This document shows, piece by piece, positions 1 to 64,000 of a stretch of 64,000 bases of DNA. The stretch is from an uncultured archaeon (lineage in GTDB: Archaea; Iainarchaeota; Iainarchaeia; Iainarchaeales; GCA-2688035): the NCBI GenBank assembly GCA_964354805.1, contig CAYHBD010000042.1:18038-82037 (forward strand). Reading direction: 5' to 3'. A model generated the notes under the pieces. That model did no database searches, was not told the origin of the DNA, and worked only from the letters and a program-made list of their open reading frames with translations. Position numbers and translations under genes: made by a program. The first letter of the stretch is position 1. Each line of letters opens with the position of its first letter.

Positions 1-1430
1 TCCAATAGCCATAAATGCTCGTAGTTTTGCCCAGATTTGTCACGCACCTGTTTCCATCAACGTCTAAATTTGTCCTTATCGCTGTCCCGCTTCCCTGCGT
101 ACTTGTAGTGCTGTAATTGATGTCGGCATAGTGTATGCCGTAATTAACGTCGCCTGTTGCAACATTGAAGTCAATCGTTAAATTGCCGTCAACGGAATAA
201 GAGTAGGAAGGCATTGCAAAGCCAACATCGTGTCCATCAACATTCCAGACGTTTACATCGGGCACAGTGTTATCAACAGCAAAGCTCTTCTGCGTTGTCA
301 CAGTATTAGAATCAACGCCGTCTTTTATCTCAATCGTAACCCAATAATTGTTGTCGGCTATGCCTGAAATATTCCAGTCCCATTGGCACACCATCCCTGT
401 TTTTGCATTTGTATCACAGCTGCCAAAGCCAGCATTCGTGCTCAAATTGACGTCATTGATTATTCTCGTTGTCTTTGCATTCGCGCTTGCCCCATACCAC
501 ATATTAAAATTCAAATCATTGCTCTCATTATCATCAACCCTAAATTTTATCGCCAGATTCCCGTCTTTTACATAGCTGAATGCAGGCAGTGCTGCATTCA
601 AATCCCAGTTGTCCACTTTCCAGATGTTTGCATCCGGAGCCCTGTTTACAATGACCCTGAAGCTTTTTTGCGTTGTTGCAGTGTTTGAGTCAGTTCCATC
701 GTTGACTTCAATCGTAACCCAATAGTTGTTGTCAACAACAAACTGCCTGTGGATGTTGAAGTCCCATCGGCACACCATCCCTGTCGTTTTGCTGTTTGTA
801 TCGCATGCCCCCTTGATTGTGTTTGTGCTTAAATTTACGTCCCCAATTATTTTGTTCGTTTTAGCGTTTGCGCTCGTGCCATACCACATATTAAAATTCA
901 GGTCTTGCGTGCCATCAAGATCACTAGTTCTAAACTTTATTGTAAGGTTCCCATCTGTTTCATATTTGAACTTTGGCAGTGCTGCGTTGAAGTCTCTATT
1001 GTCCACTTTCCAGATATTAACATCAGGCACATTGTTTGCCGGTCCAGCAGGAGGATTCACCCTGAAGCTCTTCTGCGTTGTCACAGTGTTTGTATCGCTG
1101 CCGTCGTTTATTTCAACCGTAACCCAGTAATTGTTGTCGGAAACACCGGAAATATTAAAATCCCAGTTGCAAACCATCCCACTCTTGCTGTTTGTGTCGC
1201 ATGCCCCCTTGCTTGTGTTTGTGCTTAAATTTACGTCTCCAATTATTTTGTTTGTTTTACTGTTTGCGCTTATGCCATACCACATGTTGAAGTTCAAATC
1301 ATCATTGTCCTGGTCTGTTGCCCTGAACTTGATTGTAAGGTTTCCGTCAGATGCATAAGTGAAGGAAGGCATTGCCGCGTTCAGGTCAGAGGTTTCCACT
1401 TTCCAGATGGTTGCATTTGGCAAAGCGTTG
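1..1430 (-). repeat. four tandem ~125-135 aa (375-405 nt) beta-sandwich-like modules inside the giant CDS
   Basis: Repeated peptide PD(V/A)NIWKVDN.D.NAALP.F.Y..DGNL.IKFR..D....DLNFNMWYG.SAN.KT..I..DVNLSTN...G.CDTN.K.GMVC.WD.NI....NNYWVT.E.NDG.D.NT.TTQKSF. The nucleotide repeat aacccaRtaRttgttgtc recurs at ~340, ~715 and ~1120. Confidence 0.85.
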
Positions 1431-4400
1431 TATGTTATGAAGTTGTCGTCGAAAGAGAAGCGCTCTGCCCTCAGCCAGTTGCCGTCCCTTGCAATGCTTT
1501 GGATTCTTACCTCGTCAAGGTAGCCGTCAAAGTGGTCATCATTGAGAGTGTCCTTGCTGCCAATGCCCATGTTCCAGGTGTTTGAAACATTGCCGTCAGC
1601 GCCCGCGCTTGGGCCAACAACCCTGGTGCCATCTAGGTAAAGCGACTCGGTTGTATTTGCGGCATCCCTTACTCCAGCTATGTCGTGCCATAGGCTGTCA
1701 GGGACCTTTGTGTAATTGAGGTGATAGTCTATTCCATCCGGCCTTATGTTTAGATGGATGCTGTTGTTTGTTGCCTCATCCCCCCATTCTAGCTTCCACC
1801 AGTTGTTTGTGCCAGTGCAGCCTTTTCGCACTAGGTCTGAATCAGTCAGGGTTCTTCCTGTCTCTGCATTTGCCCTCACAGATAATGTGAAGCCGCCTAG
1901 TTCAAGGTTCAGGCTGTCGTTGTGTGGAACGCCAACATGGTCTCCATCCTGGTTTGTTATTGAAACAAAGAAAGGATAGTGGCCAAGGCCGTTTGCATCA
2001 GTGTTGTTTCTTGAGGTAATCCTCACTACGTTTGAATCGTTGTTGTTTGCTGTTGAATCAAAGTAGTTGCCGTCCAGCTCTGCAAAGTGGTAAACCGCCC
2101 TGTAGTTGCCGTCCCAAACCAGGGCATTGTTGTTGCCGTCTGTTGTACAGGGGTTTCCGTAGTCCATGTAAATGTAGTCTGTATTGGATGATTTGTCTAC
2201 TTTTGGAACCCTGACCCAGATCACGCTGTCCCCTGCCGTGTTCCAGTCATCTATTTCATAGTAAAGGGAGCTTCCGTCAGAATCGAAGAAGCGCAGGTCT
2301 CCGCCATTGCTTCTCCCAACCTTGCTGTAGTCAATCCTTGTTGGATCTAGTTTGACCATTACTGGGAAGTCGAACAGGTCACCGGTTTGGTAAATGTTTT
2401 TGAAATAAAGCTTCATCCTGTAGGGCCATGAGCCGGCGCACCAGATGTTAAAGTCTTTTTCCCCTGCATTGAAGTCAATATTATATCTGTCATTGACTGT
2501 TGTGAGAATATAGTAATTGCCTGCTTGCACTGAGGAAATGTTCCAGTTGTATTTGCAGTATCTTGCTGTGCTTAAATCATTGCTGTCGCAGTTTAAGGTA
2601 GCGAGATTCACGTCATTGATTATTGCAGTTCCGGTCCCTTGTGTTTGCGAGGAAGAATAATTCAGGTCAATGTTTAAATCAAATGAATTGTTGTCCAGAT
2701 CCCTTACATAAACATTGACGTCAATTGTTGGTGTAATATCCCTGTTGAAATTCTCGTCATTTTCAGGGTAAACAACATTGGCGTCAGGGCTTTGGTTTGA
2801 GGTTGTTATGGTGAAAGTGGCTTCTCCTGCATTGAAATCGCGGTTAGAGCCGTCGTTTACTTCTGAAAGAATATAGTAGTTGCCGTTTGGCACATTTGAA
2901 ATAGTCCATCGGTATTTGCAGTACTGCACTGTTTTAAGGTTGTTGCTGTCGCAGTTCCAGGTTGCAAGGTTTGAATCATCGACAATTACTGTTCCAGTGC
3001 CCTGGGTTTGGCTGGTTGAGTAATTGAGGTCAACTGTCATTGTAAAGGTGTTTGTATCATTGTCCTGGACAGTGATGTTGACATCAACCGTTGAAAGCAC
3101 ATCCCTGCTGAATGTTTCGCCTTTCTCAGGGTAAGCAACATTTGCGTCCGGCGTGGGTGTTGCAGCTGCAGCATTGCCAAAAGCAAAGTATAAAATCTCC
3201 CTGGCATTGCCGTCAACAGTTGTGTTGTTTACGGTAAATCCTGTTGAATCATTGGAAACGAAATCCATGTCCGCACCAAAAATTGGAGGACCTTCAACTA
3301 AAAATCTCAGGACTCTTGTCCTGTTTAAATCGGAATCAGCTACAGAAGTAGCTTTATTATCCAAATCGCCTGACCAGATGCTTCCTCTTTCAGAGGCACT
3401 TACTCCAACACCGAACGAAATTCTGCTCACTGATGAAACAGCGGCTGAGGTAGCGTTGCCCGCACTTTGGAATATTACCCCAGATGGCGTGAAACCAGTG
3501 GTTACAGATTGGTTGCCTGTTGAGGTTGCTTCATTAAAGCTGCCAGTATCATACTGCCCCCCTTTCAGGGCAATGTAATTTATGTAAACTGCGGTGCCGG
3601 GAGTTCCTGAAAAAGTAAGAGTGAATCCATTGGAATCCATTGACTTGATGACTGCTGTCCTTACTGCTACGCCTGTTCCACTTAAAGTGTTTTGGCATGA
3701 ATTAGTCCTTTGGTAACCATAGGTATTCGATACTCCAGTAGTTTGACTTTGTCTCATTGTGACGCGGCTATTTTGTTTTGTTGTTCCAACCACAAAACCT
3801 ATATTAAATGCATTATTGTTTACACTACCGGCTGCCGTAGGAGTAGTGGTAACTGTATTGTCAAAAATTATTAAAGCATCTGGCGTAAATCCCACACTTA
3901 CGGCTGTGTCAGCTACACCAGTTGGGGATAGAAAGCTTCCGACACTGGCATTCGTTAAATCGTCACCGCCCAATGCTATGTAATTGATTATTCTCTGCGA
4001 GGCATCGCAGGTTGTCCAGTTTATGGTAAAACCATCGGCATTCATTGACACAAAGTCTGCTTCGGCATTCACGAGGGAAGCAGCCCCAGTTCCCAGCGTG
4101 CTGACGCTTATTTGCGTTATGCATAAAGCGTTGCTCCACCTTTTTTTGCACGCAGCAATAACGTTATCTTTCGAAGCAGATGCTATCACAGCCCTCCGGG
4201 TAGAAGATGTAGCAGCCCCAAAAAACTCTTGCGCATTAACATCAGTGCCATCGGCGGTTTTATAATTGCCAAAGAAAATCACGAGTTTGGGTTGGAATCC
4301 AACACCGGTTATGGCCTGGTTTCCTGTTGTGGCATTGGGCTTGGCAAAGCTCCCGTATTTAACCAGCATTCCTGCTTGATTGTAAGCGTATTTTACGTCC

Positions 4401-5806
4401 TCTCCGAAAGTGAATTCCAGGGCGTGCTTTCCAGCCATCAAAACCTTGCTGGTTTCATAGCCTGTTTCATTGCATTCAAAGTTTCGGACAACAACAGCGC
4501 CGTCAATCCATTCGTATGGAATAACAGTTGAACCGCAGCGTATTTCCAAAAACCGCAATTGCTCTGAATCGCTTGAATTGCTCCAGGTTGTGCCGTTAAC
4601 CGCTTTTATTGCCAGGTCTGCTTTTCCAATTGTATTGAACCTGACTTCCCATTCCCCGCCAACTTGGGGATAGCTTTGCACGTTTATTATCGTGATTTCC
4701 GCGAAGCCAAAGACAGGGTCTTCTGGCGAAATGCTTATTGTTAGTGGTTCGTTGCCTGTGAAGGTTTTAACTGTCTGCCATTCTCCAGTGCAGCTGCTTG
4801 TTTCGCTGTTCCAGTCTTTGCATTTCAACACAGCGTTTGTCCCGCTTGGCGGTGAAAGCTGCAATTCGCCTGATGCAAATTCGCTTGCCGGATTTAACAG
4901 GAATGGCTTTTTTACTTCAATTCCGCTTTTTGTTTTGGTATTTTGCAGAAGCCGCAGCTCCAATAGGTTTGAATCGCCGCCTATTGCGGCTTTTCTGAGT
5001 ACTATTTTTTTAACTGAATTGTCGTCAATTTCCAATTCAACATCAAAGATTCCCTTGAATGCTTCCTCTTCGCCGGTTATTTCAGCCCCAAAAATTTCAG
5101 GTTTCTCTATTCCTGCTGTTGGCTGTTCTATGCTTCCTATAACAGCGCCATTTTCATCAATCAACCTCATTTTGTAGCCTATTTCTTTGCCTTCGCTGTC
5201 CTTTATGGAAACAGGGGGCAAAATCTTGGTTTCCTGCACTGATTCAATTATAACGCTTTCCTCTGCTTCTTCTCCCGTTTCTTCGATTATAACTATTTCC
5301 TCGCTTTCTGCCTTTGGCAAGTGCACGCATTTTGCTTCGCATGTTCCATCGTTGTTGCATAAATCAAGTGAAAGGGCGTTTGCGTCATCGCAGTCAATGT
5401 CGTTATTGCAGGCTATTTTGCATTCCGGCTGAATTAAAGCATTGGTGCAGTATGATTCGCAAGTGCCTTCATTATTGCATACATCAAGTGTTGCCGAATC
5501 CAAGTCATCGCAGTCTGAATCAGCACTGCAGGCTATCTCACATTCAGGCTGAACAGCTATGTTTGTACAATACGATTCGCAAGTGCCATCGCTGTTGCAT
5601 ACATCAATTGTTGTGGCTATCTTGTCATCGCAGCCTGAATCATTGTAGCAGGCAATTGCGCACCCTGGTGCATTCGCATCTGGGCCGTTGCCTAAGGCAG
5701 CGTATGCAAGCATTGTTGTGCTTATGGCTATCACAAGCAGCAGGAACAGCGCGCTTGAAACAATGCTGTGCCTGCCCTGCTGGCGCAGCAGCAATCGCCG
5801 TACCAA
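1..5806 (-). CDS. giant secreted or surface-anchored repeat protein (at least 1,930 aa; C-terminus lies beyond the left edge)
   Basis: My own reverse-strand translation gives one open frame from an in-frame TGA near 5878 down to position 1. It is absent from the ORF track because no stop is reached. The N-terminus VRRLLLRQQGRHSIVSSALFLLLVIAISTTMLAYA is a basic stretch plus a hydrophobic signal/anchor. There is no ATG upstream of the hydrophobic core; candidate starts are TTG 5806 or GTG 5875. Downstream come Cys-rich repeats, beta-modules, a DUF2341-like block (WPYRMKLYF..DLRFFDSDG..YYEIDDWN) plus a LamG-like block (..GYLDEVRI..), and Ig-like modules. Confidence 0.85.
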   Translation of the reverse strand, partial: MVRRLLLRQQGRHSIVSSALFLLLVIAISTTMLAYAALGNGPDANAPGCAIACYNDSGCDDKIATTIDVCNSDGTCESYCTNIAVQPECEIACSADSDCDDLDSATLDVCNNEGTCESYCTNALIQPECKIACNNDIDCDDANALSLDLCNNDGTCEAKCVHLPKAESEEIVIIEETGEEAEESVIIESVQETKILPPVSIKDSEGKEIGYKMRLIDENGAVIGSIEQPTAGIEKPEIFGAEITGEEEAFKGIFDVELEIDDNSVKKIVLRKAAIGGDSNLLELRLLQNTKTKSGIEVKKPFLLNPASEFASGELQLSPPSGTNAVLKCKDWNSETSSCTGEWQTVKTFTGNEPLTISISPEDPVFGFAEITIINVQSYPQVGGEWEVRFNTIGKADLAIKAVNGTTWSNSSDSEQLRFLEIRCGSTVIPYEWIDGAVVVRNFECNETGYETSKVLMAGKHALEFTFGEDVKYAYNQAGMLVKYGSFAKPNATTGNQAITGVGFQPKLVIFFGNYKTADGTDVNAQEFFGAATSSTRRAVIASASKDNVIAACKKRWSNALCITQISVSTLGTGAASLVNAEADFVSMNADGFTINWTTCDASQRIINYIALGGDDLTNASVGSFLSPTGVADTAVSVGFTPDALIIFDNTVTTTPTAAGSVNNNAFNIGFVVGTTKQNSRVTMRQSQTTGVSNTYGYQRTNSCQNTLSGTGVAVRTAVIKSMDSNGFTLTFSGTPGTAVYINYIALKGGQYDTGSFNEATSTGNQSVTTGFTPSGVIFQSAGNATSAAVSSVSRISFGVGVSASERGSIWSGDLDNKATSVADSDLNRTRVLRFLVEGPPIFGADMDFVSNDSTGFTVNNTTVDGNAREILYFAFGNAAAATPTPDANVAYPEKGETFSRDVLSTVDVNITVQDNDTNTFTMTVDLNYSTSQTQGTGTVIVDDSNLATWNCDSNNLKTVQYCKYRWTISNVPNGNYYILSEVNDGSNRDFNAGEATFTITTSNQSPDANVVYPENDENFNRDITPTIDVNVYVRDLDNNSFDLNIDLNYSSSQTQGTGTAIINDVNLATLNCDSNDLSTARYCKYNWNISSVQAGNYYILTTVNDRYNIDFNAGEKDFNIWCAGSWPYRMKLYFKNIYQTGDLFDFPVMVKLDPTRIDYSKVGRSNGGDLRFFDSDGSSLYYEIDDWNTAGDSVIWVRVPKVDKSSNTDYIYMDYGNPCTTDGNNNALVWDGNYRAVYHFAELDGNYFDSTANNNDSNVVRITSRNNTDANGLGHYPFFVSITNQDGDHVGVPHNDSLNLELGGFTLSVRANAETGRTLTDSDLVRKGCTGTNNWWKLEWGDEATNNSIHLNIRPDGIDYHLNYTKVPDSLWHDIAGVRDAANTTESLYLDGTRVVGPSAGADGNVSNTWNMGIGSKDTLNDDHFDGYLDEVRIQSIARDGNWLRAERFSFDDNFITYNALPNATIWKVETSDLNAAMPSFTYASDGNLTIKFRATDQDNDDLNFNMWYGISANSKTNKIIGDVNLSTNTSKGACDTNSKSGMVCNWDFNISGVSDNNYWVTVEINDGSDTNTVTTQKSFRVNPPAGPANNVPDVNIWKVDNRDFNAALPKFKYETDGNLTIKFRTSDLDGTQDLNFNMWYGTSANAKTNKIIGDVNLSTNTIKGACDTNSKTTGMVCRWDFNIHRQFVVDNNYWVTIEVNDGTDSNTATTQKSFRVIVNRAPDANIWKVDNWDLNAALPAFSYVKDGNLAIKFRVDDNESNDLNFNMWYGASANAKTTRIINDVNLSTNAGFGSCDTNAKTGMVCQWDWNISGIADNNYWVTIEIKDGVDSNTVTTQKSFAVDNTVPDVNVWNVDGHDVGFAMPSYSYSVDGNLTIDFNVATGDVNYGIHYADINYSTTSTQGSGTAIRTNLDVDGNRCVTNLGKTTSIYGYW
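2440..3150 (-). repeat. two further copies of a related ~120 aa module, N-terminal to the DUF2341/LamG block
   Basis: PDANV.YPE....F.RD....(V/I)DVN..V.D.D.N.F....DLNYS.SQTQGTGT.I..D.NLAT.NCDSN.L....YCKY.W.IS.V..GNYYIL..VND. Nucleotide similarity at ~2510 vs ~2877 (period ~365 nt). Confidence 0.8.
3165..4350 (-). repeat. three ~115-130 aa modules with signature GF.P..(V/I)IF ... (S)M(D/N)..GFT.N ... (I)NYIAL(G/K)GG
   Basis: Seen in my translation: TGVGFQPKLVIFFG..SMNADGFTINWT..IINYIALGGDD; SVGFTPDALIIFDN..SMDSNGFTLTFS..YINYIALKGGQ; TTGFTPSGVIFQSA..SNDSTGFTVNNT..ILYFAFGNAA. Confidence 0.7.
5335..5690 (-). repeat. three tandem 120-nt (40 aa) Cys/Asp-rich repeats
   Basis: The peptide C.IAC..D.DCDD.....(T/S).D.CN..GTCE..C........PE occurs three times. 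The nucleotide anchor gattcgcaagtgcc(t/a)tc lies at 5453 and 5573, with a degenerate copy at ~5341. Confidence 0.85.
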
Positions 5807-5846
5807 AAAATTGCAAGGCTGCCTGCTTGCATCAATTGCAGGGTGC

Positions 5847-6227
5847 CTACCTTGTTGCTGCGGCAATTTTCGCACCCCCTGTCATAGTTTGTTGGTTGGG
5901 CTTTTGTTTTGCAGAGCAAAACTCTTTTTTCCCAAGGCTTTTGCACTGTAGTGCAAAAGGCTTTTGTTTTGCAAACGGCAATTCTTTTGCTTCCAGCGCT
6001 ACAGGCGCAGTGCTGCTTTGCTCTATTCTGATGCATTTGCCCCTTGGGATAATTGTAGGCCTGCTGTTGCTGTTTTCAATTACCATCAGGTTGAATGAGT
6101 CGAAATCGAAGAATTTGCCTTCTTTGAATGAAACTGTGTTGGCTGTGTCGTTGTAGAAAACGCTTATCTCTTTTCCAAGTATTTCAAACAGCAGCTTGTC
6201 CTCCTTTTTGCCGTTCATTGCCCGCAT
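5847..6227 (-). CDS. Sm/LSm-like small protein, paralog 2, with an aberrant C-terminal tail
   Basis: The core MNGKKEDKLLFEILGKEISVFYNDTANTVSFKEGKFFDFDSFNLMVIENSNSRPTIIPRGKCIRIE is collinear with the upstream 74-aa paralog. The pattern resembles Sm1/Sm2 (G.l..fD..mNl.l.......ir...I..I). The track start at 6353 overlaps the upstream gene; ATG 6227 or 6218 fit the paralog's N-terminus. The ~55 aa tail crosses a palindromic element. Confidence 0.5.
   Translation of the reverse strand: MRAMNGKKEDKLLFEILGKEISVFYNDTANTVSFKEGKFFDFDSFNLMVIENSNSRPTIIPRGKCIRIEQSSTAPVALEAKELPFAKQKPFALQCKSLGKKEFCSAKQKPNQQTMTGGAKIAAATR
5925..5963 (-). repeat. palindromic element family A, copy 1
   Basis: Minus-strand reading: AAGCCTTTTGCACTACAGTGCAAAAGCCTTGGGAAAAAA. 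It lies in the 3' tail of ORF 5847..6353 and just upstream of the giant gene's start. Confidence 0.8.
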
Positions 6228-6313
6228 TCTGAAGATTGCCTTGGTTGAACGCTGCGCTGTCATTGGCTTGCCCCCTGCAATTTGAGGCACTGCCTTGGTT
6301 GAATGCTGAACGC

Positions 6314-6538
6314 TCATTGCTGTTCCTCTCCCGCTACTTCTATTCTTATGCATTTGTCTCTCGGGATGAGCGTTGGCTTGTTGTTGCTGTTTTCAAGTAT
6401 CTTTAAATTGCTGTTGTCAAAGTCGAGGAAGGTGCCGACTTTGAAAGAAACGGATTCAAAGGTATCATTATAGAAAATAGAGACTATTTTCCCCAAGCTA
6501 TCGCTGAGTAGCTTGTCCTTTCTATACTCCACCAACAA
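6314..6538 (-). CDS. Sm/LSm-like small protein, paralog 1
   Basis: 74 aa: KLLSDSLGKIVSIFYNDTFESVSFKVGTFLDFDNSNLKILENSNNKPTLIPRDKCIRIE. The assignment to an Sm-like fold rests on pattern only. Confidence 0.5.
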   Translation of the reverse strand: MLVEYRKDKLLSDSLGKIVSIFYNDTFESVSFKVGTFLDFDNSNLKILENSNNKPTLIPRDKCIRIEVAGEEQQ

Positions 6539-6559
6539 CCCCCAACCAAGAAGGACGTA

Positions 6560-6900
6560 ATAGAGAGGGCATTGCTGTATTTAATTGTTTCTTGGCTGTT
6601 TTTTTGGCGGAAAATCCGGGAATTTTGGCTTGTCTTTTGGAAAAATCCGGCAAAAAACAATTTTTCGGAAAAAAATAGCCAAAATTGCAGAATCAACCAA
6701 ACATATAGAAAAATATATGTTTGGTTGATTTGAAAAAAAAGCAGAAAATTGATTAATAAAATTAAGATGCGAAATAAAAAAACAGAAAAAATTAAATTTG
6801 GGAAATTGAAGAAGAAGAATTTGAAATTAAATAAAACCCAGAGAAAGAAAACAGAAAAAGACGAATTGTTTGATTGTTCATCGCAGGCATTCCGAAGTGT
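6560..6900. repeat. A-rich (T-rich on the coding strand) low-complexity intergenic tract
   Basis: Runs of A interspersed with GGAAA/CAGAAAA words. It shares the 11-mer GGGAAATTGAA with the tract at 16460..16690. It lies 3' of 6942..7847(-) and 5' of 6314..6538(-). Confidence 0.7.
6691..6730. promoter_or_regulatory. perfect 17-bp inverted repeat (hairpin or operator)
   Basis: AATCAACCAAACATATA-gaaaaa-TATATGTTTGGTTGATT. The arms are exact reverse complements. Confidence 0.6.
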
Positions 6901-6941
6901 TGCCCCCCAATCCTGCAATGACATCAATTGCTTTCCAATAG

Positions 6942-7847
6942 TCAGCGTAAGTATTCCAGCGTGTTGCTCCAGATGCCCGGGGTCATTGACGGGTCGTAGT
7001 TGAAGTAAACGACTTTTCCAATAAGCAGCCTCTTTTCAACTATTGCCGGGTAATAGGATGCTGTTGCAATGTTTTTGATGTATGCAATTATGTTTCCTGT
7101 TGGCTTTACGTCAAAGGTGATTATTGTCAGCGGCCCGTAAGCAGGGTCTGCCGGCGCTACTTCAATGCCCTCCATTATTTTGCTGTCATAGTCAACCCTG
7201 TGGACTTTTCCTGTTAAAACAATCGGCTGGACGCAGGTTGCCCTGTCGTTCGTGCCAATGTCGCAGTCTACAGGAATAATGTCTCTGAATGTTGCGCCCC
7301 ATCCGATTACGTCTGATGCAACGCCTGTTCCGTAAATTCCGCCGCTCCTGTAAATGCCTGAATCCATTACAACAACCAGCTTTCCGCCTGTTTTAACGTA
7401 ATTTTCAATCGCTTCTCCAAGTGTCCTTGAAACGCTTTTCTGGTAAGGGTTTGCGCCCAAATGCTGGTCAAGCAGAATGACATCGTATTGGGCAAGCTGT
7501 TCCCTTGGTGCAAACTCTAGGCCTGCCGGCTCTTTTATCTGGTAATAAACAAGGTCTCTCTGCGTGTCCAAATCAGACATTAAATGAATGCTCGGCTCTC
7601 CGATTACAAGCATTTTAATCGGGCCCCTGTCCCCCAAAAATGGAATCTGCCATAGGCCGAACCTGTGGCCCAAAAAAGCGGCAATGATAATAATCAAAAT
7701 CAGCGGGATTAATCCCTCGAGGTTTCTTGAAACAATAGAGCGCCTGCCTGATTGAGCAGGCATTGCTTCAGCACCGCCTTCTTCAGGATACATTCTTTCA
7801 ATCACCTTGTCAATTTTTTCCAAAATTGCTTTTAATCTTTTTCCCAA
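6942..7847 (-). CDS. membrane-anchored protein with a Rossmann-like (GATase1/ThuA-like) external domain; start uncertain
   Basis: TM segment LIPLILIIIIAAFLG, then KMLVIGEPS..YDVILLDQ..IENYVKTGGKLVVVMDSG. It has the same architecture as the neighbour 8037..9041. The track start is a TTG inside a palindromic element; the first ATG is at 7793. Confidence 0.55.
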   Translation of the reverse strand: MGKRLKAILEKIDKVIERMYPEEGGAEAMPAQSGRRSIVSRNLEGLIPLILIIIIAAFLGHRFGLWQIPFLGDRGPIKMLVIGEPSIHLMSDLDTQRDLVYYQIKEPAGLEFAPREQLAQYDVILLDQHLGANPYQKSVSRTLGEAIENYVKTGGKLVVVMDSGIYRSGGIYGTGVASDVIGWGATFRDIIPVDCDIGTNDRATCVQPIVLTGKVHRVDYDSKIMEGIEVAPADPAYGPLTIITFDVKPTGNIIAYIKNIATASYYPAIVEKRLLIGKVVYFNYDPSMTPGIWSNTLEYLR

Positions 7848-7875
7848 GGCTTTTTTGCGGAAGCAAAAAAGGCTT
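7838..7875 (-). repeat. palindromic element family A, copy 2
   Basis: Minus-strand reading: AAGCCTTTTTTGCTTCCGCAAAAAAGCCTTGGGAAAAA. It is identical to the ileS and tRNA-Pro(UGG) copies except for the loop. Confidence 0.85.
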
Positions 7876-8036
7876 AATTAATTTATTCAAATTAATCTGT
7901 TAATACTATTAATATTTGTTGCTTTTTCTCTTTTTAACACTTTCCTTTCGGGGAAAAAACTGCTATGCAATCTAAAACGCTTTTGTTATTTAAAAACCTT
8001 TCCTATTCTCTCCAAGCATCAGGGCAGGCTGTTTTT

Positions 8037-9041
8037 TCAGCCCTTTAACGGCCCCCAGTACATGTTTTCAACAGGCAGCAAATAGGTGCCTTTTCCTGCA
8101 GCAGTCAGCTTTGGGTTGGCATAGTAATCCGGAGGCAAAGCGTAATAAATCACCCTTTCACCCAAGCCTGCTGTTACAATTAAAGGAACGCTTTTTTCCA
8201 GTCCTGCTTTAACCAAATTTGAGCCAAAGTCCAGGGTGAGAACTGTAGTGGTAATTCCGCCACTCATTACCTCGACCAGTGCAAGGTCCTCGTCTTTGAA
8301 AACATACAACGGCAGTGTCCTGCCAATGCCCCTGATAAGCGGATGAGATCCTGTTGGCTCTGTTTCAATGTTTCCTGCAAAAGAAGGCGCATCAGCGCTG
8401 CATTCAACAGCCTGGCAGAAGTTTTTGCCCAGGTATTGCACGCCAAGCAGCTGGTCAAAGCTTATCATTAAATCGCCTTCTTTTCTTGCCCAGGGCCCGA
8501 TTGGCTCATTCGCATCGGCTGTCGGGTCTCTTTCAGTGGTGTAAAGCAATTGGTCTTTCACCATTTTTCCGCCGACATAACTTTCACCAGGCTCTGTTCC
8601 TGCATCGCCTGTCCAGATAAGGGTTCCGCCTGTCGGACCTGTTGCGTAATCAATGAACGCCCTCAATTGCGTTGTGTTGATTTTTTTCGCCCTCTCAACA
8701 ATAACCAGGTCATAGTTGCGCAAATTCCCGAGTGTTACCCTGCCAACATCCAGCATGTCTGCATGAACGCCCAATATCTCGGGGTTTGCAAGCAGGTCGC
8801 GCAAGCCCCCTTCGTCAATAGGGTTGCCAAGGCCGCTTTCCCCGTAAACAATAAGGACCCTTGGCGCGCCTGTTGTAAAGGCCTTAATTGCCCAGTAAGC
8901 ATTGCACCATGCTCCGCCAATGACCGGGAATTGGTTGCATTTTATTATTCCTGTGAATGTTATAACGAAAAGAAGGGCAACTATTAATGCAATTAAAAAA
9001 ACCACCCTGGTTGTGTTCTTGATTAATAACTGCTGGTTCAT
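8037..9041 (-). CDS. membrane-anchored protein with a Rossmann-like (GATase1/ThuA-like) external domain
   Basis: MNQQLLIKNTTRVVFLIALIVALLFVITF is a TM segment, followed by RVLIVYGESG..YDLVIVERAKK..GGTLIWTGDAG. ATG 9041 is preferred over the track start at 9092. Confidence 0.55.
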   Translation of the reverse strand: MNQQLLIKNTTRVVFLIALIVALLFVITFTGIIKCNQFPVIGGAWCNAYWAIKAFTTGAPRVLIVYGESGLGNPIDEGGLRDLLANPEILGVHADMLDVGRVTLGNLRNYDLVIVERAKKINTTQLRAFIDYATGPTGGTLIWTGDAGTEPGESYVGGKMVKDQLLYTTERDPTADANEPIGPWARKEGDLMISFDQLLGVQYLGKNFCQAVECSADAPSFAGNIETEPTGSHPLIRGIGRTLPLYVFKDEDLALVEVMSGGITTTVLTLDFGSNLVKAGLEKSVPLIVTAGLGERVIYYALPPDYYANPKLTAAGKGTYLLPVENMYWGPLKG

Positions 9042-9206
9042 GCAAAAAACACTCTCACTACAATATTCACCAACAACCGCTGATTCATGCAAAAACGCCC
9101 CTGATTGAACCCTTAATTAACAAATGCCTGTTCATGCCAAATCCATATACTTTTTATATCTTAATCAATATAAAATTCTTACCAAAGACATTTTTGGGGG
9201 TTTAAT

Positions 9207-9389
9207 ATGGTAAAATTGGAGCATGGCCCTGCTGTAAGGGGCCCGAGCAGTGCTTTGGGAATAATGCGCTTTTTCGACGCAGACACTAGTGGCCCAAAGC
9301 TCAGCCCTGAGTTTGTTGTGGGAATCGCAATCGCGCTGATTATAGTAGTTTTAGCAATTAAAGCAATGACGGCAGTCCCGGTGGCGTAA
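9207..9389 (+). CDS. secG: preprotein translocase subunit Sec61beta/SecG (archaeal)
   Basis: 60 aa: GPSSALGIMRFFDADTSGPKLSPEFVVGIAIALIIVVLAI. This matches the hallmark (a)GL.RyFde...g.k.sP motif followed by a C-terminal TM tail anchor. Confidence 0.85.
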   Translation: MVKLEHGPAVRGPSSALGIMRFFDADTSGPKLSPEFVVGIAIALIIVVLAIKAMTAVPVA

Positions 9390-9472
9390 AGCAATTAGTG
9401 AATGAATTTTAATTCTTTTTTCTAAAACATTGTAGTCTTCACCAATCATTTTCTTTGTAGGCTGCGGCAAAA

Positions 9473-10402
9473 TCAAAAAATGCCTTTTTCTTTCAACGCT
9501 GCCGCAATCAGTGGGAAAGCGATTGTTGCATCGCAAAAGACATTCACATGCTTTGCATTTTCCCTGAGCTTTCCCCAGCTTTTTGCCTCGTGGGTTCTTG
9601 CGCCGCTTAATGAACCGTCCAGCTCTGTTGCCGTTGAAATGTAGACAGCGTAATCCAGGCCGTCCCGCAGAATGTTTGCCCCGATCAGGTGGTGCTTTGC
9701 AATTCCCCCGCCTAAAACAATGCCTGCTGTTTTTTCTGCCGTCAAAACAATCTGCCCGAGTTTGGGCAAATCGGCTGTTACATCAATGCAGAAATCCCCG
9801 CGCTGCTGCTTGAAGAAATAGAACTGCAGCCCTATTGCCCCGTCTGTTATTCCGGGGCAGAAAACCGGAATCTTGTTTTTGCTGCACCAGTGCAGGAAGC
9901 TGCCGCTGCTTTCAATTTTTTGCCCGATCAATTGGATTAGTTCGCTTGGCGAAAAGCACTGCTGTTTTTTGCAGAATTCCTGCAGCCAGCTTTGCATTTT
10001 CTTTTCAAGCAGGATAAAGCCCTTGTTTGGGGAGAAAATGTTTCCAATCCTGTTAATGCCCTTTTTGTGCAATTGCGCATCATCAGCATCAAAGCTGCCC
10101 TGCCCGTAATCAACCAGTGTTTTTACTACATCGTGGTCAACGCTGCCTGCTGTCGTAATTATGGCGTCAATGAAATGCTTTCTGCACATTTCTGCAATAA
10201 TGCCCCTCAGCCCTGATGCAACGAGGTTTGCTGTAAAGGAAAGGAAAATTGTTGCATTTTCTCTTTTTGCTTTTTCAATCAAATCAACCGCTTCCCCGAG
10301 ATTGCTTGCCTGGAAGCCTGCAGTGCTTAATTGATCGGCCAGATCAATTGCGCTGTTTTTTTCCTTTAATTTAATGTCTTTTATTTTGTTCACGCGAATC
10401 AC
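9473..10402 (-). CDS. dys: deoxyhypusine synthase
   Basis: GGGIAKHHLIGAN..DGSLSGARTHEAKSWGKL and FLSFTANLVASGLRG..ITTAGSVDHD match DHS family motifs, including the SWGK lysine. Confidence 0.85.
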   Translation of the reverse strand: MIRVNKIKDIKLKEKNSAIDLADQLSTAGFQASNLGEAVDLIEKAKRENATIFLSFTANLVASGLRGIIAEMCRKHFIDAIITTAGSVDHDVVKTLVDYGQGSFDADDAQLHKKGINRIGNIFSPNKGFILLEKKMQSWLQEFCKKQQCFSPSELIQLIGQKIESSGSFLHWCSKNKIPVFCPGITDGAIGLQFYFFKQQRGDFCIDVTADLPKLGQIVLTAEKTAGIVLGGGIAKHHLIGANILRDGLDYAVYISTATELDGSLSGARTHEAKSWGKLRENAKHVNVFCDATIAFPLIAAALKEKGIF

Positions 10403-10461
10403 TTGGACTTTTTTTTCAATTTAATTAAATCTTTTATTTTATTAAATCAATTGCCAGAACT

Positions 10462-13383
10462 TCATTTCTTTAACTCAATTGAAAAGCTTCTTTCAATCAG
10501 CTTTTCTTTCACTTCTTTCTCAACAATCTGCATTGCGGTGTTTGTCTCTTTTTCAATCCATTTTCTGTTGCCCTGCAAAAAGCTTTTGTCATCGCAGGCA
10601 ACCAGCAGTAGTGCTTTTTGCTGGGGTAGCAGGTTTGCCTGCTTTCTCATCTCCTGAATCCTTCTCCTGAGTTCCTGCAGCTCCCACTCATTCCGCAGCT
10701 GCCCATCGGCATCCAAAAGCAAAAACAGCTTTGCGCCTGCAGCATCAGCCCTTGCATAATTTCCGCTTGGCTCTGCTGTTGCTTCAACAACGCGCTTTAC
10801 ATTGCAGCTGCTTGCAATAACACTGTGCACTTTGCTGAACTGCTTTCCTTTGCCAGAGGCAGACTTTTTCCCAAGGCTTTTTTGCTTTGGCAAAAAAGGC
10901 TTTTTTTCTGTTACAATGACAAGTTCCCTCAAAGGCCAGCGCAGCCGCAGTTTCTGCTGCTCTCTCAAAGAAAGAACAGCCTGGGTTAATTCTTTTGCGG
11001 AATCAAACTGCTTTTCCAGTTCAGGGTCAACCAGTTTTTTTTCAACGGCAGGCAGCTGCCTCAAGTGAATTGACAAGGGCATTTTTCCATTTCGCAAATG
11101 CTGGTAAATGTATTCGGTTATGTGCGGGGTGATTGGGGAAAGCAGCAAAAGCAGGCCGTCAATTACAGCCGACATTGTCTTGTTCACTGCCTGCGCTGTT
11201 TTTCCTTCTGTCCTGCCCCTGATTAATTTAATGTATGTCCTGCTCAAATCCTCTAAAACGAATTGCTCTATTGCTGCAGTTGCCCTGAAAAAATTATAGC
11301 TGTTATAAGCATCTGTTGCTGTTTCAATTAATGAATTCAGTTTGCTCAGAATCCACTTGTCTTCAACCTGCAAGCTAAGGGTGCTGATTTTTTTGCCCTT
11401 TGCAATGTCCAGCTTCAGATACATGTTCGCGTAGTTGAAGCAGTTCCAGAAGATTGAAAAGAAGCGGTGGATGTCCTTGAAGCTGTCCCAGTCAAAGGCA
11501 AAGTCCTCGCCCTTGCTTGTTGCAGTTAGATAATAGCGCAGGTAATCCCTGCTGTGTTTTTCAATTACCTCTTTCGGCTGGACTGCATTGCCCTTGCTTT
11601 TGCTCATTTTCCTTTTCTCAATGTCAAGCACAAGGCCGTGGACTGAAATTGTTTTGAAGGGCGCTTTGTCAAAAGCAATTGTTGAAAGGATTAACTCACT
11701 GTTCCACCATCCCCTAAACTGGTCTGTTCCCTCAAGATTGAGGTCGGCTGGCCAGAAGCGCTTGAACAATGCGCTGCTTGCAGGGAAACCGAGTGCTGCC
11801 CAGCTGCTGACTCCGGAATCAAACCAAACATCCAGAACCTCAGATACTCTGCGCATTTTTGCGCCGCAGCTGCATTTTATTTCCACTGAATCAATTTCCG
11901 GCTTGTGCAATTCCTTTACTTTCTTTCCGCTCAATTTTTGCAGTTCTTTTAAGCTGCCAATTACTTTCTGCTCTTTGCATTTGCCGCACTGCCAGATTGG
12001 AATTGGAGTTCCCCAATAACGGGCCCTTGAAATTGGCCAGTCTCCAATGCTTTCGAGCCAGTTCTGCATCCTGCTCTGCATCCAATCCGGAACCCACTGC
12101 ACTTTGCCGTTCAATTCAATCATTCTTTTCTGAATGCTGCTTATTTTGAAAAACCATTGCGGAACTGAAAGCATGAGCAAAGGATTTTTGCATCTCCAGC
12201 ACAATGGGTAATCGTGCGTGTAAGGGTGCCTGTAAACCAATGCATTTGCTTGCTCCAAATCGGCGATTATTTCCTTGTCCACTTCCCTGCATCTTTTGCC
12301 TGAATACTTTCCTGCTTCAGCTGTCATCAAGCCATTCAATTGCACTGGCGAAATTGCCGGCAGGCCTGCCTTGCTGCCTGCATCAAAGTCCTCTTTTCCA
12401 TGCCCTGGCGCGCTGTGAACCAGGCCTGTTCCTTCTTCAAGATTAACGTACCGCTCGCTTAGAATTACTCTGTAAGCGTTTTTCAGCGGAGGCAATTGCA
12501 GGTGCTTTGCAAGCGGGTTCTCGTACTGCATTCCCTGCAATTCTTTTCCCTTAACTGTTTTTTCAATTGTAAAGCCTGCCTCAATCGCTGCCATCAATTC
12601 CTGCACTTTTTCCTTTGCAATCACCCATGTTTCGCCATTGCTCATTTTTGCAAAAGAGTAATCAAATGCAGGGTGGACCATCACCCCGGTGTTTCCAGGC
12701 AGTGTCCAGGGAGTTGTTGTCCAGACAACGAGGAAAGTGTTCTCTTCTCCTTTCACTTTGAATTTCACAAAAACAGCTTCATCTGTCAGTTTGCTGTACT
12801 CGATTTCATTGAATGCAACTGCTGTTTCGCATCTCGGGCAGACATGCACAGGGTAAAGCCCTTTGTACAGCAGGCCTTTTTCTTCCGCTTTTTTGAAAGT
12901 CCACCAGATTGCCTCAATGTATTCATTGCTCAAAGTGAGATATGGATTCTGCCAGCCCATCCAAACGCCCAAGTCATTGAATTCGTTGTTCATTACATCA
13001 ATGAACTGCGTTGCATACTGCTTGCATTCTTTAATGAATTTCCCCACTCCGTATTGTTCGATGTCCTGCTTTGATTTGAAGCCCAGCTTTTCCTCAACCT
13101 TGTTTTCAATCGGCAATCCATGGCAGTCATAGCCAGGCCTGTCGAAAACATTGCAGCCCTGCATTCTCCTGCTTCTGATTGCAACATCCTTTTGGATCTT
13201 GTTCAAAGCAGTCCCCATGTGGATGTGGCCTGTTGCATAAGGCGGGCCGTCCATGAAATAAAAAGCCTTTTTCTGCTTGCCACTCTGTTTCCTAACCAAG
13301 GCAGGCACTTTCCTTTTTAGCCAGAAGCGTGTTATTTCCTCTTCCTTCTGCCTGCTGTATGGCTCAAGTAATTTTTCGGGCAT
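10462..13383 (-). CDS. ileS: isoleucyl-tRNA synthetase
   Basis: 973 aa. PYATGHIHMGTALNK is the HIGH-type motif and KMSKSKGN the KMSKS motif. An editing-domain-sized insertion and a Zn-finger-like CPRC..C are present. Confidence 0.9.
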   Translation of the reverse strand: MPEKLLEPYSRQKEEEITRFWLKRKVPALVRKQSGKQKKAFYFMDGPPYATGHIHMGTALNKIQKDVAIRSRRMQGCNVFDRPGYDCHGLPIENKVEEKLGFKSKQDIEQYGVGKFIKECKQYATQFIDVMNNEFNDLGVWMGWQNPYLTLSNEYIEAIWWTFKKAEEKGLLYKGLYPVHVCPRCETAVAFNEIEYSKLTDEAVFVKFKVKGEENTFLVVWTTTPWTLPGNTGVMVHPAFDYSFAKMSNGETWVIAKEKVQELMAAIEAGFTIEKTVKGKELQGMQYENPLAKHLQLPPLKNAYRVILSERYVNLEEGTGLVHSAPGHGKEDFDAGSKAGLPAISPVQLNGLMTAEAGKYSGKRCREVDKEIIADLEQANALVYRHPYTHDYPLCWRCKNPLLMLSVPQWFFKISSIQKRMIELNGKVQWVPDWMQSRMQNWLESIGDWPISRARYWGTPIPIWQCGKCKEQKVIGSLKELQKLSGKKVKELHKPEIDSVEIKCSCGAKMRRVSEVLDVWFDSGVSSWAALGFPASSALFKRFWPADLNLEGTDQFRGWWNSELILSTIAFDKAPFKTISVHGLVLDIEKRKMSKSKGNAVQPKEVIEKHSRDYLRYYLTATSKGEDFAFDWDSFKDIHRFFSIFWNCFNYANMYLKLDIAKGKKISTLSLQVEDKWILSKLNSLIETATDAYNSYNFFRATAAIEQFVLEDLSRTYIKLIRGRTEGKTAQAVNKTMSAVIDGLLLLLSPITPHITEYIYQHLRNGKMPLSIHLRQLPAVEKKLVDPELEKQFDSAKELTQAVLSLREQQKLRLRWPLRELVIVTEKKPFLPKQKSLGKKSASGKGKQFSKVHSVIASSCNVKRVVEATAEPSGNYARADAAGAKLFLLLDADGQLRNEWELQELRRRIQEMRKQANLLPQQKALLLVACDDKSFLQGNRKWIEKETNTAMQIVEKEVKEKLIERSFSIELKK
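10865..10902 (-). repeat. palindromic element family A, copy 3 (inside the ileS reading frame)
   Basis: Minus-strand reading: AAGCCTTTTTTGCCAAAGCAAAAAAGCCTTGGGAAAAA. It is translated in frame as KKPFLPKQKSLGKK. Confidence 0.85.
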
Positions 13384-13457
13384 TTTGTTTCACTTATAAT
13401 ATATTTTATTAAATTAAAAACTATAAAGTTTAATCAATAAATTCCCAAAAACACCAG

Positions 13458-14192
13458 TCACAGTTTTTTTGTGAATTCCAGGATGAATTCGCTTTGTAGC
13501 GCGCGCATTTTTCTCATGGCTGCTTTTGCCACCTCTTTGTTTCCTTTTTCTGCCGCTGCATACATTTCATGCGCGGTTCCATGAATTTTCCATTTTAAAT
13601 CATTTGCTTTTTTTATTTCTTCCTGCGGACATTCAAGCAAATGCATTCTCTTTATTGTGGCGTTTGTAATAAGGGACTTTGGGCTGCCGTATTGCATTGC
13701 AACCCTTAAAATTTCGTCGTAAAATTTTCCCCGCCCGCAGTTCATTACTTGGGAAATAACTTTTTGCGGCACTCTCCTTTCATACCAGTTTTCAATGTGT
13801 TGTATAAGGGTCTCAAAAGATATTGTCTTGTTTGCGAAATCCTTCAGGTACCTCTTTAAGGTCGTAAAGGCAACAGGCGCAGCAAACACCCTCACAGCGG
13901 TTGCAACTGACAATGGCTTTGTTTCATTCAGTTGGCAAAGCCTCCTGATTACTTTCCTGCCTGCCCTTGGCTCCACTTCAAGAAAACGCGCTATTGTTGA
14001 AGCCGCATTTCTTACAATCATTTTTCTTTTTTTATTTTTTGCAATGCTCAGAAGCAATTCAATTGCTCTCGGCGTGTTCAAAACAGGGGCCCTCTTCAGC
14101 AACCTTGCCAAAGCCAATACTGTTTCTTTCACATGCCTCGGCTTCGCCGGCCGCCCAAGCCTTAATTTCGTCGGGTTAGCTAATTCATGCAT
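13458..14192 (-). CDS. hypothetical protein (helical, basic)
   Basis: A 244-aa ORF with a coherent, non-repetitive sequence. I recognise no motif. Confidence 0.5.
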   Translation of the reverse strand: MHELANPTKLRLGRPAKPRHVKETVLALARLLKRAPVLNTPRAIELLLSIAKNKKRKMIVRNAASTIARFLEVEPRAGRKVIRRLCQLNETKPLSVATAVRVFAAPVAFTTLKRYLKDFANKTISFETLIQHIENWYERRVPQKVISQVMNCGRGKFYDEILRVAMQYGSPKSLITNATIKRMHLLECPQEEIKKANDLKWKIHGTAHEMYAAAEKGNKEVAKAAMRKMRALQSEFILEFTKKL

Positions 14193-14220
14193 TCGCAGTT
14201 ACACCTTGCAATAAATACAT

Positions 14221-14339
14221 TGGGCCCGGAGAGACTCGAACTCTCGACCCTTGGTGCGCTAACAGGGCAACAAGATGCCGAAATGAATTCACTCATCACC
14301 CTGCTATAAGACCAATGCTCTGCCGCTAAGCTACGGGCC
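14221..14339 (-). tRNA. tRNA-Ile (anticodon UAU as read) with a 48-nt intron after position 37
   Basis: Hand fold: GGGCCCG-TA-GCTT-AGCGGCA-GAGC-A-TTGGT-CTTATA[intron 14256..14303]C-ACCAA-GGGTC-GAGAG-TTCGAGT-CTCTC-CGGGCCC-A. All four stems pair. Confidence 0.8.
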
Positions 14340-14340
14340 C

Positions 14341-14440
14341 TACTCGGCAAATTCCGAGAGCCGGCAAATTCCGGCTGTGAATTAAGCCCATACTTCGCTT
14401 CGCTCTGTATGGGCTGTGCTCGGCTTTCGCCTCGCATTAA
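14341..14440 (-). repeat. upstream module family B, copy 1 (directly 5' of tRNA-Ile(UAU))
   Basis: Minus-strand reading: AATGCGAGGCGAAAGCCGAGCA...TTAATTCACAGCCGGAATTTGCCGGCT. The same two blocks occur on the plus strand at 47040..47165. Confidence 0.7.
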
Positions 14441-14601
14441 ATAGAAAGTGGAATTGTTTAAGTATTTAATTAAGGCAGTAAAATCAGGTTCGGCCCGGTA
14501 TCCGTGAATCGCCTTTTATTGTTTTCATTCAGTTTTCACTTTTGCCAAAATGTCTTTTTCGCTTAAAATTATTTTACCCGTTTTGTTTTCATTCATTTTT
14601 T

Positions 14602-15024
14602 TCATTTTGCCGAAAGCGATTTTTCGCTTAAATTATTCTCTTTGTTGATTTGGCCTATTTCTTCGGGCGCTTCCTCCATTTTGCCGTATCTTCCAATGTT
14701 CAACCGAACACTATTTTTGAATGTCGAGGCATAGCCGTTTGCTATTTTGTATGTTTTTCCCAGCTGGATTGAATCAATTGCATCATCCCAGAGCGTGAGC
14801 AGAATGCATCCGCTTTCATCTCCAACCAATGCTTCGGCAACTTTGTGGCTGCTGTTGTCAAGCCTGCCAGTGACCTCGCGTGGCTCGCCTTTTTCCTCCA
14901 CTCTGATGACTACGTCAATTCTTTTTCCGAATGGCTTTATTTCGCTGACGTTCATTGCAGCACCTGTAAAACGATTAAGAACTGTAATTTTTTTAAATGA
15001 AACTGTTTTTCGGCGTTTTCCCAT
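14602..15024 (-). CDS. single OB-fold ssDNA-binding (RPA/SSB-like) protein
   Basis: IDVVIRVEEKGEPREVTGRLDNSSHKVAEALVGDESGCILLTLWDDAIDSIQLGKTYKIANGYASTFKNSVRLNIGRYG follows the short archaeal RPA OB pattern. ATG 14955 (MNVSEIKP) is a plausible true start. Confidence 0.65.
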   Translation of the reverse strand: MGKRRKTVSFKKITVLNRFTGAAMNVSEIKPFGKRIDVVIRVEEKGEPREVTGRLDNSSHKVAEALVGDESGCILLTLWDDAIDSIQLGKTYKIANGYASTFKNSVRLNIGRYGKMEEAPEEIGQINKENNLSEKSLSAK

Positions 15025-15100
15025 TTAAATTTTAAAAACATTCAATTTCAAAAAAATAAGCATAGGTAGCCCTAATTAAAAGTAAATAAAAAGAAAAGAA

Positions 15101-15128
15101 AAAAGGGTTAACTTAAACCCTTTTTTTA
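15101..15128. terminator. hairpin with flanking A/T runs
   Basis: AAAAAAGGGTT-aactt-AAACCCTTTTTTT, lying between two minus-strand genes. Confidence 0.5.
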
Positions 15129-15845
15129 CTTCAATGATTTTTTCAGGTCAACTGCCATTTTTCTGATGTCTTCTTTGAAAGCCATCAGGCAAACTACTCC
15201 AAGAACAACCGCTGTCACACAAGCGAATGCAACTATGAACGGCCCGATGAACAGATTCAGGTAGTCTTTTAACACGCCCATTGTGTCCTTGCCCAGAATC
15301 ATTGTCAATGCAAGGATGCCTGTGAACAAAATAATGATTCCCTCTGCCAAAGCCGCTGCCATTTTCTTGAACTTGTGCTGTGTTACCTCAATTGAATTCT
15401 TGGCGTATCTTCCAAGCAGCAATCCGCCTACAAATACAAGAATGCCGCCCAAGACACCGGGTATGTAGTAAACCAAAGCTGTCAGGAACTGCTGCAATGC
15501 GCTCAATTTGACATTCTCAGCTGCCGCAGCCAAGAACAGCACAATGATGTACCACTTGACCAAACTGCCTGCCAATGCGCTGACCTCTTTGCCGCCGATT
15601 GCGGCTGAAAGGTTCTGCTCGTCAATCCACTGGTCGACTCTTGTGCTCTGCAGCAATTTGATGACAATCTGCTTCAGAATTTTTCCGATAATCCAACCGA
15701 TCAGGATTATAATCGTTGCACCAATCAGTGAAAGAACAACAGGAATACTGTCAATGACAAGTTTTTTCCCGGCCTCCTGTAACCCAGCATAGAATGCTGC
15801 CCAAACCTCAGCTAATATGTTACCATCAGCCATGAATTGAATCAC
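15126..15845 (-). CDS. multi-pass membrane protein (conserved-TM-helix / MscS N-terminal-like repeats)
   Basis: 239 aa with about five hydrophobic helices and a repeated K.I..LL...(V)D motif. Confidence 0.55.
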   Translation of the reverse strand: MIQFMADGNILAEVWAAFYAGLQEAGKKLVIDSIPVVLSLIGATIIILIGWIIGKILKQIVIKLLQSTRVDQWIDEQNLSAAIGGKEVSALAGSLVKWYIIVLFLAAAAENVKLSALQQFLTALVYYIPGVLGGILVFVGGLLLGRYAKNSIEVTQHKFKKMAAALAEGIIILFTGILALTMILGKDTMGVLKDYLNLFIGPFIVAFACVTAVVLGVVCLMAFKEDIRKMAVDLKKSLK

Positions 15846-15870
15846 CGATAGGAAAAAGGCTTTGTTGTTT

Positions 15871-16401
15871 TTAAATCTTGCGCATCAATTCGTCAATCGC
15901 CTTATTCAAATCGTTTAAAGACGAATTGTTTGCGATAGTACGGCTAGCGCTGTCTATTACTTTCTGCAAATCGAATTTTAGCAGGTTGTGCTTGTCCCTT
16001 TCAAAGAACGCTTCTTTGCTCTGGACATCCAAATCTGTTCTTCTCTCAAAGCGCTTGTCGGAATCTGCTTTCACTGCAATCAGGACAAATTTCTTCGAGC
16101 TTTTTTTAAGGTATTTCACTTCATCCAGTGACTGAATTCCTGAGAAGACAACCCGCTTCCATGCCTGGGCTTTAGCTTTCTGGACAACCCTTTTCGCAAG
16201 CACGTCATTGCCCTCCTTCTCCCTCATTTCAACTCCAAGCAGGCTCCTGTTCATCTTTGTGTCAGGCCTGCCCTGCCTTCTCAGCTCTGTTGCAAGCACA
16301 TCGCTTAAAACAAGCTTGTGGAAACCGTGCTTCTCAACAAGGCGGTCTGCGACAGAATCCTTGCCGCTTCTCGCAAGACCTGTTACTGCAATTGCAAACA
16401 T
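15871..16401 (-). CDS. P-loop nucleotide/nucleoside kinase (dephospho-CoA kinase / UPF0200-like)
   Basis: The N-terminal Walker A is IAVTGLARSGKDSVA. Its 176-aa size is typical of small archaeal kinases. Confidence 0.6.
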   Translation of the reverse strand: MFAIAVTGLARSGKDSVADRLVEKHGFHKLVLSDVLATELRRQGRPDTKMNRSLLGVEMREKEGNDVLAKRVVQKAKAQAWKRVVFSGIQSLDEVKYLKKSSKKFVLIAVKADSDKRFERRTDLDVQSKEAFFERDKHNLLKFDLQKVIDSASRTIANNSSLNDLNKAIDELMRKI

Positions 16402-16459
16402 GAAAACAAGGGTAATAAGAACTTATTAATAATTTAATTCTCGCCCAAAAATCGGATTA

Positions 16460-16690
16460 AACAGGATATGAAAATGAAAAATGAATTAAAAGCAAACAAA
16501 AAATTGGAAAAAAAAGAAAAAGAAAAAAGCAGGGGAAATTGAAAATTAAAAAAAAGAAAAATGGAAAAAAACAGGAAAAATTAGAAAATAAAAAAACACC
16601 GAAAATTAAAAAAAATGGAAAAAACAGGAAAAATGGAAAATTAAAAAAAGAAAGCAGAAAGAAAAGAATTAGAAAAAAAAGAAAAAAAGG
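16460..16690. repeat. A-rich (T-rich on the coding strand) low-complexity tract 3' of the thermosome gene
   Basis: GGAAAAA(A)CAGGAAAAAT occurs twice, GAAAATTAAAAAAA(A) recurs, and GGGAAATTGAA is shared with 6560..6900. Confidence 0.7.
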
Positions 16691-16694
16691 AGAT

Positions 16695-18335
16695 TTACAT
16701 CTCCATGTCTCCCATTCCGCCTGGAGGCATTCCGCCCATTGGCGGACCCTTGCTTTTGCTGTTCCCTGCAATAATGTCATCAATGCGCAGAATCATTTCC
16801 GCAACCTCTGTTCCGCTGGTGATTGCCTGCAGCTTCACTGACAATGGCTCAATAACATTTGCTGCACGCATATCAGAAAGCTTCTGCTTGAATACGTCAA
16901 CTCCAATGTATTTGCCTTCCTTTGCCTTGTGCCTTGCCCTAAGGTTAACGATTGTTTCAAGCGGGTCCATTCCTGCTGTTTCAGCCAAGGTCCTTGGAAT
17001 TTCCTCCAGGGTTTCTGCAAAGGCGTCAATTGCCAACTGCTCCTTGCCTCCGATGGTTTGAGCATATTCGCGCAGCCTTACTGCCACTTCAGCCTCAATG
17101 CTGCCTCCGCCTGCCACAATCTTTCCGTCCTTAAGCACGTCAGCAACACTCATTAGGCCGTCGTGCACTGCTCTTTCAACTTCGTCAATAACATGCTCCG
17201 AGCCTCCCCTTATCAGCAGTGAAACGCTTTTCGGGTTTTTGCATCCTTCCACAAAAACCATTTCATCGCCTGCAATCTTTCTTTCTTCAACCAGGGCAGC
17301 TTTTCCAAGGTCGCTTGCGCTCAAATCATTTATTCTTGAAACAACCTTTCCCTTTGTTGCCCTTGCCAATGCCTCCATGTCTGACTGCTTTACTCTTCTT
17401 ACTGCAGCAATTCCTTCTTTTGCAAGGAAGTGCTGTGCCAGGTCATCAATTCCTTTCTGGCATACAACAAAATTTGCTCCGGATTGCTTTATTTTTTCAA
17501 CCATCTTGCGCAGCATTGCTTCCTCCTGGTCAACGAATGCCTGCATTTGGTCCGGGCTTGTTATCTCAATCTTTGCGTCTGTCTCTGGCTCTTTTATCTC
17601 TAAAGCAGAATCAATCAAGGCAATTTTTGCCTCTTTCACTCTTTTCGGCATTCCGCTGTGGACAATCTCCTTGTCAATTATTATCCCCTGGACAAGCTTG
17701 CTTTCGCCCAATGCTGCCCCCTGCTTTTTCTCAACCTTTACATTGTCAATATCAACGATGGTTTTTCCTTCAACCTCTTCGGCAACAGCGTTGATTGCAT
17801 TCACAACCAGGTCAACAAGCGCTTCAGCTGATTCAGCGACCTTTCCAGTCATTGTTGTCAGGGCAATGTTGCGTAGCATCTTGCTGTCGTTTTTTTCAAT
17901 TGAATCAGCAGTATTGTTCAAAATCTCTTTTGCCTTTTTTGCAGCCTCCCTGTAGCCCTTGATTATAATGCTTGGGTGAATCTCGTCATCCAGCATTTTT
18001 TCAGCATTCTTAAGCAATGTGCCTGATATTATAACAGCTGTTGTTGTTCCATCGCCAACCTCTTCATCCTGCGTTTTTGCAACTTCAACCATCATTTTTC
18101 CTGCGGGGTGGTCAATGCTCATTTCCCCCAGAATTGTTGCGCCATCGTTGCTTATTGTAACATCCCCAAGCTCGTCAACAATCATTTTGTCCATTCCCTT
18201 TGGCCCAAGAGTGCTCTTTACCGCGTTTGCAACCGCCTTTGCAATCAGAATGTTTATTCTCTGGGCGTCCCTGCCCCTGGTCCTCTTTGTCCCTTCGGAC
18301 AAAAACATAATTGGTTGTTGTGATGCGTCAGCCAT
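16695..18335 (-). CDS. ths: thermosome subunit (group II chaperonin)
   Basis: 546 aa. [29 protein letters not shown] and the C-terminal [13 protein letters not shown] tail are all present. Confidence 0.95.
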
Positions 18336-18583
18336 AAAAAAAACCCCTCCTTAAAAAGGTCCAATTTCCAGATTAATGCAATATTAATCCAGCAAAAATC
18401 GGTTAAAAAATTGATGGATATAAATGTTTAAAAATAGTGCGGTTGGCGAATGTGGATGTTGAACATTTGCTCTGGGCAAGCTTGCATTATTCAGATAATT
18501 CCCATGCAAAAAGCCTGAACCGCTACGATTTTTAAAGGTTTTGAAGCCCAATTGCTGCAAATAAACGTTGAGGAGGAAGCCTT

Positions 18584-18682
18584 ATGCCAAAGAAAGTTGA
18601 GGAAGAGGAAGAATTCGGAGACGATGAAGACAATGATGAGGGAGACGAAGACGAAGGGTTCGACGAAGAGGAAGAGGAATAA
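18584..18682 (+). CDS. possible 32-aa highly acidic micro-protein
   Basis: GAGGAGG lies 6 nt upstream of the ATG. Sequence: MPKKVEEEEEFGDDEDNDEGDEDEGFDEEEEE*. It is not in the track because it is under 60 aa. Confidence 0.35.
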   Translation: MPKKVEEEEEFGDDEDNDEGDEDEGFDEEEEE

Positions 18683-18820
18683 CAGCGGAAAAAATTGCGT
18701 TTATTGGTGCCGGGCGTTCCGGGCGTTAATAGGGCAAGCGGCCAATTAACTTTTTTTATTTATTAAAAATTTTGTGGGTTTTTTAGTTTCCTGCCCTTTT
18801 TAATCTGTTTCTGTTAATTT

Positions 18821-18995
18821 GCTTATTCCCTGATTGTTTCAACTGTATTAGTCTGCCGGATTGCTTGTTGGGTTTCGCTTATTCCCTGGTTGTTCCAGCT
18901 GTCAGGGTAAGGAATGTTCCCCTGCTTTGGCATTGGGTTATTCTCTTGTTGTTTCAACTATCAGGCCTTTGTCCGATATTTTGACAGGGTGCAAT
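18821..18995 (-). repeat. three tandem ~57-nt units; the third is the true 3' end of the KaiC-like gene
   Basis: (g)cTTATTC(c/t)CT(g/t)(a/g)TTGTT(t/c)CA(a/g)CT starts at 18821, 18877 and 18936. On the minus strand each encodes ..VETIRE*, ..GTTRE* and ..VETTRE*. Confidence 0.7.
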
Positions 18996-19627
18996 AACTC
19001 GCTGTGGCCAGTGCCCCTCATTTTTACTATGCTCAAAACCCTTTCGAATGAAACGGCTTTTCTAAGCCTGCCCATAAGGATCAAGCCATCGAATAAGAAA
19101 TCCTCCGGGATGAATTCAACCATTTCAAAGTCTGTCCTTCTCCTTTCGGCTGTTGCAAGCAGTGTAACATTTTCTTTTGAAAGCAAATCAATAAGGGTAA
19201 GCAGTTTTACCCTGAATTCCTTCTGGCTTTCTGTCAGGTACTCGAATGGTGTTATTGAATCAATTGCCACTCTTGTAACATCTGCTTTTTTCACTTCGCG
19301 CAGCAATGCCTCTGGGATCATTTCATAGCCCTTGGCAATCGGGACCCTGATTAATTTTATCAAGCCGTTTTTTTCAAACTGCTCCAGGGGCATGCCGAGG
19401 TTTGCGGCAATTTCCCTGATTTTTTCAACGCTCTGCTCTGAGGTAACGAATACCCCGCTCTCTCCATAAAGCCTTGCCCCGTTGTAAATGAACTGCAGCG
19501 CCAGGATTGTTTTGCCTGCGCCAGGCTCTCCTGCAACCAGGATGCTGCTGGTTTTCCTGAATCCCTTTATTCCGATGGCTTCATCCAGGCCTGGAGTGCC
19601 GCTTTTTACAATATTCGCTTCCGGCAT
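18938..19627 (-). CDS. single-domain KaiC/RadA-like RecA-superfamily ATPase
   Basis: Walker A is VAGEPGAGKT, Walker B-like is VTRVAIDSIT, and the KaiC-like tail is SIVKMRGTGHS. Confidence 0.8.
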   Translation of the reverse strand: MPEANIVKSGTPGLDEAIGIKGFRKTSSILVAGEPGAGKTILALQFIYNGARLYGESGVFVTSEQSVEKIREIAANLGMPLEQFEKNGLIKLIRVPIAKGYEMIPEALLREVKKADVTRVAIDSITPFEYLTESQKEFRVKLLTLIDLLSKENVTLLATAERRRTDFEMVEFIPEDFLFDGLILMGRLRKAVSFERVLSIVKMRGTGHSELLHPVKISDKGLIVETTRE

Positions 19628-19670
19628 AAAAAACCATTAAATAAAATATTTAATCTTCTTTTAATTAGTT

Positions 19671-20261
19671 ATGATTGGCGCAATTGGGCTGTTTTTGCTG
19701 GAGCGAAAGCTGCTGATGGTTGCCAAAATCGGCAAGGGCCACAGCAGTGAAATATTTGCCGTAAAAAATGGCGCAGGGCAAAAATTTGTTTTAAAGGCAG
19801 AGAAAAGCGGCAGCCAGCGCTTCCAGATGGCTGAAAGGGAAGTGGAAAACCTGCGCAAGGCAAACAGCCTTGGCATTGGGCCAAGGCTGGTTGATTTTGA
19901 TTTGGAAAAAAGGGCGATTCTAATGGAATTTGTTGAGGGCAAAACCTTTGCCCAATGGCTTTTTTCACAGCCCACGAAAAAAGAATTGCTTCTTTTTGCA
20001 AAAGAATTGGTTGAACAGGCAAAAGCGCTTGACTTAATCGGCTTGGACCATGGCCAGCTTGCTGGCGCAGGAAAAAACATTCTTGTAAGGGAGGGCAAGC
20101 CAGTGATAATTGATTTCGAGAAGGCAAGCTGCAGCAGGAAATGCCACAATCTTTCCGTGATTAAGGCATTCCTTTTCAGGAACCCGAACAGCGCCATTGC
20201 CAGAAAGGCAAAAGAAATACTGGGAAAAAAAGAAGCTGAAAAATTGCTTTCCCAAAAATAA
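19671..20261 (+). CDS. small Bud32/RIO-like (COG2112-type) putative protein kinase
   Basis: IGKGHSSEIF..KFVLKAEK (Gly-loop plus Lys), ILMEFVEG (hinge), LDHGQLAGAGKNILV..VIIDFEKAS (catalytic-loop/DFG-like). Confidence 0.55.
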   Translation: MIGAIGLFLLERKLLMVAKIGKGHSSEIFAVKNGAGQKFVLKAEKSGSQRFQMAEREVENLRKANSLGIGPRLVDFDLEKRAILMEFVEGKTFAQWLFSQPTKKELLLFAKELVEQAKALDLIGLDHGQLAGAGKNILVREGKPVIIDFEKASCSRKCHNLSVIKAFLFRNPNSAIARKAKEILGKKEAEKLLSQK

Positions 20262-20387
20262 TCAAAAAAAAGCGAAAATAAAGCAAAAAAGCGCTGCTTT
20301 CCAAAAAATAAAAATATTTAGAAAATAAAGAAAAAAATTACTTCCTAAATTTTCTATCCACCAAACTTTTAGAAAAAGTTTGATCAA

Positions 20388-20412
20388 ACAGCCTTTTCTT
20401 AAAAAGAAAAGG
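20388..20412. terminator. perfect 11-bp hairpin between convergent genes
   Basis: AGCCTTTTCTT-aaa-AAGAAAAGGCT. It lies 3' of both 19671..20261(+) and 20430..20843(-). Confidence 0.6.
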
Positions 20413-20429
20413 CTGGCGAAAAGAAGACT

Positions 20430-20843
20430 TCATTTCCTGAATTTGCGGTCAACTTCGTTGATTAGTACATCGCATGCTGCTTTTATTGCCTCAAGCTGCT
20501 TTATGATGCGCTCTTTTTCCTTTTCAATGTCCTGCACTGTCTCATACAGCTCAATCGCTTCCCTCAGCATGCCGCCGTCAACATAAGCGTAAGGGTGGGA
20601 ATCCATTTTCTGGGCAATCCTTTCAACCATTTTGCCAAGCCACAAATTCATTTCGTCCTTAACCTGGCCCTTAATTTGCTTTCCCTTGCCCAAATGCTTC
20701 CTAAGCATGTTAACAATTGTTGCCCTTGGAAAAGGCAGCTTTTCTTCAGGAATTTCTTCGCCTTTTTCCTCCAATTCCTCCAACTGCTTTGTAACCTCTT
20801 TCTCCTCTTCCTTTTGTTCCAATTTCATCTCCTTCTTAGACAC
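20430..20843 (-). CDS. histone-fold-like protein with an acidic N-terminal tail and a coiled-coil C-terminal extension
   Basis: LPFPRATIVNMLRKHLGKGKQIKGQVKDEMNLWLGKMVERIAQKMDSHPYAYVDGGMLREAIE aligns by eye to the archaeal histone / NC2-type pattern LP.a.v.Ri.k....ri...a...l......i...a...a....rk.v...d...A. Confidence 0.45.
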   Translation of the reverse strand: MSKKEMKLEQKEEEKEVTKQLEELEEKGEEIPEEKLPFPRATIVNMLRKHLGKGKQIKGQVKDEMNLWLGKMVERIAQKMDSHPYAYVDGGMLREAIELYETVQDIEKEKERIIKQLEAIKAACDVLINEVDRKFRK

Positions 20844-21007
20844 AAAAACCAGCCCCTCAAATTTTCAACAGAAACCATCAAGAATATAGCAAATAATTTT
20901 GCCAGCATTCAGATTTTAAAGCATTACTGTCCAAAAAAACAAAGCCCATTTTTGCGCCCTGTGGGGCTGCAAAAAATGCACTTTGGTTATGTATAATGCA
21001 TAATTGT

Positions 21008-21079
21008 GTGCGGCTCAGTTCGCCCATCTTTCTTCATTGCCGAAGCTCAGTGTCATCGTCAGATCGCTCATTGCCGCAC
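21008..21079 (-). ncRNA. candidate C/D-box-like sRNA (weak C box)
   Basis: Minus-strand reading: GTGCGGC-AATGAGC..CTGA-GCTTCGGC-AATGAAGA-AAGATGGGCGAA(12 nt)-CTGA-GCCGCAC. It has a 7-bp terminal stem and a UUCG-capped internal hairpin, as in 34496..34557. Confidence 0.3.
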
Positions 21080-21199
21080 GATACAATATGCTGGAGGAAG
21101 CTTTTTAATGCAATTTTTTTGGTTTTCAAGGCAGCTGAATTGCAACGGAAAAAAACTGCTTTTCAATGCAACTTTGCTGAAAGAAGTTGGCTTGTGTTG

Positions 21200-22216
21200 T
21201 CAAAATGGTTTTTTTATTGCGCCGACTGCCAGCGCATAGTAGTAGAATTCGCCCCATAGTTCAAAGTATTTTACTGGCTTTTCCTCCAGTTCTGAATAGT
21301 TTATTATGAATTCCTTGAATGCAAGCCATTTTTGCCTGTGCTCAGCCGACTCTTTTGTTTCAAACAGCCAGTAGAAAAACTTGTAGGCTATTTTTCCAAA
21401 ATAGCAGTAGTAAAGAACCTGAATTGCAAGATATGCGATAACCACTAGCGTCAATAAGAGTGCTAACAACTGCGTTTGAATGAAAACAATGTTCTGCATG
21501 AAAAAGAATATTGCGGCAATCGGCAGGATAACCAAGATGCCGAACGCAAAAAACAGCAGCTGCAATTTTATAATTTGCCAGATTATTTCTTTTGCCAGAA
21601 ATTTTTTTTCAACCGTTGAACGGTTGATTTTGCTTAAGCTGATGAAGTAAATTATCAAGAACGGCACAGCCAGCATTACCAGCAATAGCAGCAACATCGC
21701 AATTGCCACGGCAATTGTGTCTTTGATTGCGAAAAGCAGGAATGGAATTAGAATTTGGAACGGGGCTGAAACCATTGAACTGATAATTGAAAGGGCAAGG
21801 GAGGCTATGAAACCGAATGCTATAAAGCCAATGCTGCTTTTTGGCTTGAATCCAAAAGCCGAACCGAATTTGTTTGCCGTACTTTCGATTACAAGTGTTT
21901 CATACTTTTTTACAATTTTATCCAAATCAGAAAACTGCACTTTCGCATTTTCGCCTTGCTTATTTTTTTCAAAGAACTGCCAGAGGAAAACCTCGTTGTA
22001 GTTCAGGTCGGTGTTATTTTTTAGTTTCAGCTCAAAACCATCAGCAAAATATTGCTCCACTTCCAGTTTTCCTTTTTTTGCAAGATGCAGAATGTCGGCA
22101 ATTATTCCTTTTTTCGTTACCTTGAATGTTGAAAGATATTCCGCTACCGAAGGCCTGTACGAAAAAGGCGGTTCTATATAGAAATCTTCATTTTTAAGGT
22201 TTGACGTTTCTTCCAT
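21200..22216 (-). CDS. DUF2207-like multi-pass membrane protein
   Basis: An N-terminal soluble part, four to five TM helices, and a C-terminal ..LWGEFYYYALAVGAIKK resembling the DUF2207 terminus. Confidence 0.45.
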   Translation of the reverse strand: MEETSNLKNEDFYIEPPFSYRPSVAEYLSTFKVTKKGIIADILHLAKKGKLEVEQYFADGFELKLKNNTDLNYNEVFLWQFFEKNKQGENAKVQFSDLDKIVKKYETLVIESTANKFGSAFGFKPKSSIGFIAFGFIASLALSIISSMVSAPFQILIPFLLFAIKDTIAVAIAMLLLLLVMLAVPFLIIYFISLSKINRSTVEKKFLAKEIIWQIIKLQLLFFAFGILVILPIAAIFFFMQNIVFIQTQLLALLLTLVVIAYLAIQVLYYCYFGKIAYKFFYWLFETKESAEHRQKWLAFKEFIINYSELEEKPVKYFELWGEFYYYALAVGAIKKPF

Positions 22217-22270
22217 AAAAAAAAACCATTTAAAGTCCTTATCAAACGTGCATCAATTTATAAGTGTTTT

Positions 22271-23011
22271 TTGGAATTAAATATCTTTCGGGTTGCAATG
22301 CAATGCCAAAGAGAGGGCGGTTCAGTGCTAAAAGGAAAAAAAGTCCGGCCTGAAACTCGGTTTTTTGCAGTAATAACAGGCTTGTTTGTTGCAGTGCTGC
22401 TTATTTCAAACGCTGCTTCAACAAAAATAGTTGATTTGGGGATTTTTGTTTTCGACGGCGGAACACTGCTTTTTCCCTTATCATACATTTTCGGCGACAT
22501 TTTGACAGAGGTTTACGGCTACAGGAAAGCAAGGCAGGTTATCTGGACTGGCTTCTTTTCAGCTGCGCTCATGTCTGCTGTTTTTGCAGTTGTCGGCTTT
22601 CTGCCTGCAGCAAAAGGCTGGGAAAACCAGGCAGCATATGATGCGATTCTTGGCATGGTTCCGAGGATTGTTATTGCTTCACTTATCGCGTATTTTGCAG
22701 GAGAGTTCTCAAACAGCTTTGTGCTTGCCAAAATGAAAATAATCACTAAAGGAAAAATGCTTTGGGCGAGAACAATCGGCAGCACTGTTGTAGGCGAGGG
22801 CGTTGACACAATGCTTTTTGCAACAATCGCTTTCTATGGAACGCTGCCAGCTGAAATTTTCATTGCATTGGTTGCCTCAAACTATGTTTTCAAGGTAGGC
22901 GTTGAAGTGATTTTCACGCCCTTAACATACAAAATAGTGAATTTCCTCAAAAAAGCGGAAGGCGTTGACGTTTTCGATTTCAAAACAAACTTCAACCCAT
23001 TCAAGTTATAG
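22271..23011 (+). CDS. yhhQ: queuosine/archaeosine-precursor transporter (YhhQ/DUF165 family)
   Basis: FPLSYIFGDILTEVYGYRKARQVIWTGF and SLIAYFAGEFSNSFVLAKMK are YhhQ signatures. Confidence 0.8.
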   Translation: MELNIFRVAMQCQREGGSVLKGKKVRPETRFFAVITGLFVAVLLISNAASTKIVDLGIFVFDGGTLLFPLSYIFGDILTEVYGYRKARQVIWTGFFSAALMSAVFAVVGFLPAAKGWENQAAYDAILGMVPRIVIASLIAYFAGEFSNSFVLAKMKIITKGKMLWARTIGSTVVGEGVDTMLFATIAFYGTLPAEIFIALVASNYVFKVGVEVIFTPLTYKIVNFLKKAEGVDVFDFKTNFNPFKL

Positions 23012-23132
23012 CATTGCGCCGTTTGCTGCAGCTATAAAAAACAAAAAAATTCAGGCAATTGCAATTTTCAGCCCAGGGCTTTTGAGCTGAAAGACAGATG
23101 CAATGCCAAAAAAATTCAGGCAACTGCAATGT

Positions 23133-24077
23133 TCAGCCAAGCGCTTTTGAGCTGAAAGAGGCGATCAGGAAAACAATATACAGCAGTATGAAAATAATGC
23201 CCTGCCTTTTGCCTATGCCCTCGTGCTTTACAAGGGAGTATACAAGAAAAGTGTTTGCAATAACCACAAAGCATATTCCGACAGTGAACGCTGAAAGGCT
23301 TATTCTGATCGGGTTTATAACCAAAACACTTCCAAGCACAAGCGTCAGGTTCACTACACTGCTGCCTAAAATGTCGCCTATTGCCAGGGCAATCTGCCCT
23401 CTCCTTATTGCGGCAAAATCAACGGCTAGCTCAGGCAGTGTTGTGCCGAAGGAAACAAGCGTAAGACCGATTACTGCCTCGCTGAAGCCTATTGCCAAGG
23501 CAATTTCCTTGCCGCTCCCTACCACAAAATAGCTGCTTAAAACAACGATTGCAAGGGATAGAAAGAACATCAAGACAACCTTTCCTCTCTCACGCCTCGG
23601 TATCCCATCGCGCAGGTGCAGTGTAAACCTTTCTTTCATCGTGAAAAAGCAGTAAATTAAAAACAGCAGCAGCAAAACAAGCCCTTCCCCTCTCCCGAGC
23701 GTTCCAAGGATGAGGAAAATCATTGGAACAGCGCCGATTAGCAGCAGCAGCTCTGCGCTGTCCAAAACGTGCCTCCTTTCAACATCAATCCTTCTGATAA
23801 GGGTCGCTATTCCGAGAACAAGGCAGATGTTTGCAACAGTGCTGCCCAAAGCATCGCCGATTCCAAGCTCCGGGCTGCCTGTGCCAGCCGAAATAACCGA
23901 AACAACCAGGTCAGGCATGGAAACCGTTATTGCAACCAGAATGAAGCCAATCGCAAGCTGCGAAATGCCGTAATGCTCGGATAGCTTTATGCTGTTGTTG
24001 ATTACCACCCTGCTGCTTAATATAAGCACGGCGAGCGAAATGCAGAAAACCAAAATGGAGAAAAACAATGAAACCAC
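23133..24077 (-). CDS. Na+/Ca2+ exchanger (CaCA/YrbG family)
   Basis: Two alpha-repeats are present: GIGDALGSTVANICLVLG and AIGDILGSSVVNLTLVLG. Confidence 0.85.
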   Translation of the reverse strand: MVSLFFSILVFCISLAVLILSSRVVINNSIKLSEHYGISQLAIGFILVAITVSMPDLVVSVISAGTGSPELGIGDALGSTVANICLVLGIATLIRRIDVERRHVLDSAELLLLIGAVPMIFLILGTLGRGEGLVLLLLFLIYCFFTMKERFTLHLRDGIPRRERGKVVLMFFLSLAIVVLSSYFVVGSGKEIALAIGFSEAVIGLTLVSFGTTLPELAVDFAAIRRGQIALAIGDILGSSVVNLTLVLGSVLVINPIRISLSAFTVGICFVVIANTFLVYSLVKHEGIGKRQGIIFILLYIVFLIASFSSKALG

Positions 24078-24270
24078 CAGGTTAGACAGCTAATTCAAAC
24101 AAACAAAAAGCATAAATAATTAGCCTACCAGCGCTGGTCAAAAAAAACAATCAAAAAAATAATTAACCAACAAAAAAAATGCCGAAAACAAAACAAAAAA
24201 TAATCAAAAAAATAGAAATAAATAATTAGCTTGCCAGAAATTGGCTAAAGTGAGTCGTGAGCTCAACTGT

Positions 24271-24492
24271 TCAGGGCTGCATTGTCAGGAAGTAAACAGC
24301 TGCCTTGCTTTTTGCAACCCTTTTGACAACCTTTTTGTTTTGCAACTGCATCAGAATGTTGTTGACCATGCCTTTTGAAAAGGGGCACTTGCCTGAAATG
24401 ATGTCCGCTGTCTTCGCATTGCCTTCCTCTGATGCGCCGATTTCCCGCATTGCTTCAACAACCTTCTTTTCATTGTCGTTCAATTCAACCAT
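24271..24492 (-). CDS. small winged-helix DNA-binding protein
   Basis: 73 aa: EKKVVEAMREIG..AKTADIISGKCPFSKGMVNNILMQLQNKKVVKRV. This follows the wHTH pattern. Confidence 0.55.
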   Translation of the reverse strand: MVELNDNEKKVVEAMREIGASEEGNAKTADIISGKCPFSKGMVNNILMQLQNKKVVKRVAKSKAAVYFLTMQP

Positions 24493-24552
24493 GCGTTCTC
24501 ACCATGCTAAAATTGTTTTATCAAAAATAGGTTCGCTTTCCGCACCCAGCTG

Positions 24553-24990
24553 CTATGCTTCAATTATTTTCTTTAGGTCAACTTTCCTTATGCCAAGCTC
24601 AAGGCAGCCTGCTGCCTTGCCGCTTATCAGCTGCCCTGCCTTTGGAGTAAAGCCAGTGCTGCTGACTGAAACCCTCACGATTATTGTAAAGCCGCTTTCC
24701 TTTGTTCTCTGGATTTTTCCGCTTATTGCATCCAGTTCAAATTGCTGCTTGAAAAGAGTCCTGTTAACGCTGCCCTTCTGCTCGTGCGAAATTATCTCAA
24801 ATTCCTTTATTTTCCCGCAGCCGCTTTCAATAAAACCATAGTCAATTGCCTTGTCCTTCGCCAGCTTTTCAAGCGCTGGAATTATGTCGCTTCCGTCATT
24901 CAGTTTCAGAATCAAAGTCTGTTCAGCCAAACAAAACACCCCCACAAAGGGAACTAAACCCATCCCCAAAATGAGGCATAGGTCAGGCAT
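24553..24990 (-). CDS. PPC/DUF296-like domain protein
   Basis: LILKLNDGSDIIPALEKLAKDKAIDYGFIESGCGKIKEFEI..ELDAISGKI. This is pattern-level resemblance only, and the start is uncertain. Confidence 0.4.
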   Translation of the reverse strand: MPDLCLILGMGLVPFVGVFCLAEQTLILKLNDGSDIIPALEKLAKDKAIDYGFIESGCGKIKEFEIISHEQKGSVNRTLFKQQFELDAISGKIQRTKESGFTIIVRVSVSSTGFTPKAGQLISGKAAGCLELGIRKVDLKKIIEA

Positions 24991-25130
24991 TTGCTAGTAT
25001 CAGTCAAGCCGCCACAGCAAAAAGCTGCCACGCCTTAAATCTATACTGCCTGCAAGCAGTATTTAAATATTATGCAAGGCAGACTTTGCTGATTGAAGAT
25101 TTAAAATCTGATGCGTTTTTCATTGTGTAA

Positions 25131-25592
25131 ATGTTCAACCAAAAAGAGCGCAGGGTTGCAATTGCCTACATGGCACTGCAGGTCGTGATTTGGGCAAAGT
25201 GCGCTTTGTTTTTTGCTTGGTTCGGCCACGGAAAATCAATGCAGTTCAGCTTGCAGGATTTTCCGGCTGACGCCATACAGTTTGATTTCTTTTTCCACAA
25301 CGGAGTGCATGTTTTGATCGGAGGGCTTGCGCTGCTTTTCGGAGCGAGCTTGCAAAAAATTGAATTGCGAAAATTGGCTGCTGTTGTGCTTGCTGCAGCA
25401 AAGCTTGCTGCAATTGTTGCAGCTGCTGTTGCACTGCACAATGTTGCATACTGGTTTACTGCAACGCATCTTGGCATTGAATACACTTTATTCGATTTCG
25501 CAAGGGATTTTGTACTGTTGTTTGCAGCTGTGGCAGCTGGCTTTTTGCTGAAAGTGATTTGGGTGAAAATTAAATGCAAACAAAACGTTTAA
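25131..25592 (+). CDS. hypothetical membrane protein
   Basis: 153 aa with about four hydrophobic segments and an Ala-rich low-complexity stretch. Confidence 0.4.
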   Translation: MFNQKERRVAIAYMALQVVIWAKCALFFAWFGHGKSMQFSLQDFPADAIQFDFFFHNGVHVLIGGLALLFGASLQKIELRKLAAVVLAAAKLAAIVAAAVALHNVAYWFTATHLGIEYTLFDFARDFVLLFAAVAAGFLLKVIWVKIKCKQNV

Positions 25593-25621
25593 ATTTCTGA
25601 AAAACCATTCTCTTTTTCATT

Positions 25622-26302
25622 ATGCAATGCATGCTTAATTTCACTTTGCAGGAAAAGGAAAAAGTGCTTTCTTTTTTGCGGCGCTTTCCTGCAAAGGAAA
25701 CAAAAACGCCTTTTGAGCTGTTCAGGTGCAGCATTGGGCAGAGCACTGTAACCTTGTACACTTCGGGCAAGCTGGTTGCGCAGGGAAATGACTGTGAGAA
25801 AGCCAAGGAAAAAATTCTGGATGCAGCAGGATTGGAGAAAGAGCTTGTGCTCGGAATTGATGAAACAGGCAGGGGCGAATCATTCGGGGCATTTGTTGTT
25901 GCAGCTGTTTTGGCTGATTCAAGCAAGATGCGGGAGCTGCGGGACAGCAAAAAGGTCAGTGACATTGAAGGGAAAAGGAAAATCGTTGAAAGGAATGCTT
26001 CGGCAATTGCTTTTTTTAAAATTGAAGCAAAAGAGCTGGATGAATTGAGGGCAAAAGGCATTAATTTGAATCAAATTGAGGTGCAGGCGATTAATGCATT
26101 CGCTGATTTTTTTTGGGCATCTGATAAAAAAATAAAAATTCTGGTTGACGGCTCTCCATTGAAAGGCAGCAGAAAAGGCATTCAGTTCATTGTAAAAGGC
26201 GATGACAGGAATGCTGTCATCGGAGCAGCAAGCGTTGTTGCAAAAAGTGAGAGGGAAAGAAGCGGTAGGGAGCAGAGGCTGAGCTGGGGAAAAAGAAATT
26301 AA
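25622..26302 (+). CDS. RNase HII/HIII-family ribonuclease with an RNase HIII-type N-terminal domain
   Basis: N-terminal: STVTLYTSGKLVAQG (as in RNase HIII ..vyqSGKvl.QG). Catalytic: LGIDETGRGESFGAFVVAAV..LRDSKK..ILVDG..IGAASVVAK. Confidence 0.55.
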   Translation: MQCMLNFTLQEKEKVLSFLRRFPAKETKTPFELFRCSIGQSTVTLYTSGKLVAQGNDCEKAKEKILDAAGLEKELVLGIDETGRGESFGAFVVAAVLADSSKMRELRDSKKVSDIEGKRKIVERNASAIAFFKIEAKELDELRAKGINLNQIEVQAINAFADFFWASDKKIKILVDGSPLKGSRKGIQFIVKGDDRNAVIGAASVVAKSERERSGREQRLSWGKRN

Positions 26303-26361
26303 AAGGCAAAAGCAAGGGAAAAAAAGCGGCAGGGAAAAGCATTTGCTTTGGGGAAGAAAAA

Positions 26362-27135
26362 ATGAAGAGGGCTGTTTTCTTTAAGTGCGTTTTGCGGCTG
26401 CGTGGAACCGCCTGCCTGGCTTTGTTGCTGATTGCAGCGTATTTTTTCCTCAGCAATGGCACTCTTTTTATTGAACGCAGTAGGCTGCTTTCTCTTGCAT
26501 TTAGTTTACAACAGCCTTGGAACGCTGTTTTCTACATGTTTGCCCATTTGAGTTTGCAGCACCTTGCGGTTAACGTGCTTTACGTTGTTTTCTTTGCAGC
26601 AATTGTTGAGCTGACTCTAACAACTGCTGATGTTTTGCTGATTTTCTTTTTCAGCGGCATTCTGACGGCAATTGTTTTTTCTGCCTTGAATCCAGGCACT
26701 AGCTTGGTTGGAGGCAGCGGTGCCGGCGCTGCTTTGCTGAGCAGCGCATTTCTGCTGGATTTGCGGAAAACGTTTATTGCATTGATTGCAATTGTAGCGC
26801 TTTTTTTGTTTTTGCCAGGTGCAATAAATTTTTTGCAGGAACAGCAGGAGGCAGCAATGGCTGCTAAAACAACTGAATTGCAGCGCACCCTGCAACAAGC
26901 TGTGCAGGAAGGGAAAAGCGAAGAGGCAGCGCAAATTGCTGCTGCTAAACTGGTTGCTGAAAAGGAATTGAGTGAATTCAAGGAAAGCAAGCAATTGGCT
27001 TTTAAAACAAAAACAGATTTATCTGTGCATGCCTTTGCTGCGGCAATCGGTGTTTGCTATGTCCTGTTGTTTAGGAGAAAAAAATTTATTGACAATGCAA
27101 AGCAATTGAATGCATTGCTTAAAAGAAAGAAATAG
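26362..27135 (+). CDS. rhomboid-family intramembrane serine protease with a coiled-coil insert or tail
   Basis: FAHLSLQHLAVNVL (the H..H..N motif), GGSGAGAALL (the GxSG motif), and multiple TM helices. Confidence 0.65.
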   Translation: MKRAVFFKCVLRLRGTACLALLLIAAYFFLSNGTLFIERSRLLSLAFSLQQPWNAVFYMFAHLSLQHLAVNVLYVVFFAAIVELTLTTADVLLIFFFSGILTAIVFSALNPGTSLVGGSGAGAALLSSAFLLDLRKTFIALIAIVALFLFLPGAINFLQEQQEAAMAAKTTELQRTLQQAVQEGKSEEAAQIAAAKLVAEKELSEFKESKQLAFKTKTDLSVHAFAAAIGVCYVLLFRRKKFIDNAKQLNALLKRKK

Positions 27136-27215
27136 CCTACCTCTGCCACTTTGATAAAAAAAGTTTTGTAATCGACCAAGTTGCTTCATCCAGCGAAAGC
27201 AGAAAATTAGCAACC

Positions 27216-27761
27216 CTACCTGCTTCCGTGGTAAACGATTGCGTGAGCCCGCTTTTCATCAGCAGCACTTAATTCAGTTTCTTCTTCATTTTCTTCTGGC
27301 AGCTCGTTTCCCTTTAATGCGGTCAACTGCTGTTTCAATGCTGCTATTTCAAGCGATGTGTTTTGCCTGAATTCCTCCAGGCCGCTCAGCTTTTGCTCAA
27401 GGTTTGCCCCGTTCAGTTTGTATGAAACAAATTTTGCGCCATTCATTTTTAGCAGAAGGCTTTCAAGCCTGTCAACCCTCTTGTTAAGCATCCTGGCTCT
27501 TTCCCTTTCAGCCATTTGCCGGAAATCGGGCTGTTCGGCTGAAACAAAAGCAGGCCTTATTTTGCCCTGCTGCAGCAATTGCTTGCTTGCGGCAATGTTT
27601 TTGTTGTTCTGCATTTGCTGCAAAAGCGCCCTGCTGTTTTCTTTGCCGCCAATTTCCCTCAGCAAAGCCTCTTCAATCTTTTTTGGCTTTGCAATGCTCA
27701 AAAAAATGTTGCCCAGGATAAGGGCTACAATCAGTATGCTCAGGAAAATTGTTACAAGCAT
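27216..27761 (-). CDS. N-terminally anchored coiled-coil protein
   Basis: The TM segment is MLVTIFLSILIVALILGNIFLSI. The rest is heptad-like and Q/L/E-rich. Confidence 0.5.
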   Translation of the reverse strand: MLVTIFLSILIVALILGNIFLSIAKPKKIEEALLREIGGKENSRALLQQMQNNKNIAASKQLLQQGKIRPAFVSAEQPDFRQMAERERARMLNKRVDRLESLLLKMNGAKFVSYKLNGANLEQKLSGLEEFRQNTSLEIAALKQQLTALKGNELPEENEEETELSAADEKRAHAIVYHGSR

Positions 27762-27908
27762 TCAGCACCAACCTGAATAGATTAGGGCAAAATTTGTTTT
27801 TTAATTCTTTTGCTGGCATGCTAACCAAAGCAAAAAATTATTAAAGAGTATCCTTGAAAATTCAGTAGAGAGACTGTTTAGACATTAGAGTATTAAATGT
27901 GAAAAAAG

Positions 27909-29234
27909 GTGCCATTAATGCCTGCTGCAATTGCAAAAAAGAAAAAAGGGAAAACAAAAAGCCCTGCTGTAAAAGAAAAGCCGATGAAGGAACAAAGGCT
28001 TGGCGAAGAGAAAACAGGGGAAAGGCAGGCTGCCCTAAAAGAAGCAATGGGAAGGGAAGAAAACGCTTTTGAACAAAAAGAAGCAATGAAAAAAGAAGAA
28101 AAGGCAGGGAAACAAGCAGGAAAAAAGAAAGCTGCAAAAAAACCAGTTGATGTCAAATTGGCTGCAGCTATTGCAATAATTGCGGTAATTTCAATTGCAG
28201 GCTTTTTTTTGAGCCAGCCCAGGCAAGCAGATGTGAACGATTTCTGGGAGTGGAATCAGCCAGCTGATGAAAAATTGAAGATGATAATCGTTTACAGCGA
28301 TAAATGCCCAGAATGCGAGGTAAATAATTCACTTCAAATCATGTTCTCAGAAAACGGCATCCCTTATTCCGTAAACAAATTCGAGCAGAACAGCGCTGAA
28401 GGGCAGAAAATTATAAACGAATTAGGCCTGATAAAGCTGCCTGCTTTTTTGATTGACGGCAGAACAATCAAAGACAGCTGGCAGGTGAAAACAAAAAGCG
28501 GCTCAGCGCCATTGAGGGACACGCTGCGTTTCTATGTAAGCAAAGGGCAGGCGAAATTTGAAAACGATGTCTTCATTTTCTATGAATTAAGTTTGGATAA
28601 CAGGCCGCATGTGAACATGCTGTTGACAGAGCCATGCGGCGGTGCTGGCAATGTTTTAGTGCAGTATTTCGCTGATCCATACGATCCGGCGACAATTGCA
28701 ACAAGCGCTGATATGGAAACCTTGCGGGAAATGTTTAGTGACTACAATGTTGAATTCGTGTACGGCTATCTGCCGACAACAGCTTCGGTAAGCATGCAGC
28801 AGATGTTCACCCAGGACACGATTGAAACAGCGGCAAAGCATTTAACTTGCGCAAGCAATTTTGGGGCTGAGAAATTCAATGCACTGCAGCAATCCTTTTA
28901 CAGCAAATACTGTGACGTAAATGCTGCAACTTACCGGGACAAACTATATAATTGCGCTGACGGCAACCGCTTTGGCGCGCCAATAAATGGTGATGAAGCA
29001 ATGGAAGGCATTGAACAGGTTGGATTGAAAAGCGACCTGCAATACAATTTATGCCTCTACAACTACAAAAACAGGTTTGATGCATCAAAGGCCCTGGCGG
29101 AAAAATGGCAGATTGACAAAAGCCCAACAATAGTTGTTAACTGCACTTTTGAAACACCAGTATCAATGGCCCACACAGTGATCTGTTCTTATATGCCGGA
29201 TGTTTTGGTCTGCAGAAATCCGAGAACCAGTTAA
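27909..29234 (+). CDS. membrane-anchored extracytoplasmic thioredoxin/DsbA-like protein
   Basis: A Lys-rich N-terminus, a TM segment (LAAAIAIIAVISIAGFFL), then IIVYSDKCPECE (CxxC) and a second Cys-containing DsbA-like half. Confidence 0.5.
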   Translation: MPLMPAAIAKKKKGKTKSPAVKEKPMKEQRLGEEKTGERQAALKEAMGREENAFEQKEAMKKEEKAGKQAGKKKAAKKPVDVKLAAAIAIIAVISIAGFFLSQPRQADVNDFWEWNQPADEKLKMIIVYSDKCPECEVNNSLQIMFSENGIPYSVNKFEQNSAEGQKIINELGLIKLPAFLIDGRTIKDSWQVKTKSGSAPLRDTLRFYVSKGQAKFENDVFIFYELSLDNRPHVNMLLTEPCGGAGNVLVQYFADPYDPATIATSADMETLREMFSDYNVEFVYGYLPTTASVSMQQMFTQDTIETAAKHLTCASNFGAEKFNALQQSFYSKYCDVNAATYRDKLYNCADGNRFGAPINGDEAMEGIEQVGLKSDLQYNLCLYNYKNRFDASKALAEKWQIDKSPTIVVNCTFETPVSMAHTVICSYMPDVLVCRNPRTS

Positions 29235-29282
29235 GCATCCTGGGCAATTTGCGAATTAATTCAATCGTTAATGATTTGCAGG

Positions 29283-29378
29283 TCAAGCAAAAATTTTGCT
29301 CCAGTTTCTCGGCTGCCTTCGCTGCCAAATGCCAACGCCATTCAGCAAAAAATTTTGCTCCAGTTTCTCGGCTGCCTT
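29283..29378 (-). repeat. tandem duplication (59-nt period) of the 3' end of the DHS paralog, including its stop codon
   Basis: tcaagcaaaaattttgctccagtttctcggctgcctt (29283..29319) vs tcagcaaaaaattttgctccagtttctcggctgcctt (29342..29378). Confidence 0.8.
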
Positions 29379-30376
29379 TTTCTCCAATCGCCTTTGTGGA
29401 AAACATAGCTTGCTATCAGCGGCAGAACGCTGGTTGCTTCAGCGTAAACCATTTGCTCCTGCTTTGCTTCAACCTTGCCCCAGCTGCTTGCCTCCTTGAA
29501 GGTTGAGCTGCTGCATCCGCCGTCCCTTACGTCTGCAACGGTTATCTGCACGCTGTATTTGTGCATTGGGACATTTTTTCCAAGGACCTCGGCGCAGATG
29601 ACAGTGTCCTGCGCAAAGTTTTTTGGAACTCCGCCCCCTACAATGAACAAGCCTGAAACAGGGGCCTGCATTTTTATTTTGGTCAATTCCATGAAATCCT
29701 TGACTGAATCAATTGCTATGTGCGCTTCTTTCCTTTGCCACTGGTGTGCAACCAATCCAAGGCCTGCGCTGCTGTCGCTAAAAGCAGGGCAGAATATCGG
29801 CACATTGTGCTTATATGCTGTCTGAATCAGCGAGCCTTTTTTCTTTGCATGTTTTTGGAGATATTTGCCCATTTCTGCAATGAATTCTCTTGAACTGTAA
29901 GGTATTGGCTCAAGTGCATCAGCAATCTTTTTAATTGCCATGTCACAGTGCTGCAATTGCTGTTCATCAATGTAAGTGTCATATATTCTGTCAATGTAAA
30001 GCCGCCTGAGCTTTCTGTCGTCAACGTGTGGGCTGCCTTTATAATGCCTGAAGCCGAGTGCTTCAAAGAAATCCATGTCAACGATTGTTGCGCCTGTTGC
30101 AACAATTGCGTCAACCATATTATACTTTACCAAGTCAGGGTAAATCTGCATGCATCCTGCAGCTGAGGTGCTGCCTGCAATGCAAAGGATTATGGTGCAG
30201 CCTTTGTCGGCAATCATTCTGTTGAAAATGTCTGCTGCATTCGCCACTTCCCTCGATGTGAAGGACATGTTTCGCATTGCGTTGATTATTGGCGTTGAAT
30301 CAAATTTGGTTATGTCAATGTGCTGGACAGGCTCACGCAGAAACTGCTTTTTCTCAGCCGCGTTTATTTTAGACAT
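29342..30376 (-). CDS. deoxyhypusine synthase paralog (DHS-like)
   Basis: CIAGSTSAAG..VATGATIVDMD..IVGGGVPKNF..DGGCSSSTFKEASSWGKV. ATG 30376 (MSKINAAEKK) is preferred over the track start at 30460. Confidence 0.8.
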   Translation of the reverse strand: MSKINAAEKKQFLREPVQHIDITKFDSTPIINAMRNMSFTSREVANAADIFNRMIADKGCTIILCIAGSTSAAGCMQIYPDLVKYNMVDAIVATGATIVDMDFFEALGFRHYKGSPHVDDRKLRRLYIDRIYDTYIDEQQLQHCDMAIKKIADALEPIPYSSREFIAEMGKYLQKHAKKKGSLIQTAYKHNVPIFCPAFSDSSAGLGLVAHQWQRKEAHIAIDSVKDFMELTKIKMQAPVSGLFIVGGGVPKNFAQDTVICAEVLGKNVPMHKYSVQITVADVRDGGCSSSTFKEASSWGKVEAKQEQMVYAEATSVLPLIASYVFHKGDWRKRQPRNWSKIFC

Positions 30377-30499
30377 TTTTATCCCTAAAACCATAAGTGC
30401 AAATAGCATAAATAAGTTTTGTTGGGGGAATTGCACTGATTGGGAATTCAAAAAAACCAAAAATTCTTTTTTTAACCCTTTTCAACAACTATTTCCGTT

Positions 30500-31567
30500 A
30501 TGCCTGCGAATGTCACTATTGAATTCGAGAAAGCAAGGCTGAGCTATCAGGCTGCCACTTCCCCAGAAGCAAAACTTGAGGCCCTGCTTGCAATGCAGAG
30601 CGGTGCGCCAGCGCACAAGGGCGGCGAGAACCTGAGGAGGGACATCAGCAAAAAAATTTCTTTGCTGCGAAAAGAGATTGAGAAAAAAAAGAAGCAGGAA
30701 AAGAAGAAGGGCAGCGCTCCGAGCATTGCCGTGAAAAAAGAGGGCATTGGGCAGATTGTTCTGGTTGGCTTGCCGAATAGCGGCAAAAGCTGGCTGCTGA
30801 ACAAGCTGACCGGCGTTGATGTTGAGATTGCGCCATATCCTTTTACCACAAAAAAGCCTGTTGTAGGCATGATGGATTTTCAAGGTTCAAAGGTGCAGCT
30901 GGTTGAAGTTCCTGCATTGGTCAAGGGAAGCAGCAAGGGCAAGGCAAACGGCTTGCGGCTGCTTTCAATTGTGAGGAATGCAGACGCTGTTGTATTGCTC
31001 GCGAGAAGCAGGAGGGAAGAGCAAGTGCTCTTGCATGAGCTTGGCAATGTGAAGATTTTTTTGAACGAGAAAAAGCCGGCTATTGAAGTGCAGCTGTCGA
31101 AATTCAAGGGCATTGCAGTAGTGCACAAGCAAAACCTGAAAATAAAAGAGGTAGTGCTGCATGATTTTTTGCACGCAAGGGGAATGTTCAATGTGAGTGT
31201 TGTTTTGAACCAGCCTTTGCGCGATTTGCTGACTGTTGAAAGAGTGCTCGATGAAACAATCTCCTACAAGCCGAGCATTACCGTGGATGCTTTCGGTGAA
31301 ATAAATTTTGAAGAGCTGCACCAAAATATTTTCGGTCTGTTAAAAAAAATTTTGGTTTTCACGAAAAAGGCCGGGCAGCCGCCTGACATGAATGCGCCTC
31401 TTGCGCTGCATGCCGGCGCAACCGTTGCAGATGCTGCAAAAATGCTGCACAAGGACTTCGCTAATTTCAAGTTTGTCAGGGTCTGGGGCAGCAGCAAATT
31501 CCCAGGGCAAAGGGTCGAGCACAACTTTGAACTGCGCAACGGGGACATTATTGAAATTTGCGTTTGA
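30500..31567 (+). CDS. DRG/Rbg-type OBG-like GTPase with a TGS domain
   Basis: G1 is VGLPNSGKSWLL, then PYPFTTKKPVVG and VEVPAL. The C-terminal part is a TGS-like domain (..VWGSSKFPGQRV..L.NGDIIEI). Confidence 0.85.
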   Translation: MPANVTIEFEKARLSYQAATSPEAKLEALLAMQSGAPAHKGGENLRRDISKKISLLRKEIEKKKKQEKKKGSAPSIAVKKEGIGQIVLVGLPNSGKSWLLNKLTGVDVEIAPYPFTTKKPVVGMMDFQGSKVQLVEVPALVKGSSKGKANGLRLLSIVRNADAVVLLARSRREEQVLLHELGNVKIFLNEKKPAIEVQLSKFKGIAVVHKQNLKIKEVVLHDFLHARGMFNVSVVLNQPLRDLLTVERVLDETISYKPSITVDAFGEINFEELHQNIFGLLKKILVFTKKAGQPPDMNAPLALHAGATVADAAKMLHKDFANFKFVRVWGSSKFPGQRVEHNFELRNGDIIEICV

Positions 31568-31706
31568 ACAAGGCTGGCAGTAATGAGTTCCTGTTTGAAA
31601 AAAAGTGCTTTCTAAGGCTACGGCAGTGCAATTTAATGCCCCAAAGCCATAAAGAAACTAATATATACCCCATCGGATTTAATAGTTTCAAAAAAATGGG
31701 TTTGAA

Positions 31707-32168
31707 ATGAGTAGGTTAATTGTAGGCGTTACGTGTTTCATTGCTTTGGCTGTTTTTCTTAGCGGCTGCATTGACGGCAAGCAGATTCTATTCAAGGAAA
31801 TTCCGGGCGCCATTGTTCCATCACCTTGCGAGTCATTCGCCAGAGAGCATATATGTGCCTTGTTCAAGTGCATGGTTGACAGCTGCTGGTGCGATGAAGG
31901 CAGCATTCCAAGCCCGATTTTGGAGGAGCCCAGTGCTGTTGGCAGTTTTATTGGGGCAGGCACAGCCGCCATTAAAAGCGATCAGGACGCGATAGCAGCC
32001 GTCCAGCGGTATGTGCAAAGAACTGGTTCAGAGTACAGTGATGTCAGGAGGGCAGTGAAGCTGAATAATGTTTTCTGGAACGTGTTTGCATTCAATTCGG
32101 AAAACGATGAAACGGTTTTCACTGTTGCGGCAGACGGCACAATTCTGAAAACTGTTTGCGGTGTCTGA
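31707..32168 (+). CDS. lipoprotein with a PepSY-like C-terminal domain
   Basis: The signal plus lipobox-like sequence is ALAVFLSGC. The C-terminus DAIAAVQRYV..VFWNVFAF..VFTVAADGTILK follows the PepSY pattern. Confidence 0.5.
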   Translation: MSRLIVGVTCFIALAVFLSGCIDGKQILFKEIPGAIVPSPCESFAREHICALFKCMVDSCWCDEGSIPSPILEEPSAVGSFIGAGTAAIKSDQDAIAAVQRYVQRTGSEYSDVRRAVKLNNVFWNVFAFNSENDETVFTVAADGTILKTVCGV

Positions 32169-32249
32169 ATCCAACCAGCATAAAAAACCCGGCGCAGTTC
32201 TGCAAACCAAATAGAATAATTTAAATATTACAACGCGGTTGTAATTATT

Positions 32250-32924
32250 ATGAAATTGAAGATTTTGATTGCTCTTCTTGTTTTATGCACGCTGGTTCTC
32301 GGCGGCTGCCTGCAAAGCGAACAGGCAGGCGGTACAGGCGAGCCTGCTGGTGCTGCTGGTGAAGAGGCAAATGGCGCAAACGAGCCGGCTGGCGGTGCAG
32401 GCGAACAAACAGATGGCACTGCCGAAACACTTGGCGTTGGCGAGTGGGCTGTGGAAATAAAAAGCGCAATAACTTTGACACCTGAACACAAAATAACAGA
32501 AACGGTATACGAGGACCTTAAGTCCGTTGATGATGTCAGGTTTGAAATTACCAGTAATTGCGGGAAAACATCAGACAAGCTTTTCAAGTTCGAGCCTGAA
32601 CACAAAATAGTCATGAAAGTAGTGGATGCACAGGGGGAAAAGACAAAGTTTTATACTCATGCGTATAAGGAGGCTTCCAACAGGGAATTCGTTGACGAAA
32701 TGGAAGTAAAGATAAGGCTGTATCACCAAGACGTGCCAAGCTTTGCCTGGATGGATATCGGAGAGGACGGCTTCATAAGGGAGTCATACGAAGCTTACCC
32801 TTCAACTAACTCTTTTTACAATCCTGCAATAGCAGCAAATGCATCAGGCCTAAAGCTGAGGCTGGAAATTGTTGATACTGAAACAGGCCAGACACTCGCC
32901 TTCGGCGAGTACACTTTGGCATAG
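32250..32924 (+). CDS. lipoprotein, hypothetical
   Basis: MKLKILIALLVLCTLVLGGC is followed by a low-complexity G/A/E linker and then a beta-rich domain. Confidence 0.55.
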   Translation: MKLKILIALLVLCTLVLGGCLQSEQAGGTGEPAGAAGEEANGANEPAGGAGEQTDGTAETLGVGEWAVEIKSAITLTPEHKITETVYEDLKSVDDVRFEITSNCGKTSDKLFKFEPEHKIVMKVVDAQGEKTKFYTHAYKEASNREFVDEMEVKIRLYHQDVPSFAWMDIGEDGFIRESYEAYPSTNSFYNPAIAANASGLKLRLEIVDTETGQTLAFGEYTLA

Positions 32925-32990
32925 GGCAATCCCGAGAATTGAAGCCCGCCAGCCAAAAGCATTAAGCAATAATCTCTATACATTACAGTA

Positions 32991-33007
32991 GGCGATGATG
33001 AGGTTAA
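32991..33007 (+). repeat. truncated copy of the 5' end of the C/D sRNA (C box plus start of guide)
   Basis: ggcgATGATGAggttaa is identical to 34496..34512. I see no downstream C'/D boxes. Confidence 0.6.
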
Positions 33008-33056
33008 TCTCTTACTGGAGCAAGGCTTTAATATATGTGCAATTAATTGTTTTATT

Positions 33057-34355
33057 ATGAAAAGTGAAAAACTTATCTTATTTTCAGTTTGTATTGCAGT
33101 CTTTCTTATTTGTGGGTGCGTGAACCCGCCAAACAATGAGGTTTTGACTCCACCAGGCAAGGCCGTTTCTGTTTCTGATTTTGCAAAATGCCTTACTGAA
33201 AAAGGCGTGACGGTTTATGGTTTCGGCACTAGCTGGTGCACGTTTTGCACTGAACAGGAAAAAATGTTTGGCAATGCATGGAAAGACCTGAATTATATTG
33301 AGTGTTCAATATCCGAAAACTTTAATGAACAGAGCGAATTGTGCAACAAAGCGGGAATAAGGGGTTATCCTACTTGGGTGTTAAAGGGCGGCGAAAAAAT
33401 CGAAGGAACGTTTTCTTTTGACGTATTAAGCCAGCGAACCGGCTGCCCAGCGCCCACAATACCAAGTCAGCCTAACACAACAGACTTGAATAACGAAGTT
33501 CCTGTCGTAAATAACCAGCAATTAAAATTTGACGTAGTACAACCATTACCAGCGGGAACAGTAGGCGAGCAATACAATTATTCATTCTGCAAGCCAGACT
33601 TGACTTCAGCAAGCGACCTTTGCGCAGGAAGCGAAATAACAAATCCTTCGGGAGGAAACCCGCCATATCATTTTGTTCTGGATTCTGGAGCGTTTGCCCC
33701 AATGGGCCTTTCTTTAAACTTGAACGGGCTTTTGAGTGGAAAGCCCACAACCGAGGGAGAAAGCACTTTTAGTGTCTGTGCTGTTGACCAATCAGGCACG
33801 CAAACATGCAAGCAAGTCACATTAGGCATTAGTCAAGCTGTTGCAAAACCAGAAACTTGGACAGGCAAAATGACAGGCACTTATACAAGAGAATCTCTGC
33901 TTGGCGGCGGCGAGTACGGTTATGATTTTAGCGTGAGTTTTACTGTCCCAAAAAGCATAATTGCTAACTTCAAGGACCCGGCGAATACTGACGACTGGAT
34001 TGATATTAAAAAAACAAGCGGAACTATTGCTGAGACGACTACTGTCTTACAGCAGTTGGATACAACAAATAATCCCGGTGACTTAATGGTTGGAGGTTCA
34101 CTTAACGAACCAATTCAAGTAGGAGTTGCAGGAAGCGTTTACCAGGCAAACGGAATATTTTTTGTTTCACCGACTGGCAAAGAGCTTATTGCGGGTTATT
34201 TGCAAAGAGATGGCGCACCGTTTTCCGATAGTCGCTGGAGCGATATAAAGCTAACTGTTACTAATTACACTGACACAACCATTACAGGCACGTGGGGCAC
34301 AGGTTTGTTTGGGGAACTGGTAGCACACGGAACCTTCACTCTCAACAAGCAATAA
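33057..34355 (+). CDS. lipoprotein with a VKOR-associated-type thioredoxin-like domain and a putative Ig (He_PIG-like) domain
   Basis: Lipobox-like VFLICGC. Then VTVYGFGTSWCTFCTEQEKMFG..IECS..CNKAGIRGYPTW (CxxC Trx fold), and GGNPPYHFVLDSG..GLSLNLNGLLSGKPT. Confidence 0.6.
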   Translation: MKSEKLILFSVCIAVFLICGCVNPPNNEVLTPPGKAVSVSDFAKCLTEKGVTVYGFGTSWCTFCTEQEKMFGNAWKDLNYIECSISENFNEQSELCNKAGIRGYPTWVLKGGEKIEGTFSFDVLSQRTGCPAPTIPSQPNTTDLNNEVPVVNNQQLKFDVVQPLPAGTVGEQYNYSFCKPDLTSASDLCAGSEITNPSGGNPPYHFVLDSGAFAPMGLSLNLNGLLSGKPTTEGESTFSVCAVDQSGTQTCKQVTLGISQAVAKPETWTGKMTGTYTRESLLGGGEYGYDFSVSFTVPKSIIANFKDPANTDDWIDIKKTSGTIAETTTVLQQLDTTNNPGDLMVGGSLNEPIQVGVAGSVYQANGIFFVSPTGKELIAGYLQRDGAPFSDSRWSDIKLTVTNYTDTTITGTWGTGLFGELVAHGTFTLNKQ

Positions 34356-34495
34356 TAGGAAAATGCAAAAACTTCCAATACAAATGATGGTTAATAAAAG
34401 GATAAAAAGCGCCAATTGAAATCATCCTCAGACTCATCAAAAGCCAGAAAAAGTAAGGCATAAGAAAATAAATTGTAACACCTATAAGCTAAATT

Positions 34496-34557
34496 GGCGA
34501 TGATGAGGTTAACACCATCCGAGCGCAAGCTGTGAGGAGACAACTCAACACTGAGCC
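34496..34557 (+). ncRNA. C/D box sRNA
   Basis: GGCG-ATGATGA(C)-ggttaacaccat(12 nt)-CCGA(D')-GCGCAAGC-TGTGAGGA(C')-gacaactcaaca(12 nt)-CTGA(D)-GCC. The spacing is canonical for archaeal sRNAs, and GGC/GCC forms the terminal stem. Confidence 0.65.
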
Positions 34558-34604
34558 ACATTCGATTTCATTCCAAGATTTTTAGGCAGCCGTCTTTTAA
34601 TCGG

Positions 34605-35228
34605 TTATTCGATTATAATCACTTCACCGTCTCTCAGAGTTTTAAACGGAATCTTATTTTTATTGCAATATTCAACTTCTTTGTCAATGTCTGCGGACTC
34701 AGGATGGTTAGATTTATAGTGCGGGAGAATAATGTAATCAAGGACTCCAAGGCCTTCCCAAATTGTTTTCTGAAGCTCTTGGTAAGGCCTGTCATTGGGG
34801 TCGTCAACAATTTGCAGTGCCTTGAAATCAGGAGCCAACACGCATATGCCGGCACTATATCCTGCATACACAAAATCGTTTCTTTTAAGAAGCTCTTTAA
34901 AAATTACGTCAAAACCACTCAATTTCATTGCCTGTCGCAGAATAAATGTATTTCCTCCTCGGACGAATATGCCTCCAAATTCATTCAATTTTTTCCGCAA
35001 TTCATCAGTCTTTCCAAAAAAATTCTTTAAATCAAGGTATTCTACGGTTAAGCCCAACCCTTCCAAACTTTCAATATCCAGTTTTTCCCACCTGTTTTTC
35101 TTGACCCAATCAACATTAGAATAATCACAGGCGTTTGGAATGTAAGCAATTTTTTTGTTGTTGGGCATTAGCCCGGCTAACTCGCCAGCCTTATTCCCCA
35201 GCCTAAAAGAGGACAAATAAAACTTCAT
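34605..35228 (-). CDS. pepE: peptidase E / S51 family dipeptidase
   Basis: GGIFVRGGNTFILRQAM..VYAGYSAGICVLAP..ILPHY match the S51 Ser-His motifs. Confidence 0.8.
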   Translation of the reverse strand: MKFYLSSFRLGNKAGELAGLMPNNKKIAYIPNACDYSNVDWVKKNRWEKLDIESLEGLGLTVEYLDLKNFFGKTDELRKKLNEFGGIFVRGGNTFILRQAMKLSGFDVIFKELLKRNDFVYAGYSAGICVLAPDFKALQIVDDPNDRPYQELQKTIWEGLGVLDYIILPHYKSNHPESADIDKEVEYCNKNKIPFKTLRDGEVIIIE

Positions 35229-35277
35229 ATAAAAACCAGTTCATCGAGGTTATTAAAACCTATAAGTATTCTTAGTT

Positions 35278-35335
35278 TTAATAGGGTTAACACCGTCTGA
35301 CCGAAAGGTGTGAAGATTTAACTCAACACTGAGCC
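35278..35335 (+). ncRNA. degenerate second copy of the C/D sRNA (C box lost)
   Basis: ttaatag-ggttaacaccgt-CTGA-CCGAAAGG-TGTGAAGA-tttaactcaaca-CTGA-GCC. The D', C' and D boxes and both guides are conserved, but the C box is TTAATAG. Confidence 0.45.
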
Positions 35336-35371
35336 GCTTTTAAGTTAGAACTATATGTGAGTGCAATAATA

Positions 35372-35854
35372 TCAGCGATTGCCACCCAAATCAAGCAGGC
35401 GCTGCAATTGCCAATTGCGTTCCCTGGTTACTTTGGCTGCAGCATCAGAGGGGCTGGCGGCTCTATAAATAGCTTGCAAGGCATAATTTGCAGCACCGAT
35501 AGAATGAGCGGGAACATGCGCAGTTGCCGCCGCTTGGCCTGCGGCCCTGGCAGCAGAGCAAGCGGCATTATCTTCCCCTACTTCACGAGCGGCAGCATGA
35601 GCATCAAGTGAAGTTTTGCGCACGTCCGGCATCTTGAATATTCCGGTGCGCATCCATTTTCGGAGGGCTTCAATGGCTTTTCTGGGCCTGTGGTCTTCCG
35701 GGTATTTTTCCTCAAAATAGGGAAGAACACGCTCGACACAATCAACCGCCCAGCGTGCCAATGTTTTATGGTCGGTTTTTCCCACAAGCGCTGCAATTGC
35801 CTCGTCTTTGTGCGTAACTGAGAATTTGGATTTTTCCTTCATATTCTCAACCAT
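35372..35854 (-). CDS. helical protein of the putative-immunity (Imm5-like) type; hypothetical
   Basis: LARWAVDCVERVLPYFEEKYPEDHRPRKAIEALRKWMRTG..DAHAAAREVG..AARAAGQAAATAH. It looks visibly more GC-rich than its neighbours. Confidence 0.45.
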   Translation of the reverse strand: MVENMKEKSKFSVTHKDEAIAALVGKTDHKTLARWAVDCVERVLPYFEEKYPEDHRPRKAIEALRKWMRTGIFKMPDVRKTSLDAHAAAREVGEDNAACSAARAAGQAAATAHVPAHSIGAANYALQAIYRAASPSDAAAKVTRERNWQLQRLLDLGGNR

Positions 35855-35913
35855 TTATAGGCAATTTTTAATGTGTTGTAGTGTTGTTGAGCCAAAAAAT
35901 AGTTTTGCGCCGG

Positions 35914-37296
35914 CTACTTTTCAAAATCGTAAATCTGCACTTCTTGTTCCTGCTCTTGCTTTGCTGCAATTAATTTGAACAACTTTTTCCTGTTCTTTAT
36001 TATGAATAAAACAATCAGAACAATAATCAGCAGGATGATTCCGGTGAAAAGCAAATCCGTGTCGAACTGCCCATCTTCTTCCAGGCCTCCTTCGTAAACG
36101 CGCAAAGCGTCCTCTTTTGCAGTACCTGCGTATCGTTCCGCATCGTCAAAGCTGCCGTTGCCGTAGAATGTTTCTGCCTTTGCCCAGTTGCTCTGCATTT
36201 CTGTTACGCTGCCCTGCTTTATCCATTTGAAAACATAGTCATCCTGCAGGATGAAGTCAACCAGATTGCTCAAGGTCTGCTGGCCTGTTTTTTTCATCAA
36301 TTCATCGCTTTGGCCGTACAGCACCTGAAATGCGCTGTTTCTTTTCTCCCTTGTTGTGAGGTCATCAGTTAAGCCCGTTATGAATGAGGGGGAATCAACT
36401 TTTGAAAAAATCTGGTTTATTCTTTCTTTAAGTCTTGTGGAAAGAGACGCTATTGAACTGAAGTTCTGAAAATTTTGTGAAATATTAGCCAAGGTGTTGA
36501 GGCTTCGTATGGTTTCTATGGAAAGCGTTGTCTCACCAATTCCCTGTCTCAAACAGTCCAAAGAAACAATGTTTGAACATGTATCGGAAGAGCTTTTTTT
36601 TTCACCTTCTAAGTAAATAGAACGCTTTGAATCAATGGATTCTATTAAATCAAAAACAGTTTGGAATTTCCTTTCAAAATCTTTGAGTTTGTTTGTGTCA
36701 GGATTGGCAACAAAATTTTCTTTAGAATACGTGGCATCAAGAACCGCAGCGCTTATGTCTTCTGCCAAAGGAAACATTTCATCCAGCTGATTTTTTAAGG
36801 CATCAGTTTTATTTTGCAACTCTGGAAAGCCTTCTAGGTTTGATTTGACCGTCACCAAATCAATCCTTTCATTTTTCAAATCTTGTGCCAAGTCAGAAAA
36901 ATACTTTGCTGTATCCGCATTGAAAAGCCAATAACTTTTTTGAGTGGAGTCTCCAACGCTTTTTTCCAATTGAAGATAATAGCGCAGGACATAAGCTGTT
37001 TTAATCAGCTCCCTTCTTGCAACAAGAGATTCAGGCAATTGCATTGGCTCTGCATCAGAAACAGGAATAAAGCCAGCAAGGCTGCTATCGGTGCTTAAAA
37101 CAGTTACAACAAAAAAGTATTTCCCAGAATTCCTTATTTTCACATCAGGGTAAACTCCGGCTGTTTCGTTTTCAGTCAGAAAGTTGTTCTGCTTGCTGAC
37201 AAAATCAATTGCCTCCTGGCTGCTTGCGGCAAAGGCAGCGCCCAAGAGCAATAAGAACACGCCGGCAATGACAGTGAATTCTATATATTTATTCAT
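35914..37296 (-). CDS. secreted protein with a C-terminal TM anchor, hypothetical
   Basis: The N-terminal signal is VIAGVFLLLLGAAFAASS and the C-terminal TM is LLFTGIILLIIVLIVLFII. Confidence 0.5.
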   Translation of the reverse strand: MNKYIEFTVIAGVFLLLLGAAFAASSQEAIDFVSKQNNFLTENETAGVYPDVKIRNSGKYFFVVTVLSTDSSLAGFIPVSDAEPMQLPESLVARRELIKTAYVLRYYLQLEKSVGDSTQKSYWLFNADTAKYFSDLAQDLKNERIDLVTVKSNLEGFPELQNKTDALKNQLDEMFPLAEDISAAVLDATYSKENFVANPDTNKLKDFERKFQTVFDLIESIDSKRSIYLEGEKKSSSDTCSNIVSLDCLRQGIGETTLSIETIRSLNTLANISQNFQNFSSIASLSTRLKERINQIFSKVDSPSFITGLTDDLTTREKRNSAFQVLYGQSDELMKKTGQQTLSNLVDFILQDDYVFKWIKQGSVTEMQSNWAKAETFYGNGSFDDAERYAGTAKEDALRVYEGGLEEDGQFDTDLLFTGIILLIIVLIVLFIIKNRKKLFKLIAAKQEQEQEVQIYDFEK

Positions 37297-37362
37297 TTAT
37301 AATATTAAACAGCCAGCCCATATTAAAAGATTGCGGTGAAAGCATAAAAAGCGGATTTTTTT

Positions 37363-38076
37363 ATGAATGCGAAAATCGTTCTTGTAAGGCCGTCATACGA
37401 GGAAAATGTTGGCTACATTGCAAGGCTTGCTGCAAACTTTGAGTGCAGGGAAATTGCATTGGTGCAGCCGAAATGCGATTGGAAGACTGGAAAAGCGAAA
37501 AGCAGGGCAATGCACGGCCAGCATTTGCTTTCGAAGGCAAAAAAGTTCAATTCACTGCGCAGGGCTTTAAGCGGGTGCGCTTACAGCATTGCAACAACAG
37601 CGATTGCAAGCAGTGGCGGAAACATTGAAAGAACAGCTGTCAGCGTTCAGCAATTTGCCGAACGGTTCAGCACATGCAAGCGAAAGATTGCGCTTGTTTT
37701 TGGCTCGGAGCAAAACGGATTGTCAAATGCTGAAATAGCCGAGTGCGATTTCGTTGTGAGCATTGAGGCAAGCAAAAAATACAAAACGCTGAACATTGGG
37801 CATGCTGCAGCGATTTTGCTGCACGCGCTTTTTGCGGCAAAGCAGGCTAAGAAGGGAACGCCTTTTCTGGAGGCAAGTAATACCTTAAAAAAGCGGCTGG
37901 GCAAAAAATTTCAGCAAACGCTCCAATGCCTGCCTGGCATTGAAAACAGGGCTGCTGTTTTCTCTTCATTCAAGGCGCTGGCAGGCAGAAGCCTACTTGC
38001 GGAAAAGGAGGCAAGGGCACTGCTGGCATTTTTAAACGAAGCACAAAAGGGGATTGGCGCGAAACAAAAGAATTAA
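37363..38076 (+). CDS. trmJ: SPOUT (SpoU/TrmJ-like) RNA 2'-O-methyltransferase
   Basis: IVLVRPSYEENVGYIARLAANF..IALVFGSEQNGLSNAE..VSIEASKKYKTLNIGHAAAILL. Confidence 0.8.
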   Translation: MNAKIVLVRPSYEENVGYIARLAANFECREIALVQPKCDWKTGKAKSRAMHGQHLLSKAKKFNSLRRALSGCAYSIATTAIASSGGNIERTAVSVQQFAERFSTCKRKIALVFGSEQNGLSNAEIAECDFVVSIEASKKYKTLNIGHAAAILLHALFAAKQAKKGTPFLEASNTLKKRLGKKFQQTLQCLPGIENRAAVFSSFKALAGRSLLAEKEARALLAFLNEAQKGIGAKQKN

Positions 38077-38113
38077 TAATAACAAAAAGAGAAATTTTGT
38101 TGGAGTTGTTTAA

Positions 38114-38482
38114 ATGCCGGTAAGAAGAGAGTTCAGGGATCTGCTGGATATATGGAAAGCCATGAGGAAAAACCCTAAGCTGAGGATGGCTTACACAAAG
38201 ATTCCAATGTTAGGCGGTGAAAGAAGGGCACTGCTGCTTTTGACAATAAAGCTTGAAGTTCCGCCTGAGAATGTAAGAAAAATGTATGAAAGGATGAGAA
38301 GCAGTTTTAACCAAAGGCGGGCAGTGCAGCAAACAATCGGCGTTCTGAACCAGATTGACGAACTGGCTGAAAGGATGAACCTGCATTCAACCCCATGGCT
38401 GCAGAACAACATAAGGCTCAGGACGCCGGAAGATGTTTTGCAGGACTTGCACACGCAGGCGCAGCAGGTTGGCGCTGCCTGA
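38114..38482 (+). CDS. hypothetical protein
   Basis: A 122-aa ORF. I recognise no motif. Confidence 0.4.
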   Translation: MPVRREFRDLLDIWKAMRKNPKLRMAYTKIPMLGGERRALLLLTIKLEVPPENVRKMYERMRSSFNQRRAVQQTIGVLNQIDELAERMNLHSTPWLQNNIRLRTPEDVLQDLHTQAQQVGAA

Positions 38483-38532
38483 ATGGACGGTGAATTTTTC
38501 CTGAAAATAAAGCCAATAGAATTTACTGCAAG

Positions 38533-38614
38533 TTTTTTCCTAAGGCTTTTTGCACGCGAAGCTATTTTCCCAAGGCTTTTGCCAACAGGCAAAAGGCTTA
38601 AAGCAAAAAGGCTT
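38533..38614 (-). repeat. palindromic element family A, copies 4 and 5: one element nested in the loop of another
   Basis: Outer (plus-strand reading): ttttttcctAAGGCTTTTTGC..GCAAAAAGGCTT. Inner (38565..38599): ttttcccAAGGCTTTTGCCaacaGGCAAAAGGCTT. Confidence 0.85.
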
Positions 38615-38644
38615 AAATAGTTCAATGACCTTTTTTTTATTGCA

Positions 38645-39211
38645 ATGGTTGAAGAGAAACAGTTGCTGGCTGGTTTTTTGCGCGAGCTGCGCCAGGCTTT
38701 TGAAAAGCCTGACACTTTTGCTTTGCGCGAATTGGGCAACAAGGCTATTGAGGAGGCTGCTTTGCGGAACAGCAGGCACATTGCCAGCATTGCTTTGGTT
38801 GCTTATTGCTTGCATAAGCTGCACAGCAAGCAGCATATTGCAAGGCACAAAAAATGGTTTTCTTTAAGCAGGGAGATTGGGTTGTTTTTGGGCAAAGCAG
38901 CTGATGCCCTGCAGCGGGATGACTTGGCTGCTTTCGAGCAAAACATGCAGAAAGTTATTTCCGGCGTTCAGTCAATTGATCTGCAGCTTGGCAACTATGT
39001 TGAAAGCATTTTTGAGAAAGCAAGGGTAAAGTATGCAAGCACTGCCTACAGTTTGGGGCTTGGTCTGGGCCAGAGTTGCGATTTGACTGGGGCAAGCAAA
39101 AAGGAATTGCTGCGCTATATTGGCTCAACCAGGATGGCTGACAGGGAAGCTGTCACTTTCGGAATAAAAGAAAGGCTGCAGCGCTTGAGGAAAAGAATGC
39201 AGGCGGAGTGA
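38645..39211 (+). CDS. hypothetical helical protein
   Basis: A 188-aa ORF. I recognise no motif. Confidence 0.45.
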   Translation: MVEEKQLLAGFLRELRQAFEKPDTFALRELGNKAIEEAALRNSRHIASIALVAYCLHKLHSKQHIARHKKWFSLSREIGLFLGKAADALQRDDLAAFEQNMQKVISGVQSIDLQLGNYVESIFEKARVKYASTAYSLGLGLGQSCDLTGASKKELLRYIGSTRMADREAVTFGIKERLQRLRKRMQAE

Positions 39212-39266
39212 GCAGGTTGCGGTTTGTTTTTGGAAAAAAATGGTTTGGGTGCGCTTGGTGATTTGA

Positions 39267-39932
39267 ATGCGTTTTGTTTTTGATTCCAGTTCATTGATTG
39301 CTTTGAGCCAGACTTGCCTGATTGATTTATTGGCCGGCTTAAGGGAGAAAATGAAAGCGGATTTTTTTATTCCTGCCATGGTTGAGCAGGAGGTTGTTGG
39401 AAGGCCGTTGCACATAAAGCGCTTTGAACTGAATGCTGTCAGGATAAAGAAGGCTGTTGATTCAGGCGTTTTCATTGTAAAGGAATTGCAGAGCGGGCAG
39501 GATGCGCAGATGATTTCCGCTATTGCAAACAATTGCCTTTTTGTTGCGGACAGGGCAATCCAATTGCTGCAGGGCGGGGAAATTTCTGCTTTGGCTTTGG
39601 TGCTGCAGGAAAATGCGGCTGCATTTGTTATTGATGAGAGAACAACAAGGATGCTGATTGAAGCCCCGCAAGAACTATTACATTTGATGCAGGAAAGGTA
39701 CAGCCAGAAAATTTCAATGCAGAAAGAAAAGGTTGCTGAAATGCGCTCCCTGTTTGGCGGATTGAATATAATCAGGAGCGTTGAATTGGTTGCACTAGCT
39801 GCAGAGCAGGGTTTGCTGCAGCAGGTTCTGCCTGCAGGAAAGCAATCGCTTGAGGCAGCATTGTATGCAGTGAAATACAACGGCTGCGCTGTCAGCAGCA
39901 GGGAAATTGATTTGTTTCTGCGAAATGTTTAA
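39267..39932 (+). CDS. PIN-domain-like protein with a C-terminal extension
   Basis: MRFVFDSSSLIAL (first acidic residue), GGEISALALV and FVIDERTTRMLI match the PIN acidic residue spacing. Confidence 0.5.
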   Translation: MRFVFDSSSLIALSQTCLIDLLAGLREKMKADFFIPAMVEQEVVGRPLHIKRFELNAVRIKKAVDSGVFIVKELQSGQDAQMISAIANNCLFVADRAIQLLQGGEISALALVLQENAAAFVIDERTTRMLIEAPQELLHLMQERYSQKISMQKEKVAEMRSLFGGLNIIRSVELVALAAEQGLLQQVLPAGKQSLEAALYAVKYNGCAVSSREIDLFLRNV

Positions 39933-40046
39933 ATCTTTCTGAAATGCGCGTGAAAGAAATAAATTGAAAAAAAAAATTGTTTTGAGCGGGGATTTGAATG
40001 CAGATGGAAAAAATCTGGGCGGGATTTATTTTTAGGGGCTTTTTGA

Positions 40047-40514
40047 ATGCAGATTGAACCAATTGCCGAGAGGGATTTGCCTGAGATAATTTCTTTAATT
40101 AAAAGGGAATTCCCTTATGTTGCGGTCAGCATTGAAAAAATCAGGGAAAGGATTGCGAGCAAGAGGGTTTTTGTCTTCAAGGCGATTGAAAAGAAAGAAT
40201 TGCTTGGTTTTATTGAGGCGGAAATGCTTGCGCCAAGCATTGCAAGAATCAATGGCCTTACAGTGAAACCGGAAGAGCGGAATAAAGGCATTGCAACTGA
40301 ATTGCTTGAGCACATGATTGGTTTCCTGCAAAGCAAGGGGGCAAAAAGAATAATGCTGCTGGTAAAGCAAGGCAATGAGGAAGCAAAAAAACTGTATGAG
40401 ACAAAGGGATTCAAATTCATGGGCTTGTTCCAGAGGCAGATTGACCAATCGATTGTTGAGGAAATGGAGCTTGATTTAGGCACCAAAGAGGAAAGCCCGA
40501 GCTATGTGAGCTGA
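40047..40514 (+). CDS. GNAT family N-acetyltransferase (RimI-like)
   Basis: The acetyl-CoA motif is V.PEERNKGIATELLEHM..AKRIMLLV..NEEAKKLYETKGFKF. Confidence 0.85.
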   Translation: MQIEPIAERDLPEIISLIKREFPYVAVSIEKIRERIASKRVFVFKAIEKKELLGFIEAEMLAPSIARINGLTVKPEERNKGIATELLEHMIGFLQSKGAKRIMLLVKQGNEEAKKLYETKGFKFMGLFQRQIDQSIVEEMELDLGTKEESPSYVS

Positions 40515-40517
40515 CCG

Positions 40518-41945
40518 CTACCTGAAGTATTTCTGTTTTATTCTAAAAAGGAATTCCTTTGAAAAGCCCTTCCAATTGGTTAGAAAGCGCTTGATTAAAC
40601 CAGGGTTGAACAAGTAACGCAATTTTATCTTCAATTGCCCCCTGCTGTAATTGCATCTCCTGTATTCCTCAACAATTTCCGGAATCATTTTCTCAAATTC
40701 CTGTTTGCTCATTGCGTCATTCATGTAAGGCAGTTGCATGTTTCCAAGGGCCGCATCCAAATCATTCCAGTTCATGTCCTCGCTTACAAGACGTCTTTTA
40801 AATGCGTAATCCCAGATTGCTGAAGCAGGCAAAGGCGTCAGCTTGAAGAACATCACGTTTTTTAATGCAGGGTCCCTCACCAGTTTGAATGTTTTGTATA
40901 TGTCCTCTCTTGTTTCACCCGGAGTGCCAAAAATGAAGCTTCCGTCAACAAGCAGGCCGTGTTTTTCGCATAAGCGCAGGGCTTTCCTGTGCTGCTCCAC
41001 TGTTACGCTTCCCTTCTTCAAAAAGCGCAGAATCCTTTCACTGCCGCTCTCAAAGCCAAAGTTGATGTATTTGACATTCATTGCCTTAAGGTATCTGCAC
41101 ATTTCATCAGTCATTAAATTCGTTCTGCCGAAAACATGCAATTCAACCTTGTCAGGAATGCCCTCTTTTTTCATCAGCTCGGCAATTTTTGCAACCCTTT
41201 TCCTGTTCACTGCAAACAGGTCATCCATTACACGCAGCATTTCAATCTTATAGTTGTCAACTATTTCGCGCATTTCCGCAACAACATATTCCGGAGAAAA
41301 GAAGCGCATTGTATGCTGCCAGAAGCCTGTCTGGGAGCAGAAAATGCAGTTGTACATGCAGCCCCTGGTTGTCAAAATGCTTGTTCCAATAGACAGCTTG
41401 TCAAAGGTGTGCCTAGCCGGCTTCAAATAGAAGCGCCGCATTGGAAGCAGGTCCCTTGCAGGGAAAGGAATCCTGTCCAAAGGTTCAATATTGCCCCTTC
41501 TCTCAGTCAGCTTCAGCTTGTTTCCATCCCTGAAAGCAAGGCTCTTTATTTTGCCCAAATCTTTTGCAAAAAAAGCGCCCCTCTTTTCAAAGGCATTCAC
41601 TAATTCAAGCAGAACATCTTCCCCTTCGCCAATTACCCCGACATCAAATTCTTTCGGCATTTTGTGGGGCAGGGCTGTTACGTGAAAGCCGCCGAGCAAT
41701 ATGGGCAAATCCAGTTCCTGCTTTATTTTCTTTGCCAAATCCCGTGTTTTCATGAAATCTTGGGTTGTACAGCTTATTCCAACAACATCAGGCTTTTCTT
41801 TTTTTATTCTATTAAACAAATTCTCCTTATCAACAATAACCGTATTATAAAAGTTCCCGTATTTGCGCAGATAGCTTGCCAAATAGCCTAAGCCAAGAGG
41901 CGGCAGTGCCTCAACAGTATCAACGCTGACCAAAGCAAGTTTCAT
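40518..41945 (-). CDS. B12-binding-domain radical SAM protein
   Basis: The N-terminal cobalamin-binding-like fold is PDVVGISCTT..LGGFHVT. The radical SAM motif is TTRGCMYNCIFCS (CxxxCxxC). Confidence 0.85.
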   Translation of the reverse strand: MKLALVSVDTVEALPPLGLGYLASYLRKYGNFYNTVIVDKENLFNRIKKEKPDVVGISCTTQDFMKTRDLAKKIKQELDLPILLGGFHVTALPHKMPKEFDVGVIGEGEDVLLELVNAFEKRGAFFAKDLGKIKSLAFRDGNKLKLTERRGNIEPLDRIPFPARDLLPMRRFYLKPARHTFDKLSIGTSILTTRGCMYNCIFCSQTGFWQHTMRFFSPEYVVAEMREIVDNYKIEMLRVMDDLFAVNRKRVAKIAELMKKEGIPDKVELHVFGRTNLMTDEMCRYLKAMNVKYINFGFESGSERILRFLKKGSVTVEQHRKALRLCEKHGLLVDGSFIFGTPGETREDIYKTFKLVRDPALKNVMFFKLTPLPASAIWDYAFKRRLVSEDMNWNDLDAALGNMQLPYMNDAMSKQEFEKMIPEIVEEYRRCNYSRGQLKIKLRYLFNPGLIKRFLTNWKGFSKEFLFRIKQKYFR

Positions 41946-42055
41946 CCGTAAACCACTTAGAAAAATACTGGTTGTTGAATTGATTTAAATTTAACGCAAT
42001 CAGGTCAATAGCCCTTTGCAAAGCAAGCCCAGTTGATATTTCGGCACAATGCCCT

Positions 42056-43558
42056 TCAATACCCCTTCGCAAAATATGCCTTTATTTCCGTTTCCTTTCC
42101 GCATTTGACGCACTTGCCCCTGGCCTTTTTCTGCCCGAAAGGAATGCACCTTGCTGTTGCAGTTGTTTCTTCCTTTATGCTTTGCTCGCATTCAGGGTTG
42201 TTGCAGAAAAATGCTGAAATCATTTTTCTTTCAGAAAGCGCTTTCTTCGCTTCAGCCCAATTTTTAGCCTCAACAGTGTTTGCAGCAAGGAATTTTTTTG
42301 CGTTATTGAATAAATTTTCCTGTATTTCTTTAAGCATTGAATCGATTTTTTTCACTGCATCCTTTTCTTTAACAATCTCCTTTTTCCCATTGTCCCTTCT
42401 CACCAAAACAACCTGCTTTTTCTCAATATCCTTCGGGCCGACTTCAACCCTTACAGGAATTCCACGCAGCTCCCACTCATTGAACTTCCACCCAGCGCTG
42501 TACTCCTGCCTGTCATCCAGAATAGGGTTGAATTTTGAAAGCTTTCCAGCAAGCTCTTTTGCTTTTGCCGCAACCTTGCCAATTGTTTTCTCAAAAAAGA
42601 TTGGCACAATTGCAACCTTGTTTGCTGCAACAGCAGGAGGCAGCACCAAGCCCTTGTTGTCAGCGTGAACCATCACAAGCGCGCCAATCAAGCGCGTTGA
42701 AAAGCCCCAGCTGTTCTGCCAGGGAACTTGCTTCTGCCCTTTCTCATCCAAATAAGTGATGCCAAATACTTTTGCAAAGCCCTGCCCAAGATTGTGGGAA
42801 GTACCCATCTGCAGTGCCTTGCCATCAGGCATCAGTGCCTCGATTGTAAAGGTTCTTTTTGCGCCTGCAAACCTCTCTGCAGCGGTTTTCTCTCCGGCAA
42901 TTACCGGAATTGCAAGCAGCTGCTCGCACACTTTTTTGTATTCATCCAGATAAAGCAGCGCCTCTTTCTCGCATTCCTGCTCTGTTGCGTAAACGCAGTG
43001 GCCTTCCTGCCACAAGAATTCCCTAGTGCGCAGAAACAGCTTGCATTGCTTTACTTCCCAGCGCAGGACATTGCACCATTGGTTCAATCTGAAAGGCAAA
43101 TCCCGCCAGCTTCTAATCCACTTCGCATAGCTGTCGTACATTATTGTTTCTGAGGTCGGCCTGATTGCAACCCTTTCCTCTGCATCCTCTTTGCCTGGCT
43201 CAATCCAAGCAAGCTCCGGCTCAAAGCCTGCTGCGTGCTCTGCTTCTTTTTCAAAAAAGCTTTTTGGAATCAGCAGGGGAAAGTAAGCGTTTCTCACTCC
43301 TTGCTTTGCAATCGCTGCATTGAATTGTTCCTGTATTTTTTCCCAAATCTGGTAAGCGGCTGGCCTTATGACCATAAAGCCCCTGATGGGGGCATAGTCC
43401 GCGAGCTCTGCTTTCAGAACAACCTGGTTGTACCACTCGCTGAAATCCTGCTCTTTTTTCACGGTAATTCCAAGCCGCTTCTCTTTTTCTTCCAAAAAAT
43501 CACCTTTCAAACAAAGTGCCGCTGATTTCGCCTTTGAAAATTTTAGCCAACAAACCAT
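42056..43558 (-). CDS. proS: prolyl-tRNA synthetase (archaeal/eukaryotic type)
   Basis: FSEWYNQVV, class II motifs (..FRLNQWCNVLRWE.., ..GTSHNLGQGFAK..), and the C-terminal Zn-ribbon-like C..C..C..C ending ..AYFAKGY. The track start overlaps proB; TTG 43495 is an alternative start. Confidence 0.9.
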   Translation of the reverse strand: MVCWLKFSKAKSAALCLKGDFLEEKEKRLGITVKKEQDFSEWYNQVVLKAELADYAPIRGFMVIRPAAYQIWEKIQEQFNAAIAKQGVRNAYFPLLIPKSFFEKEAEHAAGFEPELAWIEPGKEDAEERVAIRPTSETIMYDSYAKWIRSWRDLPFRLNQWCNVLRWEVKQCKLFLRTREFLWQEGHCVYATEQECEKEALLYLDEYKKVCEQLLAIPVIAGEKTAAERFAGAKRTFTIEALMPDGKALQMGTSHNLGQGFAKVFGITYLDEKGQKQVPWQNSWGFSTRLIGALVMVHADNKGLVLPPAVAANKVAIVPIFFEKTIGKVAAKAKELAGKLSKFNPILDDRQEYSAGWKFNEWELRGIPVRVEVGPKDIEKKQVVLVRRDNGKKEIVKEKDAVKKIDSMLKEIQENLFNNAKKFLAANTVEAKNWAEAKKALSERKMISAFFCNNPECEQSIKEETTATARCIPFGQKKARGKCVKCGKETEIKAYFAKGY

Positions 43559-50668: not shown

Positions 50669-52537
50669 ATGCGCTTTAAAATAGTGGCTGAGTTTTTCGA
50701 AAAAATCGAGAAAGCGAGCAGCAGGCTTGCAATGACTGATTTGCTTGCTGGCTTGTTCAAGGAAGCGAGCGCTGCCGAGATTGCAAAGGTTGTCTACTTG
50801 TGCCAGGGCCAGCTTGCGCCTGCTTTTCAACAAATCGAGATTGGGATGGGCGAAAAATTTGTGGAGGAAGCGATTGCAAAAACAGGCGGCTACAGCAAGG
50901 AGGAAGTCCACAAATTGTACAAGGAAAAAGGCGACCTTGGTCTGGTTGCAGAGGAAATTCTAAAAAAGAAAAAACAGAGGAGCCTGTTTTCAGCTGAACT
51001 GAATGTTGAAAAGGTTTTCAGCAACCTAATGAAAATTGCCACTGCAGGCGGAGCAGGCTCGCGGGATTTGAAAATAAAGCTGCTGGCTGAATTGCTGAAC
51101 AGCGCTTCTCCAACAGAAGCAAGGTATATTGTGCGAATTCCGTTGGGAAATCTGCGCTTGGGAATCGGCGACCCTACAATGATGGACGCGTTTGCATTGA
51201 ATCTGCTCCCCGAGGCAAAAAAGAACAAGAAAATGGTTTCTGAAGTTGAATCAGAACTGAAGGAAAAAAAGGAAGAGAAGAGAAAAGAGGAATTGGACAG
51301 AAAGCTTAGAATGCGCATTCGAGAGATGATTGAGGGCAAGTACAATGTGCACAGTGATTTGGGCAGCATTGCCGAAAAATTGCAGAGCAATGGCCTGAAT
51401 GGATTGCACAGGATTGAGATCCAGTCAGGGGTTCCAATAAGGCCAACGCTTGCTGAAAGGCTGCCTACTGCAGAGGAAATAATCAAAAAGCTGGGCAGGT
51501 GCGCTGTTGAGGCAAAGTATGATGGCTTCAGGCTGGCAGTGCACAAGGATGGAAGCGATATAACTATTTTCAGCAGAAGGCAGGAGAATGTTACATCAAT
51601 GTTTCCGGAGATTGCTGCTGCGGCAAAAAAGCAAATCAGGGCAGGCAGCGCGATTTTTGAGGGCGAAGCGCTCGCTTTCAATGAGCAGACAGGCGAATAC
51701 TACCCTTTCCAGGTAACAATCCAGAGGAAGAGGAAATATGACATCGGGAAAATGGCAAAAGAGTTTCCTTTGACCCTGTTTGCTTTCGATGTTTTGTTTG
51801 CGGACGGAAAAAACCTGATGCATTTGCCCTTCAGGGAAAGAAGGGATGAACTGCGGAAACTTATTGGAAAGGGCAAGACAATTGTTTTGACTGATTCTAT
51901 TGAAACAGGCGATGCAAAAAAAGTGCAGCGCTTTTTTGACGAAAGCGTTGAAAAAGGATTGGAGGGAATAATTGCAAAGGACCTGAATGCGCCATACATT
52001 GCAGGCGCAAGAAAATTTGCCTGGATAAAGCTGAAGAGAAGCTATAGAAACGAATTAAGCGACACAATTGACACAGTAGTAATCGGCTACTTCAAGGGCA
52101 GGGGCCAGAGAACTGAATTCGGATTGGGCGCGCTGCTTACAGCGGTTTACGATGAGAAAGAAGACACGTTCAAAAGCATTGCAAAAATCGGCACGGGAAT
52201 GAGCGAAGCGCAGATGCAGGAATTGCATAAGATGCTGAGCAAAATAAAGCAGAGGAACAAGCCAGCGAGGGTTGACTCTGAGTTAGAGCCTGATTTCTGG
52301 GTTGAGCCAAAATATGTTGTTGAGGCAATTGCAGATGAAATTACAAGAAGCCCGATTCACACAGCCGGCAGGGAGAAGGGAAAAGGCGGGCTTGCCCTCC
52401 GCTTTCCGAGAATGCTGAAAATCAGGAGCGACAAAAAAGCGGAAGAGGCAACAACAGTGAAAGAGGTTGCCGCAATGTTCAAAAAGCAGAGGCATGTGAA
52501 AACAGCTGAAGGCGAACAAAAAGCAGAGGAGCAGTGA
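50669..52537 (+). CDS. lig: ATP-dependent DNA ligase
   Basis: Motif I is VEAKYDGFRL, then FEGEALAF, GLEGIIAK, WIKLK. A Lys/Glu-rich insert lies at aa ~190-215. Confidence 0.9.
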   Translation: MRFKIVAEFFEKIEKASSRLAMTDLLAGLFKEASAAEIAKVVYLCQGQLAPAFQQIEIGMGEKFVEEAIAKTGGYSKEEVHKLYKEKGDLGLVAEEILKKKKQRSLFSAELNVEKVFSNLMKIATAGGAGSRDLKIKLLAELLNSASPTEARYIVRIPLGNLRLGIGDPTMMDAFALNLLPEAKKNKKMVSEVESELKEKKEEKRKEELDRKLRMRIREMIEGKYNVHSDLGSIAEKLQSNGLNGLHRIEIQSGVPIRPTLAERLPTAEEIIKKLGRCAVEAKYDGFRLAVHKDGSDITIFSRRQENVTSMFPEIAAAAKKQIRAGSAIFEGEALAFNEQTGEYYPFQVTIQRKRKYDIGKMAKEFPLTLFAFDVLFADGKNLMHLPFRERRDELRKLIGKGKTIVLTDSIETGDAKKVQRFFDESVEKGLEGIIAKDLNAPYIAGARKFAWIKLKRSYRNELSDTIDTVVIGYFKGRGQRTEFGLGALLTAVYDEKEDTFKSIAKIGTGMSEAQMQELHKMLSKIKQRNKPARVDSELEPDFWVEPKYVVEAIADEITRSPIHTAGREKGKGGLALRFPRMLKIRSDKKAEEATTVKEVAAMFKKQRHVKTAEGEQKAEEQ

Positions 52538-52543
52538 CCAAAA

Positions 52544-52792
52544 ATGTTTTTGCGAAACTTAACGGCAAATTTGTGGAAAATATGCGTTTTTTTGCTGGCG
52601 ATTGCAATCGTTGTATATGTGATAATTGAATTCAGGATTTGGAGCGACAGCTTCACAGGCTATTTCTTCAAAATCGGCGATTGGGGCATGCTGATATTTG
52701 TTTTATTGATTGCGACAGCAGTAAGCATGGTTTTAAGCAAACTGTTGCGCTGGGAAGCAAGGGCAATAACAAAGCCAAGGAGGCGGCGCTGA
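52544..52792 (+). CDS. small two-TM membrane protein
   Basis: 82 aa. Its stop abuts the next start (TGA-ATG). Confidence 0.45.
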   Translation: MFLRNLTANLWKICVFLLAIAIVVYVIIEFRIWSDSFTGYFFKIGDWGMLIFVLLIATAVSMVLSKLLRWEARAITKPRRRR

Positions 52793-53785
52793 ATGCCGAA
52801 TCCATTCAAATTGCTTGTTATGGCAATTGCAGCTGTTCTGCTGCTGATGGTTTTCTTTGCCTTCATTGCACCATTGTTTTTCCCGAAACCCGATCCTGCT
52901 GAACAAATTTCACTGCTGCTGCTTAACGCTGAAACATTGCTTGGAAAAGGCAGCAGCAACACAGTGTATTTTAATGCAGGCAGCGCATTCCAGGGGATTT
53001 CCTTTGATAGCCCTCTGCGCAGTGTCAATTTTAGCTGCAACAGCGCAACCATATGCTGCCCAAAGGGGGCAAAATGCCCTGCTGCAGTTGAATGGGATGA
53101 CAGGAAAATAATTTTCAATGAAGCGAGGGCAATTGAAACAACAGCAAGGTGTGAACAGCAGTATGGGATTTTCACCTGCAAAATTTATTTTGGAGAAAAG
53201 CCGGCGCAAATTGAAATCAGCAGCGTGAGGGCTGAAAAGGAATTTGATTTAAGCAAAGGAAACCCGGAAGTTTTTGTTTCAATCAAAAACAGCGGGGGAC
53301 AGCAAATGCTGCAGGGAACAATTGATGCAAAGGTCATGCAGCTGGTTTCCGCAAATGGCAGGGAGGAGGAAATCCCCATTGCAAGCGCGGCAAAAACAGA
53401 AACAATAGGCTCACTGGATGCAGGCAAAGAAACGCAGATTGCAATTGAATTGAGCGTGAGGGAAGAGGGAAAATACAAGGCAGTTCTCACAGCAAGTGGT
53501 CTGGAAGCAGGCTTCGATGAAAAAAGCGTTTCCTTCACAGTAAAGGGAGCAGCGGATGAGTGCATTGCAAATAGCTGCGATGCGCCTGCTGCAGCAACAG
53601 GAAAATGCATTGCAAGATGCTACTGCAGCAATTGCCTGATTGGAAGCAAATGCGTGCAGAAATTAAAGGAAACAGGGAGCAGCGCGCTTGGCCTGCCGGC
53701 AGGCACTGATTTGAGTATTGCTGAAAGCATTATACTTGGCTCTGACATTGTTGAATTTGTTCTGCCAGACAGCGCCTGCGAATAA
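52793..53785 (+). CDS. N-terminally anchored Cys-rich protein with a CARDB-like domain
   Basis: The TM is LLVMAIAAVLLLMVFFAFIAPLFF. VFVSIKNSGGQQ..IGSLDAGKETQIAIELS..GKYKAVLTAS follows the CARDB pattern. Confidence 0.5.
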   Translation: MPNPFKLLVMAIAAVLLLMVFFAFIAPLFFPKPDPAEQISLLLLNAETLLGKGSSNTVYFNAGSAFQGISFDSPLRSVNFSCNSATICCPKGAKCPAAVEWDDRKIIFNEARAIETTARCEQQYGIFTCKIYFGEKPAQIEISSVRAEKEFDLSKGNPEVFVSIKNSGGQQMLQGTIDAKVMQLVSANGREEEIPIASAAKTETIGSLDAGKETQIAIELSVREEGKYKAVLTASGLEAGFDEKSVSFTVKGAADECIANSCDAPAAATGKCIARCYCSNCLIGSKCVQKLKETGSSALGLPAGTDLSIAESIILGSDIVEFVLPDSACE

Positions 53786-53791
53786 AAAAAA

Positions 53792-54475
53792 TTATTTCTT
53801 AATCAGTTCAACTTTTTTAATTACCAGTTCTCCCCTCACGCCGTCCCAGCGCTTCTCGCTTTCCAGCACTTGAATCTTTTTCTTGAACAAAGGGCAGTCA
53901 AGCACAAGGGTTTCAAGCTCTCCGCCCTCGCCTGCCGGGTTAACGCTGAATTTGCGCTGCAATTCAACCAATTCATTCAACGCCTTTTCATCAATCATTC
54001 TGCCCAGCCATTTTTCATCCAAGCCATGGGCTGCAACGGCAGTAACCATTATGCTGAATTTGTTCTGCAGCATTTCCAGCATCAGGGCAGCCTGCCCCCT
54101 GTGCCACAAGGGAGCAATGTGCTGCAGGCGCAGCTTTTTGCAGATTAAATCAACCCTTTTCTTCTGGTAATTGCTTGCAATCGCGCCGGTGAGAACGCCC
54201 TCAATTTTTTGCTTTTCGCGCAATTCTCCTAACAATTCTTTCAGAATCCACAATTCAGCCTCTTTCCCTTTCTCGGCTTCGCCAACAACAAGAGGCATTT
54301 CCATTGCAGCAGCTGCCTGCTCTGTCAAATGAATGTTCGGCAGATGGTACATGAAAGAATCGCTTGCTGGTGATTTTATTGAAACAAGCGCAGCAATGCT
54401 GTGCCCCTGCTTTAATGCATTGAACAAAGCAAAAGTGCTGTCCTTTCCTCCAGAAAACAGGCAAGCCAAGCGCAT
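53792..54475 (-). CDS. dph6: diphthine-ammonia ligase (Dph6 / MJ0570-type PP-loop ATPase)
   Basis: The PP-loop is CLFSGGKDS. Further matches are GAIASNYQKKRV and NPAGEGGELETLVLD. Confidence 0.8.
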   Translation of the reverse strand: MRLACLFSGGKDSTFALFNALKQGHSIAALVSIKSPASDSFMYHLPNIHLTEQAAAAMEMPLVVGEAEKGKEAELWILKELLGELREKQKIEGVLTGAIASNYQKKRVDLICKKLRLQHIAPLWHRGQAALMLEMLQNKFSIMVTAVAAHGLDEKWLGRMIDEKALNELVELQRKFSVNPAGEGGELETLVLDCPLFKKKIQVLESEKRWDGVRGELVIKKVELIKK

Positions 54476-54518
54476 AAAAAATAGGTTAACTGCTTTGCTT
54501 TAAAAAACAATAATCGAG

Positions 54519-55415
54519 TCACGCTTTTCCTTTTGCGCCGAACAAGCGAATTTTTTGCATTGCAACCTGCTTTATCGCCTGCTGGGCAGAAAGAAGATAA
54601 CCCCTTGGGTCAAAGTCCGCCGGGTTTTTTGCAAGCGCAGCCCTAACGCCTGCAGTGAAAGCAAGCCTTATGTCAGTGTCAATGTTTATTTTCGCAACCC
54701 CAAGCCTGATTGCTTTCTCTATGTCCCTGTCCGCTACACCTGCCGTATGCTTTAATTCTGCGCCAAAGCTGTTCGCTTTCCCAACCAATTGCCTGTCAAC
54801 GCTGCTTGCCCCATGCAAAACCAATGGAATTGAAACAGCCCTGCTGATTTCCCTTAATCTTTTCAAATCAATTTTTGGCTTGCCTGCAAACTTGTATGCT
54901 CCGTGCGATGTGCCGATTGCAACAGCAAGGGCATCGCAGCCTGTTTTTTCAGCAAACTGCCCAGCCTGCTTTGGGTCGGTTAACTGCGCTGCGCCGATTC
55001 TTCCCAGGCTGCCAAGCTCTGCTTCAACGCTGCATTTCTTTGCATGAGCCATCTTTACAACCTTTTTTGTGATTGCAATGTTTTTGTTGAATGGCCGGCT
55101 GCTTGCATCAACCATCACGCTCTTGTAGCCAAGTTGAATGCAGTACTTTAACAGCTGCAGATCCTTGCCATGGTCCAAGTGAATGCAAACAGGAACATTT
55201 GATTGCAGGGCCAGTGTTTTGATTATTGAGAAAATATTCAGCAGGCCGGCGTAGTTTATTGCCGACTCTGTTGTTTGGATAAGAAGCGGCGAATTCGTTT
55301 CCTCTGCTGCTTCCAGCAGTGCCTTGCTTACCTCCAGATTGCTTGTATTAAATGCAGGCAGGGCATAGCCCTGCTCCCTTGCCTTTTGCAATAGCCCGGC
55401 GCTTGCTGCAAACAT
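54519..55415 (-). CDS. fba: class II fructose/tagatose-bisphosphate aldolase
   Basis: YALPAFNTSNLE, VCIHLDHG, VEAELG, LAVAIGTSHG, LVLHGASS. Confidence 0.85.
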   Translation of the reverse strand: MFAASAGLLQKAREQGYALPAFNTSNLEVSKALLEAAEETNSPLLIQTTESAINYAGLLNIFSIIKTLALQSNVPVCIHLDHGKDLQLLKYCIQLGYKSVMVDASSRPFNKNIAITKKVVKMAHAKKCSVEAELGSLGRIGAAQLTDPKQAGQFAEKTGCDALAVAIGTSHGAYKFAGKPKIDLKRLREISRAVSIPLVLHGASSVDRQLVGKANSFGAELKHTAGVADRDIEKAIRLGVAKINIDTDIRLAFTAGVRAALAKNPADFDPRGYLLSAQQAIKQVAMQKIRLFGAKGKA

Positions 55416-55495
55416 TTGAACCAGAAGAAAATAACAGCATTCTATTATTTAAAGTTTGGGGAAAAGCGGCTTTGCTCTAAAATTCAAGCTTGATC

Positions 55496-55810
55496 CTAAA
55501 AAGGCTTATAAACAAAGAAGGGCTGTCCGTCTATATCCATTTTACACACTACTGATGAACCTGCTGGCGGCGCTTCTTTTGAAACAACTAATTTGGCATA
55601 GGCCTGTCTCATAATTCGAGTAGCCGGCCCTTTCACCTGAAAGGATACTTGGTGCCCCCTTAAGCCAATCGTGTCAGAAAGGTCATTTAGTGTTGTGTTC
55701 GTAAACGTTTCAACGCCCTTTTTAAGAGAGCCTGCTTGGGGTGGTTTTCTTCCAAATAATCTCCTAAAATTAGGCAATATTCTTTTCAGCCTCATTGTAG
55801 AATTACTCAA
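55496..55810 (-). CDS. hypothetical protein
   Basis: A 104-aa ORF. I recognise no motif. Confidence 0.3.
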   Translation of the reverse strand: MSNSTMRLKRILPNFRRLFGRKPPQAGSLKKGVETFTNTTLNDLSDTIGLRGHQVSFQVKGPATRIMRQAYAKLVVSKEAPPAGSSVVCKMDIDGQPFFVYKPF

Positions 55811-56201
55811 CTATTGAATATAAACATTTCTTTTAATCGATTTTTCTGCTAAAGTCGTGCCTGCTCCTAAATAATAGCCTTGGCTTACCTTAGTAGCAAA
55901 GCCGGGAAAACACGAGAAAAAGCTTGACGCGAAATATATTCAAAATATTCTCAATATAGAAAAAGCTGAAAAAGACCCAGCTGAAATATGTTTAAAAGCA
56001 GTTTGAGGCTATGTATCTTTTCGCCTTGTGCGTTTCTGCCTGGTTTTTCGGAACTCGGGAGCGCACTTGGCTTTTTCCTATTTTTTATTAACCCACCCCA
56101 ACCCAAATAAAAACAATGTACATATTATCAGCTTAGCTTTTATATTAAATTAATTCCATTAAAATGGGATAAATTATCAAAAAATAGTTAATATTTTAAT
56201 G

Positions 56202-56218
56202 TTTTTGGAATGAATATT
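56202..56218. promoter_or_regulatory. short inverted repeat abutting the lrp start (possible auto-operator)
   Basis: TGGAAT-gaat-ATTCCA ends 5 nt before ATG 56224, in a very AT-rich leader. Confidence 0.3.
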
Positions 56219-56223
56219 CCATC

Positions 56224-56673
56224 ATGGTTGACAATAAGGATTTGCTTATTCTGGATGCTTTGAAGCGGAATGCAAAGGCTTCGGTTGTTGAGATTGCCAA
56301 GAGAACAGGCTTGCCAGGCACTACTGTCCACAACAGGATAAAGAAGTTGAACAAAGAGGGCGTAATCAAGGGTTATACCATTAGGGTTGACAATAAAAAG
56401 ATTGGAAAAGGGCTGGCTGCTTATGTTGCTATTACTGTTGACTACAGGCGCCTTAAAGAGCAGAAAATACCGGTCAGGCAGTTGATGAAAAAGATTGCAT
56501 TGCTGCCCTCTATTGAAGAAATGAATATTGTAACAGGGGAAATAGATGCCATTGTAAAGGTAAGGGTAAAAGACATCAATGAATTGAATGATGTTTTAAT
56601 GGACACACTCAGGGAATATGAGGGTATAGAAAAAACCCAAACAATGGTAATTCTGGAAAGCACAACGGATTAA
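56224..56673 (+). CDS. lrp: Lrp/AsnC family transcriptional regulator
   Basis: The HTH is LDALKRNAKASVVEIAKRTGLPGTTVHNRIKKL, followed by a C-terminal RAM domain. Confidence 0.9.
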   Translation: MVDNKDLLILDALKRNAKASVVEIAKRTGLPGTTVHNRIKKLNKEGVIKGYTIRVDNKKIGKGLAAYVAITVDYRRLKEQKIPVRQLMKKIALLPSIEEMNIVTGEIDAIVKVRVKDINELNDVLMDTLREYEGIEKTQTMVILESTTD

Positions 56674-56706
56674 AATCACTTTTGCCCTAATTCTAACTGA
56701 TTCTGA

Positions 56707-58062
56707 ATGGACCTGAACAGCTTTCTCAAAAAAAATAAATTAGCCGAAGGGGACATTGCTGAAATGCAAAAAGGCGGGCAAACCCTTAAAGGCACAATTG
56801 TCCCGTCAAAAGAGCCTGATATTTTAGTGCTTAAACTCAACTCAGGCTATAACGTCGGAATCAATTTAAGCGAAATCGCTGGAATAAAAAAAATCGGCGC
56901 AGGAAAAGCGGTTGGAAAGGCTGCTGCAGCTGCCTTAAAGAAAAACCCGGCACTGCCAACTATTTCAATCCTGCACACCGGCGGCACAATCGCGAGCAGG
57001 GTTGACTACAGGACAGGCGCTGTTTACAGCACTTTCAACCCAGCTGATTTGCTGACAATGTTCCCAGAGCTTAGCGCAATAGCAAACTTTGATTCAAAAT
57101 TGCTTAGGAATATGTGGAGCGATGATTTGCGCTTCGAGCACATTTCACTCATAGCAGAAGCGGTTGCAGAGGAAGCGAAAAAAGGCGTTGCCGGAGTTAT
57201 AATTGGAATGGGCACTGACAATCTGGCTGTTGCAGCAGCAGCGCTCGCATTCGCAATTGAAAAAAGCCCTATCCCAGTGCTTTTTGTTGGAGCGCAGAGA
57301 AGCAGCGACAGGGGCAGCAGTGATGCGGCAATGAACTTGGTATGCGCATCGCACTTTATTACAAAATCGGATTTTGCAGCTGTTGCAATATGCATGCACC
57401 ACAGCAGCTCGGATGAGAAATGTGCGATTCTTCCAGCATGCAAAACAAGGAAGCTGCACACAAGCAGGAGAGACGCATTCAAGCCGGTGAATGACACTCC
57501 AATTGCATTGGTCGGTTACAACACAAAAGAAATCCAATTTTTGAAAAAGGATTACAACAAAAAAGACAAAAACGCAAAAATGATAATAAAACCAAACTTT
57601 GAGGAACGGGTTGCCCTGCTGAAAATAACAATCAACATGTTCCCAGAACAATTCGAATTCTATTCAAAGCAAAAATTCAAAGGGCTTGTGATTGAGGGAA
57701 CAGGCCTAGGGCAAACGCCAGGGCACATGCCTGATGAAATAACAAAAAAAGCGCATGCAAAAATCTTTCCGGCAATAAAAGAATTCGTTGAACAAGGCGG
57801 AACAGCAGTAATGACCTCAACCTGCCTGTTCGGCAGGGTGCAGATGCACGTTTATGACAAGGCAACGGATTTAATGAACCTCGGGGTAATACCAGGAGAA
57901 GACATGCTCCCTGAAACAGCATTCGTAAAGCTCGCATGGCTGCTTGGCAATTATAAAAAAGAAGAAGCGGAAAAACTTATTGGGCAGAATTTGAGGGGAG
58001 AAATAAGCAGCAGGACTGAAATCGAGGAATTTGAACCTGGTGCAGAAAATGCAGGAAATTGA
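56707..58062 (+). CDS. gatD: Glu-tRNA(Gln) amidotransferase subunit D
   Basis: N-terminal AD1-like domain plus an asparaginase fold: ILHTGGTIAS, GVIIGMGTDNL, GAQRSSDR. Confidence 0.85.
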   Translation: MDLNSFLKKNKLAEGDIAEMQKGGQTLKGTIVPSKEPDILVLKLNSGYNVGINLSEIAGIKKIGAGKAVGKAAAAALKKNPALPTISILHTGGTIASRVDYRTGAVYSTFNPADLLTMFPELSAIANFDSKLLRNMWSDDLRFEHISLIAEAVAEEAKKGVAGVIIGMGTDNLAVAAAALAFAIEKSPIPVLFVGAQRSSDRGSSDAAMNLVCASHFITKSDFAAVAICMHHSSSDEKCAILPACKTRKLHTSRRDAFKPVNDTPIALVGYNTKEIQFLKKDYNKKDKNAKMIIKPNFEERVALLKITINMFPEQFEFYSKQKFKGLVIEGTGLGQTPGHMPDEITKKAHAKIFPAIKEFVEQGGTAVMTSTCLFGRVQMHVYDKATDLMNLGVIPGEDMLPETAFVKLAWLLGNYKKEEAEKLIGQNLRGEISSRTEIEEFEPGAENAGN

Positions 58063-58121
58063 TGAAGTTAAATTGAAGGAAGAAAAAATGCGGGAAATTA
58101 TTGAATGTGGAGTGAATTAAA

Positions 58122-58652
58122 ATGCAAGAGGTTGAATTGAACGCAGCAGCTCGCTTGCTTTACCCAAGGCTGACTGTTTTGGTTACAACAGTTAACCCTG
58201 CCGGAGAGCCAAACGCTGCTCCCTACAGCTGGGTTGCGCCTGTTTCTTTTGCTCCGCCAATGCTTTACATTGGCATACAGAGGAGGGAAACCCTGACAAT
58301 AAAGAACATTAAGAGAACAAAAGAATTTGTTGTAAACATTGTGACAAAAGGCTGGGCAGAGAAGGCGGTTGCGTGCGAGGCAAAACTGCCTGACAAGGTT
58401 GAGAAAAGCGGCATTACCCTGCGGGAAAGCAAAAAGGTTAATGCACCAAGCGTGCTGGAAGCAAAAATTGTTCTGGAATGCGTTCTGAAGGACATTGTTG
58501 AAACAGGCAGTGCAGACCACTACCTTGTCATCGGGGAAATAGTGCACGCGGAAAAGGATGAAAGCATGAAAGACAGCGAAATTGTATTGCACAACACTGG
58601 GAGCGGCTTTTTTCTCCCGAGCAAAAAGCTTGAGGTGCAGAGGAAGAAATAA
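58122..58652 (+). CDS. flavin reductase-like FMN-binding protein (flavoredoxin-like)
   Basis: LLYPRLTVLVTTVNPAGEPNAAPYSWVAPVSFAPPMLYIG..EFVVNI. Confidence 0.75.
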   Translation: MQEVELNAAARLLYPRLTVLVTTVNPAGEPNAAPYSWVAPVSFAPPMLYIGIQRRETLTIKNIKRTKEFVVNIVTKGWAEKAVACEAKLPDKVEKSGITLRESKKVNAPSVLEAKIVLECVLKDIVETGSADHYLVIGEIVHAEKDESMKDSEIVLHNTGSGFFLPSKKLEVQRKK

Positions 58653-58908
58653 AAAGAACGCATAACAAAAATAGAAAGAATTCAGGTGATAGACTTGAAC
58701 AAGGAAATTATTCTAATACCCAAAAAGAAAGGCAGCCTGCGCAATTTAGTTGGAAAATTCAGGGCAGGCAAGAGATTTGATGCAGTCAAAGAGCACGACT
58801 TGATTGTTGCAGGTTTTAGATAACGTCGTTTATTGACACAATCAATTTGACCATTTAAAAAAGGGGCTCCAATCTGATTTAAATCAATTTTCCCCCATTC
58901 TGTTAATT

Positions 58909-59460
58909 ATGAAAGTCCTTGCAATCTGCGGTTCGCCGCGAAAAGGAAACACAGAAGCAATGCTCAAAAGAGTGCTTGACGGAGCAAAAAGCAAGGGAGC
59001 AATAATTGAGCTTGTTCTTTTGAGGGACAGGAAGATTGAATTTTGCGACGGCTGTGATACCTGCTGGGGCACTGGAAAAGGCTGCAGGGCAATGGATGAA
59101 ATGCAGCCGTTGTACGGGAAAATGTTTGCTGCTGACGCAATTGTTTTCGGTTCGCCAAATTACTTCAGCAATTATTCAGCCCAAATGAAAACTTTTGTTG
59201 ACAGGCTAAACCCTTACTGCAAGCCAAGCAGGTTCAAGGGAAAAAAAGCGGCAATTGTATGCGTCGGAGGCCAAAGGCTGCAAAATGTAAAGAGATGCGA
59301 GCGCGCGCTGCGCCTTGTTGTAAGCGGTTTGAAAATGCTGCTGGTTGGCAGCATTGTTGCAAAAGCGGAAAATCCGCTTGAAATATTAAAGGACGAGAAA
59401 GTAATGCAGCAATGCTTTGAATTAGGGCAAAAGCTGGCTGAAAGTCGATTCCTATTTTAA
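58909..59460 (+). CDS. NAD(P)H-dependent FMN reductase / iron-sulfur flavoprotein-like
   Basis: MKVLAICGSPRKGNTE, C..C..C...C, and VFGSPNYFSNYSAQMKTFVDR. The 3' end is altered by a cassette insertion (see findings). Confidence 0.8.
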   Translation: MKVLAICGSPRKGNTEAMLKRVLDGAKSKGAIIELVLLRDRKIEFCDGCDTCWGTGKGCRAMDEMQPLYGKMFAADAIVFGSPNYFSNYSAQMKTFVDRLNPYCKPSRFKGKKAAIVCVGGQRLQNVKRCERALRLVVSGLKMLLVGSIVAKAENPLEILKDEKVMQQCFELGQKLAESRFLF

Positions 59461-59500
59461 ATAGGAAAGTTTAAAAATACTATTATTTATAGTAATTAAT

Positions 59501-59746
59501 ATGACTGAGGTTGTTGTTACCAGGCACGGGCAAATTACCCTCACAAAAGAGCTGAGGGAAGAACTTGGCATAAAAGAGGGGGATAAAGTGATTGTGAACA
59601 AGGAAAATGGTTTTGCGATTATTTCAAAGAAAGACATATCAGTTTGGGATAGGTTGGGTGACTTTCTGCCTGACAATTTCGAAAAAGTGCTGGAAAAAAT
59701 CAGATCGGATAGCACTAAAAGATTCAAAGCCGTTGGTTTAATATGA
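59501..59746 (+). CDS. vapB: AbrB/MazE/SpoVT-type antitoxin (VapB)
   Basis: VVTRHGQITLTKELREELGIKEGDKVIV is a swapped-hairpin motif. It overlaps vapC by 4 nt (ATGA). Confidence 0.75.
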   Translation: MTEVVVTRHGQITLTKELREELGIKEGDKVIVNKENGFAIISKKDISVWDRLGDFLPDNFEKVLEKIRSDSTKRFKAVGLI

Positions 59747-60174
59747 AAGTACTGCTTGACACCTCTTTTCTTGTTGCAATCGATAGAAAGAGCAAGGAAG
59801 CGATAGCATTCGCAAAAAAGCTTGTTCAACGTGACGCAGAGCTGTGGATTTCAACCATAACTGTCTCAGAGATAATGACAGGCGCTTACTTGAGAAAAGA
59901 TTTTAAAGAAGCGATTAGCAATGCAAGGCTTGCCTTGGCACAGTTCCAATGGCAAGACCTTGATGCAGGCATTGCAATAATATTAGGGGAATTACTTGCA
60001 TTTCAAATAACACAAGGCAGCAAAATTGAGTACCAAGACAGCGCAATTGCAGCAACAGCGATTGAATTAAAGGCAGATTACCTGGTTTCAGAAAACAAAA
60101 AACACTTTATAATATTTCCAATATTAAAGAACAAAGTAATGACAATAAAGGAAGCGAACGAAAAAATAAAGTAA
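59743..60174 (+). CDS. vapC: PIN-domain toxin (VapC)
   Basis: MKVLLDTSFLVAI, TVSEIMTG, YQDSAIAATAI, and LVSENKKHF match the PIN acidic quartet spacing. Confidence 0.8.
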   Translation: MKVLLDTSFLVAIDRKSKEAIAFAKKLVQRDAELWISTITVSEIMTGAYLRKDFKEAISNARLALAQFQWQDLDAGIAIILGELLAFQITQGSKIEYQDSAIAATAIELKADYLVSENKKHFIIFPILKNKVMTIKEANEKIK

Positions 60175-60263
60175 TGCAGCAATGCTTTGAATTGGGGCAA
60201 AAGCTGGTTGCGGAATAGTGCTCCCTGAAAAGCAAAGACTGGGTTTCTGGGGAAGGCACGTTT

Positions 60264-61031
60264 TCATTTAATGCAAACGTATTGGTAGAAGTCTGCGTTT
60301 GGATTGTATCCTTTTTTGTAGTCAGAGAATTGCTCAATTTTTGTGAATCCCACGCCTTTGAGTAAACCTGAAAGCTCATTTCTTTTAAAAGGGTAAAGAA
60401 TAAGATAGCCTTTCTTCCCTGTTCTTTCATCTGTGTATTGCATCCTGACTTTATCTTCAGAAATTTCAATAGGTTCCCCATGAACTTTATCCCCACAGTA
60501 AACATATTTTTTGGAATAACTGAATTTGCCTTCTTTCAAGATTTCTTCTCTTTTGTCCAAAAAGTACTGATAGTTTCTTTCATCAATAATTAAAATTCCG
60601 CAGTCTCTTAAAAGAAATAAAAAATTTTTGAGGGTTTTAAGTTGATCTTCCCTTTTAAATAAGTAAGTTAACGAATTGCCAAGACATAAAACCGCGTCAA
60701 AGCGCCCCTGTTTGAAATGCTTGTCAAGCTCACGCCAATCGAATTCAGTGATGTTTAATACTGTCCCCCCTTGCTTCGCACGCTTCTGTGCTTTTTTGAT
60801 AAACAGTTTATCTAAGTCATTGCTTGTGACATCAAAGCCCTCTTTGATTAAATAAATGGAATCACACCCATCACCCATACAAGAGTCAAATACTTTTTTG
60901 CACTTGAAGCGCCTTAATTGATTAAGAAGAAAGCCCCTCTCGCCAGCTCGCCTCTTTTCCCAATCCACGAAGTCGCTCCATATTTCAACAAGAACCTTTG
61001 AATTGTAATTTTCTTGATAAACATCTTTCAT
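60264..61031 (-). CDS. class I SAM-dependent methyltransferase (glycine/sarcosine-N-MTase-like)
   Basis: Motif I is KVFDSCMGDGCDS, then VTSNDLD and FDAVLCLGNSLTYL. Confidence 0.7.
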   Translation of the reverse strand: MKDVYQENYNSKVLVEIWSDFVDWEKRRAGERGFLLNQLRRFKCKKVFDSCMGDGCDSIYLIKEGFDVTSNDLDKLFIKKAQKRAKQGGTVLNITEFDWRELDKHFKQGRFDAVLCLGNSLTYLFKREDQLKTLKNFLFLLRDCGILIIDERNYQYFLDKREEILKEGKFSYSKKYVYCGDKVHGEPIEISEDKVRMQYTDERTGKKGYLILYPFKRNELSGLLKGVGFTKIEQFSDYKKGYNPNADFYQYVCIK

Positions 61032-61094
61032 AATTAGATTAAATCCAAATTACTATTTAAAACATTTATTGCTCTTTCTATTACTGGTTTTTGA

Positions 61095-62972
61095 ATGGAA
61101 ACAGACTGGCAAAAAATCGGCTTAAAGGCAGGGTTGGAGTGCCACCAGCAGCTTGATACTGGTAAACTCTTTTGTAGATGCCCTTCTATCCTACATGAAG
61201 ATAAGCCAGACGTAAAAGTAAAAAGATACATTCGCGCAGTTGCTTCAGAATTAGGTGAATTTGATAGGGCTGCACTTGAAGCCGTTGGAAAAAAACAAGT
61301 TTTTATTTACGAAGGCTACAAAGACGTCACTTGCGAATTGGAATTCGATGAATGCCCCCCAAAACCAGCTGAACCAGAAGCGCTTGCTACAATTCTAAAA
61401 GTAGCTTTAATGTCCAAATCCGAAATTCTTGACGAAATGTTTGTGATGAGAAAAAGTGTTGCGGATGGCAGTGTGGTATCATCTTTTCAGCGCACAATGC
61501 TTGTTGCCTTGGGCGGACTACTTGAATTGGGCAGCAAAAAGGTTGGCATTCAATCGCTTGCGCTTGAAGAGGACGCTGCAAGGCCGATGGAAAAAAAAGC
61601 GGGCGAAATTGTGTACAGGCTTGACAGGCTCGGGATTCCGCTGATTGAACTGGCTACTGCGCCTGATTTGAAAACCCCGGAAGAGGTCAAAGAGTGCGCT
61701 GAAAGAATCGGAGAATTGTTCAGGAGAACGTGCAGGGCAAAGAGAGGCCTTGGAACAATAAGGCAGGACGTGAATATTTCAATTGCAAAGGGGGCGAGGG
61801 TTGAAATAAAGGGCGTGCAGGCGCTTGAGCTCATTGATGAGTATGTAAGAAGGGAAGCGCAGAGGCAGATTGCGTTGGTTGAATTGAAAGAGGAAATGCA
61901 GCACAGGAAAATAAGCGAAAAAGAATTGGGAGAAGGCGAAATTGCCGATTTGAGCCAGATTTTTTCAAAAAGCGAGTGCAAATTTTTGCATGGAAAAAGC
62001 GTTTTTGGCATCAGGCTGCAAAAAATGCAGGGATTGCTTGGAAAAGAGCTGCAGCCAGACAGAAGATTTGGAACAGAATTGGCAGGCTATGTAAAAGCAA
62101 GGACAGGTTTGCATGGAATAATTCACAGCGATGAGCTGCCCGCTTACGGAATAAGCGAAAGGGAAGTGGAGCAGGTTAAGCACAAATGCGATTGCATTAT
62201 GAACGATGCCTTTGTTTTGGTGCAGGCGGAAAGGGAGAAGGCTGAAAGCGCATTGCATGTTGTTGTTGAGAGATGTAAGCAGGCTTTGCTTGGAGTGCCG
62301 GAGGAAACAAGGGATGCTTTGGAGAACGGCAACACAGAGTACAGCAGGCCATTGCCAGGGGCAGCAAGAATGTACCCTGAAACAGACTTGGAGCCTGTGA
62401 GAGTTGATGAAAAATATTTGGGTGAATTGAAAAAGCAGCTGCCTTTGACAGTTGCAGCAAGGGAGAAATTGTACAGGGAGAAAGGATTGAGCACTAATCT
62501 GGTTGAGGGAATGAGGCTGAGCAATTTCGCCTGCTTTTTCGAGCAGCTGCTTGAGAAAGGGATTAATGCAACAACTGCCGCAACACTTTTGCTCGAGGGC
62601 CTGACCCAATTGAGGAGGGAGGGAATAACCGAGATTAGCAATGAAATGATTGGGAAAATTTTGCTGGCTGAAAAGGAAAAGAAAATTACCAAAGACATTT
62701 TGTTGGATGCCCTGCGCGCTTGGGCAAAGCAGCCTGAAAAAGAGCTGGAAGAGATACTGGGAGAATTGAAAATGGTGAAAGTTGCTGCAGGCGATGTGAG
62801 AAAAATCATTGCTGGCATTATTGAAAAGAACAGGCAGCTTGTTGAAGAAAAAGGCGAGCACGCAATTGGCGCGCTGATGGGAGAAGTGATGGCACATCTC
62901 AGAGGAAAAGCGGATGGCGGCGAGATCAGCAGAATCCTGAAAGAGGAACTGGGCAAGAGAGCGAAGAAATAA
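61095..62972 (+). CDS. gatE: Glu-tRNA(Gln) amidotransferase subunit E
   Basis: GLECHQQLDTGKLFCRCPS, VSSFQRT, IRQDVNISI, PGAARMYPETD, and a C-terminal GatB/YqeY-like tail. Confidence 0.9.
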   Translation: METDWQKIGLKAGLECHQQLDTGKLFCRCPSILHEDKPDVKVKRYIRAVASELGEFDRAALEAVGKKQVFIYEGYKDVTCELEFDECPPKPAEPEALATILKVALMSKSEILDEMFVMRKSVADGSVVSSFQRTMLVALGGLLELGSKKVGIQSLALEEDAARPMEKKAGEIVYRLDRLGIPLIELATAPDLKTPEEVKECAERIGELFRRTCRAKRGLGTIRQDVNISIAKGARVEIKGVQALELIDEYVRREAQRQIALVELKEEMQHRKISEKELGEGEIADLSQIFSKSECKFLHGKSVFGIRLQKMQGLLGKELQPDRRFGTELAGYVKARTGLHGIIHSDELPAYGISEREVEQVKHKCDCIMNDAFVLVQAEREKAESALHVVVERCKQALLGVPEETRDALENGNTEYSRPLPGAARMYPETDLEPVRVDEKYLGELKKQLPLTVAAREKLYREKGLSTNLVEGMRLSNFACFFEQLLEKGINATTAATLLLEGLTQLRREGITEISNEMIGKILLAEKEKKITKDILLDALRAWAKQPEKELEEILGELKMVKVAAGDVRKIIAGIIEKNRQLVEEKGEHAIGALMGEVMAHLRGKADGGEISRILKEELGKRAKK

Positions 62973-63033
62973 CGAAGCAGGCTTTGAACCAATAAATATT
63001 TATTCTTTTGAGCAATAGTAGGTATTGATTGAA

Positions 63034-64000
63034 ATGCACTGGGAGCAGTTAAGGCAGCGGTATGACAAAAAAGATGTTCTCAGCTGGCTTAGGACTTTTC
63101 CTGACCAGTGCATTGAGGCAATTTACATTGGAAACAAATTCAAGCCAAAGAAAAGGAGAATTGACAAAATTGTTGGCTGCGGAATGGGCGGCAGTGGAGT
63201 TGGAGCAGCCCTGCTGCGGAATATGCTGAAGGAAGAGCTGCGTGTTCCTTTTGAGGTATTCAATTCATATGATTTGCCTGCTTATGCTGATAATAAAACC
63301 CTTGTTTTTTGCGTTAGCTTTTCCGGCAACACTGAGGAAACCCTGCAGTGCTACAGGCAGGCAAAGAAGAAAAGGGCTTACGTTGTTGCACTTACAACAG
63401 GCGGCAAATTGAAAAAAATGGCGAAGAATGACTGCATCATTATTCCAAAAAGCAGCCCGCAGCCGAGGATGGCGGCAGCCTATTTGAGCATTCCAATGAT
63501 TATTATCCTGCAAAGGCTTGGTTTGATTGAGCGGAAGAACGGTCAGTTGAATGAAATGGTTTTTTTGCTGAAGAAAGAGCAGGCAAGGATTGAGGACAAG
63601 GCAAGGGAGCTGGCTTTGCGTTTCAGGGGAAAGCTGCCTGTCATTTACGCCGCAGAGGAGCTGCAGACTGTTGCCTACAGGTTCAGGACTGATTTGAACG
63701 AGAACGGAAAGCAGTTTGCTTTAAGCCATTTTTTCCCAGAGCAAAACCACAATGAAATAAACGCTTACCTTGGATTGAAGAGAAGCAGCTGCGAATTTGT
63801 TTTCCTAAGGCACGAAAATGAACTGAAGAAGATTCAAAAAAGGTTTTCAGCTGTGAAAAAGCTTTTTGAAAAGCGCTTCAACATCACGGAAGTGCAGCTG
63901 AAGGGGAAATCCCTTATTGCAGCAACATACTATGCATTGTTTCTGGCTGCTTTAACATCATATTATCTGTCTCTGGTGAACAAGCTCGACCCAGAGCCAG
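63034..64000 (+). CDS. bifunctional phosphoglucose/phosphomannose isomerase (SIS domain), 3'-partial
   Basis: My own translation: MHWEQLRQRYDKKDVLSWLRTFPDQ..IVGCGMGGSGVGAALL..LVFCVSFSGNTEETL..VVALTTGGKL. The frame is open to the window end, so it is absent from the track. Confidence 0.75.
   Translation, partial: MHWEQLRQRYDKKDVLSWLRTFPDQCIEAIYIGNKFKPKKRRIDKIVGCGMGGSGVGAALLRNMLKEELRVPFEVFNSYDLPAYADNKTLVFCVSFSGNTEETLQCYRQAKKKRAYVVALTTGGKLKKMAKNDCIIIPKSSPQPRMAAAYLSIPMIIILQRLGLIERKNGQLNEMVFLLKKEQARIEDKARELALRFRGKLPVIYAAEELQTVAYRFRTDLNENGKQFALSHFFPEQNHNEINAYLGLKRSSCEFVFLRHENELKKIQKRFSAVKKLFEKRFNITEVQLKGKSLIAATYYALFLAALTSYYLSLVNKLDPEP

Follow-up and report, generated by a model that had tools for sequence, protein, structure and literature searches.

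A vapBC toxin-antitoxin cassette between two copies of a flavoprotein gene 3′ end in a DPANN archaeon

Within the last codons of a flavoprotein gene in a tiny DPANN archaeon, represented by a draft assembly of 49 contigs and 1.38 Mb, lies a type II toxin-antitoxin cassette that is self-contained and about 727 nt long. It is bounded by two copies of a 43-47-nt stretch, the upstream copy completing the flavoprotein gene and the downstream copy being the original end of that gene, displaced and now non-coding. Comparison of filled and empty sites among relatives indicates that self-stabilising cassettes of this kind are passed on without a mobility enzyme of their own, and the data suggest that host recombination gives entry and addiction gives retention. 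The window is the whole 64,000-nt stretch of DNA that was analysed; coordinates are window positions, and the features of the locus are collected in Table 1.

Table 1. Features of the flavoprotein-vapBC-gatE locus (window positions)
Feature	Position	Strand	Properties and basis
FMN_red/flavodoxin-like flavoprotein gene	58909..59460	+	183 aa; Pfam FMN_red, E 1.4e-30, above gathering score
Upstream 43-nt repeat copy, the functional gene 3′ end, ..KVMQQCFELGQKLA	59398..59440	+	Repeat search
Left junction, codons E-S-R-F-L-F-stop	59441..59460	+	Alignment of filled alleles, and sequence
Palindrome P1, TTCCTATTT-T-AAATAGGAA; left edge of cassette	59449..59467	+	Read from sequence
TATA-like box, TTTAAAAATA	59470..59479	+	Read from sequence
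Second palindrome, ACTATTATTTATAGT	59479..59493	+	Read from sequence
vapB, antitoxin of AbrB/SpoVT-MazE type	59501..59746	+	81 aa; Pfam MazE_antitoxin, E 1.8e-8; NCBIfam AbrB
vapC, PIN-domain toxin	59743..60174	+	143 aa; Pfam PIN, E 7.9e-11
Downstream repeat copy plus GCGGAATAG; displaced flavoprotein 3′ end, now non-coding	60168..60218	+	Collinear with L034, L035, L055 and L033
Rest of ancestral flavoprotein-gatE spacer, TGCTCCCTGAAAAGCAA	60219..60235	+	Collinear (blastn) with L033, L034 and L035 until 60235
Single-gene insertion, SAM methyltransferase (ORF 60264-61031), 36% GC	60236..61054	-	Absent/present comparison of relatives
gatE, ancestral downstream neighbour	61095..62972	+	ORF list and family synteny

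The two copies of the direct repeat (59398-59440 and 60168-60210) are identical at 41 of 43 positions and spaced 770 nt apart, and a search of the entire 1.38-Mb assembly returned these two copies only (second copy, E = 8.5e-14). Read in the flavoprotein frame, the downstream copy gives VMQQCFELGQKLVAE and a TAG stop (60216-60218); the stop codon of vapC (TAA, 60172-60174) falls within it. According to the list of open reading frames, vapB and vapC are the sole genes in the 727 nt between the copies, with no mobility gene. A preliminary description of this DNA had reported a 43-nt duplication with two mismatches around some 730 bp carrying only vapB and vapC, and both observations hold, with two palindromes and a TATA-like box to be added to the contents. 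The order within the cassette is a predicted palindromic operator, TATA box, second palindrome, vapB and vapC, the vapC stop being the cassette end. The last codons of the flavoprotein gene now come from the upstream repeat copy and the cassette edge. No inverted repeat pair linking the cassette ends, nor one at the vapC end, was found in the repeat search, which also revealed no terminal inverted repeats or attC-like hairpins at these ends.

The vapC product scored 43.1 bits with the Pfam PIN model (cut-off 23.6), and that of vapB scored 40.8 bits with the NCBIfam AbrB looped-hinge-helix model, over its cut-off, and above the gathering score of Pfam MazE_antitoxin. The vapB stop overlaps the vapC start in the sequence ATGA (59743-59746). 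The VapC residues D6, E43, D99 and N118 do not vary among 13 homologs; at the fourth acidic position of the PIN domain the residue is Asn and not Asp. A sequence search against the PDB gave no match to VapC, and no relatives were found among viral contigs. Its homologs are all about 143 aa long and stop at the same place, including those from unrelated sites, from which it follows that the AAAGTAA common to the vapC end and the flavoprotein gene is native to vapC and shared with the gene. A flavoprotein origin for the vapC tail (ILKNKVM against ILKDEKVM) was considered and rejected because homologs at unrelated sites share this conserved tail; its resemblance to the flavoprotein gene is therefore a patch of microhomology.

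Palindrome P1 is likely to be a VapB operator; it is conserved where vapB homologs lie in unrelated surroundings (L037, L038, L062 and L063), in each case upstream of the gene. The TATA-like box and second palindrome lie 8-31 nt upstream of the vapB ATG and are conserved in L033, L036, L037, L038, L062 and L063; together they would constitute a leaderless-type archaeal promoter. The new stop codon of the flavoprotein gene (TAA, 59458-59460) sits at the centre of the predicted operator palindrome.

Empty sites in relatives display the arrangement before insertion. In L034/L035, where the gene ends ..KKLVDE, and in L055/L056, where it ends ..EKLVE, a single repeat copy is followed by (T/G)AATAGTGCTCCCTGAAAA, the same sequence as that after the downstream copy of the window. 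This downstream copy aligns collinearly with the gene end plus spacer at the empty sites L034, L035 and L055, and with the remnant at the filled site L033. Flavoprotein orthologs measure 178-179 aa, the close ones ending two or three residues after KL, and none ends in AESRFLF, as the window protein does. At 59446-59448 the window has CGA where other filled alleles have a stop, TGA in L033 and TAA in L036, and its protein is four residues longer as a result; AESRFLF is, to judge from these alleles, a later stop-codon loss, TGA to CGA. The earlier proposal that the downstream reading, ..QKLVAE, represents the ancestral C-terminus agrees with the ortholog length, which is the one expected for that ending, and with the empty sites, of the single-copy kind it had envisaged; moreover, the vapBC-carrying relatives L033 and G013 retain the downstream copy.

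In G009 and G012, as in at least 11 family loci, the flavoprotein gene leads directly into gatE, and this adjacency is ancestral in the family. The methyltransferase insertion in the same spacer is a second, independent event: it is missing in L033 and L034 and occurs in L055/L056 with identical junctions but without vapBC. Its product resembles glycine/sarcosine N-methyltransferase (NCBIfam, 192 bits, under the cut-off).

The same repeat-cassette structure was found in independent assemblies from Logan, ENA, JGI and NCBI. Filled sites L033 and L036/L040 share their junctions with the window allele; the left junction was readable in three filled alleles and the right in three. A scan of JGI metagenomes added only one further, partial filled site, L040, of the same type as L036. 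The junction recurs with host-type remnants in L033, which belongs to another lineage, and in G013, which belongs to another genus. The 43 nt are about 80% conserved between genera, too conserved for the remnant alone to serve as a clock or genus marker; in G013 the remnant plus spacer, which is longer than 43 nt, clearly belongs to the type of that genus. The G013 vapC tail has already diverged by 18%, and no close vapB copy was found in this assembly, which breaks inside vapC.

Two of these alleles are mosaic. The upstream copy of L033 matches that of the window at 42 of 43 positions and its downstream copy is of another type. The window-type tract of L033 begins at least 44 nt upstream of the repeat, where 1 of 44 positions is mismatched, compared with 6-9 of 44 when either the window or L033 is paired with L034 or L036; it reaches the vapC stop, beyond which identity is 84% and then 80%. 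The upstream copy of L036 is a hybrid, in which about 33 nt of host type precede the cassette-type GCTGGCTG. Such mosaic borders in other lineages point to homologous recombination within the flavoprotein 3′ end. In a decayed allele, L057, the flavoprotein is fused to the C-terminus of VapB, and vapC and the remnant have been deleted.

The GC content of the cassette (36.9%) is below that of the flanking genes (45-47%), which argues for a foreign origin. For the window and L033, synonymous divergence (dS) amounts to 0.74 in the flavoprotein gene and 0.13-0.15 in vapB and vapC; the corresponding values are 0.51 and 0.22-0.33 for the window and L036, and 0.70 and 0.18-0.27 for L033 and L036. By this measure the cassette is 2-5 times younger than the host backbone in all three pairs. 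The trees also conflict, the cassette tree grouping the window with L033 and the host tree having L033 as outgroup. The insertion is old, shared and recombinant. The reading of the preliminary description is supported as regards the insertion and the displaced gene end, and revised as regards a single, clean arrival. Its remark that no integrase is visible extends to about ten contexts, in none of which is there one in or beside the cassette; in a profile search the two tyrosine recombinases of the genome (PF00589) were located only on other contigs, C45 and C10.

Cassettes occur behind duplicated gene ends at other sites as well. In L062 a related cassette is flanked by a 72-nt repeat unrelated to that of the window. 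As a candidate for the empty site of this insertion, the nearest ortholog of the neighbouring channel gene (G173, 85% at the amino acid level) has only some 27 nt in common with the repeated segment before its contig ends. The genome under study itself contains duplicated 3′ ends of methylase, epimerase and ABC ATPase genes behind further cassettes, all three absent from the relatives examined except for an ORF at the epimerase site in G016. Across this genome and its relatives the duplicated gene 3′ ends behind cassettes measure 41-135 nt. Direct repeats outnumber inverted repeats 27 to 1. Searches of the genome's other cassettes against Pfam and NCBIfam gave mostly no match or sub-threshold scores, and their toxin-antitoxin nature is tentative.

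We surmise, with a confidence that leans only slightly beyond an even balance, that the cassette entered and spread by homology-anchored insertion through host recombination. The incoming DNA would derive from another lineage, with the cassette still joined to the 3′ end of an orthologous flavoprotein gene, and could be either a linear fragment or a circle freed by recombination between two repeat copies. On the left side, host homologous recombination would place the crossover somewhere in that gene segment; on the right side, the join would form where the vapC end (..AAAATAAAGTAA) and the gene (GARAAAGTAATG) share 7-9 nt, 46 nt before the flavoprotein stop. The resident 3′ end would thereby be pushed downstream and not replaced, a "C-terminal displacement" resembling long target duplication, and the cassette would need no recombinase of its own. 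Direct repeats 770 nt apart should readily delete the insert, but the loss of vapB while VapC persists would poison the cell, and addiction cargo would consequently survive between the repeats.

Several observations count against homology-anchored insertion. The position of the right junction is identical in the window, L033 and G013, so that independent illegitimate joins would need one microhomology to be reused, or crossovers in the first 10 nt of the remnant. The insert is very tight, with 0-7 nt between repeats and functional ends in the window and L062, where random fragments would be expected to bring passenger DNA. Homology leaves the first insertion at any locus unexplained, and "host-type" remnants could be mimicked by gene conversion between the two copies.

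Site-specific integration is the first of two alternatives that we consider unlikely. Here the 43-47 nt would represent the attL and attR sites of an element integrating into a gene 3′ end and restoring it, its integrase acting in trans (a cis-mobilisable element) or having been lost by decay that left an undeletable toxin-antitoxin module. Tyrosine integrases characteristically target gene 3′ ends, restore the frame and leave repeats of 40-85 nt, and two tyrosine recombinases do occur elsewhere in the genome, but none accompanies the unit in any context examined. The recurrence of one junction with host-type remnants across lineages and genera also favours integration, whereas the crossovers vary, from at least 44 nt upstream of the repeat (L033) to near its 3′ end (L036). 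Two unrelated toxin-antitoxin-like cassettes stand behind a near-identical 70-74-nt methylase gene segment in two genera, which likewise speaks for integration; yet the related cassette in L062 has the same ends and an unrelated repeat, and hence a common att is lacking. Members of this vapBC subfamily in Bathyarchaeia are flanked on both sides by a 44-54-nt sequence resembling the 3′ half of a tRNA, but neither ARAGORN nor Rfam calls this repeat a tRNA, and we describe it only as tRNA-3′-half-like. Decay, finally, would have had to stop 0-7 nt from both repeats, and to do so independently several times.

True long target duplication appears equally improbable. A discrete linear unit would be inserted between nicks staggered by about 46 nt, through a host or cassette activity, followed by fill-in, and the mosaics would be made later by allele exchange through homologous recombination. 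The tight and identical cassette ends at two unrelated targets (window and L062) speak for this reading, although no enzyme is known for such a reaction. Both copies are near-identical and of host type in the window (41/43), G008 (71/74) and L153 (52/54). In L033, however, the upstream copy and 44 nt beyond it are of donor type and the downstream copy is of host type, which would require an extra recombination ending exactly at the junction; the hybrid upstream copy of L036 is likewise unexpected. Across cassettes the repeats range in length between 41 and 135 nt, a variability also seen with restriction-modification complexes (Furuta et al. 2010, PMC2853133).

Far less probable is one ancient insertion followed by vertical descent and many losses, without later movement and with the repeats kept alike by gene conversion. 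The junctions are everywhere the same, the distribution is patchy with a decayed scar allele (L057), and the G013 vapC tail has diverged by 18%, but cassette dS is 2-5 times under host dS in three pairs, the cassette and host trees conflict, and a window-type gene 3′ end stands on the distant L033 backbone. A chance repeat or an artefact of a metagenome-assembled genome, conceivable for a window drawn from a 49-contig draft, can be dismissed: the 41/43 match is unique in 1.38 Mb, and the presence of the same architecture in independent assemblies from four sources refutes it.

It has long been asked how toxin-antitoxin modules pass from one genome to another in the absence of mobility genes. 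Here one insertion is available in filled, empty, mosaic and decayed alleles, together with a related cassette at another target, and these make the question testable both by sequence and at the bench. The locus illustrates that a compact DPANN genome can gain genes within a conserved block (gatD-flavin reductase-flavoprotein-gatE) with no gene broken. On a wider view, which is speculative and which we would back only with hesitation, minimal operons in DPANN archaea, and perhaps in Archaea more widely, would be captured routinely at conserved or tRNA-like gene 3′ ends by a single process that needs no recombinase and duplicates 40-135 nt of the target; among the survivors, addiction modules (restriction-modification in bacteria, toxin-antitoxin at our locus) would dominate because nothing else resists deletion between the repeats. 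If this is true, insertion with long target duplication is a general route of gene gain by host recombination and not a property of restriction enzymes. A bolder form of the capture reading would have VapB on the edge palindrome, or the PIN nuclease, help define the cassette ends.

As a type II module the cassette resembles other VapBC systems in that an AbrB-type antitoxin gene overlaps a PIN toxin gene and palindromes lie across the promoter; this subfamily differs in its invariant Asn (N118) at the fourth acidic PIN position and in having no PDB relative detectable by sequence. Unlike a transposon or MITE, it has no terminal inverted repeats, and its duplication is 43-47 nt and not short. 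Toxin-antitoxin gene cassettes are present in the chromosomal superintegrons of Vibrio, where they are thought to stabilise their surroundings, and integrons reportedly exist in Archaea. Like those cassettes, the present one is a minimal toxin-antitoxin operon with its own promoter that behaves as a single cassette, but it has no attC-like imperfect palindrome at its 3′ end and no attI or IntI nearby, and its flanking repeats are copies of a host gene. Tyrosine-integrase elements enter the 3′ ends of tRNA and protein genes, and their integrase-less derivatives are termed CIMEs. These share with our locus the direct repeats of the target 3′ end and an intact gene at one border with a partial copy at the other; the locus differs in having no integrase, no fixed crossover and no family-wide att (L062).

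C-terminal displacement is reported to occur in T6SS effector-immunity arrays, by homology-facilitated illegitimate recombination, and is said to have been noted also in Rhs/CDI toxins; the recombination process has reportedly been described in its own right as well. In those systems, as here, DNA that arrives with homology to the 3′ portion of a gene already in place adds new genes downstream of it, the original 3′ end of that gene is shifted downstream as an orphan remnant, and one-sided homology is combined with a short-homology join on the opposite side. There, the incoming piece alters the function of the C-terminus (a new toxin tip), whereas at the flavoprotein locus the gene end is a functionally neutral anchor and the cargo an unrelated toxin-antitoxin operon.

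Insertion with long target duplication has been described for restriction-modification gene complexes in bacteria (Nobusato et al. 2000, Gene 259:99; Furuta, Abe & Kobayashi 2010, NAR 38:2428, PMC2853133). In those cases repeats of more than 30 bp are present in single copy at the empty site of a related genome; their lengths are variable, and they frequently take in the stop or start codon of an adjacent gene, the 46-bp repeats of H. influenzae overlapping gene 3′ ends (PMC2853133). No archaeal case survived the screen of Furuta et al., and the authors' guess as to the cause was DNA breakage by the cargo (PMC2853133). Our locus likewise consists of a small addiction-type unit without a mobility gene between direct repeats above 30 bp (43 nt); its empty sites (L034/L035 and L055/L056) have one copy aligning to both repeats and flanks, the insert is below 20 kb (727 nt), and the repeat is not dispersed (two copies). 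It differs in its archaeal host and in its mosaic borders, which show homologous recombination in the duplicated gene segment. With a toxin-antitoxin pair as cargo, breakage of DNA by the cargo cannot be the cause here, and this extension to another cargo argues against DNA cutting by the cargo as cause. Among known classes, insertion with long target duplication comes closest, a term which we use for the architecture only, the cargo being toxin-antitoxin and not restriction-modification, and which is hereby extended from bacterial restriction-modification complexes to toxin-antitoxin cargo and to Archaea.

The vapBC pair sits between two copies of a direct repeat at the 3′-end of a flavoprotein gene (see the table). 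The 43-nt duplication with two mismatches reported in the preliminary description was confirmed, and these are the only copies in the whole assembly (1.38 Mb, 49 contigs searched). The vapC stop (60172-60174) lies inside the downstream copy which, in the frame of the flavoprotein gene, reads VMQQCFELGQKLVAE and then a stop (60216-60218). Two palindromes and a TATA-like box occupy the 57 nt 5′ of vapB, and the flavoprotein gene now stops in the centre of the first palindrome. The AESRFLF tail of this protein is secondary; in an alignment, CGA stands at the position of TGA (relative L033) or TAA (L036), extending translation by four codons.

Coordinates of the features discussed
Feature	Sequence	Positions	Remarks
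Flavoprotein gene	window	58909-59460	Pfam FMN_red
Direct repeat, 43 nt	window	59398-59440 + 60168-60210	41/43 positions identical
First palindrome	window	59449-59467	perfect, TTCCTATTT-T-AAATAGGAA
TATA-like box	window	59470-59479	
Second palindrome	window	59479-59493	
Antitoxin gene (vapB)	window	59501-59746	AbrB/MazE-type
PIN toxin gene (vapC)	window	59743-60174	
Methyltransferase gene	window	60264-61031	strand opposite to flavoprotein/vapBC
gatE	window	61095-62972	after methyltransferase gene
51-nt direct repeat	window	34507-34557 + 35285-35335	82% identical
207-aa ORF	window	34605-35228	minus strand
Flavoprotein-VapB fusion	L057	3215-3865	
Methylase-end duplication	C9	28776-30289	
Epimerase-end duplication	C46	1183-1948	also a repeat-bracketed ORF
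Repeat-bracketed ORF	C2	14239-15263	
Repeat-bracketed ORF	C2	26176-27048	
Repeat-bracketed ORF	C8	65702-66674	
Repeat-bracketed ORF	C16	70-796	
Repeat-bracketed ORF	C10	36714-37183	
Repeat-bracketed ORF	C40	6905-8378	
Methylase-end duplication	L095 (G008)	550-2589	
tRNA-like repeat	L153	1995-2048 + 2988-3041	

The downstream copy is the ancestral C-terminus of the flavoprotein, as had been proposed, because contigs of relatives show the site both empty and filled and other genera have the gene directly beside gatE. The nearest homologs are 178-179 aa long (183 in the window) and end 2-3 residues past KL. The empty site, a single gene end without vapBC, was found in two pairs of relatives: in L034/L035 ..KKLVDE* is followed by GAATAGTGCTCCCTGAAAACC.. 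and gatE, and in L055/L056 ..EKLVE* by a methyltransferase gene and gatE. L033 is filled, reading gene (..QKLAEI*), vapB, vapC, a second gene-end copy (GTAATGCGGCAGTGCTTTGAGCTCGGGAAAAAGCTGGCTGAGGAATAG), the same spacer and gatE; L036 and L040 are likewise filled (..EKLAGS*, vapB, vapC), the contig breaking within vapC. In other genera of the family (species genomes G009, G012 and at least nine more loci) gatE follows after about 40-270 nt. A contig end of G013, from another genus, carries a vapC tail (82% aa identity) with its stop within AAGTAATGCAG, then a remnant and spacer clearly of its own genus type, then gatE; in five further species of its genus the site is empty. L057 (GCA_053536015.1) is a decayed cassette that made a chimeric protein of 216 aa, the flavoprotein continuing in frame into the ~25 C-terminal VapB residues, with vapC and the remnant lost.

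By composition and divergence, the cassette is foreign to its hosts and younger than they are. It has 36.9% G+C, versus 45-47% in neighbouring core genes. The window and L033 are 81% identical over the 5′-terminal 376 nt of the flavoprotein gene, 80% in gatE and 96-98% over 59354-60167, dropping to 84% in the downstream copy. Synonymous divergence in the flavoprotein gene versus vapB and vapC is 0.74 versus 0.13-0.15 between the window and L033, 0.51 versus 0.22-0.33 between the window and L036, and 0.70 versus 0.18-0.27 between L033 and L036. L033 is the outgroup on the backbone, yet the nearest relative of the window in the cassette; this conflict and the lower cassette divergence show that the cassette moved between lineages that had diverged before.

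In L033 the window-type tract starts at least 44 nt 5′ of the repeat. Over these 44 nt the window and L033 share derived codons and differ once, compared with 6-9 mismatches between either of them and L034 or L036. The tract stops no more than 10 nt into the downstream copy, whose type is different and L034-like. The upstream copy of L036 is a hybrid of ~33 nt of host type (L034/L055-like) and cassette-type GCTGGCTG. Since the tract starts differ, the left crossovers lay at different places within the gene's 3′-end; such variation is the outcome expected of homologous recombination, not of a fixed site-specific crossover. At the right junction, AAAGTAA of vapC coincidentally matches GA(R)AAAGTAATG of the gene (7-9 nt of microhomology). 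This stop region is native to vapC, because in cassette homologs from unrelated contexts (L037, L038, L062 and L063; 72-79% aa identity) the similarity extends from the first palindrome to the vapC stop, and vapC has 143 codons in each. Just three left junctions and three right ones can be read, and all sequences are metagenomic.

The related 735-nt cassette of L062 (GCA_964354825.1), upstream of an ion-channel gene, is bracketed by a direct repeat (72 nt, 58/72 identical) that has no relation to the flavoprotein gene. Its start is 2 nt past the vapC stop, its end 5 nt short of the palindrome region. L062 seems to record another insertion by a related unit, in which a long stretch of a different target was duplicated. 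No flanking repeat was seen at L037, L038 or L063.

The methyltransferase gene is a second insertion at the locus, independent of vapBC. It spans 60236-61054 in the flavoprotein-gatE spacer as a single low-GC (36%) gene for a glycine/sarcosine N-methyltransferase-like SAM methyltransferase (NCBIfam score below cut-off), and no clear target duplication was seen there. Its junctions are identical in the vapBC-less L055/L056, it is missing from L033 and L034, and all four presence-absence combinations with vapBC are found. The flavin reductase-flavoprotein spacer (58653-58908) is a second variable spot of the gatD-gatE block among relatives, holding a 45-aa ORF in the window, a 69-aa ORF in L055 and a further pair (78-aa + PIN) in L057.

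Self-comparison of the genome gave 27 direct repeat pairs (35-150 nt, spaced 400-1600 nt) versus one inverted; three cases, on contigs C9, C46 and C2, were compared with relatives. On C9 a DNA-methylase-like gene has its last ~23 codons repeated (70-84 nt, 90%) behind a wHTH-like and ParE-like unit (both sub-threshold in Pfam) missing from 11 relatives. On C46 an epimerase/dehydratase gene has its last 19 codons repeated behind a 170-aa ORF present in one relative only; on C2 the final 24 codons of an ABC ATPase gene recur after an orphan ORF of 265 aa, which seven relatives lack. G008, from another genus, has a 74-nt duplication (71/74 identical) of this same methylase 3′-end, which there encloses an unrelated RHH-like and PIN-like pair. 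Two unrelated TA-like two-gene cassettes, in two genera, are surrounded by one conserved gene end, whose duplicated segments differ by at most 8 nt at either end. The family assignment of these other cassettes is weak. Further accessory ORFs lie between 41-135-nt direct repeats overlapping neighbouring gene ends. In the window, a 51-nt repeat, where no tRNA was called, brackets a 207-aa ORF that is possibly another such cassette.

Among 64 VapC-subfamily loci of other archaeal phyla, direct repeats surround vapBC in seven and inverted repeats in none. Three Bathyarchaeia loci (L129, L151, L153) have vapBC between 44-54-nt copies resembling the T-arm, acceptor end and CCA of a tRNA. Neither ARAGORN nor Rfam called a tRNA in this repeat, which may come from a split or intron-bearing gene, and no integrase lies between the copies. 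In L169 (Methanocellales) two 37-nt copies of a CRISPR-repeat-like sequence (GTTTCAA..ATTGAAAG) lie on either side of a vapBC homolog.

The data establish the insertion of the cassette and its polarity; they also show that the cassette later spread horizontally and that recombination occurred inside the gene's 3′-end. As to mechanism, we favour homology-anchored insertion, with about an even chance of being correct. The cassette would travel with the 3′-end of an orthologous gene still linked to it, recombine on the left within that segment and be joined on the right at the vapC-stop microhomology, thereby displacing the resident gene end; a circle released by recombination between both copies and integrating by single crossover would give the same result. 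Mosaic left borders, microhomology, variable repeat lengths and the lack of a recombinase in or beside the cassette in about ten contexts argue for it. Against it stand the right junction, which is identical in three lineages, and the very tight inserted DNA, and it leaves the first arrival at a locus unexplained. One of its two main rivals is that a site-specific recombinase acted in trans or that an integrative element decayed at the site. This is unlikely: 3′-end targeting and the methylase-gene and tRNA-like cases speak for it, whereas the variable crossovers and the unrelated repeat in L062 do not. The genome's two tyrosine recombinases are on other contigs. Equally doubtful is the other main rival, a true staggered-cut duplication by some activity, followed by allele exchange. 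Persistence of the cassette is best explained by addiction, in that repeat-mediated deletion would remove vapB and be counter-selected.

The insertion is neither an integron cassette nor a transposon, and an integrase element is not demonstrable, no integrase being found in about ten contexts. The displaced gene end is reminiscent of Rhs/CDI and T6SS effector loci, whose C-terminal displacement is reportedly ascribed to homology-facilitated illegitimate recombination. [quoted passage not shown] Among its examples are 46-bp repeats that overlap the 3′-ends of genes, and the screen that defined it gave no archaeal cases (PMC2853133). The mechanism is not settled in that study, which suggested breakage of DNA by the cargo (PMC2853133). 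Unlike in those insertions, the cargo here is a toxin-antitoxin pair, and the suggestion is therefore inapplicable to the present locus.
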